A stretch of DNA of 64,000 bases, from positions 1 through 64,000 of the forward strand of contig CDRNVI010000053.1 of assembly GCA_977017575.1 (NCBI GenBank), in the 5' to 3' direction. Under the pieces are notes generated by a model. That model was not told the DNA's origin and did no database searches. It saw only the letters and a program-made list of their open reading frames with translations. Made by a program: the position numbers and the translations under genes. The stretch comes from Paramoeba atlantica. Taxonomy: Eukaryota; Protista; Discosea. Shown in pieces: positions 1-64,000 of the stretch; the first letter of the stretch is position 1; every line of letters starts with the position of its first letter.

Positions 1-637
1 CGTGGATCCCCCCCTGGATCCCCCCCTGGACCCCCCCTGGATCCCCCCCTGGATCCCCCCCTGGATCCCCCCCTGGATCCCCCCCTGGATCCCCCCCTGG
101 ATCCCCCCCTGGACCCCCCCCTGGATCCCCCCCTGGATCCCCCCCTGGATCCCCCCCTGGATCCCCCCTGGACCCCCCCTGGATCCCCCCCTGGATCCCC
201 CCCTGGATCCTCCCCTGGATCCCCCCCTGGATCCCCCCTTGGATCCCCCCCTGGATCCCCCCCTGGATCCCCCCCTGGATCCCCCCCTGGATCCCCCCCT
301 GGATCCCCCCCTGGATCCCCCCCTGGATCCCCCCCTGGATCCCCCCCTGGATCCCCCCCTGGATCCCCCCCTGGATCCCCCCCTGGATCCCCCCGTGGAT
401 CCCCCCCTGGATCCCCCCCTGGACCCCCCCTGGATCCCCCCCTGGATCCCCCCCTGGATCCCCCTGGATCCCCCCCTGGATCCCCCCCTGGATCCCCCCC
501 TGGATCCCCCCCTGGATCCCCCCCTGGATCCCCCCCTGGATCCCCCCCTGGATCCCCCCCTGGATCCCCCCCTGGATCCCCCCCTGGATCCCCCCTGGAC
601 CCCCCCTGGACCCCCCCTGGATCCCCCCTGCCCCCCC
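1..637. repeat. Terminal tandem array of 12-bp unit GATCCCCCCCTG (opposite strand ATCCAGGGGGGG), about 52 copies; candidate telomere
   Basis: Directly visible from base 1. C-run length varies 6-8, with variants GGACCCC and CCGTGGAT, and the array degenerates at about 590-640 before unique sequence. C-rich strand lies 5', the orientation of a left telomere. Confidence 0.9.
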
Positions 638-720
638 TTCGGCGAATTGTGCGCCATAGAAAACTCTCGTGCAAGAAACCGACTTTTCTTATCGTCGAAA
701 AATAGCTACACCCCCCTCTC

Positions 721-804
721 ATAAATAATGATAATGATAATAATAATTTTTCTGAGATTATCATTATTATTATCATTATTATTTTTATTATCATCATTAT
801 TTAT
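721..804. repeat. AT-only imperfect inverted repeat, (ATA/ATG)n followed by (TAT/CAT)n
   Basis: Begins ATAAATAATGAT and ends ATCATTATTTAT (reverse complements); the internal ATAATG/CATTAT trinucleotide tracts are complementary. Confidence 0.7.
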
Positions 805-1160
805 GAACGCAATAAGGGGTGATCAGAAACAAACATACATCTGTGTAGTATATTTTTGTGGACGAAGGGAAATTGTTTGTTTACGAAGGGAAAAAGTAAG
901 ACGAGGTTAAAGAGATTACGGAAAAAATCTCGAGCTGACATGGAGGAGTAACGGTGGAATGAAAAGTTTTTGATAATTTTTGAGTAATTTTCACAGTCCG
1001 AGGTGATTTTTTTTTTCCAATTATCATTATTAATGAAGGGGGGTGTATTCTACTCATGATTTGTGACGCAATTTTGTGACGCCCTATTTTTTTAATGTCC
1101 TATTTTTACTTTAGCGAATCAAAACGATCCAGAAATTTATCGTCGCATCAAGCGGAAAGA

Positions 1161-1185
1161 TTCTTCCTTGTTTTGCCTTTTCTAG
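1161..1185 (+). promoter_or_regulatory. Putative trans-splice acceptor (polypyrimidine tract + AG) for AHCY
   Basis: TTCTTCCTTGTTTTGCCTTTTCTAG lies 11 nt upstream of the ATG at 1197. Kinetoplastid context is inferred. Confidence 0.5.
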
Positions 1186-1196
1186 TATCCCCTTAC

Positions 1197-2510
1197 ATGT
1201 CTGACTACAAAGTACGTGATATAACGCTTGCCGAGTGGGGACGCAAGGTAATAACCCTCTCTGAGGCCGAGATGCCGGGTCTCATGGAGCTGCGCCGTGA
1301 GTATGCTTCATTACAGCCATTACGCGGTGCCCGCATAGCTGGTTGTCTTCACATGACCATCCAGACCGCAGTGCTGATAGAGACGCTAACCCAATTGGGC
1401 GCCGAGGTCCGGTGGGCTTCCTGCAACATTTTTAGTACCCAGGACCACGCTGCTGCGGCGGTGGCGAAGACCGGGGTCGCGGTTTTTGCCTGGAAGGGAG
1501 AGACAGAGGAAGAATACCTGTGGTGCATTGAACAGACACTGAAGGGCTTCACTGGGGGCGATGGAGCCCCCAACATGATTCTCGACGATGGGGGAGACCT
1601 CACAAACATGGTGTTGGACCAGCACCCCGAGCTTGCGCGGAACATCTATGGCATATCCGAAGAGACCACGACCGGGGTAAAAAACTTGTTCCGTCGTGCC
1701 AAGGCTGGTACCCTCTCCATTCCTTCGATCAATGTCAATGACAGCGTAACGAAGTCAAAATTCGACAACCTCTATGGCTGTCGTGAGAGTCTTTTAGACG
1801 GTATTAAGCGCGCGACTGACGTGATGGTAGCAGGGAAGACAGCGCTTGTATGTGGGTATGGAGACGTGGGTAAGGGATGCGCGGCAGCCCTTCGTAACTT
1901 CGGAGCCCGTGTCGTAGTGACGGAGATTGACCCTATCAATGCCCTGCAGGCCAGTATGGAAGGGTACGAGGTGAACACAGTAGAGAATTGCGTTGAGCAA
2001 ACCCATATTTTTGTCACGTGCACGGGAAATGCAGACATTATTCGAGGTGAACACTTTGGACGCATGCGGGATAACACCATTGTGTGCAACATTGGTCATT
2101 TCGACAATGAACTCCAGGTCAACTGGCTGAAGGAAAATGCTGATCGAGTGGAGATTAAGCCCCAAGTTGACCAATTCACCCTACGCAACGGCCGACGCAT
2201 CATTCTGCTTGCGGAGGGGCGATTGGTGAACCTGGGCTGCGCCATGGGCCATCCCTCCTTCGTTATGTCCACTTCCTTCAGCAATCAAGTACTCGCTCAG
2301 ATTGAATTATGGACCAATCGCGAGTCCAAAAAGTATCCTCGAGGCGCGCAGACAGAGGTCTACTTTCTGCCCAAGGAGCTTGATGAGAAGGTTGCGCGTG
2401 CGCATCTGGGAATGTTGGGCGTAAAATTGACGGAGCTGCTCCCTTCGCAAGCGAAGTATATCGATGTATCTGTGAATGGCCCATACAAGCCTCCACACTA
2501 CCGTTATTAA
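1197..2510 (+). CDS. AHCY: S-adenosylhomocysteine hydrolase (adenosylhomocysteinase)
   Basis: Motifs [63 protein letters not shown]-terminal [10 protein letters not shown]. Start MSDYKVRDI at 1197 gives 437 aa. Confidence 0.98.
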
Positions 2511-3356
2511 AGGAGATTTACGCATTTTGTTGCGGTAAAGCTAAAGGAAATCGAGCGCATCGAGCGAGACAACAGTATTTCTTATAGAGTTCTATTTTTA
2601 ATTTCATGATTCTTTAATTCCAGGTTGCGAATTATATTCATATTATTTTTTCTCATTATAAGTGTCTGCATTTTTCAGAAAAAGATATTTTTGATTTTAT
2701 CTAATAGTTACACCCGACCTTGATTATATTGATTTGTTTGTGTCAATGATATTACCTTCAAATTTTGTCATGTTTTCAATGTTGCATTTTTCCGTACTAA
2801 GTTTGAGTCTTAGATAATACGACTTTCTACACTACTACAATTAAGGTCCCAAATTTGAAATCCGAACAAAAAATAAATGTCTTGATATTGAATGAACGCA
2901 GTAGTACATTGAGTGGGCTAAGAAGAAACTAATCCTACACTACAATATGCGTCAGGGTATGACAAAGCAAAAACATTATATTCGACGTACAAAAGATCTG
3001 CACGTTCGCTTAATTTGTAATTTGTTTTTAAAGCTATTAAAAGATTTCTTCGCGCGAATAAAGATACCCATACAGTATATTGAAGCTACAAGTAACACAA
3101 GACAGGACTATATCCTTATCATGATTACCACATACCATGATACTCAAATATTTTAGCCCAACTCATTCCGTTCTTTTACACAACCCCACCACCAGAACCC
3201 CTCTTCACACATGACCCAGACAACCTCCCCTACCCCCCTTTGTCTCTCCACCTCACCGTTCTTCACCCCTCCCCCTCCCTCTCCTCTTCCCTAAAAACCC
3301 AACCTCTTGCTCAAAACCAACACACACAGATCCCCCCCCCCACACACCCCCACCCC

Positions 3357-4928
3357 ATGCGAAAACCAACCCTTCGTCTCTCCCCCCCCTCCCCCTTCCG
3401 TCCCCTCTTCGCCCATCTCCGCATCCCGGAGGGCCACTGGACGGACTGGGGGCTCCTCGACCCCCTGCGCCCCCCCTCGCTCCACCCCCTCGGGGACAGC
3501 CTGATCCAGCGCGTGGTGCACGACGCCCTGGTGGCGGGGGTGGTGGGGGGGCAGCGGGGTGGGGGGGGTGGACCGGTGGCCAGGGAGGGGGGAGGGGGGG
3601 GTCCACCCCCAGCAACAACAACAACAACAACAACAACAACCCCCACAACAACAACAGGAGTCCCGGATATCTCCTCCTCCCCGTTTTTCCTCTCCCCGGA
3701 GTTCCTCCGTGGGTGCGGGGCTCCGTTTCTGCATCCGTACTACCTGCGGATGGTGGGGGAGGAGGTGGGGTTGCTGGAGCTGGGGTGGGGGCCTGGGGAG
3801 GGGGGGGAGGACGCGGGGAGGGCCTCCCCCCGGCTCTTCGCGGGGAGCCTACACGCCCCGGATGGTTTCTCCACCTCGCTGTGCCTCCCGGGGGACCGTT
3901 TTGCCCCCTCGCCGTTGCCGCGGCGGTTGGCGCATTTGATGGCGGCGGTGAGGATGGAGAGGGGGAGGGGGAAGGCGGAGGAGGTGGTGAGGAGGTGGTT
4001 TAGGATTCCCGGGGAGGGAGGGGGTGGGGGTGGCTCTTCTTCTCCGCTTTGCTCTTCTCCTCCTTCTGCTCTCGATGAGGAGATCGCGTCCTCTCCCGTT
4101 CCTGTGTCATGGGGACGGGCGGGGTTGGAGGCGCTACACCGGGTAGTGAAACGGTATCCCCATGCGACAGGGTCGGTGGCGTTGTCGGTGATGTCGGTGT
4201 GTGGGATTGATCCGGTGTGGGAGGTGCAAATAGAGCCGGAGGGGGGAGGGGCGGGGGGAGAAGAGGGGGGAGAGTGGTCTTCTTCGAATACGTACTCCCC
4301 GGTTGCTGAAAAAAGGGAGGAACCTTCCACCACGTCCACCACCCCGAGTCTCCTCACGGATGGGCTCCAACGGATGTACACAATGACTCCAGAGGCGTTG
4401 GACGCGGCGTTACAAGATCCCGGCTCGGGAATTTATCAAGGGAGTGAGTATGCCGGGAATCCGAATGACCCACCCCTCCCCTCAGGGTGGATGTCCCATA
4501 CCGAGTCTGTGCCGTACCAAAAACAACCCCTCCCCCCTCCCCGGAGCTACCTCGACACGATATGCAGCGTTCCGACCCCGTCTGCTGGTTCGGTCGGGAC
4601 CGAGGGGAGTGGATTCTTCACCTCCGCCCTGCGTCGCTTCCCGACCTCCTCGGAGCGCCCGGAATCCTATTTCGAGCACAACAAGGACATCGGCCGCGGG
4701 GTACGCTACCAAACCCATGGGTTAGATGCGGCCCGGTTCGTGGAGAGTCACTGTGTGCCGATGCGGCGACGGTTTTGTGTACGCGCGTACAACCGGGTAA
4801 CGAACGCGGTGATTGCCACAGCCACAGCCGGGAGTTTCACCGAGGCCCGGAATGAGGTCCTGGAGAGGTTTCTGGTGGGGCTAGCCGCGGATCTGCAGCG
4901 TTTGGACTATAGGGGTAGGGCGGGATGA
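3357..4928 (+). CDS. Hypothetical protein, possibly degenerate RNase III-like + dsRBD-like (mL44-type architecture), with low-complexity inserts
   Basis: Long ORF; first in-frame ATG at 3357. SLHPLGDSLIQRVVHDAL resembles the RNase III LEFLGD helix, and C-terminal FCVRAYNRVTNAVIATATAGSFTEARNEVL resembles a dsRBD end. Assignment is pattern-based only. Confidence 0.45.
   Translation: MRKPTLRLSPPSPFRPLFAHLRIPEGHWTDWGLLDPLRPPSLHPLGDSLIQRVVHDALVAGVVGGQRGGGGGPVAREGGGGGPPPATTTTTTTTTPTTTTGVPDISSSPFFLSPEFLRGCGAPFLHPYYLRMVGEEVGLLELGWGPGEGGEDAGRASPRLFAGSLHAPDGFSTSLCLPGDRFAPSPLPRRLAHLMAAVRMERGRGKAEEVVRRWFRIPGEGGGGGGSSSPLCSSPPSALDEEIASSPVPVSWGRAGLEALHRVVKRYPHATGSVALSVMSVCGIDPVWEVQIEPEGGGAGGEEGGEWSSSNTYSPVAEKREEPSTTSTTPSLLTDGLQRMYTMTPEALDAALQDPGSGIYQGSEYAGNPNDPPLPSGWMSHTESVPYQKQPLPPPRSYLDTICSVPTPSAGSVGTEGSGFFTSALRRFPTSSERPESYFEHNKDIGRGVRYQTHGLDAARFVESHCVPMRRRFCVRAYNRVTNAVIATATAGSFTEARNEVLERFLVGLAADLQRLDYRGRAG
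3612..3655 (+). repeat. (CAA)n microsatellite encoding a poly-Thr tract
   Basis: gcaacaacaacaacaacaacaacaacaac...cacaacaacaaca is visible in the sequence. Confidence 0.9.
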
Positions 4929-5132
4929 GAAAAAGGGGAGAATAGGGGGGGGGGGGTTGTGGTCTTTGTAAGCGTAAAAATAATAAGAAAGGTGTAGCCT
5001 TTGGAGTGCTTCGTTTCGAAAGGATGAGGGGGGGGGGATGTTTTTACTGTTTGTACGAAACCCTTTCTTGCGAAGAAAAACCAAAAACCCTTGCCCTACA
5101 CTCCTCTTTTTCCTTTACCTCTTTTCCCCCCC

Positions 5133-6917
5133 ATGCAACCCCAAGTCCTCCTCCTCCGCGAGGGCACGGACTGCTCCCAAGGCAGGCCCCAGCTCCTCTC
5201 CAACATCCACGCCTGTCTCGCGGTCGTGGACCTTGTGCGCTCCACCCTGGGGCCGTGCGGGATGGACAAGCTCCTCCGCGCGGGCTCGGGCCCCTGCGTG
5301 ATCAGCAACGACGGGGCGACGGTGCTGTCGGGCCTCGAGGTGGTCCACCCCGCGGCGCGGTGCCTGGTGGAGATGGCGCAGGCGCAGGACGCGGAGGTCG
5401 GGGACGGCACCACCACCACCGCGGTGCTCGCGGGGGAGCTCCTGCGCGAGGCCAGGCTGCTGCTCGAGGACGGGTTCCACCCCCGGGTGATCGTCGCGGC
5501 GTACCGCGCGGCGTGTGAGAAAGCGGTGGAGGTGGTGCGCACGCGGGCGGTGCCGTTTGGGGCGATGGGTGAAGAAGAGGAAACAGAAGAGAAAACGGAT
5601 AAAAAGGAAAGTGAGGAGAAGAAAGGGATCACTCAGGATCGTAAATTGCATGAACTGTTGGTGAAATGTGCCGCGACGGCGTTGAACTCGAAATTGATCT
5701 CCGCCCAGCGGTTTTATTTTGCGGAGATGGCCGTGAATGCGGTGTGTTGTTTAGGGGAGAGCAAAGATATCAATCGGATTGGCATCAAACAAGTCCATGG
5801 TGGAGGGGTGCGGGATTCGTTTCTGGTGAACGGGGTAGCGTTTAAAAAGACGTTTAGTTATGCGGGGTTTGAACAACAACCGAAACAGTTTGAGAAGCCC
5901 ACGGTGTTGTTGTTAAATGTGGAGCTGGAGTTGAAGGCAGAGAAGGATAATGCGGAGGTTCGGATTAAGGGCCCCTCGGAGTACCAAGCGATTGTGGATG
6001 CGGAGTGGCGGATTATCTATGAAAAGCTGGAGAACTGCGTAAACAGCGGGGCACACATTGTGCTCTCCAAGCTCCCGATCGGGGATTTAGCCACGCAGTA
6101 CTTTGCGGATCGTGGGATCTTTTGTGCTGGGCGGGTGAGCGCGGAGGACATGACCCGAGTCGCGGTGGCTACCAATGCCAAAATCCAATCCTCCACCCAT
6201 GACCTTCTCCCGGAGCATTTAGGCTCCTGTGGTGCGTTCGAGGAAAAGCAAGTCGGGGATGAGCGCTACAACCTGTTTACCGGCTGTGATGGGGCAAAAA
6301 CCGCCACCCTTGTGCTTCGTGGCGGTGCGCCACAATTTATTGAAGAAGCCGAACGTTCCCTGCACGATGCCATTATGATTGTCAAGCGCGCGTTGCAGCA
6401 CAAAGCCATTGTCGCGGGCGGGGGAGCCATCGATATGGAAATTGCCAAGGAGCTCCGGGACTATGCTCGATTTGAAATCCAGGGAAAGCAGCAGCTCGCG
6501 GTGCACAGCTTCGCGAAAGCCATGGAGGTCATTCCCCATACGATTGCGGAAAATGCCGGACATGATGCCGCGATGATTTTAAATAAACTAAGGCACCGAC
6601 ACCATACGGATCAAAAGGAAGGAAAGTGGTATGGGGTGGATGTTAGCAATGGGGATATTGTAAACACGTATGAGACATTTGTGTGGGAACCCGAGATTGT
6701 AAAGATTAACGCACTGCACAGTGCCACCGAGGCGGCGTGTGTGATTTTAAGCATCGACGAGACAATTAAAAACCAAGAGAGTGAGGCTGGGGCCGGGTCC
6801 CCGGGGGCGCGAGGTGGGGGTGGAGGGGCACGCACGAATCTGTCCCAGCAGGGGATGGCGGGGATGGCAAAGGGTCTTCCCGGGGTGAAGACGCTGAAGG
6901 GACGAGGGGGGCGATAG
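5133..6917 (+). CDS. CCT7: T-complex protein 1 subunit eta (CCT chaperonin)
   Basis: MQPQVLLLREGTD start, TLGPCGMDK, ISNDGAT, AEVGDGTT, AFKKTFSYAGFEQQPK, ERSLHDA; eta-type signatures. Confidence 0.95.
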   Translation: MQPQVLLLREGTDCSQGRPQLLSNIHACLAVVDLVRSTLGPCGMDKLLRAGSGPCVISNDGATVLSGLEVVHPAARCLVEMAQAQDAEVGDGTTTTAVLAGELLREARLLLEDGFHPRVIVAAYRAACEKAVEVVRTRAVPFGAMGEEEETEEKTDKKESEEKKGITQDRKLHELLVKCAATALNSKLISAQRFYFAEMAVNAVCCLGESKDINRIGIKQVHGGGVRDSFLVNGVAFKKTFSYAGFEQQPKQFEKPTVLLLNVELELKAEKDNAEVRIKGPSEYQAIVDAEWRIIYEKLENCVNSGAHIVLSKLPIGDLATQYFADRGIFCAGRVSAEDMTRVAVATNAKIQSSTHDLLPEHLGSCGAFEEKQVGDERYNLFTGCDGAKTATLVLRGGAPQFIEEAERSLHDAIMIVKRALQHKAIVAGGGAIDMEIAKELRDYARFEIQGKQQLAVHSFAKAMEVIPHTIAENAGHDAAMILNKLRHRHHTDQKEGKWYGVDVSNGDIVNTYETFVWEPEIVKINALHSATEAACVILSIDETIKNQESEAGAGSPGARGGGGGARTNLSQQGMAGMAKGLPGVKTLKGRGGR

Positions 6918-7315
6918 GGGGATTAGGGAGAGAGTGAAATGTGGAGGGGGAGTTGAGGGGGGATACGTGGAAAAGGAAACGGAGGCTGATTTGTATGGAT
7001 AACATTTGATATGTATTGGTTTTCAAAGCTTTTGGCAATACGCGCATGTAGTGTGGCAACATTTCATCTGATATATGATCATCTGGTTTTACGAATATTT
7101 TTCTATCTGACGCGCTATTGGCACAAGTACGAATGCGTTTTTTACCCCCATGGACATCGGAATATATTTCCCAACATATAGAATAGAATGAACTACGTTA
7201 GCATTGATGCACTGTTTTCATTTTATCATTAGAAAACACAATGTAACGAGAGCATCAAGGCTACAATGTAATCAAACTTGTGTCGTTGGTCCGGTGCTGT
7301 TTCTGAAGATCCAGC

Positions 7316-8299
7316 ATGATTCCGCGTGTCATACAACCGTATTCGAAATGTCGCTTCACTTTGCCAAAGTCGTTCATATCTCATTACCATTTTTCAGAGG
7401 TGCGGTCCACGATGGACGAGATTCGCCGTCTTATTACGGAAGAAAACAAGTTTCCTTCTCCTGGGACTACGGTTTGCCATCGACAGCGTTCCACTCACAT
7501 CTGCCCGTTATTGTGCACCGCTGACACACAGGTAATGGGACGTGGTAGCTCTGGACGTGTCTGGCATTCGTTCCCTGGTAATTTATTCGCAACGATAGGC
7601 GTTCGGGCTTCTAGCGTGAATGGAAGTGTAGTTCTACGTGATGGCACTTTGTTATGGGCACTGGTTGGCATATGTCTTCATGATACTTTGAGCAAAATGA
7701 AATTTGAATCAAGAAAAGAAAACAGAGGTAAAAAAATTTCTTTGAAGTGGCCGAATGACGTATTGTTAGGGGACAGAAAAGTAGCAGGGACCTTGATAGA
7801 ATTTTACAAGGAATATTACCTAATAGGCATCGGTGTAAACATCAGCAGTGCGCCGCAAATAAACGATGGAGGTCGACTGGCAACCTCATTGCTTGATGGC
7901 GCCGACAATGTGGGTTGTATAACTGGAAAGAATGCCAAAAGAACACACCCCGAGTATATTAGTAAAGTGTCCCGCGAAATACTTCGTCGGTTTATTTCTC
8001 AAATAAGACATTCCTTGGAGAATAACGAAAAGGGTTCAGAAGCTTTGATTTACAATGGAGATGACATTCACCCACACTTTATGAGTGGCGAGGGGTTGTT
8101 GAAAGACTATGAAAAGCGCATGGACCTGTCCATTACTGTGTCTCGTAGGCGAGAAAAGAACTCACAGGGGGGCTTTATAGACGAGAAGAATCATCAAAAA
8201 AATTCTCTTCGTGTATCCGGACTACAAACTGATGGAGGACTTTTAGTATTCGATAAAAACTTGAAAAGGGTTGTTTTGTACAACGACTACTTGGACTAA
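7316..8299 (+). CDS. Biotin--protein ligase (BPL/BirA family)
   Basis: HFSEVRSTMD, QVMGRGSSGRVWHSFPGNLFAT, KWPNDVLLGDRKVAGTLIE, IGIGVN motifs. Confidence 0.92.
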   Translation: MIPRVIQPYSKCRFTLPKSFISHYHFSEVRSTMDEIRRLITEENKFPSPGTTVCHRQRSTHICPLLCTADTQVMGRGSSGRVWHSFPGNLFATIGVRASSVNGSVVLRDGTLLWALVGICLHDTLSKMKFESRKENRGKKISLKWPNDVLLGDRKVAGTLIEFYKEYYLIGIGVNISSAPQINDGGRLATSLLDGADNVGCITGKNAKRTHPEYISKVSREILRRFISQIRHSLENNEKGSEALIYNGDDIHPHFMSGEGLLKDYEKRMDLSITVSRRREKNSQGGFIDEKNHQKNSLRVSGLQTDGGLLVFDKNLKRVVLYNDYLD

Positions 8300-9056
8300 T
8301 GAAGAGATATAGATTATCTACGACTTAAAGCGGATCGTTTTTAGATGTCTCTTTCTATGTTATCAATCTTGCCTTCGACATGCACTAAAAAATACGTACG
8401 TACATCGAAAAAAGTGTCTCTCTCCGCGCTCTTCCCCCTCGGCGTGACGGCGTCTTTTCGTTTTGCGACCTTCACGTCTCCCACCCTCGTACAGCAACCT
8501 AAAGTATCTGATACTGCTAACGTGGAGGGAGCGGAGGTCTGGGACCATAGGGGCGCATGTGGAATGGTCTGGGGTAGGGAGTTATTGTTCAGTGAGGTAG
8601 GGAGTGAGGGAGGGGAACCATGAGAGGGTTAAGGGGAGTAAGAAGGGTGAAGGGTTAGCAAGGGTGAAGGGTTAGTAAGTGGGAAAGTTGGAAATATAGA
8701 TAAAAAAGCTAGACTCTATACTACTCTATACTCCCCCCAATTATTTGCAAAGAAAACATACATTATATTTTGTAGTACAATACTGCACAGTGTAATATAT
8801 TTTGACGCCACATTTTTCCTTCTAGAGCTTTAGTGCTTTTGAAAAGGTCTATTAGATTCATGTGTGATGAGTACACGAGTCTTTCAAGATAATGCCTTAT
8901 CGAGTCTCCTTAGGATGCATACTGCTTGCTATTGATACTTCATCTTGATTATCGATCTTTGGTTGCTGTTGTTCTTCAATGACGTATCACTGAGCGCTGG
9001 TCAGTATCCTTTCTTTTCACCACACTATTAATTACGCAAGCGCAAAGATTGCCTTC

Positions 9057-11966
9057 ATGTTTCGACGGAACCGTTTTCATCGTATTAACATAGGTACTTT
9101 GCCTCAATCCATTAAAATCGAATTAAGGCAGCGACTGCGGAAAGATTATCCCCACGGCAAGCTCCCAAGGATTAACCCTTCATCCAAAAAGCCTTCCTTT
9201 TCTAACACCGAAACACCTTTCCAAAGAAACGACACGAAATCATGGATTCGAAACATGTTGGTGAAACCCCAACACGAGAGCCTCGAACTGACAATTTCCC
9301 GTGAGGACCCCGACAGCGCCTATATGGACACCGAGGATGGGAAGCTGGACGTTAGTGCGGAGGACGCCGTCGAGGTACTAAGTGAGTGTATAGCCAGTCC
9401 TCTGTCCGAAGCTGTAAACCTTTCATCGAGTCAAAAAACCCAATCTCTGTTGCAGGCGGCACAAAACTACCACGCGGACGAAAATGATATCACGTCTCAC
9501 GTCGAGCCTGAAGTTCTCTCCGGTCCTAATACCATTGGGGAAAGTCTTCATCGCAGAGGAATGCTTCCTGTGTATGAAATTACGGCCATGGACGCTCTTT
9601 TACAAAGACAGGGGGTTGTGTTTTTTGCTGTTTCAAGTTCGTATCCGAAGTTTGTTCGTGCAGCACTGTACGCACAACTACAAAAATGTGCAGATTTTCA
9701 GCCCGTACGAGGGGCTCAATCGGACAGCGCGGTGTTTGCTCTCACTCCGGCCTCACCCGTTTTAGAATCCGCAACAAAGTTGCGCTGGCTGCAGCGTATG
9801 GTTGCCTCAGGGGTATTACACATGGTAAACATTGGCTCAGTGTTGCTCACCTCTTTGTTGCATTTTTCAAACGTCGAGTTGGTGTTTGATCTGTCCTTAT
9901 GTGCACCGGGTCGGTTTTCGAAGGGATCCATGCCGTCTACGATTTCAACAGAGAGAATAGAGACAGGGCATATGGATATGTTAACTACGGGAACACATGT
10001 GTGTTTGTGCACTCCCTCAAAGGATTCGTTGAACGCTCGACGCGTCGAATCGTTCATGCGGCAGAACGGATATGTGAACTATTCACTTCGTTCCTTATCC
10101 GAACATGAGAATAGTGAAGATTGGGACAGAAGCGTATTTCGTGAAACTCAGCGTGTAATCGCAATCTTTTCTCCGTCCACAATGAACTTCGCACATAGGC
10201 CCAGGTGGAAACTTGATTTTCGGCTAGAGAATTCTAATAGAACCAACAATTCGAGTAGGAAAGACTACCAAGAAAACTTTAACAGTTATGAGGGAATTAA
10301 ATACCCGGTCTCATCAGAACTGAAAACATTTTCTGAAAACTTGAAGGAAGCTTTGCTTGCTGCCGTTGAATCACTGATTAAACATTTAAGTCAAGTTTAT
10401 GGATCTGCCGTGGTTCATATTTATTATCAAACATGCTCTCTCTTGAGGGAGGAAAATGAGTCCGTTCTGATCGACGTTACTGAACGAGCCAAAGAAAGGT
10501 TGAACGGCATGCCACTTGCAGGTTTCAGTTGCGAAGTATCGACTGCAGATTTGTTACACGAATGTTCGTACACGGCTCTGAACCTTCTGGAACCTTATCT
10601 GAAAATGTCAGCAGAGTTACCGGGAGCATACTATGTTTTACCCACTGAAACTGACACAGATGGAGCCTTTTTGGGAGTAATGCAAATAAAGTACCTGTAT
10701 ACACGTGAAGTACAGAAAACGAATGAGTCCGAAAACAGATCCGAGTTTACGAGTCCTTCCATCAGTGAGAGCTTCCTACAATTCTTCGGTTGCAATGACA
10801 CGGCCGCTCGATCGAAATCAATCAAGATTGTTGAAGAAGGAGATTCCGTTCGAGCTATGCCACCTTCCTGGACATGTACCTTACGCTGCAAAAAGGATAC
10901 TTTAAATTCTGGAATTACTCTCCTCGAAAAATACAAAATTTCAGTTCCAGGTTTGCAACTAGCATCTGAACACACTGTAGAGCAACCGATCGAATACGAT
11001 GCTTATTTTGCGACGTCCAGCATGTCATGCAATCGCTACCTATCATCATACTGGGATCTGTCGGAGAAAAATTGTGGAGGACGTTCACATACTGACAAAG
11101 TCGAAAGCGACACACATTTTGCACGTCATTCCTTCTTTTCATTCCGACATATCCGGCTCGCTTGTATTCAAGATGTCCTACTCCTTCTTTATCTTGGCCA
11201 CCTCTCGAATCCTGTTTTGCGTCACGTCAAACAGTTTCACAAGGGTTGGGATGCATGTGAATCCGCAGCCATATTAAAAAATAGAAGCCAAGCGATGGGT
11301 TCCGAATTTAATAAACCGCTTCACCTTTTAACAACGCCTCATATTGTTCCTGGGGCTGTGCTCATTACATGTCCACTTCCCGTGCCTATGACTCCGAACT
11401 TCGCGCCAAGTGATAAAAAGTCGAATATTCACATTGTCGCGAATATTTCGTACCCTACGGCAGAATTCTGTGACTCTGGAGCTTTACATCTGAGTGCGGG
11501 AAATTCAAATTTTGAGTTAACGCTTCCTGAAGTGGGCTTTCTTCCCGTATCAAGCAGAAATGTGGAGCTGCAAGGCCTCACAAGCAACGAAACACAAGTT
11601 TCTGGAAATTCGGTTCCCGAGAAAGCACATTCATTCGAAATGTCTCCCCTGCACGAGCCCTCTCTCATGGCTCTACGTGACGCTGTTTGCTACTGGTGTA
11701 AGTTAGCCCATGTGGAGTATTCGCTTTCTAATCTTCTGGAAAGATTTTATCCCGCTGAAATTGAGGAACACATCCGAACAAAGGAAAAACGTCTTATCGA
11801 GCGTTACGAGACAAGATCTAGGGTTTCGGAATCGGACGTTCGAAATCGTCTTAAGGAGTTTCGCTCCTGTGATGCAGAAAGCTGGGGCAAAGATGACACC
11901 TTTTTCGAGAAGATGAATCAGGAGGGGAAAACTATTTCTACCGAGTACGTGGTTACTTCAAGTTGA
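9057..11966 (+). CDS. Hypothetical 969-aa protein, possibly highly divergent TruD/PUS7-like, probably mitochondrial
   Basis: Long ORF with an Arg/Lys-rich N-terminus. Ordered weak matches to TruD motifs: GTHVCLC, NGYVNY, IQDVLL, IVPGAVLI, SFEMSP...MALRDAV. Confidence 0.5.
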   Translation: MFRRNRFHRINIGTLPQSIKIELRQRLRKDYPHGKLPRINPSSKKPSFSNTETPFQRNDTKSWIRNMLVKPQHESLELTISREDPDSAYMDTEDGKLDVSAEDAVEVLSECIASPLSEAVNLSSSQKTQSLLQAAQNYHADENDITSHVEPEVLSGPNTIGESLHRRGMLPVYEITAMDALLQRQGVVFFAVSSSYPKFVRAALYAQLQKCADFQPVRGAQSDSAVFALTPASPVLESATKLRWLQRMVASGVLHMVNIGSVLLTSLLHFSNVELVFDLSLCAPGRFSKGSMPSTISTERIETGHMDMLTTGTHVCLCTPSKDSLNARRVESFMRQNGYVNYSLRSLSEHENSEDWDRSVFRETQRVIAIFSPSTMNFAHRPRWKLDFRLENSNRTNNSSRKDYQENFNSYEGIKYPVSSELKTFSENLKEALLAAVESLIKHLSQVYGSAVVHIYYQTCSLLREENESVLIDVTERAKERLNGMPLAGFSCEVSTADLLHECSYTALNLLEPYLKMSAELPGAYYVLPTETDTDGAFLGVMQIKYLYTREVQKTNESENRSEFTSPSISESFLQFFGCNDTAARSKSIKIVEEGDSVRAMPPSWTCTLRCKKDTLNSGITLLEKYKISVPGLQLASEHTVEQPIEYDAYFATSSMSCNRYLSSYWDLSEKNCGGRSHTDKVESDTHFARHSFFSFRHIRLACIQDVLLLLYLGHLSNPVLRHVKQFHKGWDACESAAILKNRSQAMGSEFNKPLHLLTTPHIVPGAVLITCPLPVPMTPNFAPSDKKSNIHIVANISYPTAEFCDSGALHLSAGNSNFELTLPEVGFLPVSSRNVELQGLTSNETQVSGNSVPEKAHSFEMSPLHEPSLMALRDAVCYWCKLAHVEYSLSNLLERFYPAEIEEHIRTKEKRLIERYETRSRVSESDVRNRLKEFRSCDAESWGKDDTFFEKMNQEGKTISTEYVVTSS

Positions 11967-12135
11967 GATATGAGCATTTTCTGTATATTTCTGACCAAGA
12001 AAAGTCTCCCAAGTTGTAAAAGGAAATGTGAAGCATGTCATCGTTTTACGATTACCCTTTTTTGACAAAAAAATACATCTCCTAGAAACACTCCTTACCC
12101 CCTAGAAATATTTCTTAACCCTCACACATACCATC

Positions 12136-13266
12136 ATGACCACCCCCCTTACCACCCCGCACCAAAAATGGACCCAACTCCTCGACCACTACACCTACCA
12201 CACCACACGCCTTTCCTCCATCATCCGTTTCCTCTCGTCTCACCCCCACACCGTTTGCCTTCCCCCATCCCCGAAAAAAGCAACACAGCACCTCCCCGTA
12301 GACACGGAGACGAAACTCGCAACCCCGGAAAAGATACTCTCGTGTGTGACACAAACCTCAGCACTGTTCCACCCTCCATGTGCACAGCGGATGTATTCCG
12401 AAACCCCCGGGCTGGAGGGTACACTAGAAAACAATAATGCAATAGAAAATTTTAATACAATAGAAAACCATAATACACTAGAAAACAACAATACAATAGA
12501 GAATTTTAATACAATAGAAAACCATAATACACTAGAAAACAACAATACAATAGAGAATTTTAATACAATAGAAAACCATAATACACTAGAAAACAATAAT
12601 ACAATAGAAAACAATAATAGAATCGAGAACAATAATACGCACAATTGTAATAATATGAATCATCATAAATGTGAAAGGATTTCAGAAACTCAAGTAGAGA
12701 GTATTGAACTTCCCAATGCATTAATAGCAAACAGATTTAAATGTTGGGGGAGGCGAAGGGAGAGGGAACGAAGAGAGGAGAACATCATTTCGTGTCTCGA
12801 AGGAGATATTAAATCGAGAAGAGGAAAATCCATGAAAAGAACACGTCGAGGGGGATGGGGGATTCCGATTTCGGATCATAGAAGCGTGTCGACGGAAAGG
12901 AATGGGGATAAGAAGCGGGAGAAGTGTTGTAGGGGAGAAGTGTTGCAGGGGAGAGAGGGACGGGGGGAAGAGAATCGCGAATACTTTTCGAATGTACAGG
13001 GGGATGAAATGATGTACTACCCGTTGTTTAAACCTTCGGTGCTGTTGGAGGAGATGGAAGCGTGTGACTCCGGGGAGTACGGAACAGACAGCGATAGTGA
13101 AATACAGGCAAGTTCCTTGGCTTCCGAGAGATGGACAGAGAACAGGCCATACGAAAGAGAAGGAAAAATGTATGTGGTGGATGGCGTGCAACGAATGCTA
13201 TACAAAATGGACAGGAGCCTTTGTTACTTGCAGCGAAAGGTTGCCCGTGCGGCTCGAATGGTTTGA
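12136..13266 (+). CDS. Hypothetical low-complexity protein with central (T/A)(L/I)EN(N/F/H)N repeats
   Basis: 376-aa ORF on the cluster strand with no recognisable domain; its composition is dominated by the C-rich/G-rich island. Confidence 0.45.
   Translation: MTTPLTTPHQKWTQLLDHYTYHTTRLSSIIRFLSSHPHTVCLPPSPKKATQHLPVDTETKLATPEKILSCVTQTSALFHPPCAQRMYSETPGLEGTLENNNAIENFNTIENHNTLENNNTIENFNTIENHNTLENNNTIENFNTIENHNTLENNNTIENNNRIENNNTHNCNNMNHHKCERISETQVESIELPNALIANRFKCWGRRRERERREENIISCLEGDIKSRRGKSMKRTRRGGWGIPISDHRSVSTERNGDKKREKCCRGEVLQGREGRGEENREYFSNVQGDEMMYYPLFKPSVLLEEMEACDSGEYGTDSDSEIQASSLASERWTENRPYEREGKMYVVDGVQRMLYKMDRSLCYLQRKVARAARMV
12421..12636 (+). repeat. Twelve 18-bp units organised as a 54-bp higher-order repeat
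   Basis: Units read TLENNN, AIENFN, TIENHN, TLENNN, TIENFN, TIENHN, TLENNN, TIENFN, TIENHN, TLENNN, TIENNN, RIENNN. Confidence 0.9.
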
Positions 13267-13405
13267 AAAAGTGTTAGTATTTCGAGTTAAAAAGGATGAA
13301 AGATACATGTACAATTTTAAACAATAAAGGTAGCACAACTGTATGCATTATTCCTAGCATTGCGAGGTTCTGCTACACTTTTTTGCATGCTTTAATTTTC
13401 TTTTT

Positions 13406-14857
13406 ATGATTGCTGCGAGCTCTAGAGTTCAACAGAAAACGGGCCATCCCCAAACAGTGGAGAAGGGAAAAACGCCGTTTTTATTTAACAATCCGAAAGA
13501 CCGTCTTCTTCACTTTCTCCGGTGCATTTCTCCGAAGATAGTAGATATTCCACATTTTATTTTAGCTCAATGTAGAGAACTCAGCAAATCGGAGAACGCC
13601 TTCCCGGAAAGCAAAGAAGACAAGAAAAAATTTCTTTTTCACATGATTTTGGAACAGGTTCTGGACTGTGCGTTCGAAGCCTATCAGGAACTCATTAGTC
13701 GAGTCGTACTTCCGCCTCTCCAGCAGGACCCAAAAACAAATATCGATCCTGTCGCTTGTTACACATCCTCCGAATTTTTATTCACCCTACGGACGGACTT
13801 TTGGAAAGGAAATAATTTGTTCATGGGCCTTGATCAGAAGGTGTTTGAAACGTCAGAATACGGCACGGAGACTGCAGCAGACTACTTGACGCGAGCACTA
13901 CGTCTTACGGAGCGGAAAATTTCTTGCCTGTTCACACAGTTTCTGTTGGAAGGTTTGCATTCCTGGCTTTGTGGTTTGCCGCAACCTATTCTTCCCGTAT
14001 TGCTCAGTCCCGTTGGAGTTGAAAAGGGCCGAGAGCTCGATGAGGCATGTGCAGGTCTAGGGGAAGATGCGATAAATTTTTTAGTTCAGCTAGTATTTCC
14101 GCTTTCAGGAAACACAGATCTTTTGCCATTGCTACATACTGAGGATGACCTGCACAACTCAAAAGAGTCACCACGCACTATTAGTGCCAAAACGAAAAGA
14201 CCAGCACCAACGAAGTGTAAGTCGTCAAAACGACCGACTAAGGAAAGTACTCCGAATATCAAAGACATGAATAGAGAAACGAAGTCACCTATACCTTCTT
14301 GCACAGAGAAAAATGTGTCCTTCGTGGTTGAAATTCCAAGGGACGTGCTCACAGATGCGACTAAGAGTATACCAAATGAAGTACCAAACGAAGAAGATCC
14401 CACTTCGAAAATACCCCCAAAAATCAAGGTTTCGAAATGTGAAAAAACGAAAACAAAGAATCTTCCATCTCCCCATGAAAATAATTACGGTAAAGTTTTG
14501 CTAGAAAGCGAACGGCCCAAAGAAAAAACTAAATACACCGAATCTGGGCACGATAAAACAAGGAAAATAGAGAATGGGAAAATAACTAAGAACTCCAATA
14601 ACCAAATCTCCAAGCCTCACCTTTCTTCCACGCAACAGAAAGACCGTCTATCACGTTGCCCCACTCAGATGACGAGAGCACAGATTACTGCCCTGCGTCG
14701 GCCTATCGGAAGAGGTATTTCAGAATTTGAACTAATGAACCATTACTGGGTAGAAGAACTAAAAGAATATGCCAGAAAGCATCGCATACCAAAGTCTTGT
14801 CAACAGAAAAAGTCAAGCATGATTCGTGCCATATTGAAGCATACAAAGGAACAATAA
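13406..14857 (+). CDS. Hypothetical protein with possible C-terminal SAP/Rho-N-like helix-extension-helix
   Basis: 483-aa ORF with a helical N-half, a Lys/Ser/Thr-rich disordered middle, and C-terminal WVEELKEYARKHRIPKSCQQKKSSMIRAIL. Confidence 0.6.
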   Translation: MIAASSRVQQKTGHPQTVEKGKTPFLFNNPKDRLLHFLRCISPKIVDIPHFILAQCRELSKSENAFPESKEDKKKFLFHMILEQVLDCAFEAYQELISRVVLPPLQQDPKTNIDPVACYTSSEFLFTLRTDFWKGNNLFMGLDQKVFETSEYGTETAADYLTRALRLTERKISCLFTQFLLEGLHSWLCGLPQPILPVLLSPVGVEKGRELDEACAGLGEDAINFLVQLVFPLSGNTDLLPLLHTEDDLHNSKESPRTISAKTKRPAPTKCKSSKRPTKESTPNIKDMNRETKSPIPSCTEKNVSFVVEIPRDVLTDATKSIPNEVPNEEDPTSKIPPKIKVSKCEKTKTKNLPSPHENNYGKVLLESERPKEKTKYTESGHDKTRKIENGKITKNSNNQISKPHLSSTQQKDRLSRCPTQMTRAQITALRRPIGRGISEFELMNHYWVEELKEYARKHRIPKSCQQKKSSMIRAILKHTKEQ

Positions 14858-15116
14858 CTCTGCTCCTTTTTGGTAGTAATCGTAAAACTATCAGCATAAC
14901 TCTTTTTTATACAGAGCTTGTATGGCTTGCTAGACAAATTTTCTTGCCAGTTCAACTAAATATTCTTGCCAGAACCCTTCTTTGACGTAATAGAACCCGC
15001 AACGAACAACATTTTCAAAAATCATAAGGATTCGTTCGATCCGAGGATACAAAGTCAAGTTGAAAATCTCATTTTACATTTTGACCCGTTTTTCTTATTA
15101 TTGTGTTGACTTTTTC

Positions 15117-16172
15117 ATGCGAAGAGGATTGCGTTTTTTCTCTGCATCGCTCAAGACTGGACTTCGAAGGCCTTCCATCGGCATGCGCACCTCAACACGC
15201 GGGTTTTCGCAAGTTGGCATTCAGAGATCAACCCCGGCCCCAGAGCACGAACCCTCGAAGAAAGAATCAAAAGGACTAAAAGCACAAGAAGAATCTACGA
15301 TGGAACCCAGAAGGAACAAGAAAGGACACCTGTTCAGACCAACACGCTGCGCGCTCCACCTATTTATCTTCGAGCGCTGGCCTTGGAAAGATCCTGACAT
15401 TACGTACAAGGAGCACCGTGCCCAGCTGACGAAGGATTTTGATAATCTTCCGGAACCACTCGCGGAAGAGTACCAACAAATGGCTCGAGATTTCAACGAG
15501 AAAGCTAAAGAGGCGTTCAAAAGGCGCAGAAGGAAGAACAGGAGACTAACTATGAAGACCTGGCGCAGCATGGTTGCTCCTGGTCTGTACAGAGCTATGA
15601 ACCGAGATGAGATAAATGCTAAAATTCCCTATGACCGCAAAGCAGTGAAATTTACTGTCTGGTTTTCCCTTGTTGGAAAGGCATTAAGTGCTGCGTGGAA
15701 GGCGGAGAGTGAAGTCGTCAAGCAGCGCTACACGGAGCTTGCCAAAAAAATTCGATATGGCGCATTGAACGGACTTTTTAAGTACGATCCATCCATATGT
15801 AGGCTAAAGAAAGGAGTTCTTGTACCCCATGTTCGTGATTTCGTTTTAGCAAATTCCAAATTTCTTGAAGAAATGAAGCTCCCCGTTGAAAAAGAGAAAG
15901 TAATACCACGGTTTCGTAGATGTTCCCCTTCAAGCCCGTGGCGCAAAATACCAAAATATCGATACGCCCTGGAACATCCCGAGGAGGTGAAAGCATTGTC
16001 TGAAAAGCTGTGGAACGAAAAAAACGCCACGTGTAAATCACCTGGTATGGGGGTCCCGAGAAAATTGAGGGTGGGATACTGGCAAAGGGCTGCCAAGAAG
16101 CTTTTCGCATGTTTGCCAAAAGAGGAGCAGGTAAAATACTGCAACAAGCATGGATTGACTCTTCAAACATGA
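15117..16172 (+). CDS. Basic HMG-box-like protein, likely mitochondrial (kinetoplast-associated protein-like)
   Basis: Presequence-like MRRGLRFFSAS. HMG-like segments RPTRCALHLFIFERW...LTKDFDNLPEPLAEEYQQMA and FSLVGKALSAAWKAESEVVKQRYTELAKK. Confidence 0.6.
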   Translation: MRRGLRFFSASLKTGLRRPSIGMRTSTRGFSQVGIQRSTPAPEHEPSKKESKGLKAQEESTMEPRRNKKGHLFRPTRCALHLFIFERWPWKDPDITYKEHRAQLTKDFDNLPEPLAEEYQQMARDFNEKAKEAFKRRRRKNRRLTMKTWRSMVAPGLYRAMNRDEINAKIPYDRKAVKFTVWFSLVGKALSAAWKAESEVVKQRYTELAKKIRYGALNGLFKYDPSICRLKKGVLVPHVRDFVLANSKFLEEMKLPVEKEKVIPRFRRCSPSSPWRKIPKYRYALEHPEEVKALSEKLWNEKNATCKSPGMGVPRKLRVGYWQRAAKKLFACLPKEEQVKYCNKHGLTLQT

Positions 16173-16705
16173 GCTATAGCGAAGTGTACGGAAAACTGTA
16201 CTTCTATCGGTAATCACAAGAATATAATGAGCCGACATTAGTAAACAAGTTAACAGAGGAATCAATAACGTTAAGGTAGAATATTTATTCAGAATACTCC
16301 ACACATATTCGAGACAAATATAATATTCCTTTCAATTATACATGTACTAATTTAATGGACTTTGAAAAATTGAGAATATGACAAAATGTAGAAAAACGTT
16401 GATTTTTCTACTTTATTTTTAGTTCCGCCGTATGTGTACTACGATGTATGCTTTTTTGGACCCTTCTAAAAGACGAACAGTCCTACAGTCTGCATTCAAG
16501 AATATTCATAACAAAAAAAATTATTCTCTTACCAGTTTATATTCTACATTTCCTTGATTAACTCAAAACGCGTTTCCCTGCTTCCTTCCCCAAACTCCCT
16601 TTATCCCCCTCCCCCCTTTTTTTACCCCTTTCCTCTTCTAACCCCCACCAAGAAAACTTTCCCTAAAGAAAACCTGTTTCACCCCCTTTCCCTCTTCACC
16701 TCTCC

Positions 16706-19045
16706 ATGAACCCCTCCCCCACCGCCTCCCCCCTCTCCACCCGGTGGTCCTTTGAGTCCTGCCCCCTGGATCGGCTCGAGAGCACACGCATGGTACTCCC
16801 CCTCGGGTGTCTCCTCGCTCCGCTACAAGCCCTCCCCTCCCCGACAGTGCTCCCCGAGACCCCCACGCGCTGCCAAGTCTGTAGCGCCGTGCTTAACCCC
16901 TACTGCGCCGTGGACCCCCGGACCCAGTCCTGGACGTGTGTGTTCTGTGGGGCCCGCACAGGGCTCCCGGTACGCAGACCCAGCGATGCGAGGGAGAGTC
17001 ACGCGACGGGTACAGGAGGTACGACGACGACGACAACAACAACGATCCCCGCAATGAGTCCGGGGTGTACTACGGTAGATTATGCACTCGTTTCGAGTCC
17101 TGGGGAAATCGAAAGCTCCTCGGGGCTTTCGCTTGTGTTTGTTATGGTCGTGGATATCTGCGTGCCGACGGTGGGGGAGTTGGAGGCGTTGAAACGACAT
17201 TTAGTAAAGGTGTTAGGGAGTCTGCCGTATGGTGCGTACGTTGGGTTGATTACGTATGGCACAACGGTACAGATTCACCAGACAAGGCGTAGTGGGGCGT
17301 TTCAGCGGTGTTGTACCTATCGCGGTACCGTCGAGGTGAGTTGCGAGGATATTCGTCGAACGCTGGGGGTTGACCCGCAGAGTCAGGTGTATCTGAGCCC
17401 TGTGGCAGAGGCAAGAGAGGCGTTGGATGTGCTGTTTGAGGAATTGCAGCCGGATCTGTGGCCAGTGGAGAAGGGCCATCGTGCGTTGCGCTGCACTGGA
17501 GCTGCCATATCTGCCGCTACATCGTTGCTGCAGTGTTTTTATCCCAAGACCCCAGCACGTGTGCTTACTTTCGTGTCCGGTATATGCACCGAAGGCCCGG
17601 GTCGAGCTGTTGATGTGGCCAAAACAAACTTGATTCGAGGACATGCAGATATACGGGACCAGACTGCGGCAGCGAAACATTGGCCATCATCCATCAGCTT
17701 CTACGCCTCGTTGATGAGACGAATGGTCAGCCATAGTTATGTTCTCGACGTTTTTAGTGCGTGTCTGGACCAAACAGGACTTGCGGAGATGAAAACTTGC
17801 ATTCAATGTACTGGAGGTACTCTCCTCATGGTGGATGGGTGGCAAAAGCCGCACTTCGCGAAGAGTTTGGAGCAGTATTTCCTTAAGGACGACACGACGA
17901 ATAGACCTAAGATGTTTTTCAATGTGAGTTTTGAGGTGCAAACTACACCGAATTGGAAGGTAATGGGGGCAATTGGACCTTGTATAGGAGGCGTGAAGAA
18001 AAGTTCCAGCATTGCAGATACGGAAATGGGTATGGGCGGCACTGCTCAATGGCTATCCAGCACCATGGCGGAAGATACAACTCTGGCCGTTTATTTCGAA
18101 GCACATAATTCCAATGGTACGAACACGACTTCCTCTGAACCACTGAAGGATTACCGATTTGTTCAATTCGTGACAAAATACGTTTGCGTGAACGGGGAAA
18201 CACGCATAAGAGTCTCGACACTTCCTCACCGCATTCATCACGGAACTGATTTCAATGCGCTCGGACAGACTTTTGATCAAGAAGCGGCGGCGGTACTCGT
18301 CGCTCGCCTGTGTGCACACAAGACGGAATCCAGCTCTATGTTTGATGTGTTACGGTGGCTGGATCGCCACCTGATTCGATTCGTACATCGTTTCGCAACT
18401 TTTAACAAGGACGATCCGCGCTCATTACGGCTGGGACCTCGTCTGAGTTTCTTTCCCATTTTTATGTACCACCTAAGGCGTTCCCCGTTCCTACAGTTCT
18501 TTAACAGCTCACCGGACGAAACAGCAAATTACCGTATACAGTTATTTCGTACACAACTACGTGACGCTATTTTGATGATTCACCCCACACTTGTGAGTTA
18601 TACTATGACAGGCCCAGAGTCTCCTGTTCCCTTGGACGAATCCGCCATACAAGACGAGAACATCCTAGTTCTGGACACCTTTTTTGAGATTGTTATTCAG
18701 TACGGTGTGACCATTCAAGAATGGATTAAGGCAGGATACGAAAAGAATCCGGATTACGCGCATTTCCGGGCTTTCCTAGATCGACCCCGAAAGCATGTAC
18801 AAGAACTTTTGCGGGGAAGACAACCGGCACCTGTTTTATACGAGTGCAGTAAGTTCGATCCCTCAAGTCGCATTCTGATGAACCGGATTAATCCTTCGCG
18901 CTCGCGTACCACAAAGAATCAAGGCGCTCAGCTGCCCAATAATGTTTTGTATGGAAAAGGCTCGGAGGAGTTGATGTGGACAGACGACGTCACGTTACAA
19001 ACATTTACGGATCACTTAAAGAGAGTTGCTGTACAGAATCAATAG
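16706..19045 (+). CDS. SEC23: COPII coat protein Sec23
   Basis: Zn finger RCQVCSAVLNPYC...WTCVFC, LWPVEKGHRALRCTGAA, GICTEGPG, FDQEAAAVLVAR, LRWLDRHLIR, LRRSPFLQFFNSSPDET, ILVLDTFF. Confidence 0.97.
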   Translation: MNPSPTASPLSTRWSFESCPLDRLESTRMVLPLGCLLAPLQALPSPTVLPETPTRCQVCSAVLNPYCAVDPRTQSWTCVFCGARTGLPVRRPSDARESHATGTGGTTTTTTTTIPAMSPGCTTVDYALVSSPGEIESSSGLSLVFVMVVDICVPTVGELEALKRHLVKVLGSLPYGAYVGLITYGTTVQIHQTRRSGAFQRCCTYRGTVEVSCEDIRRTLGVDPQSQVYLSPVAEAREALDVLFEELQPDLWPVEKGHRALRCTGAAISAATSLLQCFYPKTPARVLTFVSGICTEGPGRAVDVAKTNLIRGHADIRDQTAAAKHWPSSISFYASLMRRMVSHSYVLDVFSACLDQTGLAEMKTCIQCTGGTLLMVDGWQKPHFAKSLEQYFLKDDTTNRPKMFFNVSFEVQTTPNWKVMGAIGPCIGGVKKSSSIADTEMGMGGTAQWLSSTMAEDTTLAVYFEAHNSNGTNTTSSEPLKDYRFVQFVTKYVCVNGETRIRVSTLPHRIHHGTDFNALGQTFDQEAAAVLVARLCAHKTESSSMFDVLRWLDRHLIRFVHRFATFNKDDPRSLRLGPRLSFFPIFMYHLRRSPFLQFFNSSPDETANYRIQLFRTQLRDAILMIHPTLVSYTMTGPESPVPLDESAIQDENILVLDTFFEIVIQYGVTIQEWIKAGYEKNPDYAHFRAFLDRPRKHVQELLRGRQPAPVLYECSKFDPSSRILMNRINPSRSRTTKNQGAQLPNNVLYGKGSEELMWTDDVTLQTFTDHLKRVAVQNQ

Positions 19046-19376
19046 GGGCATGGCGCCATTCCGCATTCATAAAGTACCGCTTTCGATTTTAAAGACAGCT
19101 ACAATTTGTGGTCAAAACGTCAAAGAAACAGAAAGTTCAAGTACCCGAATTAATGTTTTTGCTATCTATTCTGATTCATGATAGTGCAAATGGAACATTG
19201 ATACTACATTTATATTTTGACACACTTTCAAGCGAAAAATCAGATAGAAATCGACCTTTCTTGCCTTTATGCTCATCTAGTCATCATTCATTCATTCATT
19301 TTTTTATGATTCGGCTCGACTCATATTAATCGACTCCAAAATCCCATAATTCGGATTCTTTCAATCCTGCGCCGAA

Positions 19377-21518
19377 ATGCAGAACTCAGTACGTGCGCTC
19401 CCGACGGGAAATCTGCCGAAAATTCCGTACTCCTTGCCCTCTCAAAAACTTTTTGCTACGGAATCTTCGGGTGCGTTTCGCCGTGAGTGGCTTCGCGGAC
19501 TTCCTGCGTATCGCCAATTCGTAGAGAACACGAAATATCTCCCCTCCCACGACGACTTTTGGAAATCAACGCCCTCTCAGGCAGTCACGGTGATTGCCAC
19601 ACGGATGAACTACCACGACATGCTGAACAGCGCAGCTACGGATGGCATCATGCCGATCGAGGGTTTACTGAATGCTCCCGGGTCCCCTACCCCCGATCTG
19701 ATCTATGACGACATCATGCGATGGAAAACATTTGATCGTATTCAAAAACCACCGGAGCAGCAATACGTCATGGAGGAGGTTGTTCTTAACCAGTTACTCG
19801 CGCGGGCCGCACATCACGTACTACTTGACCCGCTCTATTTCACCAAAGCCGAGCAGTTCTTTCGAAAAGTCGAGCAACAACAGAATGTGACACATGCCGG
19901 GTACAGTTGCTGGGCACTGATGTGTGTGGCAAGCGGAAGGCTTCGGGCTGCACTTGACATCTTAGCTTTTATGGATACACACGGTTTGAATTTTGATGGC
20001 CATGTTTTTGTACTGTGCATGAATCCCGGTGCTTCAAATTTTAAAGATCGTATTCGCGGTGGACCAAATGAACAGAAGGGGTTTGTACGACAACTTAGGC
20101 TGTTAAACCGACTAGAGTCGCTGTCCAGCACCCGAAAAGCCTCCGTGCCAGCTCTTCATGCGTTTTTTGTCATGTTCAATTTGACCCTTAATCATGTGGC
20201 AAAGTGGGAACTCATTCGCCTGGCAGTTGAGAATTCAAATCAGTTTCACTTTTCTCTCCGCACTGTGCTGTATGCATTTGAGATTGTGCGATACGAAGGG
20301 GCACGTCGGTGTGGTCCACTTACGATCCAGCGACTACTGATCCTATTCGCCAGGCATCAAAAGGCCGAACTCTGCTTAGATCTTCTGATTCGTGTGCGAC
20401 AAAACGAAATGCTGGAGGAGCACCTGAAAATGGCTGTACCCGTTGTGATTCCTTTGTCCACCAGGAGAGAAATATTGGGATACCTCATTCCTGAGACGTC
20501 AAAGAACGATATGCATTCCCTGGCGGCTTCGGACACATTCCAATCTACTTTGCGAGTAGATGAAATAAGTAGAAAAAATGAACATACGCCAGAGAACAAA
20601 GTTGGTGATGAGATTACAGTTAAAAATAAAGAATGTTTAAATTGGATCAGGAGGCTAATGTCTATAAACGATGACGATTTAGATTTAAACGCGTATAAAG
20701 AATACGCCAGACTTTTTCCCAAAGCCTCAGATATGAAAATATCATTCGATCAACTGATAACAGCCTCTTTACCGAGACCCTTCATTTCGAAAGATGGAGC
20801 GACTCATGGTAAATTACAAACAGAAAGGTTTAACATCACGAACACTCACAAAAAGAGCTTATCTCCACGAATGGTTTTTTTGCGTCATTTGCTTCCTTTT
20901 GCATCGCTGAAGCGTTTGCACGTACCCTGCGCGAAACCAAACAAAACAGTTCACATAATTGAAGGATCCAAGAGCGCCAAGAAACGCTCCGGACGTCGGA
21001 AACTGAAATTCATTGGATTGAAGGACAGCTTGAAGACACAGAAGAAAGCAGCGAGTAATCCCTCGAACAAATCAAGCGACGGCAATAAACCTGCAAGAAA
21101 AGAGTTGGTATCCGTAGAGCCGACGTACGGAACTGAAAACGAAAAAATGGATGAAAGTGTCACGAGTGAGAGCGGCATATTGGGTGAGAACATTTCGACA
21201 TCAGGAGAGAACGTCATATGTGAAGATCATCCAATGAAACCAAGTGTAGAGAAGAAATACAAGGGAACACCAACAACTACGAAGGATGCGCTTCGCTTAC
21301 AAAAAAAGCAATACGTCGAAGAAGTTCCGAGTCCCGAAAGTCCATTTCAGCAAGACGTGGTAAGGCGTGAGAGACTTGAGCGCGTACGACGCGACAAGGC
21401 CAGTAATCAAGACATAGCTCTTACGCAACAAGAGCAAGCCGTTCGAGAACTCCAAAGACAGGCCAAGGAGCAGGAAGAGAGGCGCCGCCGACTTCCCTCG
21501 GCCTGGATGCTTTCATGA
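19377..21518 (+). CDS. Hypothetical helical-repeat (PPR-like) protein, probably mitochondrial RNA-associated
   Basis: 713-aa ORF. YSCWALMCVASGRLRAALDILAFMDTHGLNFDGHVF resembles a PPR repeat; charged disordered C-terminal half. Confidence 0.6.
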   Translation: MQNSVRALPTGNLPKIPYSLPSQKLFATESSGAFRREWLRGLPAYRQFVENTKYLPSHDDFWKSTPSQAVTVIATRMNYHDMLNSAATDGIMPIEGLLNAPGSPTPDLIYDDIMRWKTFDRIQKPPEQQYVMEEVVLNQLLARAAHHVLLDPLYFTKAEQFFRKVEQQQNVTHAGYSCWALMCVASGRLRAALDILAFMDTHGLNFDGHVFVLCMNPGASNFKDRIRGGPNEQKGFVRQLRLLNRLESLSSTRKASVPALHAFFVMFNLTLNHVAKWELIRLAVENSNQFHFSLRTVLYAFEIVRYEGARRCGPLTIQRLLILFARHQKAELCLDLLIRVRQNEMLEEHLKMAVPVVIPLSTRREILGYLIPETSKNDMHSLAASDTFQSTLRVDEISRKNEHTPENKVGDEITVKNKECLNWIRRLMSINDDDLDLNAYKEYARLFPKASDMKISFDQLITASLPRPFISKDGATHGKLQTERFNITNTHKKSLSPRMVFLRHLLPFASLKRLHVPCAKPNKTVHIIEGSKSAKKRSGRRKLKFIGLKDSLKTQKKAASNPSNKSSDGNKPARKELVSVEPTYGTENEKMDESVTSESGILGENISTSGENVICEDHPMKPSVEKKYKGTPTTTKDALRLQKKQYVEEVPSPESPFQQDVVRRERLERVRRDKASNQDIALTQQEQAVRELQRQAKEQEERRRRLPSAWMLS

Positions 21519-21974
21519 GAGCAGAACGGAAGGGAACCACTCACGTTTAGAATAATGTGATCGTTCTTCTGACAATTATTCTTCTTCGTACGGTAAGAAA
21601 ACCCTGACCACACAATTTGTTACGCTTAGGCCGAATCTTTTGGTACATTCTTAAGCAATGACTTGCTATTTCTACACGGTACGAGTTAAAGTTTTGTGGG
21701 TGGTATGCAGACACCACATATGTACATACAGATATGTACATGTACATATCTTATACTGCGCCCATTCTTACGTAATTGTACGTATCTACTTATCTTACAT
21801 CCGTATGTCGTACACCTGACGTATGTATCGTACATCGCTAGTAAGACCAATGAGAATCTTAGTGAGCATTCGACGGATTTTCGAGTAAATGTTTTTTATA
21901 GTATGAACTTTTTAGCATCACAAAGCAGTACTCGACAAACGACGCACTGGGAGGCCAACAAATCGTAAATTTGG

Positions 21975-22799
21975 ATGAACGTCCGTGACATTGAAGGAAA
22001 ACATTTAGCATGGAAATGCTTCCTGCAACATGAACATGAAAACGTCCACACTCTCAGCACGTATACCTTAAATTGCAGTACTCCACCGGGTACCCATGAT
22101 TTTCATTTTATTAGAACCGGATATTGCGAACGTTCATTAAGCGATGACCTTTCGTGTGCTTGTAAGGTGTGCGACTTGAACTCGTCGTACTTCTGGAAAT
22201 CAGTGGAATCAGATTTCATATACGATTGGTATAAAAGCAATGATTCACGCCCAAAGAAATCTAGCTTTCAATTCCCCAATTCAGAAATTGTTTGCAACCA
22301 TCCTTGCAGCAGCCTTGTGACGTGTAACGCAAGTCAGGGAACAGTAGAGGTAGTAAGACAAAAGGTTTGCGATGATTTTCTTCACTCTTCTGGTTTTGTG
22401 CACTTCCTTGGATTTATTTCTCCCCAAAAAGAAGATAGGACATCATGCGAGGAAAGTGCAGCTCCGATCGTTCACTTCGCCGTAGCCCTGCGTCCTCTAA
22501 ATCCACTCCATACAAGGACAGAATTATATCTTGCGTTTCTCGCAGTCTCTCCAGTGTTCCGCTTAAGGGGTATTGGAACCAAAGCATTGGACTTATTTCA
22601 TCTCCTGGCGAAATATTTTGGTTGCGACAAAGCAAGGCTTCATGTGGTGAACGAACCGTCTATGATGTGGCTTGTCAGATTCTACGAGAGTAAAAACTTC
22701 AAAATCAGAAGGCTGATTCCGCGTTATTTTGAGTCTGGCCAAGATGCTCTTGAGCTAGTACTCAATTATGACGCACACCTGCCAAGACGCCGGATGTAG
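21975..22799 (+). CDS. GNAT-family N-acetyltransferase (RimI/NAT-like)
   Basis: LYLAFLAVSPVFRLRGIGTKAL (acetyl-CoA motif A), RLHV, LVRFYESKNFK, IPRYFESGQDALEL. Confidence 0.85.
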   Translation: MNVRDIEGKHLAWKCFLQHEHENVHTLSTYTLNCSTPPGTHDFHFIRTGYCERSLSDDLSCACKVCDLNSSYFWKSVESDFIYDWYKSNDSRPKKSSFQFPNSEIVCNHPCSSLVTCNASQGTVEVVRQKVCDDFLHSSGFVHFLGFISPQKEDRTSCEESAAPIVHFAVALRPLNPLHTRTELYLAFLAVSPVFRLRGIGTKALDLFHLLAKYFGCDKARLHVVNEPSMMWLVRFYESKNFKIRRLIPRYFESGQDALELVLNYDAHLPRRRM

Positions 22800-22906
22800 T
22801 CATTCAACTCAACAAAGAAAAGAAAAGGCTGCCAGCCACTTGCACCTTTGTATGGATAATCAACTGACTGTTGCATACTCACTTTCTTATGGCTTTTAGG
22901 GAAATA

Positions 22907-23877
22907 CAGTGGTTTCAGTTGATCTTGCCCCCCCCCTCGGAATTTTGATTTTTTTTATCCATTTTTGCTCATCTTTGCAGCATTGGAGAGACCTCGTTCC
23001 CCTAGCGAAGAGCTTTGCCGCCTTTTTTTCATAGAGACCCCCTGGTGCCCCCTGGGTGACCCGAAAGTTGACCAAAATAAAAAAAAAATGACATTTTTTT
23101 ATCATATCAAAAATTGGAACAAAAAACGGATTTTATGTCCAAAAGTTAACTCTGAAGGAAAAGAACTAGTATCCGGAAAACACTTTTTGAAGTCTATTAG
23201 GGACTGAATCACTTGTGTTGCACACTTTACGTTTTTCTTGAGGACGTTTTAGAATCTGAAAAGCTTTTTTAATGGCATCGGCGAGGGTAGCATGATTGTG
23301 GGGCTTAATTTTTTTCTTTATGATGCCGTTCATTTGTTTCCAAACATTTTCTATTGGATTTAAATCAGGCGAATTCGCTGGCCAAGACAATTGTTTAATA
23401 CGATATTTTATCAATTCACCTTTTGCCAAGTTATGGGTATAATATCCCCCAGTTTGTGGGATATTGGGGGATTGTCTTCTCTTTTGTCATTCCATCCTTG
23501 TACCTACTCCCCCTGTTTGGGGTTAGAGGGTCTGGTCTGCATAATGTAGAGATGTTGACTATATTAAATTAGGCGATAGGGATGGTACTAGACATAGAGC
23601 TTTCAAATTATCAATTTAGAACACTATTACTCGTACTTACATGTTCAAAATGTACAAAAAATCGGGAAAATGTGACAAAAAAAGGTTGTGTACACAGAAA
23701 ACGTCTAAAAAAACAGTGTTTTTCGGACCCAGGGGGCACCAGGGGGTCTCTATGAAAAAAAGGCGGCAAAGCTCTTCGCTAGGGGAACGAGATCTCTCCA
23801 ATGCTGCAAAGATGACCAAAAATGGATAAAAAAAACTCAAAATTCCGAGTGGGGGACAAGATCAACTGAAACCACTG
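22907..23877 (-). mobile_element. Tc1/mariner (IS630-Tc1) internally deleted DNA transposon, 971 bp, with 151-bp TIRs and TA target-site duplication
   Basis: TA-CAGTGGTTTCAGTTGATCTTG... at 22905 and ...CAAGATCAACTGAAACCACTG-TA ending 23879. TIRs 22907-23057 and 23727-23877 are near-identical; a transposase remnant lies inside. Confidence 0.95.
23166..23429 (-). pseudogene. C-terminal fragment of Tc1-type DDE transposase
   Basis: LSWPANSPDLNPIENVWKQM is the canonical Tc1 WPxxSPDLNPIE motif. No DNA-binding domain or first catalytic Asp is recognisable. Confidence 0.9.
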
Positions 23878-23960
23878 TATTAGTAATATGTGAATTTACA
23901 ACATATTTCTTCTCTGTCTTTTCTTCTTTTCTTCTTGTCTTTTCAACATTTCTCCACAAA

Positions 23961-24683
23961 ATGTGCTTCTACGGTATTCCATTGCCGGGTGAGTGCTCCG
24001 ATCATTCTCATCGGCGTCGGCTAGGGAAGGTAAAGGGTATGTCTCTTCCCCAGGAGGTTCAACTTTCACGCGTCATCGCAAATGTTTCGAACCCGGCACC
24101 CTCCTGGAACACATTTTTCATGGCATGTGAGTGGGCTGGGGTAGGCTGTGACGCCCAGTTGCAGGTAGAGCGCATTGATTGGAGCTCGAGTCGTTTAACC
24201 GCTACCGGACTCCTGCAAGGGACTGTTGCGTTAAATTTACTTCCAGAATCCGTCAGATCCTTTAATATTGGGAATAATGAGCTTGTAGGGATGCGGACCG
24301 ATTTAGATAGCCTTCCTCCCGGCTTAGTTAAGCTTGAGATGTATAGTAATCTCCATCATGGCCCACTGTCTCTCTCCGGGCTTCCGAATACTTTGCGAGA
24401 GTTATCATTCTCTCGAAACTGTTTTCACGGCACTCTCACGGTGGATACTGTCCCAACGAGTCTCCGGGTACTAGACGCGAGCTATAACAACTTCAAAGAG
24501 CTGATCGTCAAAGAACTACCAAAGTTGCTCCAAATCGACGTGGTGCAGAACGTGATGAAAGATTCCGAAGGGATTTCTCGTATTTATGGGGCGGACAGCT
24601 TCCTTGAACAAATAAGCATCGAGCCACAACGAATTGACTTTGGTGAAAAACAGGATCCGTTTTCTGACTCAATAGTTTTCTAA
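23961..24683 (+). CDS. Leucine-rich repeat protein
   Basis: N-cap CEWAGVGCD followed by about four LP(E/P/N)xLxxLxLxxNxxxG repeats. Confidence 0.85.
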   Translation: MCFYGIPLPGECSDHSHRRRLGKVKGMSLPQEVQLSRVIANVSNPAPSWNTFFMACEWAGVGCDAQLQVERIDWSSSRLTATGLLQGTVALNLLPESVRSFNIGNNELVGMRTDLDSLPPGLVKLEMYSNLHHGPLSLSGLPNTLRELSFSRNCFHGTLTVDTVPTSLRVLDASYNNFKELIVKELPKLLQIDVVQNVMKDSEGISRIYGADSFLEQISIEPQRIDFGEKQDPFSDSIVF

Positions 24684-24916
24684 CTCAATATCGCGTGATC
24701 TGGGTTTCCCAAGACAATGGGGGATTTAAAAGCGCCCAAAGGGTACGATGAAAGTCTTACTCAACAGGTCTTCCTACATGGACTCGTATTGTTAATTTAC
24801 TTTTTGTTTTTGATATCAATATTACCCAGGCTTCCTTAGAGTCAAAAGAAGGAAATCCTATGCCTGAAAAATAATCTTTGTAGTTAACCGATCGCATGTA
24901 CATGTAATCTTTAGTA

Positions 24917-26098
24917 ATGTTGCAGCACTCTGTAAGGGAAGCTACCCACCTACTTGTGTGGGCTCGTACGCATGGAATACGCTGGTGGAATCGCGTATGT
25001 ATTAAGAATGGAATTCGAGGACGTGGTCTATTTGCTACTCAAACCCTGCTGCCTCAAGATGTGGCGTTAGCTGTGCCACTGTCATCGTCCTTCAGTCTCT
25101 TGAATTTTGAACAAGACGGAGAGTTTCCTTTACGTGTGGAACCTGAGGACTTTGACCACACCTTGGCGTGGTGGCCAGACCTGGAGTGGGGCACTTTCGC
25201 ACTGATTGTGTGGCTGACGAAGGCTTACATCCAGCGCGACTCACGTTGTCTGAGCTACCTCAATGTGCTTCCAATTCCTGCAACCTCTGGGGGAGTCTTG
25301 ACACAGAAATCGGTGCGAGAAGATTTTCCAGTACTGCGTTCGATTGCACGCCAAGCGCAGAGTACAGCGGAGTACAAAGATGTGATAGCTCCCGTCGCAG
25401 CACAGTGTCGTCTGCCTCCTGAGGTGTTTAACGATTATTTAGTGTGGATGTACACAATGATACGTAGCCGTGCCCTGCCGATATGGTCACGTTCGGGGGA
25501 TGGGCATCCATCTTTCGCGAATACAAATTACGGAAGGAAACGTTCCGTAGAGCTATGCGGAACTAGTTCAGATAGTAACACGAGCGAGAGTCGTGGAGAT
25601 GCTTTCGCAATGTTTCCTTTACTAGACATGATGAACCACAGCGAAAACGCCTGCAACATGAGTATCGGATTTGCCGGGAAAGAGTTCACTACCCACTTCA
25701 CAGAAAGTGATCAAGAACAGAGTAGTGACTTTGTGATCGCGCAAGCCACAAAAGAAATAGCACCAGGCGAAGAACTCTTAGTAAACTACAACGAAAATTT
25801 TGGCTTTGATGGAGATCTGTTTGCCGCGTGGTTTGATATTCCTTTACACGACAATGTACAGACAGCCACGGCTCAGAAAGTCATGCGTTGGAATCGATCG
25901 GATAATAGCTCCATGCTTACGCCATATCGTTCGCAGAACGCTACAGAAGCTACTGGTGATAATGAACGTACTAGTGCAAAAAACTCTTACTTTGCGTCGG
26001 AAAACAATCCTGTACTCAGTCATACATTGTCCAAGATTGCCTCGGTCGATGATGAATACGATACCTATAATGAAAAAATGTGGTCACATGCAACGTAG
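24917..26098 (+). CDS. SET-domain lysine methyltransferase (Rubisco-LSMT/SETD-like class)
   Basis: GRGLFATQTL, MFPLLDMMNHS, ATKEIAPGEELLVNY motifs. Confidence 0.88.
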   Translation: MLQHSVREATHLLVWARTHGIRWWNRVCIKNGIRGRGLFATQTLLPQDVALAVPLSSSFSLLNFEQDGEFPLRVEPEDFDHTLAWWPDLEWGTFALIVWLTKAYIQRDSRCLSYLNVLPIPATSGGVLTQKSVREDFPVLRSIARQAQSTAEYKDVIAPVAAQCRLPPEVFNDYLVWMYTMIRSRALPIWSRSGDGHPSFANTNYGRKRSVELCGTSSDSNTSESRGDAFAMFPLLDMMNHSENACNMSIGFAGKEFTTHFTESDQEQSSDFVIAQATKEIAPGEELLVNYNENFGFDGDLFAAWFDIPLHDNVQTATAQKVMRWNRSDNSSMLTPYRSQNATEATGDNERTSAKNSYFASENNPVLSHTLSKIASVDDEYDTYNEKMWSHAT

Positions 26099-26657
26099 AA
26101 CCAGCATTCTGCTTTTTCATTGACCGACATTAACACACAAAGACTAGAAACTGTTTTAATGAGGGGTCTGGAGCACTCTATTTACCGGCTAGTAAGTACT
26201 AGTCATCCAGGAAGGATAGACGCTTTTGACAAGAGGTATTAGTAATTCTTTTTTAAGTTCTTCGTTAAATGAGGTGTTTGTTTTCAATTTAGAAGGCACC
26301 ACTGCTGCGCGCTTCGCGTTGAAAACTACTTCTGCGTTTTAGCGAAGCGCACAAAAAAGAAAACATTATCGAAAAGATGAAGAATAATTTATTTTTCTTG
26401 TACTGTATTACCGTGTCCCCCTTCATAATTTCACTGTTTTTGTTGACTTCTTCTTAATAATCGGAGGTAGAGCGGGACTTATACAACCACCACAATTTAC
26501 AGCTGTGCAACAGCTCATACTTTCTTACAAGTGCTTGAACGCGCGTAAGCGCTCACTGTCGTGGTGCGCTTAAAAAAAGTTGCTACACCTCATTCTCCAC
26601 TCTACACATATTCACTGCAACGAATTCATTTTTTTAAGCTATGTCACCATTTTCTTC

Positions 26658-28349
26658 ATGTTTCATGTGACTCCTCACACCCTACGCGCTGGAATTGAAC
26701 TCCCTCGCACCCTACCCCGACGCTACGGGTTCGCATCCTCCGCGGAGGTAGACATCACCCACGCCGTGCTGGACGCCTTGGGACGTGCACAACTTCAAAT
26801 TGGTACCTCCTTAGTCCCCCATCTCACCTACATGCTAGTCAGCGCAAAGCACAACGAGGCCCGACACGCGCACAGGGCGCTTCGATCGTGTCTGCGCAAC
26901 CACTGGGGGGCTCACCATTTAAACGGGATGGTTGCACTTAGCGTGGTCGCCCCTCGTCAGCTCGTTGCCGGGGGGTTTGTGTCCATCGCTGTGGCGCATC
27001 TCCCGGGAGCCCGTGTGGTCCCGCTGCGATCGTGGCAGGAGGTCGCGGCGTGTGGACGGGAAGGGGGCGGGAGTGCCACCGCCTTGCTGTTTTGTGACGC
27101 GCATATTGCCGAACGTGATGTTCGGTGGGCACAGCGAAGGTTGGAACGGTACTGTGAGCGGTTCCACAGGTGTGTTGGGGGGTTGGTCCCGACGTTTCAG
27201 AACCAACCCGGGATGTGGGTGATGAATGGGGCCAGGGAAGAGGGAGAGAAAGGTGCGGAGGAGCAAGAGTCGTGTGGTGAGGTGGCGGGAGTTGGATTTT
27301 GGGGTGGAGGGGTAGAGGTGGATGTCTCAGTGGTTCCGCCGTATGTGTCTTCTCCTGTCACAGAGGAGTCTGACACGGGAGAAAGTCCCCAGAAGAGTGT
27401 GGAGTGTATTGTTACGAAGGTGGATACCCAAGTCGTGGAGGATCCAGAGGCGAAGCTGGTAAGTGTGCTTACATCATCCAATACGGGAGAAAACATGCCG
27501 GCGTCGTTTTCCGAAATGCCCGTGATAGCAGAACTTGACGGAATTCCATCCCTCCAACGACTACAGAATCTTTTTCCCGAGGCACTTCCAGGAGATGTGT
27601 ACGCGAAAATATTGGATCCCATTTCTCATACGCAGTACCTCTGGGGGTCCAGAATGCCCGGTTCACCCGATTCAGTGCTTTGCCTGCAGCCTCTCCCGTC
27701 CACGTACGGCAAAACCATAAATGCGGGCTCCCGAATTATCTTGGGTACCGTTTCAAAGCAAACAGACGCTCACAACTGGGCGGGAGAAATCCTGAAAGCT
27801 GCTCGGTCCCGCGCAAAAAAGGACCAGTACGGATTTATCATTTCTAGCGATGCAGCTGAGGAAACAATGAAGAACGATACACGCAAACAAGCGGAACCCT
27901 TCTCTCTGTCGAAGGGAGGGAAAAATTCGGATGTAAAATCTGATGCGCAACTGTATGGGGTAAAAAACAATGTCGAAGAGAAAAATAGCATTTCTCCCAG
28001 TAGCAAAGGTGCTAGAGATGACGTTACACAGGCATTCACGAACGAGAACAGATTATGGTTATCTTTTTCTAACAAAAGCATGGATGATGTGCACAGCTGT
28101 TCAAGCCAATGGAATCTTGCCGTTCGATGCCTGATCGGGGGACCTGCTGATAATCGAGACGAAAATAAACTTGATAGGGCTGCAGTGATTAACAAAATGT
28201 TGTATCGGGGTCACATATCTAACCCCGGAGGAGTAAAATCCAGCTGTTTGTTCACTCCCGGCCAAATTGGGCCGCTTGTTTCCGGAGGCTTAGGAGATTC
28301 CCTCACATTTCTTCACACTCGAGCATCGGTCACGGCGTGTATATCATAA
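26658..28349 (+). CDS. Hypothetical protein (N-half loosely FIST-domain-like)
   Basis: Long ORF; first in-frame ATG at 26658. Alternating beta/alpha pattern with GGFVSIAVAHLPG and VGGLVP. Domain call is weak. Confidence 0.6.
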   Translation: MFHVTPHTLRAGIELPRTLPRRYGFASSAEVDITHAVLDALGRAQLQIGTSLVPHLTYMLVSAKHNEARHAHRALRSCLRNHWGAHHLNGMVALSVVAPRQLVAGGFVSIAVAHLPGARVVPLRSWQEVAACGREGGGSATALLFCDAHIAERDVRWAQRRLERYCERFHRCVGGLVPTFQNQPGMWVMNGAREEGEKGAEEQESCGEVAGVGFWGGGVEVDVSVVPPYVSSPVTEESDTGESPQKSVECIVTKVDTQVVEDPEAKLVSVLTSSNTGENMPASFSEMPVIAELDGIPSLQRLQNLFPEALPGDVYAKILDPISHTQYLWGSRMPGSPDSVLCLQPLPSTYGKTINAGSRIILGTVSKQTDAHNWAGEILKAARSRAKKDQYGFIISSDAAEETMKNDTRKQAEPFSLSKGGKNSDVKSDAQLYGVKNNVEEKNSISPSSKGARDDVTQAFTNENRLWLSFSNKSMDDVHSCSSQWNLAVRCLIGGPADNRDENKLDRAAVINKMLYRGHISNPGGVKSSCLFTPGQIGPLVSGGLGDSLTFLHTRASVTACIS

Positions 28350-28763
28350 AAAGTTTACAGATCAAGGATTGCGAGCTTATACCGTTCGTGGAATTATGGT
28401 AGCCTAGATAAAAAATCTGTAAAATATCTGTACCAAAAATATAAGCATTTGCACTAGTTGCCCCATTTCTTTTCGTTTTCTTTGATACGTTGTCGTCAGT
28501 TTTATAAAGTTTGGTCCGGCGTGATTTCAAACACATGTACATAAAATTAGTGTCAGAAGCTTGCCTTAAAAAATTACGTAATGCAATTATTTAATTCTTT
28601 ACAAGAAGCGGCCCCACTCTTTTACATTCTTTCTATATTTCCCGTACAGGAACGGTCATAAATTTGGTAAATGGTACATTGCACAAGTTTACAAGATTAA
28701 GTTCGTTTTAGAAAATAAGACAGGTCATTTATAGTTATAATAGAAAATAGACTGAACAAGAAA

Positions 28764-29747
28764 ATGTTCAGTGACGCGATGAGAAATTTGAGCCTTGCCC
28801 AAAATAACAAACAGGCAACTGAGTTAGAAAATGCCGCAGACAGCAATGACATAGACGAGATTCGAAGGCGCTATCGAGATCAACTTCGAGAGAATAATGT
28901 ACTTCGTGAAGCACTTCAGAATCTTGAAAAATACTATCTGGATACACTTCAAGAAACAGAAAAACGAGTATTATCTATGTTGCGTCAGCCCGACCATGAG
29001 GATGCAAGCTTAGGTGCCCCGATTGTGAATACGATAGCGATTCGAAAGGAAACAGTACAACATGGAAATGTAACGATGCCGAAACTTTCGTTCTCAAATG
29101 ACGTATTGCTCCCATGTAAACAAAATATACGTTCGGCTCGATTAGGAAACACATGGCAAAAAGCTGCACGCAACACGTCGGGCATAAATGAGGCTCCGAA
29201 TCCTCATTCCGATAATTTTTATGCTGCTAAGAAATCTCACTGCCACGTTGCAGCGAATCATGCCTTTCTCGCTGGTGCACTGACACAGAGATCACACCAA
29301 CCCAAAGTTTCTTCAATGGATCCCCACACAGGTTTCAGCACTCAGCAAGCGAAGAAAATGCAGTCACAATCATTTTACGCACCCACGCGAAAAGACAGAA
29401 CAAACTTAAAAGCTCCGAAAGTTCCACAACGCTCCGTGGAACAAGGATTTAATTCGACAGCTCGAAAGCCTGTCCCCGAATCTGGATATGTAAAAGACGA
29501 ATTAAAAGATAAGATAAACGCTCTCTCATTATCTAATATGAAAAAATCCTTCAATCCAATAAAGGAATCGGTCTCTAAAGACATACGTGGGACTCGAGAC
29601 TTGAGGGGAACAAATCTGAATTTGGGAACCTATGCGAGACCCACGATTACGAAATTGTATGATCGTCCGTGGCGCCAAAATTCCACATCAGTCTACTCAG
29701 GCGTGCACGCCGTAGGCATGAAAGACAAATTTCCTTCGAGGAACTGA
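28764..29747 (+). CDS. Hypothetical protein with N-terminal coiled coil
   Basis: 327-aa ORF containing IDEIRRRYRDQLRENNVLREALQNLEKYY. Confidence 0.6.
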   Translation: MFSDAMRNLSLAQNNKQATELENAADSNDIDEIRRRYRDQLRENNVLREALQNLEKYYLDTLQETEKRVLSMLRQPDHEDASLGAPIVNTIAIRKETVQHGNVTMPKLSFSNDVLLPCKQNIRSARLGNTWQKAARNTSGINEAPNPHSDNFYAAKKSHCHVAANHAFLAGALTQRSHQPKVSSMDPHTGFSTQQAKKMQSQSFYAPTRKDRTNLKAPKVPQRSVEQGFNSTARKPVPESGYVKDELKDKINALSLSNMKKSFNPIKESVSKDIRGTRDLRGTNLNLGTYARPTITKLYDRPWRQNSTSVYSGVHAVGMKDKFPSRN

Positions 29748-30250
29748 CATCCATCCCGATGACGGCACGGGAGATGCCAACGAAATTATCATACATACCT
29801 GCGATACCGAGAAGGCGGAGCTTTTCACCGCCACATCGCAGGGTCTAAACAAACTTGTATCTTGGACAGGTTCGCTTGCTGTATGTATACATGACGAAAA
29901 GCCAAGATATTTTAATTCTAGGCTTAGGCTAGCGCGTATTTCATGCTTACACCTTCAGCAGCACATGCAGTAGAATATCTACTGCATGAAGGACACACAC
30001 TGGTATTTAAGACATACTACAGTAGAGTGTAGTTTTTATAGATTCTCTCTGAAAATCAACCAGTCGACCACAGGGGGTGTGGACCGGTTTTTTAGTTTCT
30101 GTCCAATTTCTTTCCGTGCATTGATTGATTGAAACGTACGAGTTAATGGCATTACCACAAATTTGTAGTAATCCTTTTATACCAACGTCATGCAAACTAT
30201 TTCTCCACTTTTGCGTACTTAAACCCCACTTCCCTACCCCCTACTCCTTC

Positions 30251-31354
30251 ATGCTTACCACCACAACCCTGTGGTTGGCCATCCTCCTTGGCCTCCACCC
30301 CTCTCCCCTCCCTCCCACCACCACCACCCCTCCCACCACCCTCACCCCCTCCTCCAGCCTCTACCCCGACCCCGTAACCTACTGGAACGACCGCCCCCTC
30401 TACAACGACCCCACATCCCCGATCCCTGCACCCCCCGCACCCTATGCCCCCCCCTCCCCCTCTTCCCCCCCTCCCCCCCCCTCCCTGGCCCCCGAATCCC
30501 TCCACCCCTCCCACCCCCGCTGCCCCCACTCCTGGACCGGGCCCCAGTGCGACCTGTGCCCCCTCCCCTTTGGCGCCCCCCACTGCAACCGGTGTCTCCG
30601 GGACCGCAGCCTCCTGCAAGCCTGGCTCCACCCCTACCCGCACTGCCCCGCGGTGGTCCCCAGTCGTGCCCCCTGGGGGTATGCGACCCCGGAGGCCATT
30701 GCGGCAGCGGAGGCGGCTGGGTCTTCTTCTTCTTCTTCTTCTTTTTCATCTTCTTCTTCACCTTCTTCTTCACCTTCTTCTCCATCTTCTTTTTCTTCCT
30801 TTGTTCCTTATTGTAATGTGACTACACTGTGTGAGGGACGGGCGGAGCGGGCGGAGTACGACTACGGGAGTAAACGCTGTGTGTGCCGGCAGTGTACCCA
30901 CATGTGGGAGGGGGAGGGGGAGCGGTGTGAGAGCTGCCGGGCCCCGTTTAAAGGGGAGAGGTGTAACGAGTGTATGGACCCGAGCCAGGTGTACCCGGGG
31001 TGTAGGGAGACGGGGGTGTGGGGGACGGTGAAACGGGTGTGGGATTCCAGGTGGGGGAGGCTGGATTGTGGCGCGACGGCGTGGGAGGCGAATGGGGAAC
31101 CGAGACGGGTGTTTTATAATTGGGAGCTGGGGCAGTGTACGGCGGAGTGTACGCAGGGGTGGACGGGGAACCGGTGTGAGTACTGTCCGAAACCGTTTAC
31201 GGGGAGGAATTGTGATGAGTGTATAGAGGGCGACCGCTCGTTTCCGATGTGTTACGCCACGAATGAGGAAAATTTTCGTGCGAAGCGGCTGCATTTGTTT
31301 CGAGGAACGGCGGTGTTGCACCCAGTGGGGTATGGTGCGAATGTCACGGAGTAG
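30251..31354 (+). CDS. Secreted cysteine-rich protein with three laminin/EGF-like modules (paralog 1)
   Basis: Signal-like MLTTTTLWLAILLGLH; three C-x-W(T/E)G-x-C-x2-C-x2-PF-x-G-x2-C-x2-C...YP-x-C units; Pro-rich and Ser-rich linkers. Confidence 0.8.
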   Translation: MLTTTTLWLAILLGLHPSPLPPTTTTPPTTLTPSSSLYPDPVTYWNDRPLYNDPTSPIPAPPAPYAPPSPSSPPPPPSLAPESLHPSHPRCPHSWTGPQCDLCPLPFGAPHCNRCLRDRSLLQAWLHPYPHCPAVVPSRAPWGYATPEAIAAAEAAGSSSSSSSFSSSSSPSSSPSSPSSFSSFVPYCNVTTLCEGRAERAEYDYGSKRCVCRQCTHMWEGEGERCESCRAPFKGERCNECMDPSQVYPGCRETGVWGTVKRVWDSRWGRLDCGATAWEANGEPRRVFYNWELGQCTAECTQGWTGNRCEYCPKPFTGRNCDECIEGDRSFPMCYATNEENFRAKRLHLFRGTAVLHPVGYGANVTE

Positions 31355-31628
31355 AAAGCTTAACCAAGGGCGGAAGGGAAAAAGCCCCGAATGGAGTCTC
31401 TGTATGATAGATTACTTCACTAGACTACAAAGTAGTGCGATTAGGTTAAAAAACAGTTTTTGAGACTCGAATTCAGTTCTAGGAACGTACTAGTAGCCGT
31501 TAGTGAAAAAATGTAAGAGGAAAGACGTGCACCGAATCTGGAGTCTTGTACTACGACTGTATCTTTAAATCCTCCTACCCTTTTTACTATCAATTTTCAC
31601 AGTATTATTTTCACAATTTACCCCTGCC

Positions 31629-32504
31629 ATGATACACGCTGTGCCGCTCCTTCTCCTACTCCCCTCCGTCACCGCGTACATCACAACTCCGAACAACGTT
31701 AACGTGGGCAGAGTCTGCGGACGAAATATGCTCCTTGGAGACAACTGCGACCTATGCCCTTTCCCCTTTGGCGGTCCTCAGTGTGACATGTGTGTGATTG
31801 ACGACCGCGACGGGTCGTACCCTCACGCCTTACTCTTGAATCCTGAGCTCACCACGTCATCCTCTGATGGCGTCCGCGGAGTGTTCCCCTACTGCGGGGA
31901 CGGGAAGTATCTGTACGAGGCTCACTCCAGAGCAGCACAAGGCACCGACCACCATCCCCCGTGTAACCACGCCGTGACCTGCGGGGATCGTGCAGAGGAG
32001 GTCTATTGGAATGCCACCTCCCAACGATGCCTGTGCCGGCGCTGTACGTTTATGTGGGAAGGAGAGTGCTGTGAGCGGTGCCCTGCCCCGTTTGCAGGTC
32101 CTCGATGTAATCAGTGCACGGAACGCCTCCAGGAGTTCCCCTACTGCCGCAACCTCTCCTTCGTGAACCATTTGACCTCCCGTGAAGGCAAGATTGTGCG
32201 ACATGCGGAACGATTTACATGTGCTCTCCCACAAGGGGATGTGGGCCCCACTGCCCGCCATGGGTTCTACAGCATGGAGGAGGGACATTGTGTGTATGAG
32301 TGCAAGAATGGGTGGACCGGGGACCACTGCGAATTTTGTGCTAAGCCTTTTACGGGCGCCCGTTGTAATCAATGTATCAATGTCTCGCGGGTGTTTCCTC
32401 AGTGTTATGACGCAGAGGAGAAGAATCGGAGGGCAAGAACGCTGTATTCCCTACGCGAAACAGCGGTAATAAATCCTGTAGGGTACGCGACCTCCTTTGA
32501 ATAA
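31629..32504 (+). CDS. Secreted cysteine-rich protein with three laminin/EGF-like modules (paralog 2)
   Basis: Signal-like MIHAVPLLLLLPSVTA; same Cys skeleton as 30251-31354 and shared C-terminus (TAVxxPVGY). Confidence 0.82.
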   Translation: MIHAVPLLLLLPSVTAYITTPNNVNVGRVCGRNMLLGDNCDLCPFPFGGPQCDMCVIDDRDGSYPHALLLNPELTTSSSDGVRGVFPYCGDGKYLYEAHSRAAQGTDHHPPCNHAVTCGDRAEEVYWNATSQRCLCRRCTFMWEGECCERCPAPFAGPRCNQCTERLQEFPYCRNLSFVNHLTSREGKIVRHAERFTCALPQGDVGPTARHGFYSMEEGHCVYECKNGWTGDHCEFCAKPFTGARCNQCINVSRVFPQCYDAEEKNRRARTLYSLRETAVINPVGYATSFE

Positions 32505-32575
32505 GGAGGACATGACTGAGTAGTTTTTTATACAAATGGGTTGCATGACACAGTATTTTTTGTACTATAGGAATA

Positions 32576-32913
32576 CTCCTCTCTTTAATTTCTATAAATA
32601 TTAATTATAACAAAACAGAAAATTTATATTTGTTTTTTTATTTATAGAAATTAATGAGAATGGTTAGGCAAAAAGTCCTGATTAATGATAATATCCTGCC
32701 TGATGGAAAAACACTATTTTTCTGCGATAAGCTATCGCGGAACGTGAGATCCAAGGCCCTTGTCGGAAGTGAGGGTCAAATTTTTCTGCGGTGTTCTCCC
32801 TTCTATCCTAGCTTTTCCTGTTTTTTTTTTCAAAAGCATATTTTTTTGAAAAACTAAGATTTTTTTTCTGAAAAATTAGGAATGGTATTTATAGAAATTA
32901 ATGAGAAGAGGAG
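32576..32913. mobile_element. Putative MITE (about 338 bp) with about 27-bp imperfect TIRs starting CTCCT and TA flanks
   Basis: TA-CTCCTCTCTTTAATTTCTATAAATA ... TATTTATAGAAATTAATGAGAAGAGGAG-TA. An internal direct copy of TTTATAGAAATTAATGAGAA lies at 32641. Confidence 0.65.
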
Positions 32914-33016
32914 TACTACTCTCCTCTTTATACACCATATGTTGTGACTCAGCATTTTATAATCTTTTTCTTAAAATATCTTTATAGGCATTTCCCCAAG
33001 AGATTCATTTTGATTT

Positions 33017-34537
33017 ATGCTATTTCCACTTGGAAGAATACTCGTTCTTTGCTGTGCGCTGCTACACAACAACTTCTACTTGTCTTGGCTTTCTACTGTG
33101 GCCGCTTCCACAGAGATTCGCATCACGGATGACCCAAGGCGAGTGATTGATTTTGGTACCTTTGGATATTCTAATTCAGGTGTTTTCGAGCTTGAAATCG
33201 AGGGCTTCTCTCTCAAAGATGCACACCTTCATGAAACGACAGAGCCCGTGGGATTTACTTTAGACGCCGTGCCGAGTGCGTCATATGCTCGTATGGAACG
33301 CAACTACGGCACTTTCGAAGAACCGATACGCGGGAAGTGCTTCATTGACGACCCGCTGGTGGTACCACACGTGGACCAGCCGAACCGACGCCGTACCATG
33401 CCCCTAGAAGACTGGTTACAGCATCGAGCCCCTCATGTGGCGCTGTCTGTTGACTTGCTTTTAGGGAAGTCCTTTTCTCACTTGGCTCCGATAGGGGCCG
33501 CAGAGTTCTCTGTTGACGCCACAACTTACAAAGTTCGATTTTTCATCTCAGAACCGAACCTATACGCTCTCTTTTTTTACAATTGTAAACAACCGAACAA
33601 GGAAGGCACTGACTCGAGCGCTGATTGGAATGATGGAGCTAGAGCGAACTTCGTGCTTCGATATTCAATGTACAATACAGAACCAAAAACGGGTCGCCGT
33701 AACTATCTAGGCATAGGATACGAGCCTCTCGTACGAGTTTACTACGTGGCTACGGCGCTGTTCCTTCTCCTTACCGTTCTGTGGATCCGAGACTGTTCAC
33801 TCCACAAACAATGGGTACATAAAATTCATCGTTTTATGACGGCGCTGATAGTCTTAAAGACGCTCAGTGCTTTCTTCACCTCAATGCGTTACGCCACCCG
33901 GGCTGCATCAGACTTAATCAATGCCTGGACCGTTTTTTACTATGTCTTTCTTACTTTGAAGGGTCTCGTAATGTTTACAGTTATCATGCTGCTCGGTACC
34001 GGGTGGAGTTTTCTGAAGCCATGCCTCAACGATCGAGATAAAAACGTCCTAATGTTTGTTCTTCCTTTGCAGCTTCTGATCAATATAGCAGCAATTGTCA
34101 TACAAGAAACGAGTGAAGGAAGCGTGGCCTGGGGCTTCTGGTGGGATATTCTCCCTTTGTTGGATGTAGTATGTTGCTGCGCTGTGCTTCTTCCTACAGT
34201 CTGGTCGATTAACACACTTGTCGAAACGGATGACGAGGAGAAATCACGTTTGAATCTCCATCGTCTACGTCAGTTTCGTACCCATTATCTTCTTATCGTA
34301 GGTTACATTTATACCACACGCATTGGGGTCAGTTTTCTGGAGAACATTTTGGCTTACCAGAACCTTTGGATGGCCTCAGTCGTGAACGAGGTTTGTAACT
34401 TCTTATTTTATGCCTACGTGGGACGCAATTTTCGGCCTCACCCGAGAGGTTTGTATTCACCGCTTCCTAATGATGAGACTCCACAGTCGACTGATTCTCT
34501 ACACAGAAACTACAGTGACGACATTTTCACACTTTAA
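33017..34537 (+). CDS. GPR107/GPR108-like (lung seven-TM receptor / GOST family) membrane protein
   Basis: Signal peptide, luminal domain (FGTFGYSNSG...YALFFYNC), seven hydrophobic helices with VHKIHRFM, LLGTGWSFLKPCL, VVCCCAVLLPTVWSI, LRQFRTHY. Confidence 0.9.
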   Translation: MLFPLGRILVLCCALLHNNFYLSWLSTVAASTEIRITDDPRRVIDFGTFGYSNSGVFELEIEGFSLKDAHLHETTEPVGFTLDAVPSASYARMERNYGTFEEPIRGKCFIDDPLVVPHVDQPNRRRTMPLEDWLQHRAPHVALSVDLLLGKSFSHLAPIGAAEFSVDATTYKVRFFISEPNLYALFFYNCKQPNKEGTDSSADWNDGARANFVLRYSMYNTEPKTGRRNYLGIGYEPLVRVYYVATALFLLLTVLWIRDCSLHKQWVHKIHRFMTALIVLKTLSAFFTSMRYATRAASDLINAWTVFYYVFLTLKGLVMFTVIMLLGTGWSFLKPCLNDRDKNVLMFVLPLQLLINIAAIVIQETSEGSVAWGFWWDILPLLDVVCCCAVLLPTVWSINTLVETDDEEKSRLNLHRLRQFRTHYLLIVGYIYTTRIGVSFLENILAYQNLWMASVVNEVCNFLFYAYVGRNFRPHPRGLYSPLPNDETPQSTDSLHRNYSDDIFTL

Positions 34538-34623
34538 AAACAACAACAGATTTTTCTAGCTTTATCTTAGGTTCACCATTACTTAATTGACTCTACTTGT
34601 TCTTTATTGCGTTGGTTGGTCAG

Positions 34624-35000
34624 ATTGAACGAAGTTTGCACACTTTGTAAAAAAAATTCTAAAAGTGACCAAATATCAACGAATTCCAAAGAAAATCAAA
34701 ATGATGCAGACAAGACGATTTCCGCACAAAACAATGCCACATCCAACAAAACTCGTACCAGAGGGCTTAACCTCACTTAACCTCAATAAACGGAAGACGT
34801 GTGACACAGTTCATTTCAAGACACTCACAACAAAACCCACCATCAAAGTGATTGACCATGATTTCACCCGTACCTGAGAACGTAAAAAGGTCAAGGATAC
34901 AAGCGAAGATTCTAAACTATATCTTTTGCAAGCAACAGAAGCAAATAATAATAAGATCGTTTTAATTTGTTTTTGAAAAAGTGTGCAAACTTCGTTCAAT
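34624..35000. mobile_element. Putative MITE (about 377 bp) bounded by a perfect 23-bp inverted repeat
   Basis: ATTGAACGAAGTTTGCACACTTT at 34624-34646 and its exact reverse complement at 34978-35000. No clear TSD. Confidence 0.6.
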
Positions 35001-35639
35001 TCCACCCGTTGGTTACTACCGCCCTCGATTATTGAAAACAACGAACAAAAACAGTAAAAAAAAAAGAGGAACACAGTAATAATAAAAGAAAAATTATAAA
35101 AGGGGCTCCGGTGGTCCAAATTTGACAAAACAAATTCGGAGCCTTGGGGTGTCCAGGGGGGTTCTAGAGGAAGGGGCATACCGCACTATTTTTTTTCGAA
35201 AAAAAGGCGTAGCCGGAGTCTTGGCGTACATTCCCCCTCTCACCCGGAGGTGACCAAGTTCTAATTCTCGGACCAATTCTCGGAATTAGTGCTCTGAAAG
35301 CGAAAGTACGCAAAAAGGACACCATTTTTGCCCACAAATAGGCTATGTTGTTGGCTCAAATGATTAGAAATCCCTTCGGTTTCTTGCGATTTCGAAGCCA
35401 AGTTTTCCTTTTTAGTCGCTTCGTTAGACACGGAGGTAGTTTTCAACGCGAAGTCCGTAGCATGAGTGACTTCTAAGTTGAAATCAACCACCGCGTTTAA
35501 CGAAGCAACTAAAAAAGAAAAATATATAGCGTTCGGAGAACGGATGAAGGAACTTTGTAATCCACTTTCTTTTCACGAGTACTTTTGGTCGTAGAGTTTT
35601 ACTCCACATGCTTGGCTGCTGTCAAGTGACACCTCAAAA

Positions 35640-36542
35640 ATGAACCACTCCGAAAATCAAAGCGCGCGTGACTTTTGTGATTCCTTGCCTGACGATCCAC
35701 GTCTTGGTCCGACTGATGTCGAACCCGCCGATCCACCGCTGAATCGTACCCATCCTTTTGCTACCATCGCGGCCTATCTTACTCGAGAAAGTGATGCCTC
35801 CGTGCATGCTACACTCGCCCACGTCCCCTTACGTCGAGATCGACCCACCCAAAGTGAGGAAATTAGTTTCCAGGAAAGTCTTGGAGTGAATTCTGGCCTT
35901 TTCAGTGATACTTGCCACTTCACATTGACGTCTCCAAATCTTGACCCCTATTTTGAAGTGGAACCACCACCCCCGCTTTTTCTCTCGCTACCACAGGGTA
36001 CTGATGAATCATGTGAGAATGTAGGATCAGGCGCACAGTCGAAGGAATGTTCTGAGCAATTGCAAAATGAAGAAACCAAATCGATCCCATTAAGTCCGCG
36101 GACCGAGCGTGTTTTCCGGACAATCCAAGAAAAACTGGAGAAGAAATACAAAGAAGTGACAACCAGTGATGGCCTGATGTCGGCAAGGACTGAAGCAGAA
36201 ATTGCAGAAAAAGGAAATGCCGCAGTACTAGAGGCGCTGCAGGATGCTCTTCCTGATGGAGAGCAAAGTAAGAAGCGTATATGTTGGAGATTTACAGCCA
36301 TTATCAATCGTCGTCATCGTATTAACCTTGGCTGTCTAACCCGGAAAAACGAGGCTCGAATGACGAGTTATACTCTGCCGAAAACAATTCGAAATCGCCC
36401 TCCTGGAACTGAAGAGGGCGCTCGAGCGACGCAAGACAAAGGCGGAGTAAAGTCAAACGTCTCAAGTTTTTCAGACAGAAAGGAACAAATGCCAGAAAGG
36501 TTTGATACCATGGTGGTTATCGCCACACCACACTATTGTTAA
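35640..36542 (+). CDS. Hypothetical protein
   Basis: 300-aa ATG-initiated ORF on the cluster strand; no motif recognised. Confidence 0.55.
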   Translation: MNHSENQSARDFCDSLPDDPRLGPTDVEPADPPLNRTHPFATIAAYLTRESDASVHATLAHVPLRRDRPTQSEEISFQESLGVNSGLFSDTCHFTLTSPNLDPYFEVEPPPPLFLSLPQGTDESCENVGSGAQSKECSEQLQNEETKSIPLSPRTERVFRTIQEKLEKKYKEVTTSDGLMSARTEAEIAEKGNAAVLEALQDALPDGEQSKKRICWRFTAIINRRHRINLGCLTRKNEARMTSYTLPKTIRNRPPGTEEGARATQDKGGVKSNVSSFSDRKEQMPERFDTMVVIATPHYC

Positions 36543-37337
36543 TCTACTGCAGAAACGTGGAGTGAACACGCCCATGTATGTACCACAAAAAGCTTTCAAT
36601 TTGATGTGCACGTATCATCCCAGAGAAGGTAACCCATAACCGATATTTTTTACACATGTTTGAATAAAACGATTTATGTCATTCAAATAGACTCAACTTA
36701 ATTAGAATATATTAAAGCAAACAATAGAGAATATATTAAACAAACAAACGAGTCTATTTATTTTTATTGAAATTTCATTACGTGACTCCTATTTTTCGAA
36801 CACTGTTTGAATATTAAGGATACTTTTAAAGTCACATCACGAATTCATCTTGCACCACTCTATATTTCTTCACTAAATATTTTGGCTACACTATGAACTT
36901 GTATTCAACTACACCGCGCTACAATGATTGCTTGGAATATGTACAACTACATAGCTGCATTTTTTGTACAGTATACATGTATATTCACTTGAACTGGATT
37001 TACTCACTAGTTTCTTTCTGTTTTTCACCATAAGAAAGATCAAGCAGGAAATTATACTTTTTTCACTTTTTTTCACTGATGTGAAAGGTAGCGCCCTTGT
37101 TGCAGTGACCAATACACTATTTACAACATATTCAATCCCGTTCGTTTTCACAAGAAAAATGTTATGCACAAGGTTTTCGATACCGTGTAGATACGTGTAT
37201 ACCTATTTTGCTTGGGATCTAGTGTCGAGCTGGAGCTGAAAAGCTCTTTCTTCATTGCACATACTTTTTTTATTTTTATTATTATTATTATTCTCACCGG
37301 TTATCCGTTCACCGAACCCTTAAAAAATTCATTCGAA

Positions 37338-38654
37338 ATGAAGGCGGATCAGGACTTAACGAGGATTCCCCTCTCGTGCCCTTGTCTGGACCTAGAATTC
37401 CACCCACAACATGAATCGGTTGCTTGTGGCCTTATAAACGGCGAGGTTCTTATGTTCAATAGAGTGAACAAAGAATGGAAGCTGTACTACAAAATTGGAC
37501 GTCACACCCGATCCGTTCGATCGATACGCTTTGACAAAAATGGGACACAAATGTACACCGCCGGAGCCGATCGTCGACTACGATGTTACGATCTCGAGCA
37601 TGAGCACGAGACCTGGAAAACCTTACGCAAATGGCACGCGGGACCTGTGGAGCGATTAATGCTCATAGATAGCGGAAATGGAATAGATAGCTACCCTTTC
37701 TTAAAGAACACCTCTACGGTATATTCCAACACCGCGTTGCGTGGGACGCTCGTCGCGGGTGACACATACGGGGTGATTTGCGCCTATGACGTACGGAACC
37801 CAAAATCTCCCTCTCTCCGTTTTGAAGAGGATGGACACACAGACTACATCAGTGACTTGCTCTTTCTTGGGGATACGCGAAACGTGGTAACGCAGAAAGG
37901 ACCGAGTCTGCAGTATATCATGGCCTCTAGCTCCGGGGATGGAACCGTAGGGCTGTTCGATTTGCGACGCGCAGGGAAAGCACTTGGGTTCACCCAGGCG
38001 CTCAAATCACGTCAGGCGGACATTGTTGCAATGGATTGGGACATCGGAGCCGGTGGGGTAGACAGTCTTGTACACTGTGCGTTGTCAAATGGATGTCTGT
38101 GTTCATGGTCTGTATCTGATCTCACGACTAGCGTCGATGAACCGCGCAGAAGAAAGTGCTGTGGTAGTGGACTGAGTTGTCTTCACGTAATCAAGGAAGT
38201 AGCACCTAAGGCTACCCGCTTGCAACGCAGTCGGGCCCTTGTGGGCACTGAAGAAGCGAAACTGTGTTGCTTAGGGTTACAACCATATATGGAGATTTCA
38301 ACGGAAACTATTCATGAAGCAGACTCGGGTGGAGGTATTCACTGCTTCGCGCTGAGTTACTCATCTGAAATCTGTGTCATGGCGTGTGACGAGGATATAA
38401 ACTTCGTAGATGTTTCAAGATTTCTCCAAACCACGCTCACTGATTCTGCAGACACTGTATGTGAGTCTGGAAATCAAGTGGGAGAAGATTCGACCACGTT
38501 TCCTGCAAACGAAATTTATGGAACACACAAACATGAACCTATAGAAGATGAATCTTACGACAGATCTACTGGTGCGGTGCGTATATCTTGTGAGACAGCA
38601 AAAACCTCTAAGCAGTCCAAGAAGAATGACGACTTTTTTTCTCAGCTTGAATAA
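37338..38654 (+). CDS. WD40-repeat protein, WDR55/JIP5-like
   Basis: DLEFHPQHESVACGLING, GRHTRSVRSIRF, GHTDYISDL, SSSGDGTVGLFDLR; first in-frame ATG at 37338. Confidence 0.8.
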   Translation: MKADQDLTRIPLSCPCLDLEFHPQHESVACGLINGEVLMFNRVNKEWKLYYKIGRHTRSVRSIRFDKNGTQMYTAGADRRLRCYDLEHEHETWKTLRKWHAGPVERLMLIDSGNGIDSYPFLKNTSTVYSNTALRGTLVAGDTYGVICAYDVRNPKSPSLRFEEDGHTDYISDLLFLGDTRNVVTQKGPSLQYIMASSSGDGTVGLFDLRRAGKALGFTQALKSRQADIVAMDWDIGAGGVDSLVHCALSNGCLCSWSVSDLTTSVDEPRRRKCCGSGLSCLHVIKEVAPKATRLQRSRALVGTEEAKLCCLGLQPYMEISTETIHEADSGGGIHCFALSYSSEICVMACDEDINFVDVSRFLQTTLTDSADTVCESGNQVGEDSTTFPANEIYGTHKHEPIEDESYDRSTGAVRISCETAKTSKQSKKNDDFFSQLE

Positions 38655-39039
38655 TACCACATCAGTGTCATTTGCTGCCTCACAAAAGCTTTCATTAGTC
38701 AATGCTACACTGTATCTAAAAAGGTAAGTTGTGAAGTATACTAGCTTGTGTTGCAAACTTTTACATTACTCTTATTTGTTTTTCTTCGATATGTTGATTT
38801 TCAGAAAACCTTGCGATTTCCTAACACCGAAGATGGAGATTGTCGATTCTTAACACCGGAGATTCTATTCAGCAGTAGCTCGCTCCGAAATTCATGGTGA
38901 TACAAACAGAGTTTCACGTACAGTTGAAAAGTATGGTAATGAAACCAGCTGACATTTGCTTGACCACACCTTCCACGATGGAAATCAATTGTGCACTCCA
39001 AAATATTCATCATTTGGTAAGGTTTCCTTCTTGGACGCA

Positions 39040-42000
39040 ATGAATAGGAGCATTTCTAGAATGCACTTTTTGCGGCAGACCTCCGCATTTCTTTTTCATA
39101 AGAGCGCTCCGAATTTCAGCTTTCAAGGTGATTCAAAAAAAATTTATTCCGCACATGATCGAAGAAATTTAGATGACACCGTGGAGACAAATTCTAGCCC
39201 TACATCTCGAACCAAAATAGATGCATACCTCAATGCGACGCCTGATTCGCTTCAAATGAAAAAGAGTACAGCACACTCTACTCGTTTTCCTTCCCGATAT
39301 TCAATGAAGTCAAATTATGACACTTTTATTGAGCTTTCCTTCGAAAGCCCTCTTGTGAACGAATATGTACATGACGAATGCTACGTTGAGGAAGATACAA
39401 AGAAACTTTTGGAGCAACCATCGTATTTATTGCAGGACCCTAGCCTATCGGATTCGCCGTCTACGATAATTTCGCCCGAATCTAAGGATCTACCTTTGTT
39501 AGAAGAATTAGCTACGATTTGTGAAGAAACGCACAAAGATTTTTCGATACGATTTTTCTTTGGAAAGCCGCATTCTCAACAAAAATTTTCCGGAAATACG
39601 ATGATAGAAAATACGCTCTCAACCAGTAAATCACTGTATCCTCGCAGACTACTACTTGATCAAGCACTTATGAGAAAAAAGAGCGCTTTTTTATCTGGCC
39701 TATTCTTGAGTATTCGTAATGAAAAAGAATTGTTTCAACAAAAAATTAGAGACCAAAGGCGTCCAACAGATAATGCTTCTACCTTGCACCCAAGTCCGTA
39801 TGATTCATACTACATTCATAATGAATGTAGTAACGGACGTACTCTGTGTAGGGGCGAAAATAATACCACAGAGTCTGAAACCGCCACTCCTGCACAAGAT
39901 TTAGAAAATTCGACAGATCAAATGCCAGAAAGAGATAGATACTCTCAATGGAATGTTCCGGCTGAAGAGAATGTGTTGCACCATGAGATGAAGCTCTTTA
40001 CAAAGTCCCTATTTCCGCCGGAATGTTTAAAATTTTCTAAACCGTTCCCTAAAAGCTTTGAATCCTCTAGGCTTGAAGAATCGAACATCGTACCTTCTTG
40101 CTCTATCGAAAATATATTAAGCTCTAATAAAAAATCGTATTCGTTAAGAACATTGGCCACGCGAAAAGAAACTAATACATCGGCGAATGTTCGTCAGGAA
40201 GGCAATCAATTGAGTCCTTTCCTGTCAATGATTCCTAGAATTTTCGATACTTTTTGCATTTCTTCAACGGAAGGTTCAGCAAAAGACCTTGTCCGATTCT
40301 ACCCTGATTTGTCAGTTCTTGTATTGGATTTATTAAGAAGACAGCCGGAGGAAGCGCGACATCAGACCCTATTGACAACATCAAAGCTAGAATGGCTAGC
40401 ACAAGGCATTTTGGAATATGTTTATGACGGAGAACGGACCGCAAAACGTGAAATTGCATTCTCAAGCCGAACACTCTCCGTCTTGTTTCCAAAAACTGAT
40501 TCAAAAGAAGTGAAAAAATATTCTTACACTGTGTTAAGAAATGCTTACGGTGAAGACGAGGTGCTACTCGGGCAGCGTCCCCTAGTTGCCCAAAGTCGAT
40601 CTACACCTACATTCGTAATCAAAAACAAAATTCAGGCTACAGAATGGATAGTGGCAATTCAGGCTTTTGTTTCGCTAGAAAATCTTGCCTGCCATTTCAG
40701 TCAGGATAGTGTTTCTGTCCTATACAAACCGAAGCTTGTTTCGTTTATTATTGCTTCTCTTGGTGCCTGTATGGACTTACCTCCTCCAAAGAACAGTAAT
40801 CTGGGTACCAATGCTCATAGCAAGGAAAGCAGTACACGAAACAGTGACTCAATCCTATCGCTATACGAACGATCACAGAAATATAATTGCGCTGTATCCG
40901 ACTTCGCATTATCTTATGTAATGCGTGCTTTGCATAAAAAACCGGAGAAATCGTGGGAAATGTATACCAATTCGAGACGCTTGCAGACAGCAGCACACGG
41001 TTCCCTTCAAGTCTGGGCGCTTTACCTTCTAAAAAGTCATTGTCTTTCTTGGTGGCGCGCTGTTAATCTGTTGGGTGATATACTTGCATACAGACGCCAC
41101 GCCTTGTATGAACGTCGAACAATTGGTGACTTCTGCAAAAGGAGCTCAGCAGATGCTACTGGCCAGCTTGAAGAATTCGAACATCCTACAAAGGAAAAAT
41201 TTCGCCCAACTGAAACGGAGCTTATATCAGTTCTCTCTAGTGCAGCCTCATGGGAGCAGTGTGCTATTACGCTACGCTATGCATACGACGTATCCGTAGG
41301 AGCGGGACACTCATTTTCCTCTTGGCGATTATGTATTTTGTGCTTGAGGCGTCTGGGTCAACTGAAGTCTAAACGCGTTGTGTCACTACAATTAAAAAGT
41401 GTGTGCTCCAACATTGTGTGGAAAATGGCACGCATGAGGAAGAGCGTTCCTACGCTTGCTCGTTTGCATGCGGCTACCATACTTTTAGAAAACACCTTAT
41501 GGAATCTCGCTCTTGCAGTTTTACAAAGTGACAGTACTATAAGTCATGTGCATCACTTATCAAAATCGCTCGTGAAACAAAAATATATTGAGGTACCTTC
41601 ATGGATGGAGGCGCTTAGTTTGATTCGTTGCAATAAGATGCGGAAAGTACCTCTGGCAATTTTTGAAGCGCTACTCCGGAGCTTAATATTCGATTTTCCT
41701 TCTCATGTATGTACAAATCGCTGGTTAGGAGAGAAGCTCACAACTCCTTGGAAAGTTGTCGTGTACGTGGTTGAAAGCTGGCGCCAGAATGGGACGGTAT
41801 GGCCCTACAGCAGCGCCCCCTTTCATTTATCTCCATACGCTTCAGCTTTGTTGTATACTGTTCCCAAGATTCCATCCAAGGGGATTCTGGACACCATTGC
41901 GGCACCGGTTTGCCTTTTTATGGATAACACCTTTGACACAATTCTTTTGAAACGGTTAGACTACGCTGCTTTGTTCCGACTCATACGGTGTAGTGCGGTA

Positions 42001-45000
42001 GCGAAAGGTGTGGACGAATGTGTAGTTGGAGGCAAACGACCCGAATTTCCTTTTTCCTTGTCAAAATTCCTATCTATCGGACCACTTTGGACGGCCGCCA
42101 TTCATGTTTGGCTTAATTTTGAGGGGGCAAGGGTACACGGACACCTCATTGAATTGTTGTTGCGCCACAGACTTTATCACAAGACTACAAACCTAGAAAA
42201 CACACTGTATGTTCCATCCGAAGAAAAGACTACTGACCAAAGGTACCCCAACTTTAACAAGATTATGTTGCGTGCAGAAAGAAAACGTCTTCCTCTGAAC
42301 AAGGCGGCAAATGTACGACCAATGCAGGAGAACGACCTTCGGGCATGGTTATTGAGTGCCGCTCCTATATCACGCACAACTGCTCATTATTACATAAGAA
42401 CTTACGCAAAATATCTGTGTGATGACACTCTTGGAGCAGATAACCGAGATCCGACTTCCCATCATGATGTAACGATTCCTGAATTCCAAGAACGAAGCAG
42501 GATTGAAATGCATGCTTTGCTGCGTCACTGTCCTACTGGCCGTTTGCTGATCGAAAAATACTTCCCCTCTTTGCAAATAAAGTGTAATTGGGATGTCGGA
42601 GACTTCCTTCAAGCATTTATGTTGCAACAGGCTTCAAAGAACGTTCCTTTTCATAGCGAGATAGGCGAAGACAGGGGAACAAATTTTTTAAATTCGAATT
42701 TCGGTGGTCACACCGAAGTAGCTTGGAATCTATCGTTAAGCTCCGGCGGAAGAAAATTTATTGACGTCTTGGTTCATCATGTGGAAATGCCAAATTTCAT
42801 TGAAATTATTGGTACTGATGTAGATTCTGGTATTCGTAGATTGAATCAAAGTGATAACGTGAAAATTTCCAGATGGATTGTTCCTCCGTGGGAAGTAATT
42901 CTCAGCCATTACGCGGCAGCGCTGAAAAAACATCAATTAAAGCCCAAACTACCAAAGGAACGCAAACTATTTGCAAGAGCCAGAGAATCACCAGGAGGGC
43001 TGTGTCGCGAATCAGAAGATTCCATAGAAGTTTCATCGATCTCTAGTGCTTCCACTTACAAAATATTTGCTGCGCTTGCCGTTTCTCGTCCATGGGCTCT
43101 GAGGCATGCTACCACAGACTATTTTTTAACACCGCTGTCTTGGTTCGTACATCGCGTACACGTTGCAGAACGCAAACGAAATATATACAGATACGGAAAT
43201 TACCTGTTATACTCAGCGATGAGAATGCCTGCGGGAGAATCCCTCATTCTGGCGATTCATATCATGCAACAAGAAGTCTTTGGTCTACTCGAAGAGAATG
43301 CTAAAGCAGTTAACACGCTACGACATTGTTTTTGCAACCCTTTGCTTTTAAAGAATTTGCATGCCGAAAATGATAAACTTTCATTCGGAGACATTGGTTC
43401 TATTTTGCAGCTCAACTCAATACTGGGGAATAAGCTTCAAGGAGCCACAAAAGTGAAGGATGTGACTGTAATGGATTGGGAGAGAGCACTTCATTCGTTT
43501 CGCGCCATTTGTACGCGAAGCGGCGTGCAGTGGACACCAAAACATGACTCAGACACTCATTGTCATTCAAAAGAAAGCTTTGCACGGTTTGATTCCCAGT
43601 TGATCAGAGATGCTCGCAAAATAAATGAAGTCGAATTGCCTTATTCCATAGCCGTACAACTTTCGCGAAACTGCGACAGACACGAACTGTCAAGATTGTT
43701 ACTTCATCCAGCTTACTTTAGACCTAGCTTAAAGTCAAGTTGCACTCATCTTTCTGTCTTTTTGCAGGTAATCAATCCAGCTTTAGATGATGAAATAAGA
43801 TTTCGACTACCCGTGCGCCTTCCTGTTGACGTTATATTGCGCCTCACTGATTTGCTCTGGGATGAAAAAGAAGCGTTCATTACAGAACACGAAAATAAAT
43901 TGAATCTTAAGTCAACGAAAACGTTATTTTCAGGGAAAAGAATTCCAGCACTTCTAAACCTTGACCAAGAGTCTCTTCGTCTACAATCCGTATCAGAGTA
44001 TTACCTTAGAGTATCCTGTAACTATGTGGAATGGGTAAACATAGTGTTTCGAAACATGAAATTCTATCCAGCTCTGACTTCCCGGCTGCTACTGTACATT
44101 ACCAATACGACGAAGCACAAAATCAAGGCGTCTAAGGGAACCACTAATCTGTTTTCCGTTGTGAAAAGGGGGGAAGGTATGGATCTTCCCATTTCAATTT
44201 CTACGGAGATACGGCGCATTTACAGGCATTTACTTGACACCCCAATGAGTCATTCGAAGACAAAGAGTTGGAGGCATTCGTACCTTGTTCGAATCCATTG
44301 TATGCTTGAAAAGGAACCATTTGCGAGTATTTCGGTTATGACTATACTACGCACGCTATTCATTCTCGCCCTTCGCCAGTGCCTTTTCGTTGATCACGTT
44401 CAAGTGACACACAAAAGGCTTCTGCAGGAAAACAAACGCGAGGAATTGCTGCTATTTTTAACGTTGTCCTTAGATTCAACGTTTCATTACGATGAAAGAT
44501 GGATTGAAAGTGTTACTTTACAGTGCACGCGTTTTTCTAATCATAGAGGAATAAATGCGCCAACCCTGGGAGAATTGGAGGGGGTCACACTTTGCTCTAC
44601 GAACTTCTATAGCAGGACTATTATAAATTCTATGCGTGGTGTGCCGAGCGGTATTCTAGAAACACATTGGGCAGCTGCATTGTACTGCATTCAAAGAACA
44701 AAACCGAGCGCAATGTTTCGAGCAGTTTCAGCGTCGTGGCGTTTAACGCTGGAAGTTGTTACACAGCTGCAGAATTTACACGAAAAAAATTCATTGAGTT
44801 TGTATTTTTCATGCCCCCACAATGACAGGAATTGCTCTTGCCTCAGAGATCGTTGTCAAAATTTGTTTGTGCATGCACTGCGTACTTTAGCCCGTTTTAA
44901 ATGTCGCAGGGAGGTCTACTCATTGGCCACGTACATGGTTCGCCGTGGTCTAGCCGATTCCTCAAGAGTGGTTCTTCGACTCGTGCGAAAATATACTGCA

Positions 45001-48000
45001 GAAAGTACTCGGGTTTCAGGATTAGTTTACGGGCTCTGTCAGCCCAGCGTTGACCAATGGTACCATGCAGTGTCTTTATGCTGTGCTCGATATCGTCAGT
45101 GTCTTAGCTCGACGTTACTGCTTCCTTTAACTTCACCGAACACTCCATGGTATGTTAATCTGAAGCTTATGGCCCTTGCTTTGGCACGAGGGACACCTTC
45201 TCGAGAGGTTTCACGTACCTTTTACGTCACTTTTCTAAGAGACAGTCTCCGAAAATCTTCTCATTACGAAGTCTGTGTTGCAGGAGTGGCTCGTACTACG
45301 CCGACGTGGGCAGTGCACGTACGCCCCCTTCAACGCATGTTCCACAGTCTTCACGCATTCGCACAACTATCGAATTCTGAGAACTCATACGCAAATTTGA
45401 GCCTTGAGAGGCCTGTGCAGTGGATATGCGCGCTCCACCTGTTTGCTCAATATAAAGCGACATGCGCTCCTGTGCTCTCGATTGTTGCAAATGGTATGGT
45501 CCGATCACTTCATACAAACACTGATCTATGTATGAAGTTTTACCACAACATTCGGCAAACGAGCTTGTCGAAAGAGGCGTTGACGCTGTGTCTTGATGTC
45601 GCTGTAAAAAAGGCTCGTTGGATGGATTGCTGTCGTATTGTTTTGCATCAAGTTCGCAGTGAGCCATATGTATCCGATCCTCTACGAAGTGCCGTCCTTC
45701 GCCTCTTTATCATGTGCTCCACGGATACTGTTCTTTTTGAGGCTCTGCTTTCTTCACCTAAATTAGTATCTGCGAAATCTCCAGTTTCGCCAAAGACTGA
45801 TGAGATCAGGAATCGAAAAACAGGAGAGAAAAAACAATTTTCAGCTTTGGATTACACAGTAATATCAAAGTCTTGCTTGGAAATGCTATTAGTTACAGCA
45901 GTGCAGTTTGGACGCTGGCAGTACGTACTCATGATGTGTAATGAGAACACATCTCCACCTGAAATGGGATCACAACTCAGAGACGACGATGCGCTCCGCA
46001 AAATTATTATCAGTGCATTGGCTAAACTGGCACCAAGTTATCTTTACCAGTTTGTCGTGCATTCAGATGATTTTTTGATTCCAGTAGCAGTACTCTTGCA
46101 TCACTATCAACTTCTTTTTCAAAGCCTCGTGAGCTCAAGAACCGCAACTCAGTCACATGAAGGCGACAGCAACGTAATTTTGGAAGGGGGGTCATCCCTG
46201 CCCGCGACATTACAATCCTTAAACGACTTGAACTTCGCTATGCGTCGCCCTGTAAGTCAAAAACTTTGGAATATTTTGAGCCACTTGAGCGAAAACCTTC
46301 ATCTAATAGCCAAGAAGGATCCGGCACTTATGGCGAACGAACAAGCATGGGCTCTAATCATAGATTTCATAAGATACAAGATTCCAGTCTCGCTTTTTAT
46401 TCGATTTTGTTGGGAGCCACTCAACCGTACACATTCCTTGAGTAGGGATCAAAACAAGACATACCAGGAGAATTTTCTTGACGTGCCTACTAATATGTAC
46501 TACTCAGACTTTCTAAAAGGATCCGGGGTATCAATATGGAATCCACTGGCACGGCTTGCCAGTTTCGCGGGGGATTGGAAATCGTCTTTAGCAGCGCTTC
46601 GCGCTCTGTCTACGCAGAGTAGAGCGACAGACTCCCATTCAATATCATCGCAGGGCTACTTATTTCTTCTTATCCGTGCCTTTATAGCAGAATTACTGCA
46701 GAAACGTGCTCTACACCACTCGTCGTTGTCTACTGATGTAGCTAAAAGGATGTTGGGATGGGCATTGCGCCTTTCATATTCACTGCCCGTTGAAGCTATT
46801 GTAAATAACACCTCTCCTGGGCAATCCCATGCCTGTAGCGAGACACTTGCTTTGTACTCCTACGAATTTTGTCAGAGATTACTTCGTTTTTTGACGTTTC
46901 CGTCAGCGATAGGAAAAAACGTTGTCAAAAGCACAAATAGTCATTCATTTGGTACGGAATTTGCAGACTCTTGGTCGAGTGCACTTGAATTAGTCTTCTC
47001 AACAAGAACTGAGGACAAGTCTTTCTGCTTTCCACCTCAGATTCTTTTCGCCGATATTATTTTTTCTTGCCTGGCTCGATTTTGTCCCGGAAATTGGAAC
47101 AAGGCTATGGCCCTCTTGAGTACCGCATGTAGCAATATCTTGGACGATGGGAAAAAGGTATGGCAGAATTTAGGATTAAAGGCTGCATTACAACCTAGAA
47201 CGATCGGCGCCACGATATGCCTGCTACATCAAGCGCGCCAATGGAAACGAAGTGTTCGGCTCTATAATTTTTATAATGAACAAAAAGCTACAAGTTGCCC
47301 TTTGCTCGAAATTAAAGAAAGAGTACGTCAACGTCCACGTGATAAACTGCATATATCGCATGATCCTACATTAGCACTTTGCTTCACGCTTGCTCAGGGC
47401 CATAATATGTGGCAATTTGTTTTGAAAATAGTGAATGAGTTGGACTTTACATCTCATAATGAGGGATTGGAGACAGCTCAGGCAGCGCAAATTAGAGCGG
47501 CTCGTGCACAGTATATTCTGCAAATAAATATTCTAGGAATTCAGTTATGCTGGAAGCTAAGGCGTCTGAAAACCGCGTTTATAATTTTGCGGAAATCACT
47601 ATGCCAACATGGTCGATACCTTTTAGACGAAAAGAACCAGAGATCCTTAGCGCTATTGGAGAATAAGCGCATAGAAGTCGGGCTTTCGAATTTAGAGGAG
47701 CGACCTTCCAAGTACATTTCACTTCTTAATTGGGCATGTGTAGTCGGTTTCAAGATCACTTATTCGTTAAAAGAACTGATAGAAAGGGAGAACGAATCGT
47801 CTGCTTGCGACGCCTATGTTGCGACGAAGAGATATTCTGAGATTGGCGTACGATGGAGAAACTGCCTGACAATGCTTCAGCTTTGTTGGCAGGAGAAGGT
47901 ACCATTTCTTCCCAAAACACAAATTTTTGTCACGAGAATGCTTCTAAAAGTTACCCCCTGGGAAATTGCCTTGCATCATATGCAGCGAATAATCGTCTTA

Positions 48001-48369
48001 TCTTTTCCCTTAAATACACAGAAGACGACATTCATTGAAAGTAACAAGTTAGAAGAAACATCTAGTCACCTAGAGCAACTGTTCCCGATATCGAAAACGA
48101 AAGTTCAAACGCATTTACTTAACGAGGTGCTAAAAACACTTATTTCACTCATCATACGAGCCCCGGCAAAACTACCTCACCGTATCCCGAGTCAACGGGT
48201 AATCGAAACTGTATATACTACTATGAAACAAACGTCTCCTTTGACTCATTATTGGATGGCATTATTCTATCAAACGCACGAGCTCAAACTTTCTAGAAGC
48301 TCAGTTGCTCGATACAAGTATCATGTAGCACGTTTACATTCATCTATGGGACAACGTGGATCTTCATGA
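39040..48369 (+). CDS. Giant (about 3100 aa) helical-repeat protein with more than 20 degenerate W-x-x-A-L (PPR-like) units
   Basis: Uninterrupted 9.3-kb ORF. Recurring SWWRAVNLL, LWNLALAVL, SWMEALSLI, DWERALHSF, HWAAALYCI, QWICALHLF, SWSSALELV, NWNKAMALL, PWEIALHHM. Confidence 0.75.
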   Translation: MNRSISRMHFLRQTSAFLFHKSAPNFSFQGDSKKIYSAHDRRNLDDTVETNSSPTSRTKIDAYLNATPDSLQMKKSTAHSTRFPSRYSMKSNYDTFIELSFESPLVNEYVHDECYVEEDTKKLLEQPSYLLQDPSLSDSPSTIISPESKDLPLLEELATICEETHKDFSIRFFFGKPHSQQKFSGNTMIENTLSTSKSLYPRRLLLDQALMRKKSAFLSGLFLSIRNEKELFQQKIRDQRRPTDNASTLHPSPYDSYYIHNECSNGRTLCRGENNTTESETATPAQDLENSTDQMPERDRYSQWNVPAEENVLHHEMKLFTKSLFPPECLKFSKPFPKSFESSRLEESNIVPSCSIENILSSNKKSYSLRTLATRKETNTSANVRQEGNQLSPFLSMIPRIFDTFCISSTEGSAKDLVRFYPDLSVLVLDLLRRQPEEARHQTLLTTSKLEWLAQGILEYVYDGERTAKREIAFSSRTLSVLFPKTDSKEVKKYSYTVLRNAYGEDEVLLGQRPLVAQSRSTPTFVIKNKIQATEWIVAIQAFVSLENLACHFSQDSVSVLYKPKLVSFIIASLGACMDLPPPKNSNLGTNAHSKESSTRNSDSILSLYERSQKYNCAVSDFALSYVMRALHKKPEKSWEMYTNSRRLQTAAHGSLQVWALYLLKSHCLSWWRAVNLLGDILAYRRHALYERRTIGDFCKRSSADATGQLEEFEHPTKEKFRPTETELISVLSSAASWEQCAITLRYAYDVSVGAGHSFSSWRLCILCLRRLGQLKSKRVVSLQLKSVCSNIVWKMARMRKSVPTLARLHAATILLENTLWNLALAVLQSDSTISHVHHLSKSLVKQKYIEVPSWMEALSLIRCNKMRKVPLAIFEALLRSLIFDFPSHVCTNRWLGEKLTTPWKVVVYVVESWRQNGTVWPYSSAPFHLSPYASALLYTVPKIPSKGILDTIAAPVCLFMDNTFDTILLKRLDYAALFRLIRCSAVAKGVDECVVGGKRPEFPFSLSKFLSIGPLWTAAIHVWLNFEGARVHGHLIELLLRHRLYHKTTNLENTLYVPSEEKTTDQRYPNFNKIMLRAERKRLPLNKAANVRPMQENDLRAWLLSAAPISRTTAHYYIRTYAKYLCDDTLGADNRDPTSHHDVTIPEFQERSRIEMHALLRHCPTGRLLIEKYFPSLQIKCNWDVGDFLQAFMLQQASKNVPFHSEIGEDRGTNFLNSNFGGHTEVAWNLSLSSGGRKFIDVLVHHVEMPNFIEIIGTDVDSGIRRLNQSDNVKISRWIVPPWEVILSHYAAALKKHQLKPKLPKERKLFARARESPGGLCRESEDSIEVSSISSASTYKIFAALAVSRPWALRHATTDYFLTPLSWFVHRVHVAERKRNIYRYGNYLLYSAMRMPAGESLILAIHIMQQEVFGLLEENAKAVNTLRHCFCNPLLLKNLHAENDKLSFGDIGSILQLNSILGNKLQGATKVKDVTVMDWERALHSFRAICTRSGVQWTPKHDSDTHCHSKESFARFDSQLIRDARKINEVELPYSIAVQLSRNCDRHELSRLLLHPAYFRPSLKSSCTHLSVFLQVINPALDDEIRFRLPVRLPVDVILRLTDLLWDEKEAFITEHENKLNLKSTKTLFSGKRIPALLNLDQESLRLQSVSEYYLRVSCNYVEWVNIVFRNMKFYPALTSRLLLYITNTTKHKIKASKGTTNLFSVVKRGEGMDLPISISTEIRRIYRHLLDTPMSHSKTKSWRHSYLVRIHCMLEKEPFASISVMTILRTLFILALRQCLFVDHVQVTHKRLLQENKREELLLFLTLSLDSTFHYDERWIESVTLQCTRFSNHRGINAPTLGELEGVTLCSTNFYSRTIINSMRGVPSGILETHWAAALYCIQRTKPSAMFRAVSASWRLTLEVVTQLQNLHEKNSLSLYFSCPHNDRNCSCLRDRCQNLFVHALRTLARFKCRREVYSLATYMVRRGLADSSRVVLRLVRKYTAESTRVSGLVYGLCQPSVDQWYHAVSLCCARYRQCLSSTLLLPLTSPNTPWYVNLKLMALALARGTPSREVSRTFYVTFLRDSLRKSSHYEVCVAGVARTTPTWAVHVRPLQRMFHSLHAFAQLSNSENSYANLSLERPVQWICALHLFAQYKATCAPVLSIVANGMVRSLHTNTDLCMKFYHNIRQTSLSKEALTLCLDVAVKKARWMDCCRIVLHQVRSEPYVSDPLRSAVLRLFIMCSTDTVLFEALLSSPKLVSAKSPVSPKTDEIRNRKTGEKKQFSALDYTVISKSCLEMLLVTAVQFGRWQYVLMMCNENTSPPEMGSQLRDDDALRKIIISALAKLAPSYLYQFVVHSDDFLIPVAVLLHHYQLLFQSLVSSRTATQSHEGDSNVILEGGSSLPATLQSLNDLNFAMRRPVSQKLWNILSHLSENLHLIAKKDPALMANEQAWALIIDFIRYKIPVSLFIRFCWEPLNRTHSLSRDQNKTYQENFLDVPTNMYYSDFLKGSGVSIWNPLARLASFAGDWKSSLAALRALSTQSRATDSHSISSQGYLFLLIRAFIAELLQKRALHHSSLSTDVAKRMLGWALRLSYSLPVEAIVNNTSPGQSHACSETLALYSYEFCQRLLRFLTFPSAIGKNVVKSTNSHSFGTEFADSWSSALELVFSTRTEDKSFCFPPQILFADIIFSCLARFCPGNWNKAMALLSTACSNILDDGKKVWQNLGLKAALQPRTIGATICLLHQARQWKRSVRLYNFYNEQKATSCPLLEIKERVRQRPRDKLHISHDPTLALCFTLAQGHNMWQFVLKIVNELDFTSHNEGLETAQAAQIRAARAQYILQINILGIQLCWKLRRLKTAFIILRKSLCQHGRYLLDEKNQRSLALLENKRIEVGLSNLEERPSKYISLLNWACVVGFKITYSLKELIERENESSACDAYVATKRYSEIGVRWRNCLTMLQLCWQEKVPFLPKTQIFVTRMLLKVTPWEIALHHMQRIIVLSFPLNTQKTTFIESNKLEETSSHLEQLFPISKTKVQTHLLNEVLKTLISLIIRAPAKLPHRIPSQRVIETVYTTMKQTSPLTHYWMALFYQTHELKLSRSSVARYKYHVARLHSSMGQRGSS

Positions 48370-48741
48370 AGCATATCATCAGAATGGAAGAAAGGGTAGA
48401 GCAAACGGGGTTTTCATTGATTTAATTTTTTTTTCATTAGACTTTTAAGAACTACCTGTAAGGAGTTCTGTGATCCGCTTTTAAACTCAGACAGTACCTT
48501 TGACGAGCCGAGAAAATGGAAAGATTTCGCACGCTAATTTCTTTTTTATGTATGGAACATTGGAATCCTTTGCAAGCCGAGAGATACCGTTCTATTTTTC
48601 CGTTAGTTTACCAAAGGTACAACTTTTAGTATCTCCCTCGTCTTTACAGCCTAGGTTTCTTTAAAAGAACTTCTTTTGTAGTTTGAATCTGATGCTATAA
48701 AATTCAAGTAGACACGTAGAGTTCGACCTGCAGGACAATTA

Positions 48742-50451
48742 ATGCAAGTAAATTGGAGTCAAAACAATAGTAGCCAAATTAGCCAAGAATACAACTCTGC
48801 CGAGAGTAATTCGGTTGATTCTGAAGAACTCTTTCTATTTGACATTCCTTTGCATTTACTAGTTCCACAATATAGGCCAGAGGTACTTAAGGATGTCGTA
48901 AATTTGAGCCTTAGAGGCATTACAAGGGATGTGGAAGAAACATCAAACATTGAAAAAGATGCGAAAAGCCATACTCAGCCTAATCCAGCTGTAGCGTGCA
49001 CTAGTGAAGGAACATACCGTATTACAAAGACGGAGCACAGCTCAACCTTGTTGCTCGGACCAGTATTGCACAATTCTGGTGAAAATATATCACTCACTGT
49101 TTGGTGGAGCCCAAATAGCTCGTTTGCCGCATCACTCGAACGTATACGACCCGACTTCTCAGTAATCTACTCAATGATTCAAAATTGCCCGTATTACGAG
49201 CTTACTCAGGACCAAAGCACTTTTCCTGCTCTGGCATCCGATTTGTCATACAAAACCGCCCGCGCAGTGTCAAAGGGACCCGAAGTACAACGGGGTGGAT
49301 ACACTCCTGAAAAATACTATGCAGCAGCAAGCGCAAGTCGTCAAGAAATTAAGAATGAACTTCTAAGGGAGGGGCTTCGACTATTCTCATCCGACACATT
49401 GCAACGTCTTCACCCGCGCGTCTTAGATGAAGTCATTGACGCAATGATAGCCCAGTTGTCGGCGGCACGTATGCAGCCACCATACGAAGAACTCGATGGG
49501 AGAATAGACCGTGTTCCGCTCTACGTCGCCGTTGATGCCCTTCAAGAAATCTTTCCGCTAAAAGTGTTGCAATTCGTGGCGGAAAGATTTGGAATGTATC
49601 GTAGAATACATGTGGATGAAAGGCACATTATAATACCAAAACGTCTGGAAAAGAAATCCTTTCTGGTTGGTCTCCATCTTTGCCTGCGATCCTATATCCA
49701 GCATAAGACGGCGTTGATTTTACAAGATGGAGCTGTCCCTCTCAATGACGAGAAGCTATTAGAAGCATTGAAGAGTTCCTTACATCCAGATATAGCTTTA
49801 TGTGTGGCGCAAGGTTCCGGAGTAGATCCTTCCTCTGAATCGACACAACATTGTAAGTCCGGTGGTGTGCTCACTTTGTTTGATACACTAGATGAAATCC
49901 TTGGAGGCATTGCAGTTCGCACTCTTGAACCTAGCGTTGCGGAATGCGAACAAAATACAAATTCAGAATCTCCGTTGACGTGGCAATATTGCTATCCTGA
50001 CCATCTCCCAAAGGATAGTGCCTTGCATATGCTACAAACACTTTTTCAGCTGCGAAGTAGGTGGTCTAAAAGAGAGATTTTACCTTTCTTACTTCCAGTT
50101 TTCCGACCCTCGTGTTCCATTCCCATTGAAGATTTGAATGGGATTTCAAATACAATCGATACACAGGTTTCCTTCGAACACAGTCCAAACATCCCAATGA
50201 TATTGTTTGATAAAGAGACGGAAAATTTAGATCACCCCACGCCACATCCTTACGCTTGGAGAAGTGATTCAGAAACAAGAAACTATCCCGATCCAGCGTT
50301 TCCTCTTCTGTTCCTATGCACTCGTTCGTTTGCTTATCAGTCTTTCGCGAACTCAGCTGCGTCCATAGAAAAAGTGTTCGAGGATTTCATGGCTCGACAC
50401 GCAGAAAAAGAATATTTGAATGGAGATATATTCTATAGGAGCCGGAAATAG
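48742..50451 (+). CDS. DCC1: Sister chromatid cohesion protein DCC1 (Ctf18-RFC subunit)
   Basis: N-terminal LFLFDIP...LRG...TYRITKTEHSSTLLL and C-terminal winged-helix signature HLPKD...LFQLRSRWSKREILPFL. Confidence 0.75.
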   Translation: MQVNWSQNNSSQISQEYNSAESNSVDSEELFLFDIPLHLLVPQYRPEVLKDVVNLSLRGITRDVEETSNIEKDAKSHTQPNPAVACTSEGTYRITKTEHSSTLLLGPVLHNSGENISLTVWWSPNSSFAASLERIRPDFSVIYSMIQNCPYYELTQDQSTFPALASDLSYKTARAVSKGPEVQRGGYTPEKYYAAASASRQEIKNELLREGLRLFSSDTLQRLHPRVLDEVIDAMIAQLSAARMQPPYEELDGRIDRVPLYVAVDALQEIFPLKVLQFVAERFGMYRRIHVDERHIIIPKRLEKKSFLVGLHLCLRSYIQHKTALILQDGAVPLNDEKLLEALKSSLHPDIALCVAQGSGVDPSSESTQHCKSGGVLTLFDTLDEILGGIAVRTLEPSVAECEQNTNSESPLTWQYCYPDHLPKDSALHMLQTLFQLRSRWSKREILPFLLPVFRPSCSIPIEDLNGISNTIDTQVSFEHSPNIPMILFDKETENLDHPTPHPYAWRSDSETRNYPDPAFPLLFLCTRSFAYQSFANSAASIEKVFEDFMARHAEKEYLNGDIFYRSRK

Positions 50452-50458
50452 ACAAATA

Positions 50459-50548
50459 CTGTGTCCCCCCTTTATATTTCGCTGGTCAGGCCCCCCTTTA
50501 TACTTCGTTACTGCTCAAAATGGGCGAAGTATAAAGGGGGGGTCACAG
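50459..50548. mobile_element. 90-bp mini-MITE with about 24-bp TIRs and TA duplication
   Basis: TA-CTGTGTCCCCCCTTTATATTTCGC ... GCGAAGTATAAAGGGGGGGTCACAG-TA, with an internal direct repeat CCCCCCTTTATA(T/C)TTCG. Confidence 0.7.
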
Positions 50549-50705
50549 TAATACAGTATAATAATGTATGGATGCTAGTGTACAATACGTAAATACGAAA
50601 ATGTATACAAATTGTTTAGAGCTATTGAAACTTAATCGAAACACAAACAATCGAAATATATATTATGTGATTCTTGAACTCAGATATGCTACTCTTTGTC
50701 ATTCG

Positions 50706-51950
50706 ATGATTACCTTTAACCCGACCGTGATTTCGAGTGAGAGAACTTTCCAGAAAATTTCAGCGCACAATTCTGATTTATCCGCTGGGCGTTTCGAAGG
50801 AGAAAAAGACATCAAGGAAGTCCAAGCGAGACTTGCATCAGCTGTTAGTCAGTTAAGTGAATCCCGATCCGAGCTAACTCGTCTGCGCCTGCTGTGCTCT
50901 CAACTATATGTGGCCCAGTTAAAAGGGCAGCATTTAGCTCTCGACTCGGAGTCAAGATCTACTATGTCGAAAACGCTATCAAACCGCTACTCAACAGTTT
51001 ACACCACATACGAAGTACCATCACCAGAGAATCGTTGCGATGTTCCCATCATAAAGGATTCTTACAACGATCTGGGGATTAGAAGTTCGCATTACACACC
51101 AACTGTGAGTTGTGGTTCGCAGACTGAATCGCCGCGGGAAGTAGGTGAGCTTTCTACTAAATCAGCAGAGAGCAATTCCGAGGACAGAGCTTGTCAAATG
51201 ACTTTTACGCATGCACACTCTGTTGCCATTACACCCAGGACACCTTTTTCTGATGCTTTGGAGCAGCAAACACCTTGGGCGCATGATGGCAGGAGCGGAT
51301 ATCATTCGGAAAACTCTTACCTTCATAGCTGTTCGTCAAACGAAGATCGTCCAAACTTGAACACTACTACCTTGAATGCTGACTTTTCACCCTCCTCTAC
51401 GAATGGTGTACGGCTATCGTTTACCCCCTCGGAATTTAAGCGGGTGATTACGAATGAGCACTTTAATATGAACTCATTATCGACCCCCCGAAGTGCTGAG
51501 GAATTAATTAGCACACCGCGCAATAAAGATCGACTACATCGGACCACAAGTATCAGTTCTACGAATGAACTGATCTTTCAAACTAAGAAAACTAAGCCAA
51601 GTGCCGCTAGTAGGTCTCGGCGAACGAGGTCGTCCGAGGAGGAAGTGCTGGAGGGAAGTCAATCCGACGAAAACATGGAAGGCACAACAAATAAGCGCTT
51701 ACGCAGAGGTTCTACGAAAGACTTCAACGCAAAAAAATTGCGAGCATCAAACTCCACAAAAGCGCGAAATGAAGCACAAAGCTCAGTTAGCCCAGATACT
51801 AAAGAACTTTCAATAGGGGAAAGACTTCACCTTCGCAAAAAAAAATTAGATACGTTCGGCGATTATGTAAAAGAAACCTCCAGTACCAAGGAATTAGAGA
51901 ACTCGATTAAATCAAGCGCCAAAAAGTCTCGTAGAAAGAAAAGTCGATAA
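50706..51950 (+). CDS. Hypothetical protein, N-terminal coiled coil plus Ser/Thr-rich disordered tail
   Basis: Coiled coil IKEVQARLASAVSQLSESRSELTRLRLL and basic C-terminus. Start uncertain (50568 or 50706). Confidence 0.6.
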   Translation: MITFNPTVISSERTFQKISAHNSDLSAGRFEGEKDIKEVQARLASAVSQLSESRSELTRLRLLCSQLYVAQLKGQHLALDSESRSTMSKTLSNRYSTVYTTYEVPSPENRCDVPIIKDSYNDLGIRSSHYTPTVSCGSQTESPREVGELSTKSAESNSEDRACQMTFTHAHSVAITPRTPFSDALEQQTPWAHDGRSGYHSENSYLHSCSSNEDRPNLNTTTLNADFSPSSTNGVRLSFTPSEFKRVITNEHFNMNSLSTPRSAEELISTPRNKDRLHRTTSISSTNELIFQTKKTKPSAASRSRRTRSSEEEVLEGSQSDENMEGTTNKRLRRGSTKDFNAKKLRASNSTKARNEAQSSVSPDTKELSIGERLHLRKKKLDTFGDYVKETSSTKELENSIKSSAKKSRRKKSR

Positions 51951-52206
51951 TTGCTTCGTATTTCCTTTTATATTACAATGACTTCAAAAGGATTTTTCTT
52001 AAAGGGTTGCCTAATTTTCGATTTTGAATGTACTATTTTGTTTTGGTATACAGGTTATGATATGATAACGTAACTTGAGGCTCTGTTATACTGTTAATCA
52101 AAATTGCAGCGGCTTACAATTTAATTCTTTAAAAAAATATGGTACTACATTCGTTTTTTAAAGGGATTACGCACCCCTTTTGGAATCGCTACATAATATT
52201 TTTATA

Positions 52207-53055
52207 ATGTCACCCTTTTTGAGAGCTGTAGCGAGTACAAGCATATCTTCTCTTGTGACCTCCTCTAGACACCGATCCACCTTTCTGTTATATCAGAGCG
52301 GCTTGAGACATCAGTCCAGTACCAGCGCAGAAATTACGAATGTCGAAGAAAGTGATAAAGATGATCTGAACCCAATGTCAGAAAATGCAAACGGCGTGTT
52401 GCAGATCTCGCGCTTTGATCCGTCGTGCAACACTCAGAAACTTGACAGTTATTCTTTCAAGAAGACAAATGACTTTATGGTACTCGATCTATTAGTCGCG
52501 GTAAAAGCTCACCAAGACCCAAGCCTAGCCTTTCGAGCTTCATGCTGCGAGGGGGTATGTGGTAGTTGTGCAATGAATATAAATGGTGTAAACTCACTTG
52601 CCTGTGTTACTTATGCCCAGAAACACACAGTTGTTGGACCACTGCCGAACATGCCTGTAATAAAAGATTTGGTGGTAGATTTCAAGCTATTCTTTGGCCA
52701 ATACTCCTTTATTCGTCCCTATATACGGAACCTCAACTTGGACCGATACCATATTCAGTCGATATACAAGCGATATAATGAAATGATGAGCACAAGTCGC
52801 ACAAGACCCGCAATAACCAACGATAACGATGGATCCATCTTATTCCACAATGTGCCCGACAAACGCGGTACTTACTTGCGCCTGATTGACCGGTTAATTG
52901 CACAACAAGAAGTAAAAAAGGTTCTTATTATACTTTTGAAAATGAGACAAGAAGGTTTGAATTTAAGCAAAGGCGAAGAGGCAGAACTGTTGCGTGCCGC
53001 TGCGACACCTGTAGAGCTTGCTGAGACATCTGAGAATATGATCAACAAAGAATAA
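52207..53055 (+). CDS. SDH2N: Succinate dehydrogenase Fe-S subunit, N-terminal half only (SDH2N)
   Basis: ISRFDP, MVLDLL, SLAFRASCCEGVCGSCAMNINGVNSLAC, PLPNMPVIKDLVVD. The C-terminal CxxCxxCxxxCP cluster motifs are absent. Confidence 0.93.
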   Translation: MSPFLRAVASTSISSLVTSSRHRSTFLLYQSGLRHQSSTSAEITNVEESDKDDLNPMSENANGVLQISRFDPSCNTQKLDSYSFKKTNDFMVLDLLVAVKAHQDPSLAFRASCCEGVCGSCAMNINGVNSLACVTYAQKHTVVGPLPNMPVIKDLVVDFKLFFGQYSFIRPYIRNLNLDRYHIQSIYKRYNEMMSTSRTRPAITNDNDGSILFHNVPDKRGTYLRLIDRLIAQQEVKKVLIILLKMRQEGLNLSKGEEAELLRAAATPVELAETSENMINKE

Positions 53056-53542
53056 TGCTGTTCCTTTTGCATAACCTCTTTAAAGCCGTCCAAGGGAAAC
53101 GTCACATACTATTTAAATAAAAAAGTCAAGCATGTAAAGTTACTTCTATGAGCCCCGTAACAAAAGCGTTTCCCATACAAACTTTAGTACCACTTATGCC
53201 GAATAAGAATAGTGCTTGGCATTTTTAGTAAAATAGCACCCCTTATTACTCGTATTCGTATTATAAAAAATGCCTTTCTAAAAAGCTATAGCACAATAAT
53301 TTTACTGAATCTCTGACACAGCCAACTTTTGAAAAAGACCAAAATACCAGAAATAATGACCAGCAATGCGCACGAGATAAAAAAAGAAAAACGTTCGGAA
53401 ACGAAAATATAGAACTTCACATGAATATTCACCGTCGTCTTGAGATGTTGATTACCCCCTTTTAACCTCTTTATCACTACCGTAACATGCACTCTTCAAC
53501 ACAACACTACCTCCCTTACTCACTTCTTTAACTCCCCCCCGG

Positions 53543-54685
53543 ATGGCACCCCCCACTTCCCTCTCCGCTATCTCCAACGATTGTCCCTACTGCGCCGAGA
53601 ACCCCTACGCAACCCGTGACGAGCCCTTTCCCCCCCTCGCGCGCCAACACTACCCGAGCCGCTGGTCTTTCTACCGCGACGCACTCCGGTCCCCCCGCTA
53701 CGTCCTGGCCCCCATGGTGGACCAGAGCGCATTAGCGTTTCGCATGCTGTGCCGGTCCTACGGCGCCGAGCTGTGCTACACCCCGATGTTCCACAGTGCG
53801 CAGTTTTCCCACAGTGAGGTCTACCGCCGACGTGAGTTCACGACGTGTGAAGGGGACCGACCGCTGGTGGTTCAGTTCTGTGGGAACTCCCCAACGACCG
53901 TGCTGTCCGCGGCACAGTATGTTGAGAACCACTGTGATGCGGTGGACTTGAATTTAGGGTGTCCTCAAGGGATTGCACGACGTGGACACTATGGGAGTTT
54001 TCTAATGGAGGATTGGGCGTTGATTCATAGGATTATTCACACGCTTGCGGTGGAGTTGAGGGTTCCGGTGACGGCGAAGATTAGGGTTTACCCGGATGTG
54101 GAGAAAACAGTCGCGTATGCTCGGATGGTGGTAGAGGCGGGGGCGTGGATGCTGGCCGTGCATGGAAGAACGCGAGAGATGAAAGGAGCACAGACAAGCC
54201 TTGCGGATTGGGAGCAAATTCGAGCCATTCGAGAGGCATTGCCGTACGTTCCCGTCCTGGCGAATGGTAATATTTTAACTGGAGACGATGTGGAACATTG
54301 TCTACGCGCGACCGGATGTGCAGGCATATTGTCTGCGGAAGGTCTGTTGTACGATCCCCGACTTTTTTTAAAACCCACTGGTCAAATCTTGTACAACGGT
54401 AGGTATAAAAAACTATTGCCTCTTGACGTGTGCTTGATTGATACAGTAGAAGATGTTGTACGGCGTTACCTAGAGTACAGTCAAAGGTACGGAGCTGTTG
54501 CCTCGCACGTGAAAGCACATTTGTTTAAACTTTTGTTTCACCTCTTTGCTCACTACCCAGAGCTGCGCGTGAAACTGGGGGATAGTTGTGGAAATTCTAT
54601 TGACACGCTACCCAACTGTGCGGCAAACATCATAGCTCAGGCTAGATCAAATTTTCTGCTTCAAAGTAGTAATATATTATCGTAG
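53543..54685 (+). CDS. DUS1: tRNA-dihydrouridine synthase (Dus1-like)
   Basis: VLAPMVDQSALAFRMLCR, LCYTPM, PLVVQFCGN, VDLNLGCPQGIARRGHYG, VHGRTR, ANGNI, SAEGLL. Confidence 0.93.
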   Translation: MAPPTSLSAISNDCPYCAENPYATRDEPFPPLARQHYPSRWSFYRDALRSPRYVLAPMVDQSALAFRMLCRSYGAELCYTPMFHSAQFSHSEVYRRREFTTCEGDRPLVVQFCGNSPTTVLSAAQYVENHCDAVDLNLGCPQGIARRGHYGSFLMEDWALIHRIIHTLAVELRVPVTAKIRVYPDVEKTVAYARMVVEAGAWMLAVHGRTREMKGAQTSLADWEQIRAIREALPYVPVLANGNILTGDDVEHCLRATGCAGILSAEGLLYDPRLFLKPTGQILYNGRYKKLLPLDVCLIDTVEDVVRRYLEYSQRYGAVASHVKAHLFKLLFHLFAHYPELRVKLGDSCGNSIDTLPNCAANIIAQARSNFLLQSSNILS

Positions 54686-54870
54686 ACGCTCTAACACCCT
54701 ACTGTGATGATCTACAGCAGGAGACCACATTTTGACCATATTGTTTTTGGCAAATAAATTTTGGTCTCATTTCTTGAATTAATTAGTCAGAATTAAAAGA
54801 AAACATATTTCATCTTGAATATGATACATGACAGATATCCACAAAAATCTTATAGAAGTACTTGCTTTTT

Positions 54871-56718
54871 ATGCCCACCCTCACTTGCATCCGCTCATAT
54901 CTATTTGAGCTTCTTGGAAAAACATTTTCTGACGTAGAATTCGCCGACATCTGCTTTCGCTTCGGTGTGGAACTCGATGAGATAACTACCCCAGAAGAAA
55001 TGAAAGCGAAAGAGATGGGAGAGAAGATTGCTCGCACGAGCGACTTCTCTGCTGAAAATAACGATATCATTTTTAAGATCGATTGTCCCGCGAATCGGCA
55101 TGACCTCCTAAGTGTCGAAGGCATGGCTGTTGCACTAAAAGTTTTTCTAGGTCTCATTCCAACGCCATGTCATCGATTAATCCGCCCTTCTTCCTTGGTT
55201 ACTGTCCACGTTATGCGTTCTGTGAAGCATGTTCGGGAGTTCATATCGTGCGCAATTTTGCGAGAGCTTAATTTTACGACCACTTCCTTAGCATCTTTCA
55301 TAGACTTTCAGGATAAACTTCACCAAAGTTTGGCACGTCGACGAAGTTTAGCCTCAGTTGGAACACATGACCTCTCCAAAATACGTCCTCCATTTTTCTA
55401 CGATGCACAGCCGAGAAATGTGATCCAGTTCGTCCCATTGAAGCAGAGCACCACATTGAGTTGCGCCGAAAACGGACTTGCAGAATATTACAAGGATGAC
55501 AAATTTATATCGAAGTACGTATCTCTGCTTTCCCCGTTCCCAAATTACCCGATAGTCAGAGATTCCGTTCCGAAAGTGCTTTCCCTCCCCCCCATAATAA
55601 ATTCGGCTTACAGCGCAATCTCTCTTTCCACTCGGGATGTCTTTATTGAGTGCACAGGAGTAGACAAGAAAAAAACAGACAATCTACTTCAACTGCTGGT
55701 AGCCTCCTTTTCAATGTATTGTAAGGATCCCTTTACCATTGAACCAGTTGAACTGAAGTACGAAGACGGGAGAAAATCTGAGCTTACCCCTAGCCTTGGA
55801 AGTAGAAGCATGACGTGCAGCACAAGTAGACTTGCGACGCAAATAGGCCTTTTTCACGAAGAGCTCACTCCTTCAATCTGTGCATCACTGCTTCGTAAAA
55901 TGCAAATCGAAGCCGATCCGAGTTCAAATGACGATCTACTGGAAGTGCAAGTACCTATACAGCGACCGGATATTCTGCACGAGTGTGACATTATGGAAGA
56001 CGTTGCGATTGCTTTTGGATATGATAAACTTGTGCAACGGGATCCGATTGTTCCTACTTTGAGCTCAGGAACGCAAAACAGACTGGAAAAACTATCTCAC
56101 TTACTTCGTCTCGAAATCGCTACCTGTGGCTACAGCGAGATTCTGACTACCAGTCTCTGCAGTCGTGACGAGACATCCCGAATGTTGCGCCGCAAAGAGG
56201 ACAACTCGGCGGTACAAATCGCAAATCCTAAAACGCATGATTATCAAATTTGTCGGACTTCTCTACTTCCAGGAACATTACGTTTCTTAATGCATAATTT
56301 ACACCATGCACTTCCAATACAGTTATTTGAGGTCACTGACGTGGTTTTGAAGGATGTGACCGCTCGCACGGGAGCCCGGAACAAAAGACATGTCGCGGCT
56401 TTATGTTGCACGGCCGATCGCAGTGCTTTTCATTGTTTACGTGGGGTACTTGAACACATAATGGAAAAGTTGGAGGTCCCAAAGCTCAATGTTGTGAAAT
56501 CAGACGATCAAGATTTCTTTTTACCTGGACGAGGGGCTGATATCGTAATTAACACGCGGAAAGATTCTTCTATGCAGAACATTGGATGTATCGGCGTATT
56601 ACATCCCGAGGTCCTAAGCAATTTTGATATTTCATATCCCGTAACGTACATGGAATTTACTATAGAGCCATTTGTTTCTGATTCTGGTGTGTCAGAAAAT
56701 GAAATTACAGAAAACTAG
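54871..56718 (+). CDS. FARSB: Phenylalanine--tRNA ligase beta subunit (cytosolic type)
   Basis: MPTL start, FGVELD, PANRHDLLSVEG, IDFQDKLHQ, SVGTHDL, LSLPPIINS, RPDILHECDIMEDVAIAFGY, RTSLLPG, IGVLHPEVL. Confidence 0.96.
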   Translation: MPTLTCIRSYLFELLGKTFSDVEFADICFRFGVELDEITTPEEMKAKEMGEKIARTSDFSAENNDIIFKIDCPANRHDLLSVEGMAVALKVFLGLIPTPCHRLIRPSSLVTVHVMRSVKHVREFISCAILRELNFTTTSLASFIDFQDKLHQSLARRRSLASVGTHDLSKIRPPFFYDAQPRNVIQFVPLKQSTTLSCAENGLAEYYKDDKFISKYVSLLSPFPNYPIVRDSVPKVLSLPPIINSAYSAISLSTRDVFIECTGVDKKKTDNLLQLLVASFSMYCKDPFTIEPVELKYEDGRKSELTPSLGSRSMTCSTSRLATQIGLFHEELTPSICASLLRKMQIEADPSSNDDLLEVQVPIQRPDILHECDIMEDVAIAFGYDKLVQRDPIVPTLSSGTQNRLEKLSHLLRLEIATCGYSEILTTSLCSRDETSRMLRRKEDNSAVQIANPKTHDYQICRTSLLPGTLRFLMHNLHHALPIQLFEVTDVVLKDVTARTGARNKRHVAALCCTADRSAFHCLRGVLEHIMEKLEVPKLNVVKSDDQDFFLPGRGADIVINTRKDSSMQNIGCIGVLHPEVLSNFDISYPVTYMEFTIEPFVSDSGVSENEITEN

Positions 56719-56946
56719 CTTTTAGTTTTCACGAGCATTAATGGGTGGGCGTCTCTTTCGCTATAAACATTTATCCTCGGGACTAGTTCGTTATCGATTT
56801 CACCACTTTTATTGCTTCAATATTATTTTTTACAGCTATAAAAATCATAAGTCTACTCAGTCGTCGATAGCTACAGTTATAGCTACAGTTCTACTTTAGG
56901 TGATACACTTTAGCTTTTACACCAGCTATATCATACTCAACGAGCA

Positions 56947-57357
56947 ATGGTCACCATAAGCCGTCGCAAGCAAAGAAAAGCCCACTTCACTGCCCCCAGC
57001 CACGAACGACGTATTCGTATGAGTGCCCCATTGTCCAAGGAGCTGCGAGCCAAATATGGAGTACGATCAATGCCTGTCCGCCGTGATGACGAGGTCAAAG
57101 TAAAGCGAGGACAATCCAAAGGACGAGAAGGGAAGATTACTCAAGTGTATCGTTTGAAATGGGTTATTCACGTGGACAAGCTTAATCGGGAAAAAGCGAA
57201 CGGTACGTCAGTGCCTCTTGGAATTAACGCATCTAATGTTGAAATAATAAAGCTTAAGCTAACGAAAGACCGCAGGCGCATTTTGGAGCGTAAGGCTCAA
57301 CACCGTAGTAAGGATGAAGTTATTAAGTCCGACACGAAAATGAAGGAAATAGACTAA
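56947..57357 (+). CDS. RPL26: 60S ribosomal protein L26 (uL24)
   Basis: [46 protein letters not shown]. Confidence 0.98.
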
Positions 57358-57683
57358 GAAAGTCATGTTTTCACGAAAGAAAGTGTAAGTATTGAATCCT
57401 GTCATATTTAGAATTTATAGTTCTGTCTATAACATAAAGCGAAATAGTATAGTAAAGCATCCAAATTAACTTTACTTATTGATGTTATCATAGTGTATTG
57501 TTATATGCGAAGACAATTGCTTTGCATAAGAAAATCTCAAAAAAATATCCTTTGTTTCAAAATTAGATTACAAAAATGTGCTGCAGTAACAAACGAGAGA
57601 GCGTACTACAATCAATATTACATCCAACTCAGAGTACCCTGATGCGCTCTTAGTTATCCTCCGCGTTGTCATTGCTGTAGGGC

Positions 57684-59111
57684 ATGAGTTGTACAAACTG
57701 TTTTCAAAGAGCAGTTCTTGGACGAAGCATTGCACAAACAAAACCATCGGAGAGAGTTTATTTTTGGCAATGCCTTCGTTTCTTGCGAAAGAAAGCGAAA
57801 CCGAACCCGACCATCAGCACATCTACTAAAGCGACAGATCAAAGCAATGAAGGGAGATACAAAGGAGTAAAATCCGACTACGCTGAGAAACCATACAGTT
57901 CTGGACACCCGAAAGTACCGGGATCCCTTCGCACATCGAAAGATGCCTCTGTTCCCAATATCCAGAATTCATCGTCATCCACGCCGTCATTAATCGACGA
58001 TGAGAAGCGCATCAAAACTATACCAAAGCAAACTGTATTTCTAGATCTCAATGCGGCTGATATTCCAACAGCGACCTCCGATGAAAGACCCAATGAGCAG
58101 GGAAGGACTCCTGACCTTGAATCGCGCAATGGCCTAGCATTGTCAATCTATCGTGCGTGTAGGGCTACTCGCGAGTCCATGAGGAAACGATGCACTGAAG
58201 AACATCCTATTCAGGACTGCGTCTTTGGTGGTGAAGAGGGAATATACAAAGTTTGGGCCCACTACGGAATTCGCCCGCATGCTCTATTCGCAGCGTCGGA
58301 TATTCATCTTCCCAGGTGGTGCCGCGAGAATTCCCAACCCACTTACGTAATTCGCTCCCCGCTACCGCTTATCAACCGCATGTTACACGCGAAGCTGAAC
58401 GACAGTTTCGCGGCTCACTTTCCTGCACCTAAACGCATGCGCAAAGACGTCTTATTTTCTCGTGAGGTCATATCTTCTCCTGGTCGCATTCTCGCCCTCC
58501 ATGGTATGCAAATACCATCAAACCTTGGGGCGTTGCTCAAATATGCAGTAACCATTGGCTTTCATACGGTAATCCTTATGGATTGTGTCTCCCTGCTCAA
58601 TGAAAAAGTGCTACGAGCCGCAGAAGGAGCTCATTACCACCCCCACGCCGTGTTTGTTGAAATTCCATCCCAGGATCCGCGCAAAGCCGCTGAACTCCTC
58701 GAAGACGTTGCCATTGCACAGCGCTTGGTTCCCTGCGTGACACTTCCCGCAGCCGAGACGACGCCCATTACCGAGTTTGCTCGTTCGCTTTATTGGTACA
58801 ACCAACAGCGACGGCAACCGTTCGAGTCCCCGCAGCCGCTGGAGAACTACGGAGCTCTGGTGGTTCTGGGTGGGGAGCACCATGGGCTACGTGCGATGTG
58901 TAGTCACTGGAAGAGGATTCGTCCACAGTATGTCTCGGTTACCATGGACCACTGTTTGGTGGAGAGCCTGAATGTCGTCTCAGCGGGAGCGATTCTCATG
59001 CACGCGCTGCGCCACAGTGCGGATAAGGACCACGAGCGGGATCTTGCGCATGGGATATCCTTTGGGGAGGACAAACTTGTGAAATCGTCGTTTGTCCTGC
59101 CGGAGCGATGA
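57684..59111 (+). CDS. SpoU/TrmH-family RNA 2'-O-methyltransferase (MRM3-like, probably mitochondrial)
   Basis: LHGMQIPSNLGALLK, NEKVLRAAEGA, LVVLGGEHHGL, VESLNVVSAGAILM. Confidence 0.88.
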   Translation: MSCTNCFQRAVLGRSIAQTKPSERVYFWQCLRFLRKKAKPNPTISTSTKATDQSNEGRYKGVKSDYAEKPYSSGHPKVPGSLRTSKDASVPNIQNSSSSTPSLIDDEKRIKTIPKQTVFLDLNAADIPTATSDERPNEQGRTPDLESRNGLALSIYRACRATRESMRKRCTEEHPIQDCVFGGEEGIYKVWAHYGIRPHALFAASDIHLPRWCRENSQPTYVIRSPLPLINRMLHAKLNDSFAAHFPAPKRMRKDVLFSREVISSPGRILALHGMQIPSNLGALLKYAVTIGFHTVILMDCVSLLNEKVLRAAEGAHYHPHAVFVEIPSQDPRKAAELLEDVAIAQRLVPCVTLPAAETTPITEFARSLYWYNQQRRQPFESPQPLENYGALVVLGGEHHGLRAMCSHWKRIRPQYVSVTMDHCLVESLNVVSAGAILMHALRHSADKDHERDLAHGISFGEDKLVKSSFVLPER

Positions 59112-59469
59112 GGATGGATCTTTCATAATTTCAACATAATTCTGTTTATGTACCTTGTATATCTCGTTTACTTCGGTATTTACGTTTTGGAATTTTTTAT
59201 GGGATGGTGCGATGTCGATATGCATTAAATGGCACTCCGCTTGACTCAAGATGAGTACAATTATTGTAAAAGGCAGGAAATTTTCGTGAGGAAGGTACTA
59301 CCTCTGCACTTATGTTCGTACCTCGTTATTTTACCGTATTTATACGAAACGCCCGAAACGAGAAGAGCTGCTTTGGCGCACAAAAATCTAAAGGGACGAG
59401 AACAAAAATGATGATATCGTACATACTATTATTATACTTTATAGTAATGTGTGAGGTTCTATTTTAATA

Positions 59470-60744
59470 ATGCTAATTTTGCGGAACCTACTTTTTTACC
59501 ATACCGGGAGAATGAGGCGGCTGTGTTCAGGTAGCTCTATACACTTTGCTCAAAATCAGCGCCATTTTAGCGTTCACGAGTATAGTGCAAAGCACTTACT
59601 GCGGTCGGCAGGCTGTAACGTTGAGAAGGGAGTTATGTGTGAATCAGTTGCCGATATCCCAAAAGTGTGGAAGGATATTCCTTCGGAGGTGAAGGTTGTG
59701 AAAGCTCAAATCCTTGCCGGGGGTCGTGGAAAGGGCACTTTTACCAGTGGATTTCAGGGAGGTGTGCACATGTGTACTACCTTAGAGAGCGCAATCGAAG
59801 TAGCCACAAAAATGCTAGGCGGAACGCTCGTTACGAAACAGACGGGAGCGAGTGGTATGCAAGTACGGAAACTGTATATTGCTGAGTGCTTGCCTGAAAT
59901 TAAGAAAGAGTACTACTTAGCCATTTTGCTAGATCGGCCCTCCGGTGGACCTGTATTCGTTGCATCATCAGAAGGGGGAATGGATATAGAGGAAGTTGCG
60001 CGTTCGTTTCCGGAAAAGATTCATAAAATGCCAGTAAATATCCTGAAGGGCATATCGCTTGATGCAACGAAAGAATTTGCCTTTGCACTTGGCATGGGTC
60101 CCGGTGCTGCCGAAGAAATTGTAAAACTGTACGATTTTGCAAAATCTAAAGATGCTCTTATGGTCGAAATTAACCCATTCGCACAGCTTAATGATGGCTC
60201 TTTCATGTGTATTGATGCAAAAATAAATTTTGATGATAATGCAGATTTTCGTCAAGCAGAGGTCATGCTACATGAAGATATGGATGCTAAGGATCCTCGA
60301 GAAGTCGAAGCAGCGAAATGGAAACTCAATTACGTGGCCTTAGATGGCAACGTCGGCTGCTTGGTAAATGGTGCTGGACTGGCGATGGCAACAATGGACG
60401 TCATATCCCTTTATGGCGGAAGTCCAGCTAATTTTCTTGATGTGGGCGGAAGTGCCTCCACTCAACAAGTTGCAAGTGCGTTGTCTATCATTCAACAGGA
60501 CCGAAAAGTGCGCGGCGTACTGGTAAACATTTTTGGCGGTATAATGAAATGTGACACTATCGCCCGGGGCGTGATTGAAGCGTGTCATGCATCCAGTTGT
60601 AAGGTGCCACTTGTCGTTCGACTGTCAGGGACGAACTCAGACGAAGGAAAGAATTTGTTGCGAGAAAGCGGTCTGAGCATTCATCCGGCTTCCGATTTGG
60701 ACGAGGCTGCACAAAAGATGATGTCATTGATCAGTAGCAAGTAA
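59470..60744 (+). CDS. Succinyl-CoA ligase beta subunit, mitochondrial
   Basis: SVHEYSAK, VVKAQILAGGRGKG, SSEGGMDIEEVA, EINP, DAKINFDDNA, GCLVNGAGLAMATMD, NFLDVGG, VNIFGGI. Confidence 0.97.
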   Translation: MLILRNLLFYHTGRMRRLCSGSSIHFAQNQRHFSVHEYSAKHLLRSAGCNVEKGVMCESVADIPKVWKDIPSEVKVVKAQILAGGRGKGTFTSGFQGGVHMCTTLESAIEVATKMLGGTLVTKQTGASGMQVRKLYIAECLPEIKKEYYLAILLDRPSGGPVFVASSEGGMDIEEVARSFPEKIHKMPVNILKGISLDATKEFAFALGMGPGAAEEIVKLYDFAKSKDALMVEINPFAQLNDGSFMCIDAKINFDDNADFRQAEVMLHEDMDAKDPREVEAAKWKLNYVALDGNVGCLVNGAGLAMATMDVISLYGGSPANFLDVGGSASTQQVASALSIIQQDRKVRGVLVNIFGGIMKCDTIARGVIEACHASSCKVPLVVRLSGTNSDEGKNLLRESGLSIHPASDLDEAAQKMMSLISSK

Positions 60745-61198
60745 AACCGCGTCCGATAGGCGGTTTGACATGTCAAGTAGCTACATGTATCTCATTCAGC
60801 AACCGTACAAATATTTCTATGTCGATATTTAAGTGAGAGGAAGGTATCGGACCGATAAAATAAGAAGAGACTTTAGGGATCTTGTGTTTTTAATACCTTA
60901 GATTTTTCAAAGTGGGCTCGCTATTTTTACCTACTCTTTTGATGTACTTGACCCCCTTTTACGGTAACAGGTTTGGATGGAATACAGAAACAAAATTTAT
61001 TTCCTTTACTTCTGCCTACAATAAGGTCACGTAAAAAAGGCATTCACTACTTCAAGTAGTTTTCGGAATATAAAATGCTTGCTCTTTTTTTGTATTCTCA
61101 TCCAATGCTGGAAAAAGAGAAGTGTGAGAGCTAAAATTTTCTTGAACGCTTAAGAATGTCAATGATTCCAACCGAACGATGTGCTTTTCTATTCTTCC

Positions 61199-62431
61199 AT
61201 GTCACAATTCGATACTCAGTTCCACGCAGTTTATCTTTTGACCTCAGCGGATCCCGCAAAGTCAACTTTGACGTATATTGGGTATACCGTTAATCCTGAA
61301 CGCCGCCTTCGACAGCATAATGGGGAGATCACAGCTGGTGCTTTTCGTACGCAAAAGGTTGGAAGGCCTTGGCGCATGGAACTCTGTATATTTGGATTTC
61401 CTAACAAACATGTTGCACTTCAGTTTGAATGGAATTGGCAGCATCCTCATCTTTCCTGCGGGCTACTTCGCGCTAAATGTCAAGAGATGAAAGGCAATGT
61501 GGGGCAACGTTGGGCGTATAAAGCTAAACTCGCCATTCTGCACGAATTGTTGCAACTTTCACCCTGGAACAAGCTTTCGATGACGATATTTTTTATTGGC
61601 CACGGAAAGGAGAGGTACGATTCTACTTTGATGCATATGCGTGGTTCCACTCCCAATAAAGTGCGGATCAAGAGGGGTAATTACTATGCAGTGCCAGAAC
61701 TCAATAAATTGATCAAAATCGCGCAGGGATCTTTTGAACAATTGCGAGCGCACATCACTGGTTTCGATTTTCTTAGCGATGATGAAAGTCATTCAGAAGA
61801 GTTCGTGCAGAATGAATTGAGTAATGACAGGCAAGGTACACCAGATTTCGTGGTGGAAGAACAGTTAAACAACCGAGATCTGAATTGTTCGCGTAAAATA
61901 TTAGAGAGTGATGGAGAAGATTTCTTTTCTCTTATAGAAGGATTAACGCAGGCACCTAAGGAAGAAGTATTTTTGTATCGCAGTGCTCAGAATAACGGGA
62001 AGAAAGCTTCCAACGTACATTGCATCTCCTCGGAAGGCATTTCTCAATGCCTTATGGCATCCGAAATGAAGGATAACATTTGCTGTTATTTTTGCTCGAC
62101 GATTGTTCCTTTCAATTGCATGTTGACCTGTGTACATCCATGTACTTTTGCGACGCATCTTTTGTGCCTATCTGACTGGTTTCAAGCTTGTCGACCCGTA
62201 AAAAAGGATAGCAATAACGTTTACGAAGAAAATTTGTATGATTATTTTGTTCCAGCGCATGCCGCACCTTGCCCGCTTTGTGGCAAAACTCGGTTTTGGA
62301 GTGAATACGTTGCCTTACTCAAAAGGAAATCAAGACGATGTGAGTCTCAACAATCGCAAGATGAAAAAACAAGTCTCAAATATCGAAAAAGCGAATTTCG
62401 AAAACGTGTCAGAGAGATGCAGAATCTGTAG
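61199..62431 (+). CDS. SLX1: Structure-specific endonuclease subunit SLX1 (GIY-YIG + C-terminal RING/PHD-like)
   Basis: VYLLTS, TYIGYTVNPERRLRQHNGEI, ALQFEWNWQHP; C-terminal CCYFC...CVHPC...HLLCL...CPLC. Confidence 0.93.
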   Translation: MSQFDTQFHAVYLLTSADPAKSTLTYIGYTVNPERRLRQHNGEITAGAFRTQKVGRPWRMELCIFGFPNKHVALQFEWNWQHPHLSCGLLRAKCQEMKGNVGQRWAYKAKLAILHELLQLSPWNKLSMTIFFIGHGKERYDSTLMHMRGSTPNKVRIKRGNYYAVPELNKLIKIAQGSFEQLRAHITGFDFLSDDESHSEEFVQNELSNDRQGTPDFVVEEQLNNRDLNCSRKILESDGEDFFSLIEGLTQAPKEEVFLYRSAQNNGKKASNVHCISSEGISQCLMASEMKDNICCYFCSTIVPFNCMLTCVHPCTFATHLLCLSDWFQACRPVKKDSNNVYEENLYDYFVPAHAAPCPLCGKTRFWSEYVALLKRKSRRCESQQSQDEKTSLKYRKSEFRKRVREMQNL

Positions 62432-63070
62432 ATTATTAATGCAACCTACTTAATTGTCATTGCTCTACCTCCCTATTTAGAGCGTTGAAACCTGTTAAGT
62501 TTTACCTGGATTTTCCAGGACACCTTTTTTGGGGCGTTTTTTGGAAGGGGTATCTTGTGAAAACAACGGCGTAGAAAGCTAGTATATAGGTCCCAAACTC
62601 TCAAAATACAATAGGCGAAACGATTAAAAAAACTTTAAGCCATGTTTTTCGCAAAGTTCGATTTTTTTCAGAAAATATCCGAACTTGGCGGTCCCGTCCT
62701 GTTGATTCCAGGGGGGGTGTCCCCGAGTACGGGGGTGGAAAATGTGCCCCAAGACTTCGGCTACCCTTTCTGGGAGTTTATTTTGAAAAATATTTTTTTC
62801 AAAAATTTGTCTTGCTTATGAACCGCATTTGAAATAGACATTAAGCCTTTCTTTCTATCTTTCGTAGATGCAGGAAGGGATTCGTAATATGCGAAGACGC
62901 GTAAACTTGATGAGCGTCTTCTTCGGACGGCGATGCCTCAAAATCACCTTCTATAGAACTACATTCAGAAACAATTTCCCAAGTGGTTTCCCAACGTTTC
63001 AGCTCTTCCGAATGGCGCTTCAAGCATTCGGATGCGACAGTTTCCATGATGTCATTTTGAAGTGAAAAAA

Positions 63071-63225
63071 CCTATTTGGATATTAAAGTGCTATTTGGGT
63101 ATTAAAGTGACTATTTGGATATTAAAGTGCCTATTTGGATATTAAAGTGCTATTTGGGTATTAAAGTGCCTATTTGGATGTTAAAGTGCCTATTTGGATA
63201 TTAAAGTGCCTATTTGGATTTTAAA
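63071..63225. repeat. Minisatellite: about 8 copies of 19-20 bp CCTATTTGGATATTAAAGTG
   Basis: Head-to-tail units with single-base variants (GGGT, GATG) and no spacers. Confidence 0.95.
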
Positions 63226-63240
63226 CCGCAGCCCGGATCA

Positions 63241-63370
63241 CCAAAAGTGCAAGTGCCGCAGTTTCCCACAAGAAAAACGGTATCTCCCTTATGGCATGAG
63301 AGCGTACAGGCGCATAGAAAGGTGGAGATAACGTTTTTCCTGTGGGAAGCCGCCGCACCTGCACTTTTGG
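63241..63370. other. Long imperfect inverted repeat (about 50-bp arms, about 28-nt loop)
   Basis: CCAAAAGTGCAAGTGCCGCAGTTTCCCACAAGAAAAACGGTATCTCC pairs with GGAGATAACGTTTTTCCTGTGGGAAGCCGCCGCACCTGCACTTTTGG with about 6 mismatches. Confidence 0.85.
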
Positions 63371-63653
63371 CATCTCCCTATTTAACTTTAGCGTTCATTA
63401 GCCAACAAAAATATTATGGGCTCGTTTTTTGGTTCATGGAGAAAACTTTCTTAATCGAACCCCCTATTTGAAAGACCAATGTCCGAAATTGGCGCACTCT
63501 TAAGGAGGGGGAACAGTAGTTCTCTACGCTGTATACAAGACGGATTCATGACCTTCCGTCGTGCTCATCTCTTACACGTAAATGTTCAATATATTTGGTT
63601 CTTTGATGTGTCCTTTGGGACCTTCTTATCAGCTATTTTCTTGTGTTAATAAC

Positions 63654-64000
63654 ATGCCCTCCAAGCATGAGACAATGGTAAAGCGACTTAACGAGCTCGG
63701 ATATGCTTTGAAGGATGCAAAGACAGCTTTGCGGCGATGTAATTACAATTTGGAGGCAGCAACTGATCTCCTTATGAATACGACTGAATCAGAAAAACAG
63801 GGCGATACACTGAACCAGGATAGGTTGATCAGTGCCCAAAGTCACATCGATGTAGATCATGCGGCTGAAAGACATATTTTCACTTCCAATGTCGTTTCTA
63901 CATCTGGAAATATTCCGCAGAAACCTGTACGAGTTCACCCATGTATCGTACAGTATGGAGTTTGTAAATATGGGGATACATGTAAGTACGCCACAATGCC
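63654..64000 (+). CDS. UBA-domain and CCCH-type zinc-finger protein (5' part; runs off the window)
   Basis: My translation: MPSKHETMVKRLNELGYALKDAKTALRRCNYNLEAATDLLM (UBA-like) ... HPCIVQYGVCKYGDTCKYA (start of a CCCH finger). Confidence 0.7.
   Translation, partial: MPSKHETMVKRLNELGYALKDAKTALRRCNYNLEAATDLLMNTTESEKQGDTLNQDRLISAQSHIDVDHAAERHIFTSNVVSTSGNIPQKPVRVHPCIVQYGVCKYGDTCKYATM

What the first reader, a model, noticed from the sequence alone, without database searches (positions are those of the whole stretch)
1..637. Candidate non-canonical telomere: 12-bp (ATCCAGGGGGGG)n instead of TTAGGG in an apparent kinetoplastid
Seen: the window begins inside about 52 tandem copies of GATCCCCCCCTG, C-rich strand 5', degenerating at the inner junction as telomeric arrays do. 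Known: characterised trypanosomatids use TTAGGG. Inference: this is a chromosome end with a lineage-specific G7-containing repeat, implying a changed telomerase template or another maintenance mechanism. Every unit carries a GGATCC (BamHI) palindrome and the G strand should form quadruplexes. The 6-8 C variation could be telomerase stuttering or a homopolymer sequencing error.
Basis: partly seen in the sequence, partly recalled or inferred. Interest (0 to 1): 0.85.

Follow-up and report, generated by a model that had tools for sequence, protein, structure and literature searches.

The report
C7-rich 12-bp array at contig end
A real run of 53 copies of a 12-base, C7/G7-rich unit forms the first 637 bases of a contig from a spliced-leader (kinetoplastid) protist and points the way a telomere should, but it is rare in the genome and I could not show that it is a chromosome end, so a new kinetoplastid telomere stays possible and unproven.

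Summary
Window 3-628 is 52.9 tandem copies of TGGATCCCCCCC: 53 units, 40 exact, and the last four inner units are all variant. It is the only such array in the window. Contigs built from three other sequencing runs also contain it, so it is not a long-read artefact.

The organism is a kinetoplastid. The first gene, SAHH, receives a spliced leader at base 1160, and every large ORF in the 64 kb lies on the + strand.

For a telomere:
- The array sits at the window start, with the C-rich strand reading inward.
- It is short (0.6 kb).
- A second junction of the same polarity exists in run X3.
- No outer-side junction was listed.

Against "the" telomere:
- Word depth amounts to only about 2-4 arrays of this size genome-wide (up to about 20 on the lowest baseline).
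- Unchecked notes from this scan report a purine-only 10-mer at four or more other contig ends of the same assembly, and ends "capped with telomere repeats". None of those I could retrieve mentions this 12-mer, so the scan has not reported it elsewhere.
- No telomerase RNA template, TERT or related array was found.

Best reading (0.42): a low-copy minisatellite at a few chromosome ends. Main rival (0.30): an internal array where the assembly stopped. A genome-wide telomerase repeat: about 0.12. I did not lay reads on the array itself.

The parts
1..637 (+). Tandem array of 53 units of 12 bp (TGGATCCCCCCC). The C-rich strand reads 5'->3' inward, and the G-strand unit is ATCCAGGGGGGG. Units 585-637 are degenerate.
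   Evidence: High word depth in independent runs.
585..637 (+). Inner degenerate edge of the array. Its four variant units end in ...TGCCCCCCC before unique DNA.
   Evidence: Word depth falls here, as expected for locus-specific variants (bin 570-751 mean 584 against about 3767 at place 599).
638..711 (.). Short unique spacer between the array and a dispersed repeat.
712..1043 (.). Context only. A segment bounded by inverted repeats (arms 712-746 and 1009-1043) with an AT-rich palindrome at 719-806. It behaves as a dispersed repeat, probably a MITE-like element.
   Evidence: inverted repeats. (fold z -5.3). (depth 113-357 in X1 against 6 for the neighbouring single copy; loose ends at 1016 and 1048 lead into other DNA).
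1158..1160 (+). AG trans-splice acceptor (1158-1159). The spliced leader is joined at 1160. This is the first mapped RNA-processing site of the gene cluster, 522 bp from the array.
   Evidence: Transcript L001 begins with ...ACAGTTTCTGTACCTTGTTG joined to window 1160. The same leader appears as a loose end at 1159 and 5102 in run X2.
1197..2510 (+). S-adenosylhomocysteine hydrolase gene (437 aa). This expressed housekeeping gene is the first gene next to the array.

Best explanation
The array is a genuine, low-copy G7/C7 minisatellite that forms the outermost assembled DNA of this chromosome arm in telomere polarity. I think it most likely marks a real chromosome end. It would be either the terminal tract itself or a telomere-associated tract just inside a cap that was not assembled.

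It probably belongs to only a few chromosome ends and is not the repeat that a single telomerase lays down on every end. Such arrays are kept up by replication slippage and unequal exchange between ends. Hairpins between the GGATCC palindromes of adjacent units, and G7 runs able to form quadruplexes, would favour both processes.

Shown: the array, its polarity, its degenerate inner edge, its low abundance, a second junction of the same polarity, and an expressed gene cluster starting 0.5 kb inside it. Inferred: that the contig end is a physical end, and how the array is maintained.
For: - Array and anatomy.
- It is real in other runs: summed depth about 3767 in X1 and 3292 in X3 at place 599.
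- It is not a large satellite that would defeat a long-read assembler. The window's array holds 27 unit-equivalents of canonical 31-mers. Canonical-type contigs sum to about 2250-2370 against single-copy depth of about 35 in X3. That is roughly 2-4 arrays' worth, a few kb in total. A contig that stops after only 0.6 kb of such a repeat therefore fits reads really ending there better than an unresolvable array (inference).
- Polarity is right. X3 holds a contig in which the C-rich array runs into different DNA after place 620, which is a second junction of the same polarity. No junction on the array's outer side was listed.
- The six T-less units are scattered, not periodic.
- Hairpin potential on both strands: z -2.7 and -2.9.
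- Different terminal repeats at other contig ends of the same assembly (unchecked scan notes) fit end-specific arrays better than one template.
Against: - No read or contig evidence shows that DNA stops at base 1. I left most of the array out of read laying because that tool says it turns away long repeats.
- In one search, 3 loose ends were not shown and 6 were dropped at repeats in X3, so an outer-side junction could have been hidden.
- With X1's lowest baseline (6x) the estimate rises to about 14-23 arrays' worth, which is closer to what many ends would need.
- G-rich and homopolymer-rich tracts are under-represented in short reads and can cause coverage loss in long reads (general knowledge). 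Both the low abundance and the contig end could therefore be technical.
- The second junction may share the window's inner variants. It could then be an allelic or structural variant of this same locus and not another end.
Confidence: 0.42

Rival explanations
1. Internal array with an assembly break. The 12-mer tract lies inside a chromosome, for instance at the start region of this gene cluster. The contig stops in it because homopolymer-rich, quadruplex-prone DNA loses long-read coverage or cannot be overlapped.
For: - In Perkinsela relatives SAHH is internal and is the first gene of a + strand cluster at a divergent strand switch. A gene cluster starting right here is what an internal switch region would look like.
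- All ORFs run away from the array.
- Scan notes report that other contig ends of this assembly also stop in difficult repeats, such as the GA-only 10-mer and 17/18-mers (unchecked).
- The unit is 75% G+C with a 7-base homopolymer.
Against: - The total abundance is only a few kb, so the tract is short enough for long reads to span.
- Both junctions seen have telomere polarity and none has the other. That outcome has about a 1 in 4 chance under this model.
- There is no synteny with Perkinsela beyond SAHH itself, so the strand-switch analogy is weak.
Confidence: 0.3
2. This is the organism's telomere, made by a telomerase whose RNA template has changed to a CCCCCCCUGGAU-like sequence, and it caps all or most chromosomes.
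For: - Correct polarity, G-cluster unit, 0.6-kb length and degenerate inner units.
- One recurrent variant type is scattered along the tract, as in telomerase-made arrays with template slippage.
- A second junction has the same polarity.
- There is no TTAGGG in the window.
- Only one scan note on this genome contains the word TTAGGG, and it does so to say 'non-TTAGGG'.
Against: - Abundance is only a few arrays' worth.
- A different repeat is reported at four or more other contig ends, other ends are reported as capped by 'telomere repeats', and a 'telomerase-template-like 11-mer' is noted on this same contig 566 kb away (all unchecked AI notes).
- No note I could retrieve mentions this 12-mer elsewhere.
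- No RNA or contig with 1.5 or more units exists in JGI collections beyond chance single hits. One JGI sample holds this organism's SAHH transcript. I could not confirm that the scanned collection includes that sample.
- Reviews state that kinetoplastid telomeres are TTAGGG (PMC8311970).
Confidence: 0.12
3. Reiterated head of a mobile element. Retroelements of this genome are reported to begin with long arrays of a 17/18-bp leader, and the 12-mer would be such a leader array belonging to an element.
For: - Scan notes describe LINEs and retroposons of this genome that carry hundreds of copies of their own first 17-18 bases (unchecked).
- A dispersed inverted-repeat element lies 75 bp inside the array.
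Against: - No element body follows the array. After 74 unique bases and a small non-coding repeat comes an expressed housekeeping gene.
- There is no reverse transcriptase ORF and no poly(A) end in 638-1196.
- The second junction leads into different DNA.
Confidence: 0.06
4. Not a real feature: a library or consensus artefact of the assembly.
For: Some of the homopolymer length variation (5-8 C) could be consensus error at a thinly covered contig end.
Against: The array's words occur at depths of thousands in contigs from two other DNA runs. The T-less variant is also carried by high-depth contigs.
Confidence: 0.03

Closest known systems
Canonical kinetoplastid telomere, (TTAGGG)n made by telomerase (TERT plus a trans-spliced telomerase RNA), as reviewed in PMC8311970
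   Same: Position at a sequence end. The G-rich strand runs 5'->3' outward. Short tandem unit with a G cluster. Degenerate inner repeats.
   Different: The unit is 12 bp with G7 and has no similarity to TTAGGG. Abundance is far below what all ends would need. No matching template RNA is known or was found.
Long-unit telomerase telomeres, e.g. Allium CTCGGTTATGGG (12 nt) and the 23-25-nt units of Candida and Kluyveromyces (from my own knowledge)
   Same: They show that telomerase can make units of 12 nt or more that end in a G run.
   Different: In those organisms the same unit sits on every chromosome end and a matching template RNA has been identified. Neither is shown here.
Clade-specific non-canonical end repeats in lineages without the ancestral repeat, e.g. 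root-knot nematodes (Meloidogyne hapla, PMC12643312, seen by title), and satellite-type ends of Chironomus and Anopheles (own knowledge)
   Same: Chromosome ends carry lineage-specific or end-specific tandem arrays in place of the ancestral short repeat, and recombination is a likely means of upkeep.
   Different: Those cases rest on chromosome-scale censuses and cytology. Here there is one contig end plus one extra junction.
Telomere-associated (subtelomeric) G-rich minisatellites of trypanosomatids and other eukaryotes (own knowledge)
   Same: Short G/C-rich tandem units next to chromosome ends, low copy number, differences between ends, and maintenance by slippage and unequal exchange.
   Different: Such tracts normally lie inside a canonical terminal tract, and none is assembled here.
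Contig breaks at difficult repeats in long-read assemblies (GA-rich, G-quadruplex or homopolymer-rich tracts; own knowledge)
   Same: A contig that stops inside a short, compositionally extreme tandem array. Other contigs of the same assembly reportedly stop in GA-only arrays.
   Different: The polarity of both junctions seen fits a telomere, and the total amount of the repeat is small.

Membership tests
Telomerase-made telomere | Lies at the physical end of the chromosome: reads stop in it at varied lengths, and it is BAL31-sensitive | not testable with these tools
   Only Logan contigs were available and they cannot show molecule ends. I did not lay the array itself because read laying says it turns away long repeats. 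The window opens inside the array.
Telomerase-made telomere | G-rich strand runs 5'->3' towards the end | tested here: met
   The C-rich strand reads inward from base 1. The second junction in X3 has the same polarity.
Telomerase-made telomere | The same repeat sits on all or most chromosome ends | tested here: inconclusive
   Word depth equals about 2-4 arrays of this size (X3, or X1 at 31.5x), or about 14-23 on X1's 6x baseline. Unchecked scan notes report other repeats at other contig ends. I could not read the other contigs.
Telomerase-made telomere | A telomerase RNA whose template holds a little more than one unit, and a TERT gene | tested here: inconclusive
   No unit outside the array in the window. 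No Rfam family in the window. JGI scans gave 0 hits for 31 nt and 41 single hits for 19 nt, none from the sample that holds this organism's transcript. I could not search for TERT because I had no seed sequence from a tool.
Telomerase-made telomere | Homogeneous outer repeats and degenerate inner repeats | tested here: met
   The last four units are all variant against 9 of the other 49. The edges of ordinary satellites degenerate in the same way, so this does not discriminate.
Telomere-associated or end-specific minisatellite | Low-copy tandem array adjoining chromosome ends, present at some ends only, with unique DNA on its inner side | tested here: inconclusive
   Low copy number and two different inner flanks are shown. 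Location at a true end is not shown.
Retroelement leader array (17/18-mer heads reported in this genome) | The array is directly followed by the element's body (ORFs, poly(A) end) and the same junction recurs at many loci | tested here: not met
   The array is followed by 74 unique bases, a small inverted-repeat element and the SAHH gene. There is no RT ORF. The second junction differs.

The most novel reading that the evidence does not exclude
This free-living kinetoplastid has given up TTAGGG. Its chromosomes end in lineage-specific arrays that differ between ends: the G7 12-mer here and, according to scan notes, a purine-only 10-mer elsewhere. That would imply either a telomerase with a changed or multiple templates or a recombination-based, telomerase-independent way of capping ends. 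It would be the first such case in Euglenozoa.
Probability: 0.13. Interest if true: 0.9.

Novelty: new member of a known kind. Interest (0 to 1): 0.45.

Why it matters
All kinetoplastids studied so far are reported to use TTAGGG with a conventional telomerase (PMC8311970). Their telomere proteins (TRF, RAP1, TIF2), base J and, in trypanosomes, antigenic variation are all understood around that repeat.

A kinetoplastid that caps chromosomes with a G7 12-mer, or with different arrays on different ends, would show that this system can be replaced within the group. It would also offer a natural test of what the end-binding proteins recognise.

If the tract is only an end-associated or internal minisatellite, the value is practical. 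It flags a sequence class at which this assembly stops, so the 'non-canonical telomere' calls made on this genome should be checked together.

Tried and rejected
- **Literature.** Six core strings of the unit on both strands returned only primers and barcodes. Searches on Perkinsela, Neobodo, bodonid or free-living kinetoplastid plus telomere found no description of such a repeat. The spliced-leader string was found in no paper.
- **Public DNA.** A 31-nt probe gave 0 hits in JGI metagenome contigs. A 19-nt probe gave 41 hits, all single occurrences with no array.
- **Protein-space search.** I translated both strands of the array to catch ORFs that gene callers would place over the same array in other assemblies. 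Only unrelated low-complexity proteins came back.
- **Rfam on the window.** No family was found.
- **Synteny with Perkinsela contigs.** Only SAHH is shared, so the contigs say nothing on whether the end is ancestral.
- **Exact SAHH protein in other assemblies.** Only one culture-type JGI transcript carries it, with no second genomic copy.
- **Retroelement-head idea.** Rejected because no element body follows the array.
- **Artefact idea.** Rejected because the words are abundant in other runs.
- **Array transcription.** I considered reading the low array signal in the RNA-like run X2 (depth about 30) as telomeric transcription. I dropped this because trace DNA of a multi-copy repeat explains it equally well.

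Full report
**What is there**

The window opens inside a tandem array. Tandem Repeats Finder gives 3-628, period 12, 52.9 copies, 96% matches, consensus TGGATCCCCCCC (sequence read). A 19-nt probe with up to two mismatches hits 44 times, all inside 3-591, and never in shuffled sequence.

Parsing the units gives 53 units, of which 40 are canonical. The 13 variants are:
- six units in which the T of GGATCC is lost or changed (TGGACCCCCCC five times, TGGACCCCCCCC once), at 27, 110, 169, 420, 596 and 607;
- three units with shorter C runs;
- three single substitutions;
- the junction unit.

The last four units (585-637) are all variant, against 9 of the other 49, so the inner edge is degenerate. 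GGATCC is present in 47 of 53 units. The window holds no TTAGGG tract, no purine 10-mer tract and no further copy of the unit.

**Is it real DNA?**

Three public runs of one study hold the flank. I laid their contigs on window 570-6000. I kept within the operators' 6,000-letter limit. I also left most of the array out on purpose, because the tool states that it turns away stretches with a long repeat.

The array's words are very abundant in the two DNA-like runs. Summed contig depth at place 599 is 3767 in X1 and 3292 in X3, and about 2370 and 2250 of that comes from canonical-type contigs. The T-less variant is carried by high-depth contigs too. The array is therefore not a long-read consensus artefact, although some of the C-run length variation may be.

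Run X2 behaves as RNA. Its contigs start with the spliced leader at 1159 and 5102, and intergenic DNA is not covered.

**Organism and context**

The first gene (1197-2510) is S-adenosylhomocysteine hydrolase. Its exact product is encoded by one transcript in a JGI culture-type transcriptome. That transcript begins with ...ACAGTTTCTGTACCTTGTTG joined to window 1160, behind an AG at 1158-1159. The same leader appears as loose ends in X2.

All ORFs of 200 aa or more in 16-64 kb, and nearly all larger ones in the first 16 kb, lie on the + strand. Among them are a CCT chaperonin and a lipoate/biotin ligase-like protein. The window is therefore one polycistronic cluster of a kinetoplastid running inward from the array.

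The nearest named SAHH relatives are Perkinsela species at 82-83%, with Trypanosoma at about 77%. In Perkinsela contigs the gene is internal, 100-160 kb from contig ends. It is the first gene of a + cluster at a divergent strand switch, and nothing but SAHH itself is shared with the window.

Between the array and the gene lie 74 unique bases. They are followed by a segment bounded by inverted repeats (712-1043), which includes an AT-rich palindrome. That segment is a dispersed repeat: its depth is 113-357 against 6 for the neighbouring DNA, and its loose ends lead elsewhere.

**Evidence for a chromosome end**

- The polarity is right. The C-rich strand reads inward, so the G7 strand would run 5'->3' to the end.
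- The tract is short (0.6 kb) and the repeat is rare. The window's array holds 27 unit-equivalents of canonical 31-mers. Single-copy depth is about 35 in X3. In X1 it is either 6 (contig 977-3600) or 31.5 (contig 3661-8505). The genome therefore holds only about 2-4 arrays' worth, or about 14-23 on X1's 6x baseline. This is not a satellite too long for long reads to cross, so a contig that stops after 0.6 kb suggests that the reads stop there. That last step is inference.
- X3 contains a contig in which the C-rich array continues, after place 620, into different DNA (GGTCCGAAAAATAC...) that is absent from the window. This is a second junction of the same polarity.
- No junction on the array's outer side was listed. 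However, three loose ends were not shown and six were dropped at repeats, so this absence is weak evidence.

**Evidence against its being the organism's telomere**

- The same abundance figure cuts the other way. An assembly of 245 pieces has far more ends than a few arrays can cap, unless short reads strongly under-sample this G/C-homopolymer tract.
- The scan's own notes on this genome are AI notes. I treat them as leads, and I could not check them. They report:
  - a purine-only 10-mer, (CCTCTTTCTT)n, at four or more other contig ends, also in telomere polarity (s1-381693, s1-366998, s1-369897, s1-403651);
  - ends 'capped with telomere repeats' and CCCTAA(A/T) motifs (s1-369816, s1-389474, s1-392744);
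  - a 'telomerase-template-like 11-mer' on this very contig (s1-377636).
- None of the notes I could retrieve mentions the 12-mer. One telomerase template cannot make both a 10-mer and a 12-mer.
- Searches for a template-bearing RNA or for the array in other data were blank or gave chance hits only.
- I had no tool-derived TERT sequence to search with.

**The main rival**

The tract could be internal, with the assembly breaking in it. Its composition (75% G+C, 7-base homopolymers, quadruplex-prone, hairpins between GGATCC palindromes) is of a kind that loses coverage. Other contigs of this assembly reportedly stop in GA-only arrays, a known weak spot of circular-consensus reads (my knowledge). 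A gene cluster starting right at the tract is what a strand-switch region would look like, as at Perkinsela's SAHH. Against this rival stand the small total amount of the repeat and the fact that both junctions seen have telomere polarity.

**Verdict**

| Reading | Probability |
|---|---|
| Low-copy minisatellite at a true chromosome end, present on a few ends only and kept by slippage and unequal exchange | 0.42 |
| Internal tract with an assembly break | 0.30 |
| Genome-wide telomerase product with a new template | 0.12 |
| Mobile-element leader array | 0.06 |
| Artefact | 0.03 |

The remainder is left open. No paper I could search describes this repeat or any non-TTAGGG telomere in kinetoplastids, so if the novel reading were true it would be new. 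The tests that would decide it need the raw long reads and the other contig ends. They are listed under next steps.

**Limits**

- All three runs come from one study and may be the source of the assembly, so they are not independent support.
- Logan contigs cannot show molecule ends.
- The depth figures are sums of contig means and are rough.
- That the window's base 1 is the contig's first base is an inference.

Noticed in passing
window 712-1043: A segment bounded by 35-nt inverted repeats (712-746 and 1009-1043) contains an AT-rich near-palindrome at 719-806 (fold z -5.3). Word depth is 113-357 in X1 against 6 next door, and loose ends at 1016 and 1048 lead into other DNA. It is probably a MITE-like dispersed element sitting between the array and the first gene.
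   Followed up: partly
window 977-8505: In run X1 the contig over 977-3600 (SAHH) has depth 6 and no differences. The contig over 3661-8505 has depth 31.5, with 10 substitutions and 6 gaps across 3661-6000, the part laid on the window. The five-fold step is unexplained. It could reflect strain or haplotype heterogeneity at this chromosome end, a duplicated segment, or coverage bias. X3 shows no such step.
   Followed up: no
window 1159-1160 and 5102: Two mapped spliced-leader addition sites (SAHH and the CCT chaperonin gene). The 3' part of the leader reads GATACAGTTTCTGTACCTTGTTG. This differs from the prokinetoplastid-specific string quoted in PMC7859406, and I found it in no paper.
   Followed up: partly
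window 3300-5130: A GC-rich island with ten C or G homopolymers of 7-12 bases and a (CAA)n tract, in and around ORF 3240-4928. That ORF has no Pfam match. RNA contigs of X2 cover only 4377-4918 of it, so the gene model is doubtful.
   Followed up: no
L002, L004, L005 (Perkinsela-type contigs), around 9400-10000: In three Perkinsela-type long contigs SAHH is the first gene of a + strand cluster. It lies about 240-570 bp from the first gene of a diverging - strand cluster (DnaJ, Tim10-like, M24 peptidase, Coq4). No gene other than SAHH is shared with the window.
   Followed up: yes
L009, L030, L042; L014, L032, L045, L046; L019, L036; L033, L041: The 19-mer C7-TGGAT-C7 recurs as a single copy with the same flanks in groups of contigs from a few JGI metagenomes, so it belongs to dispersed elements of unrelated organisms. 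It is not tandem and is not related to the array.
   Followed up: partly
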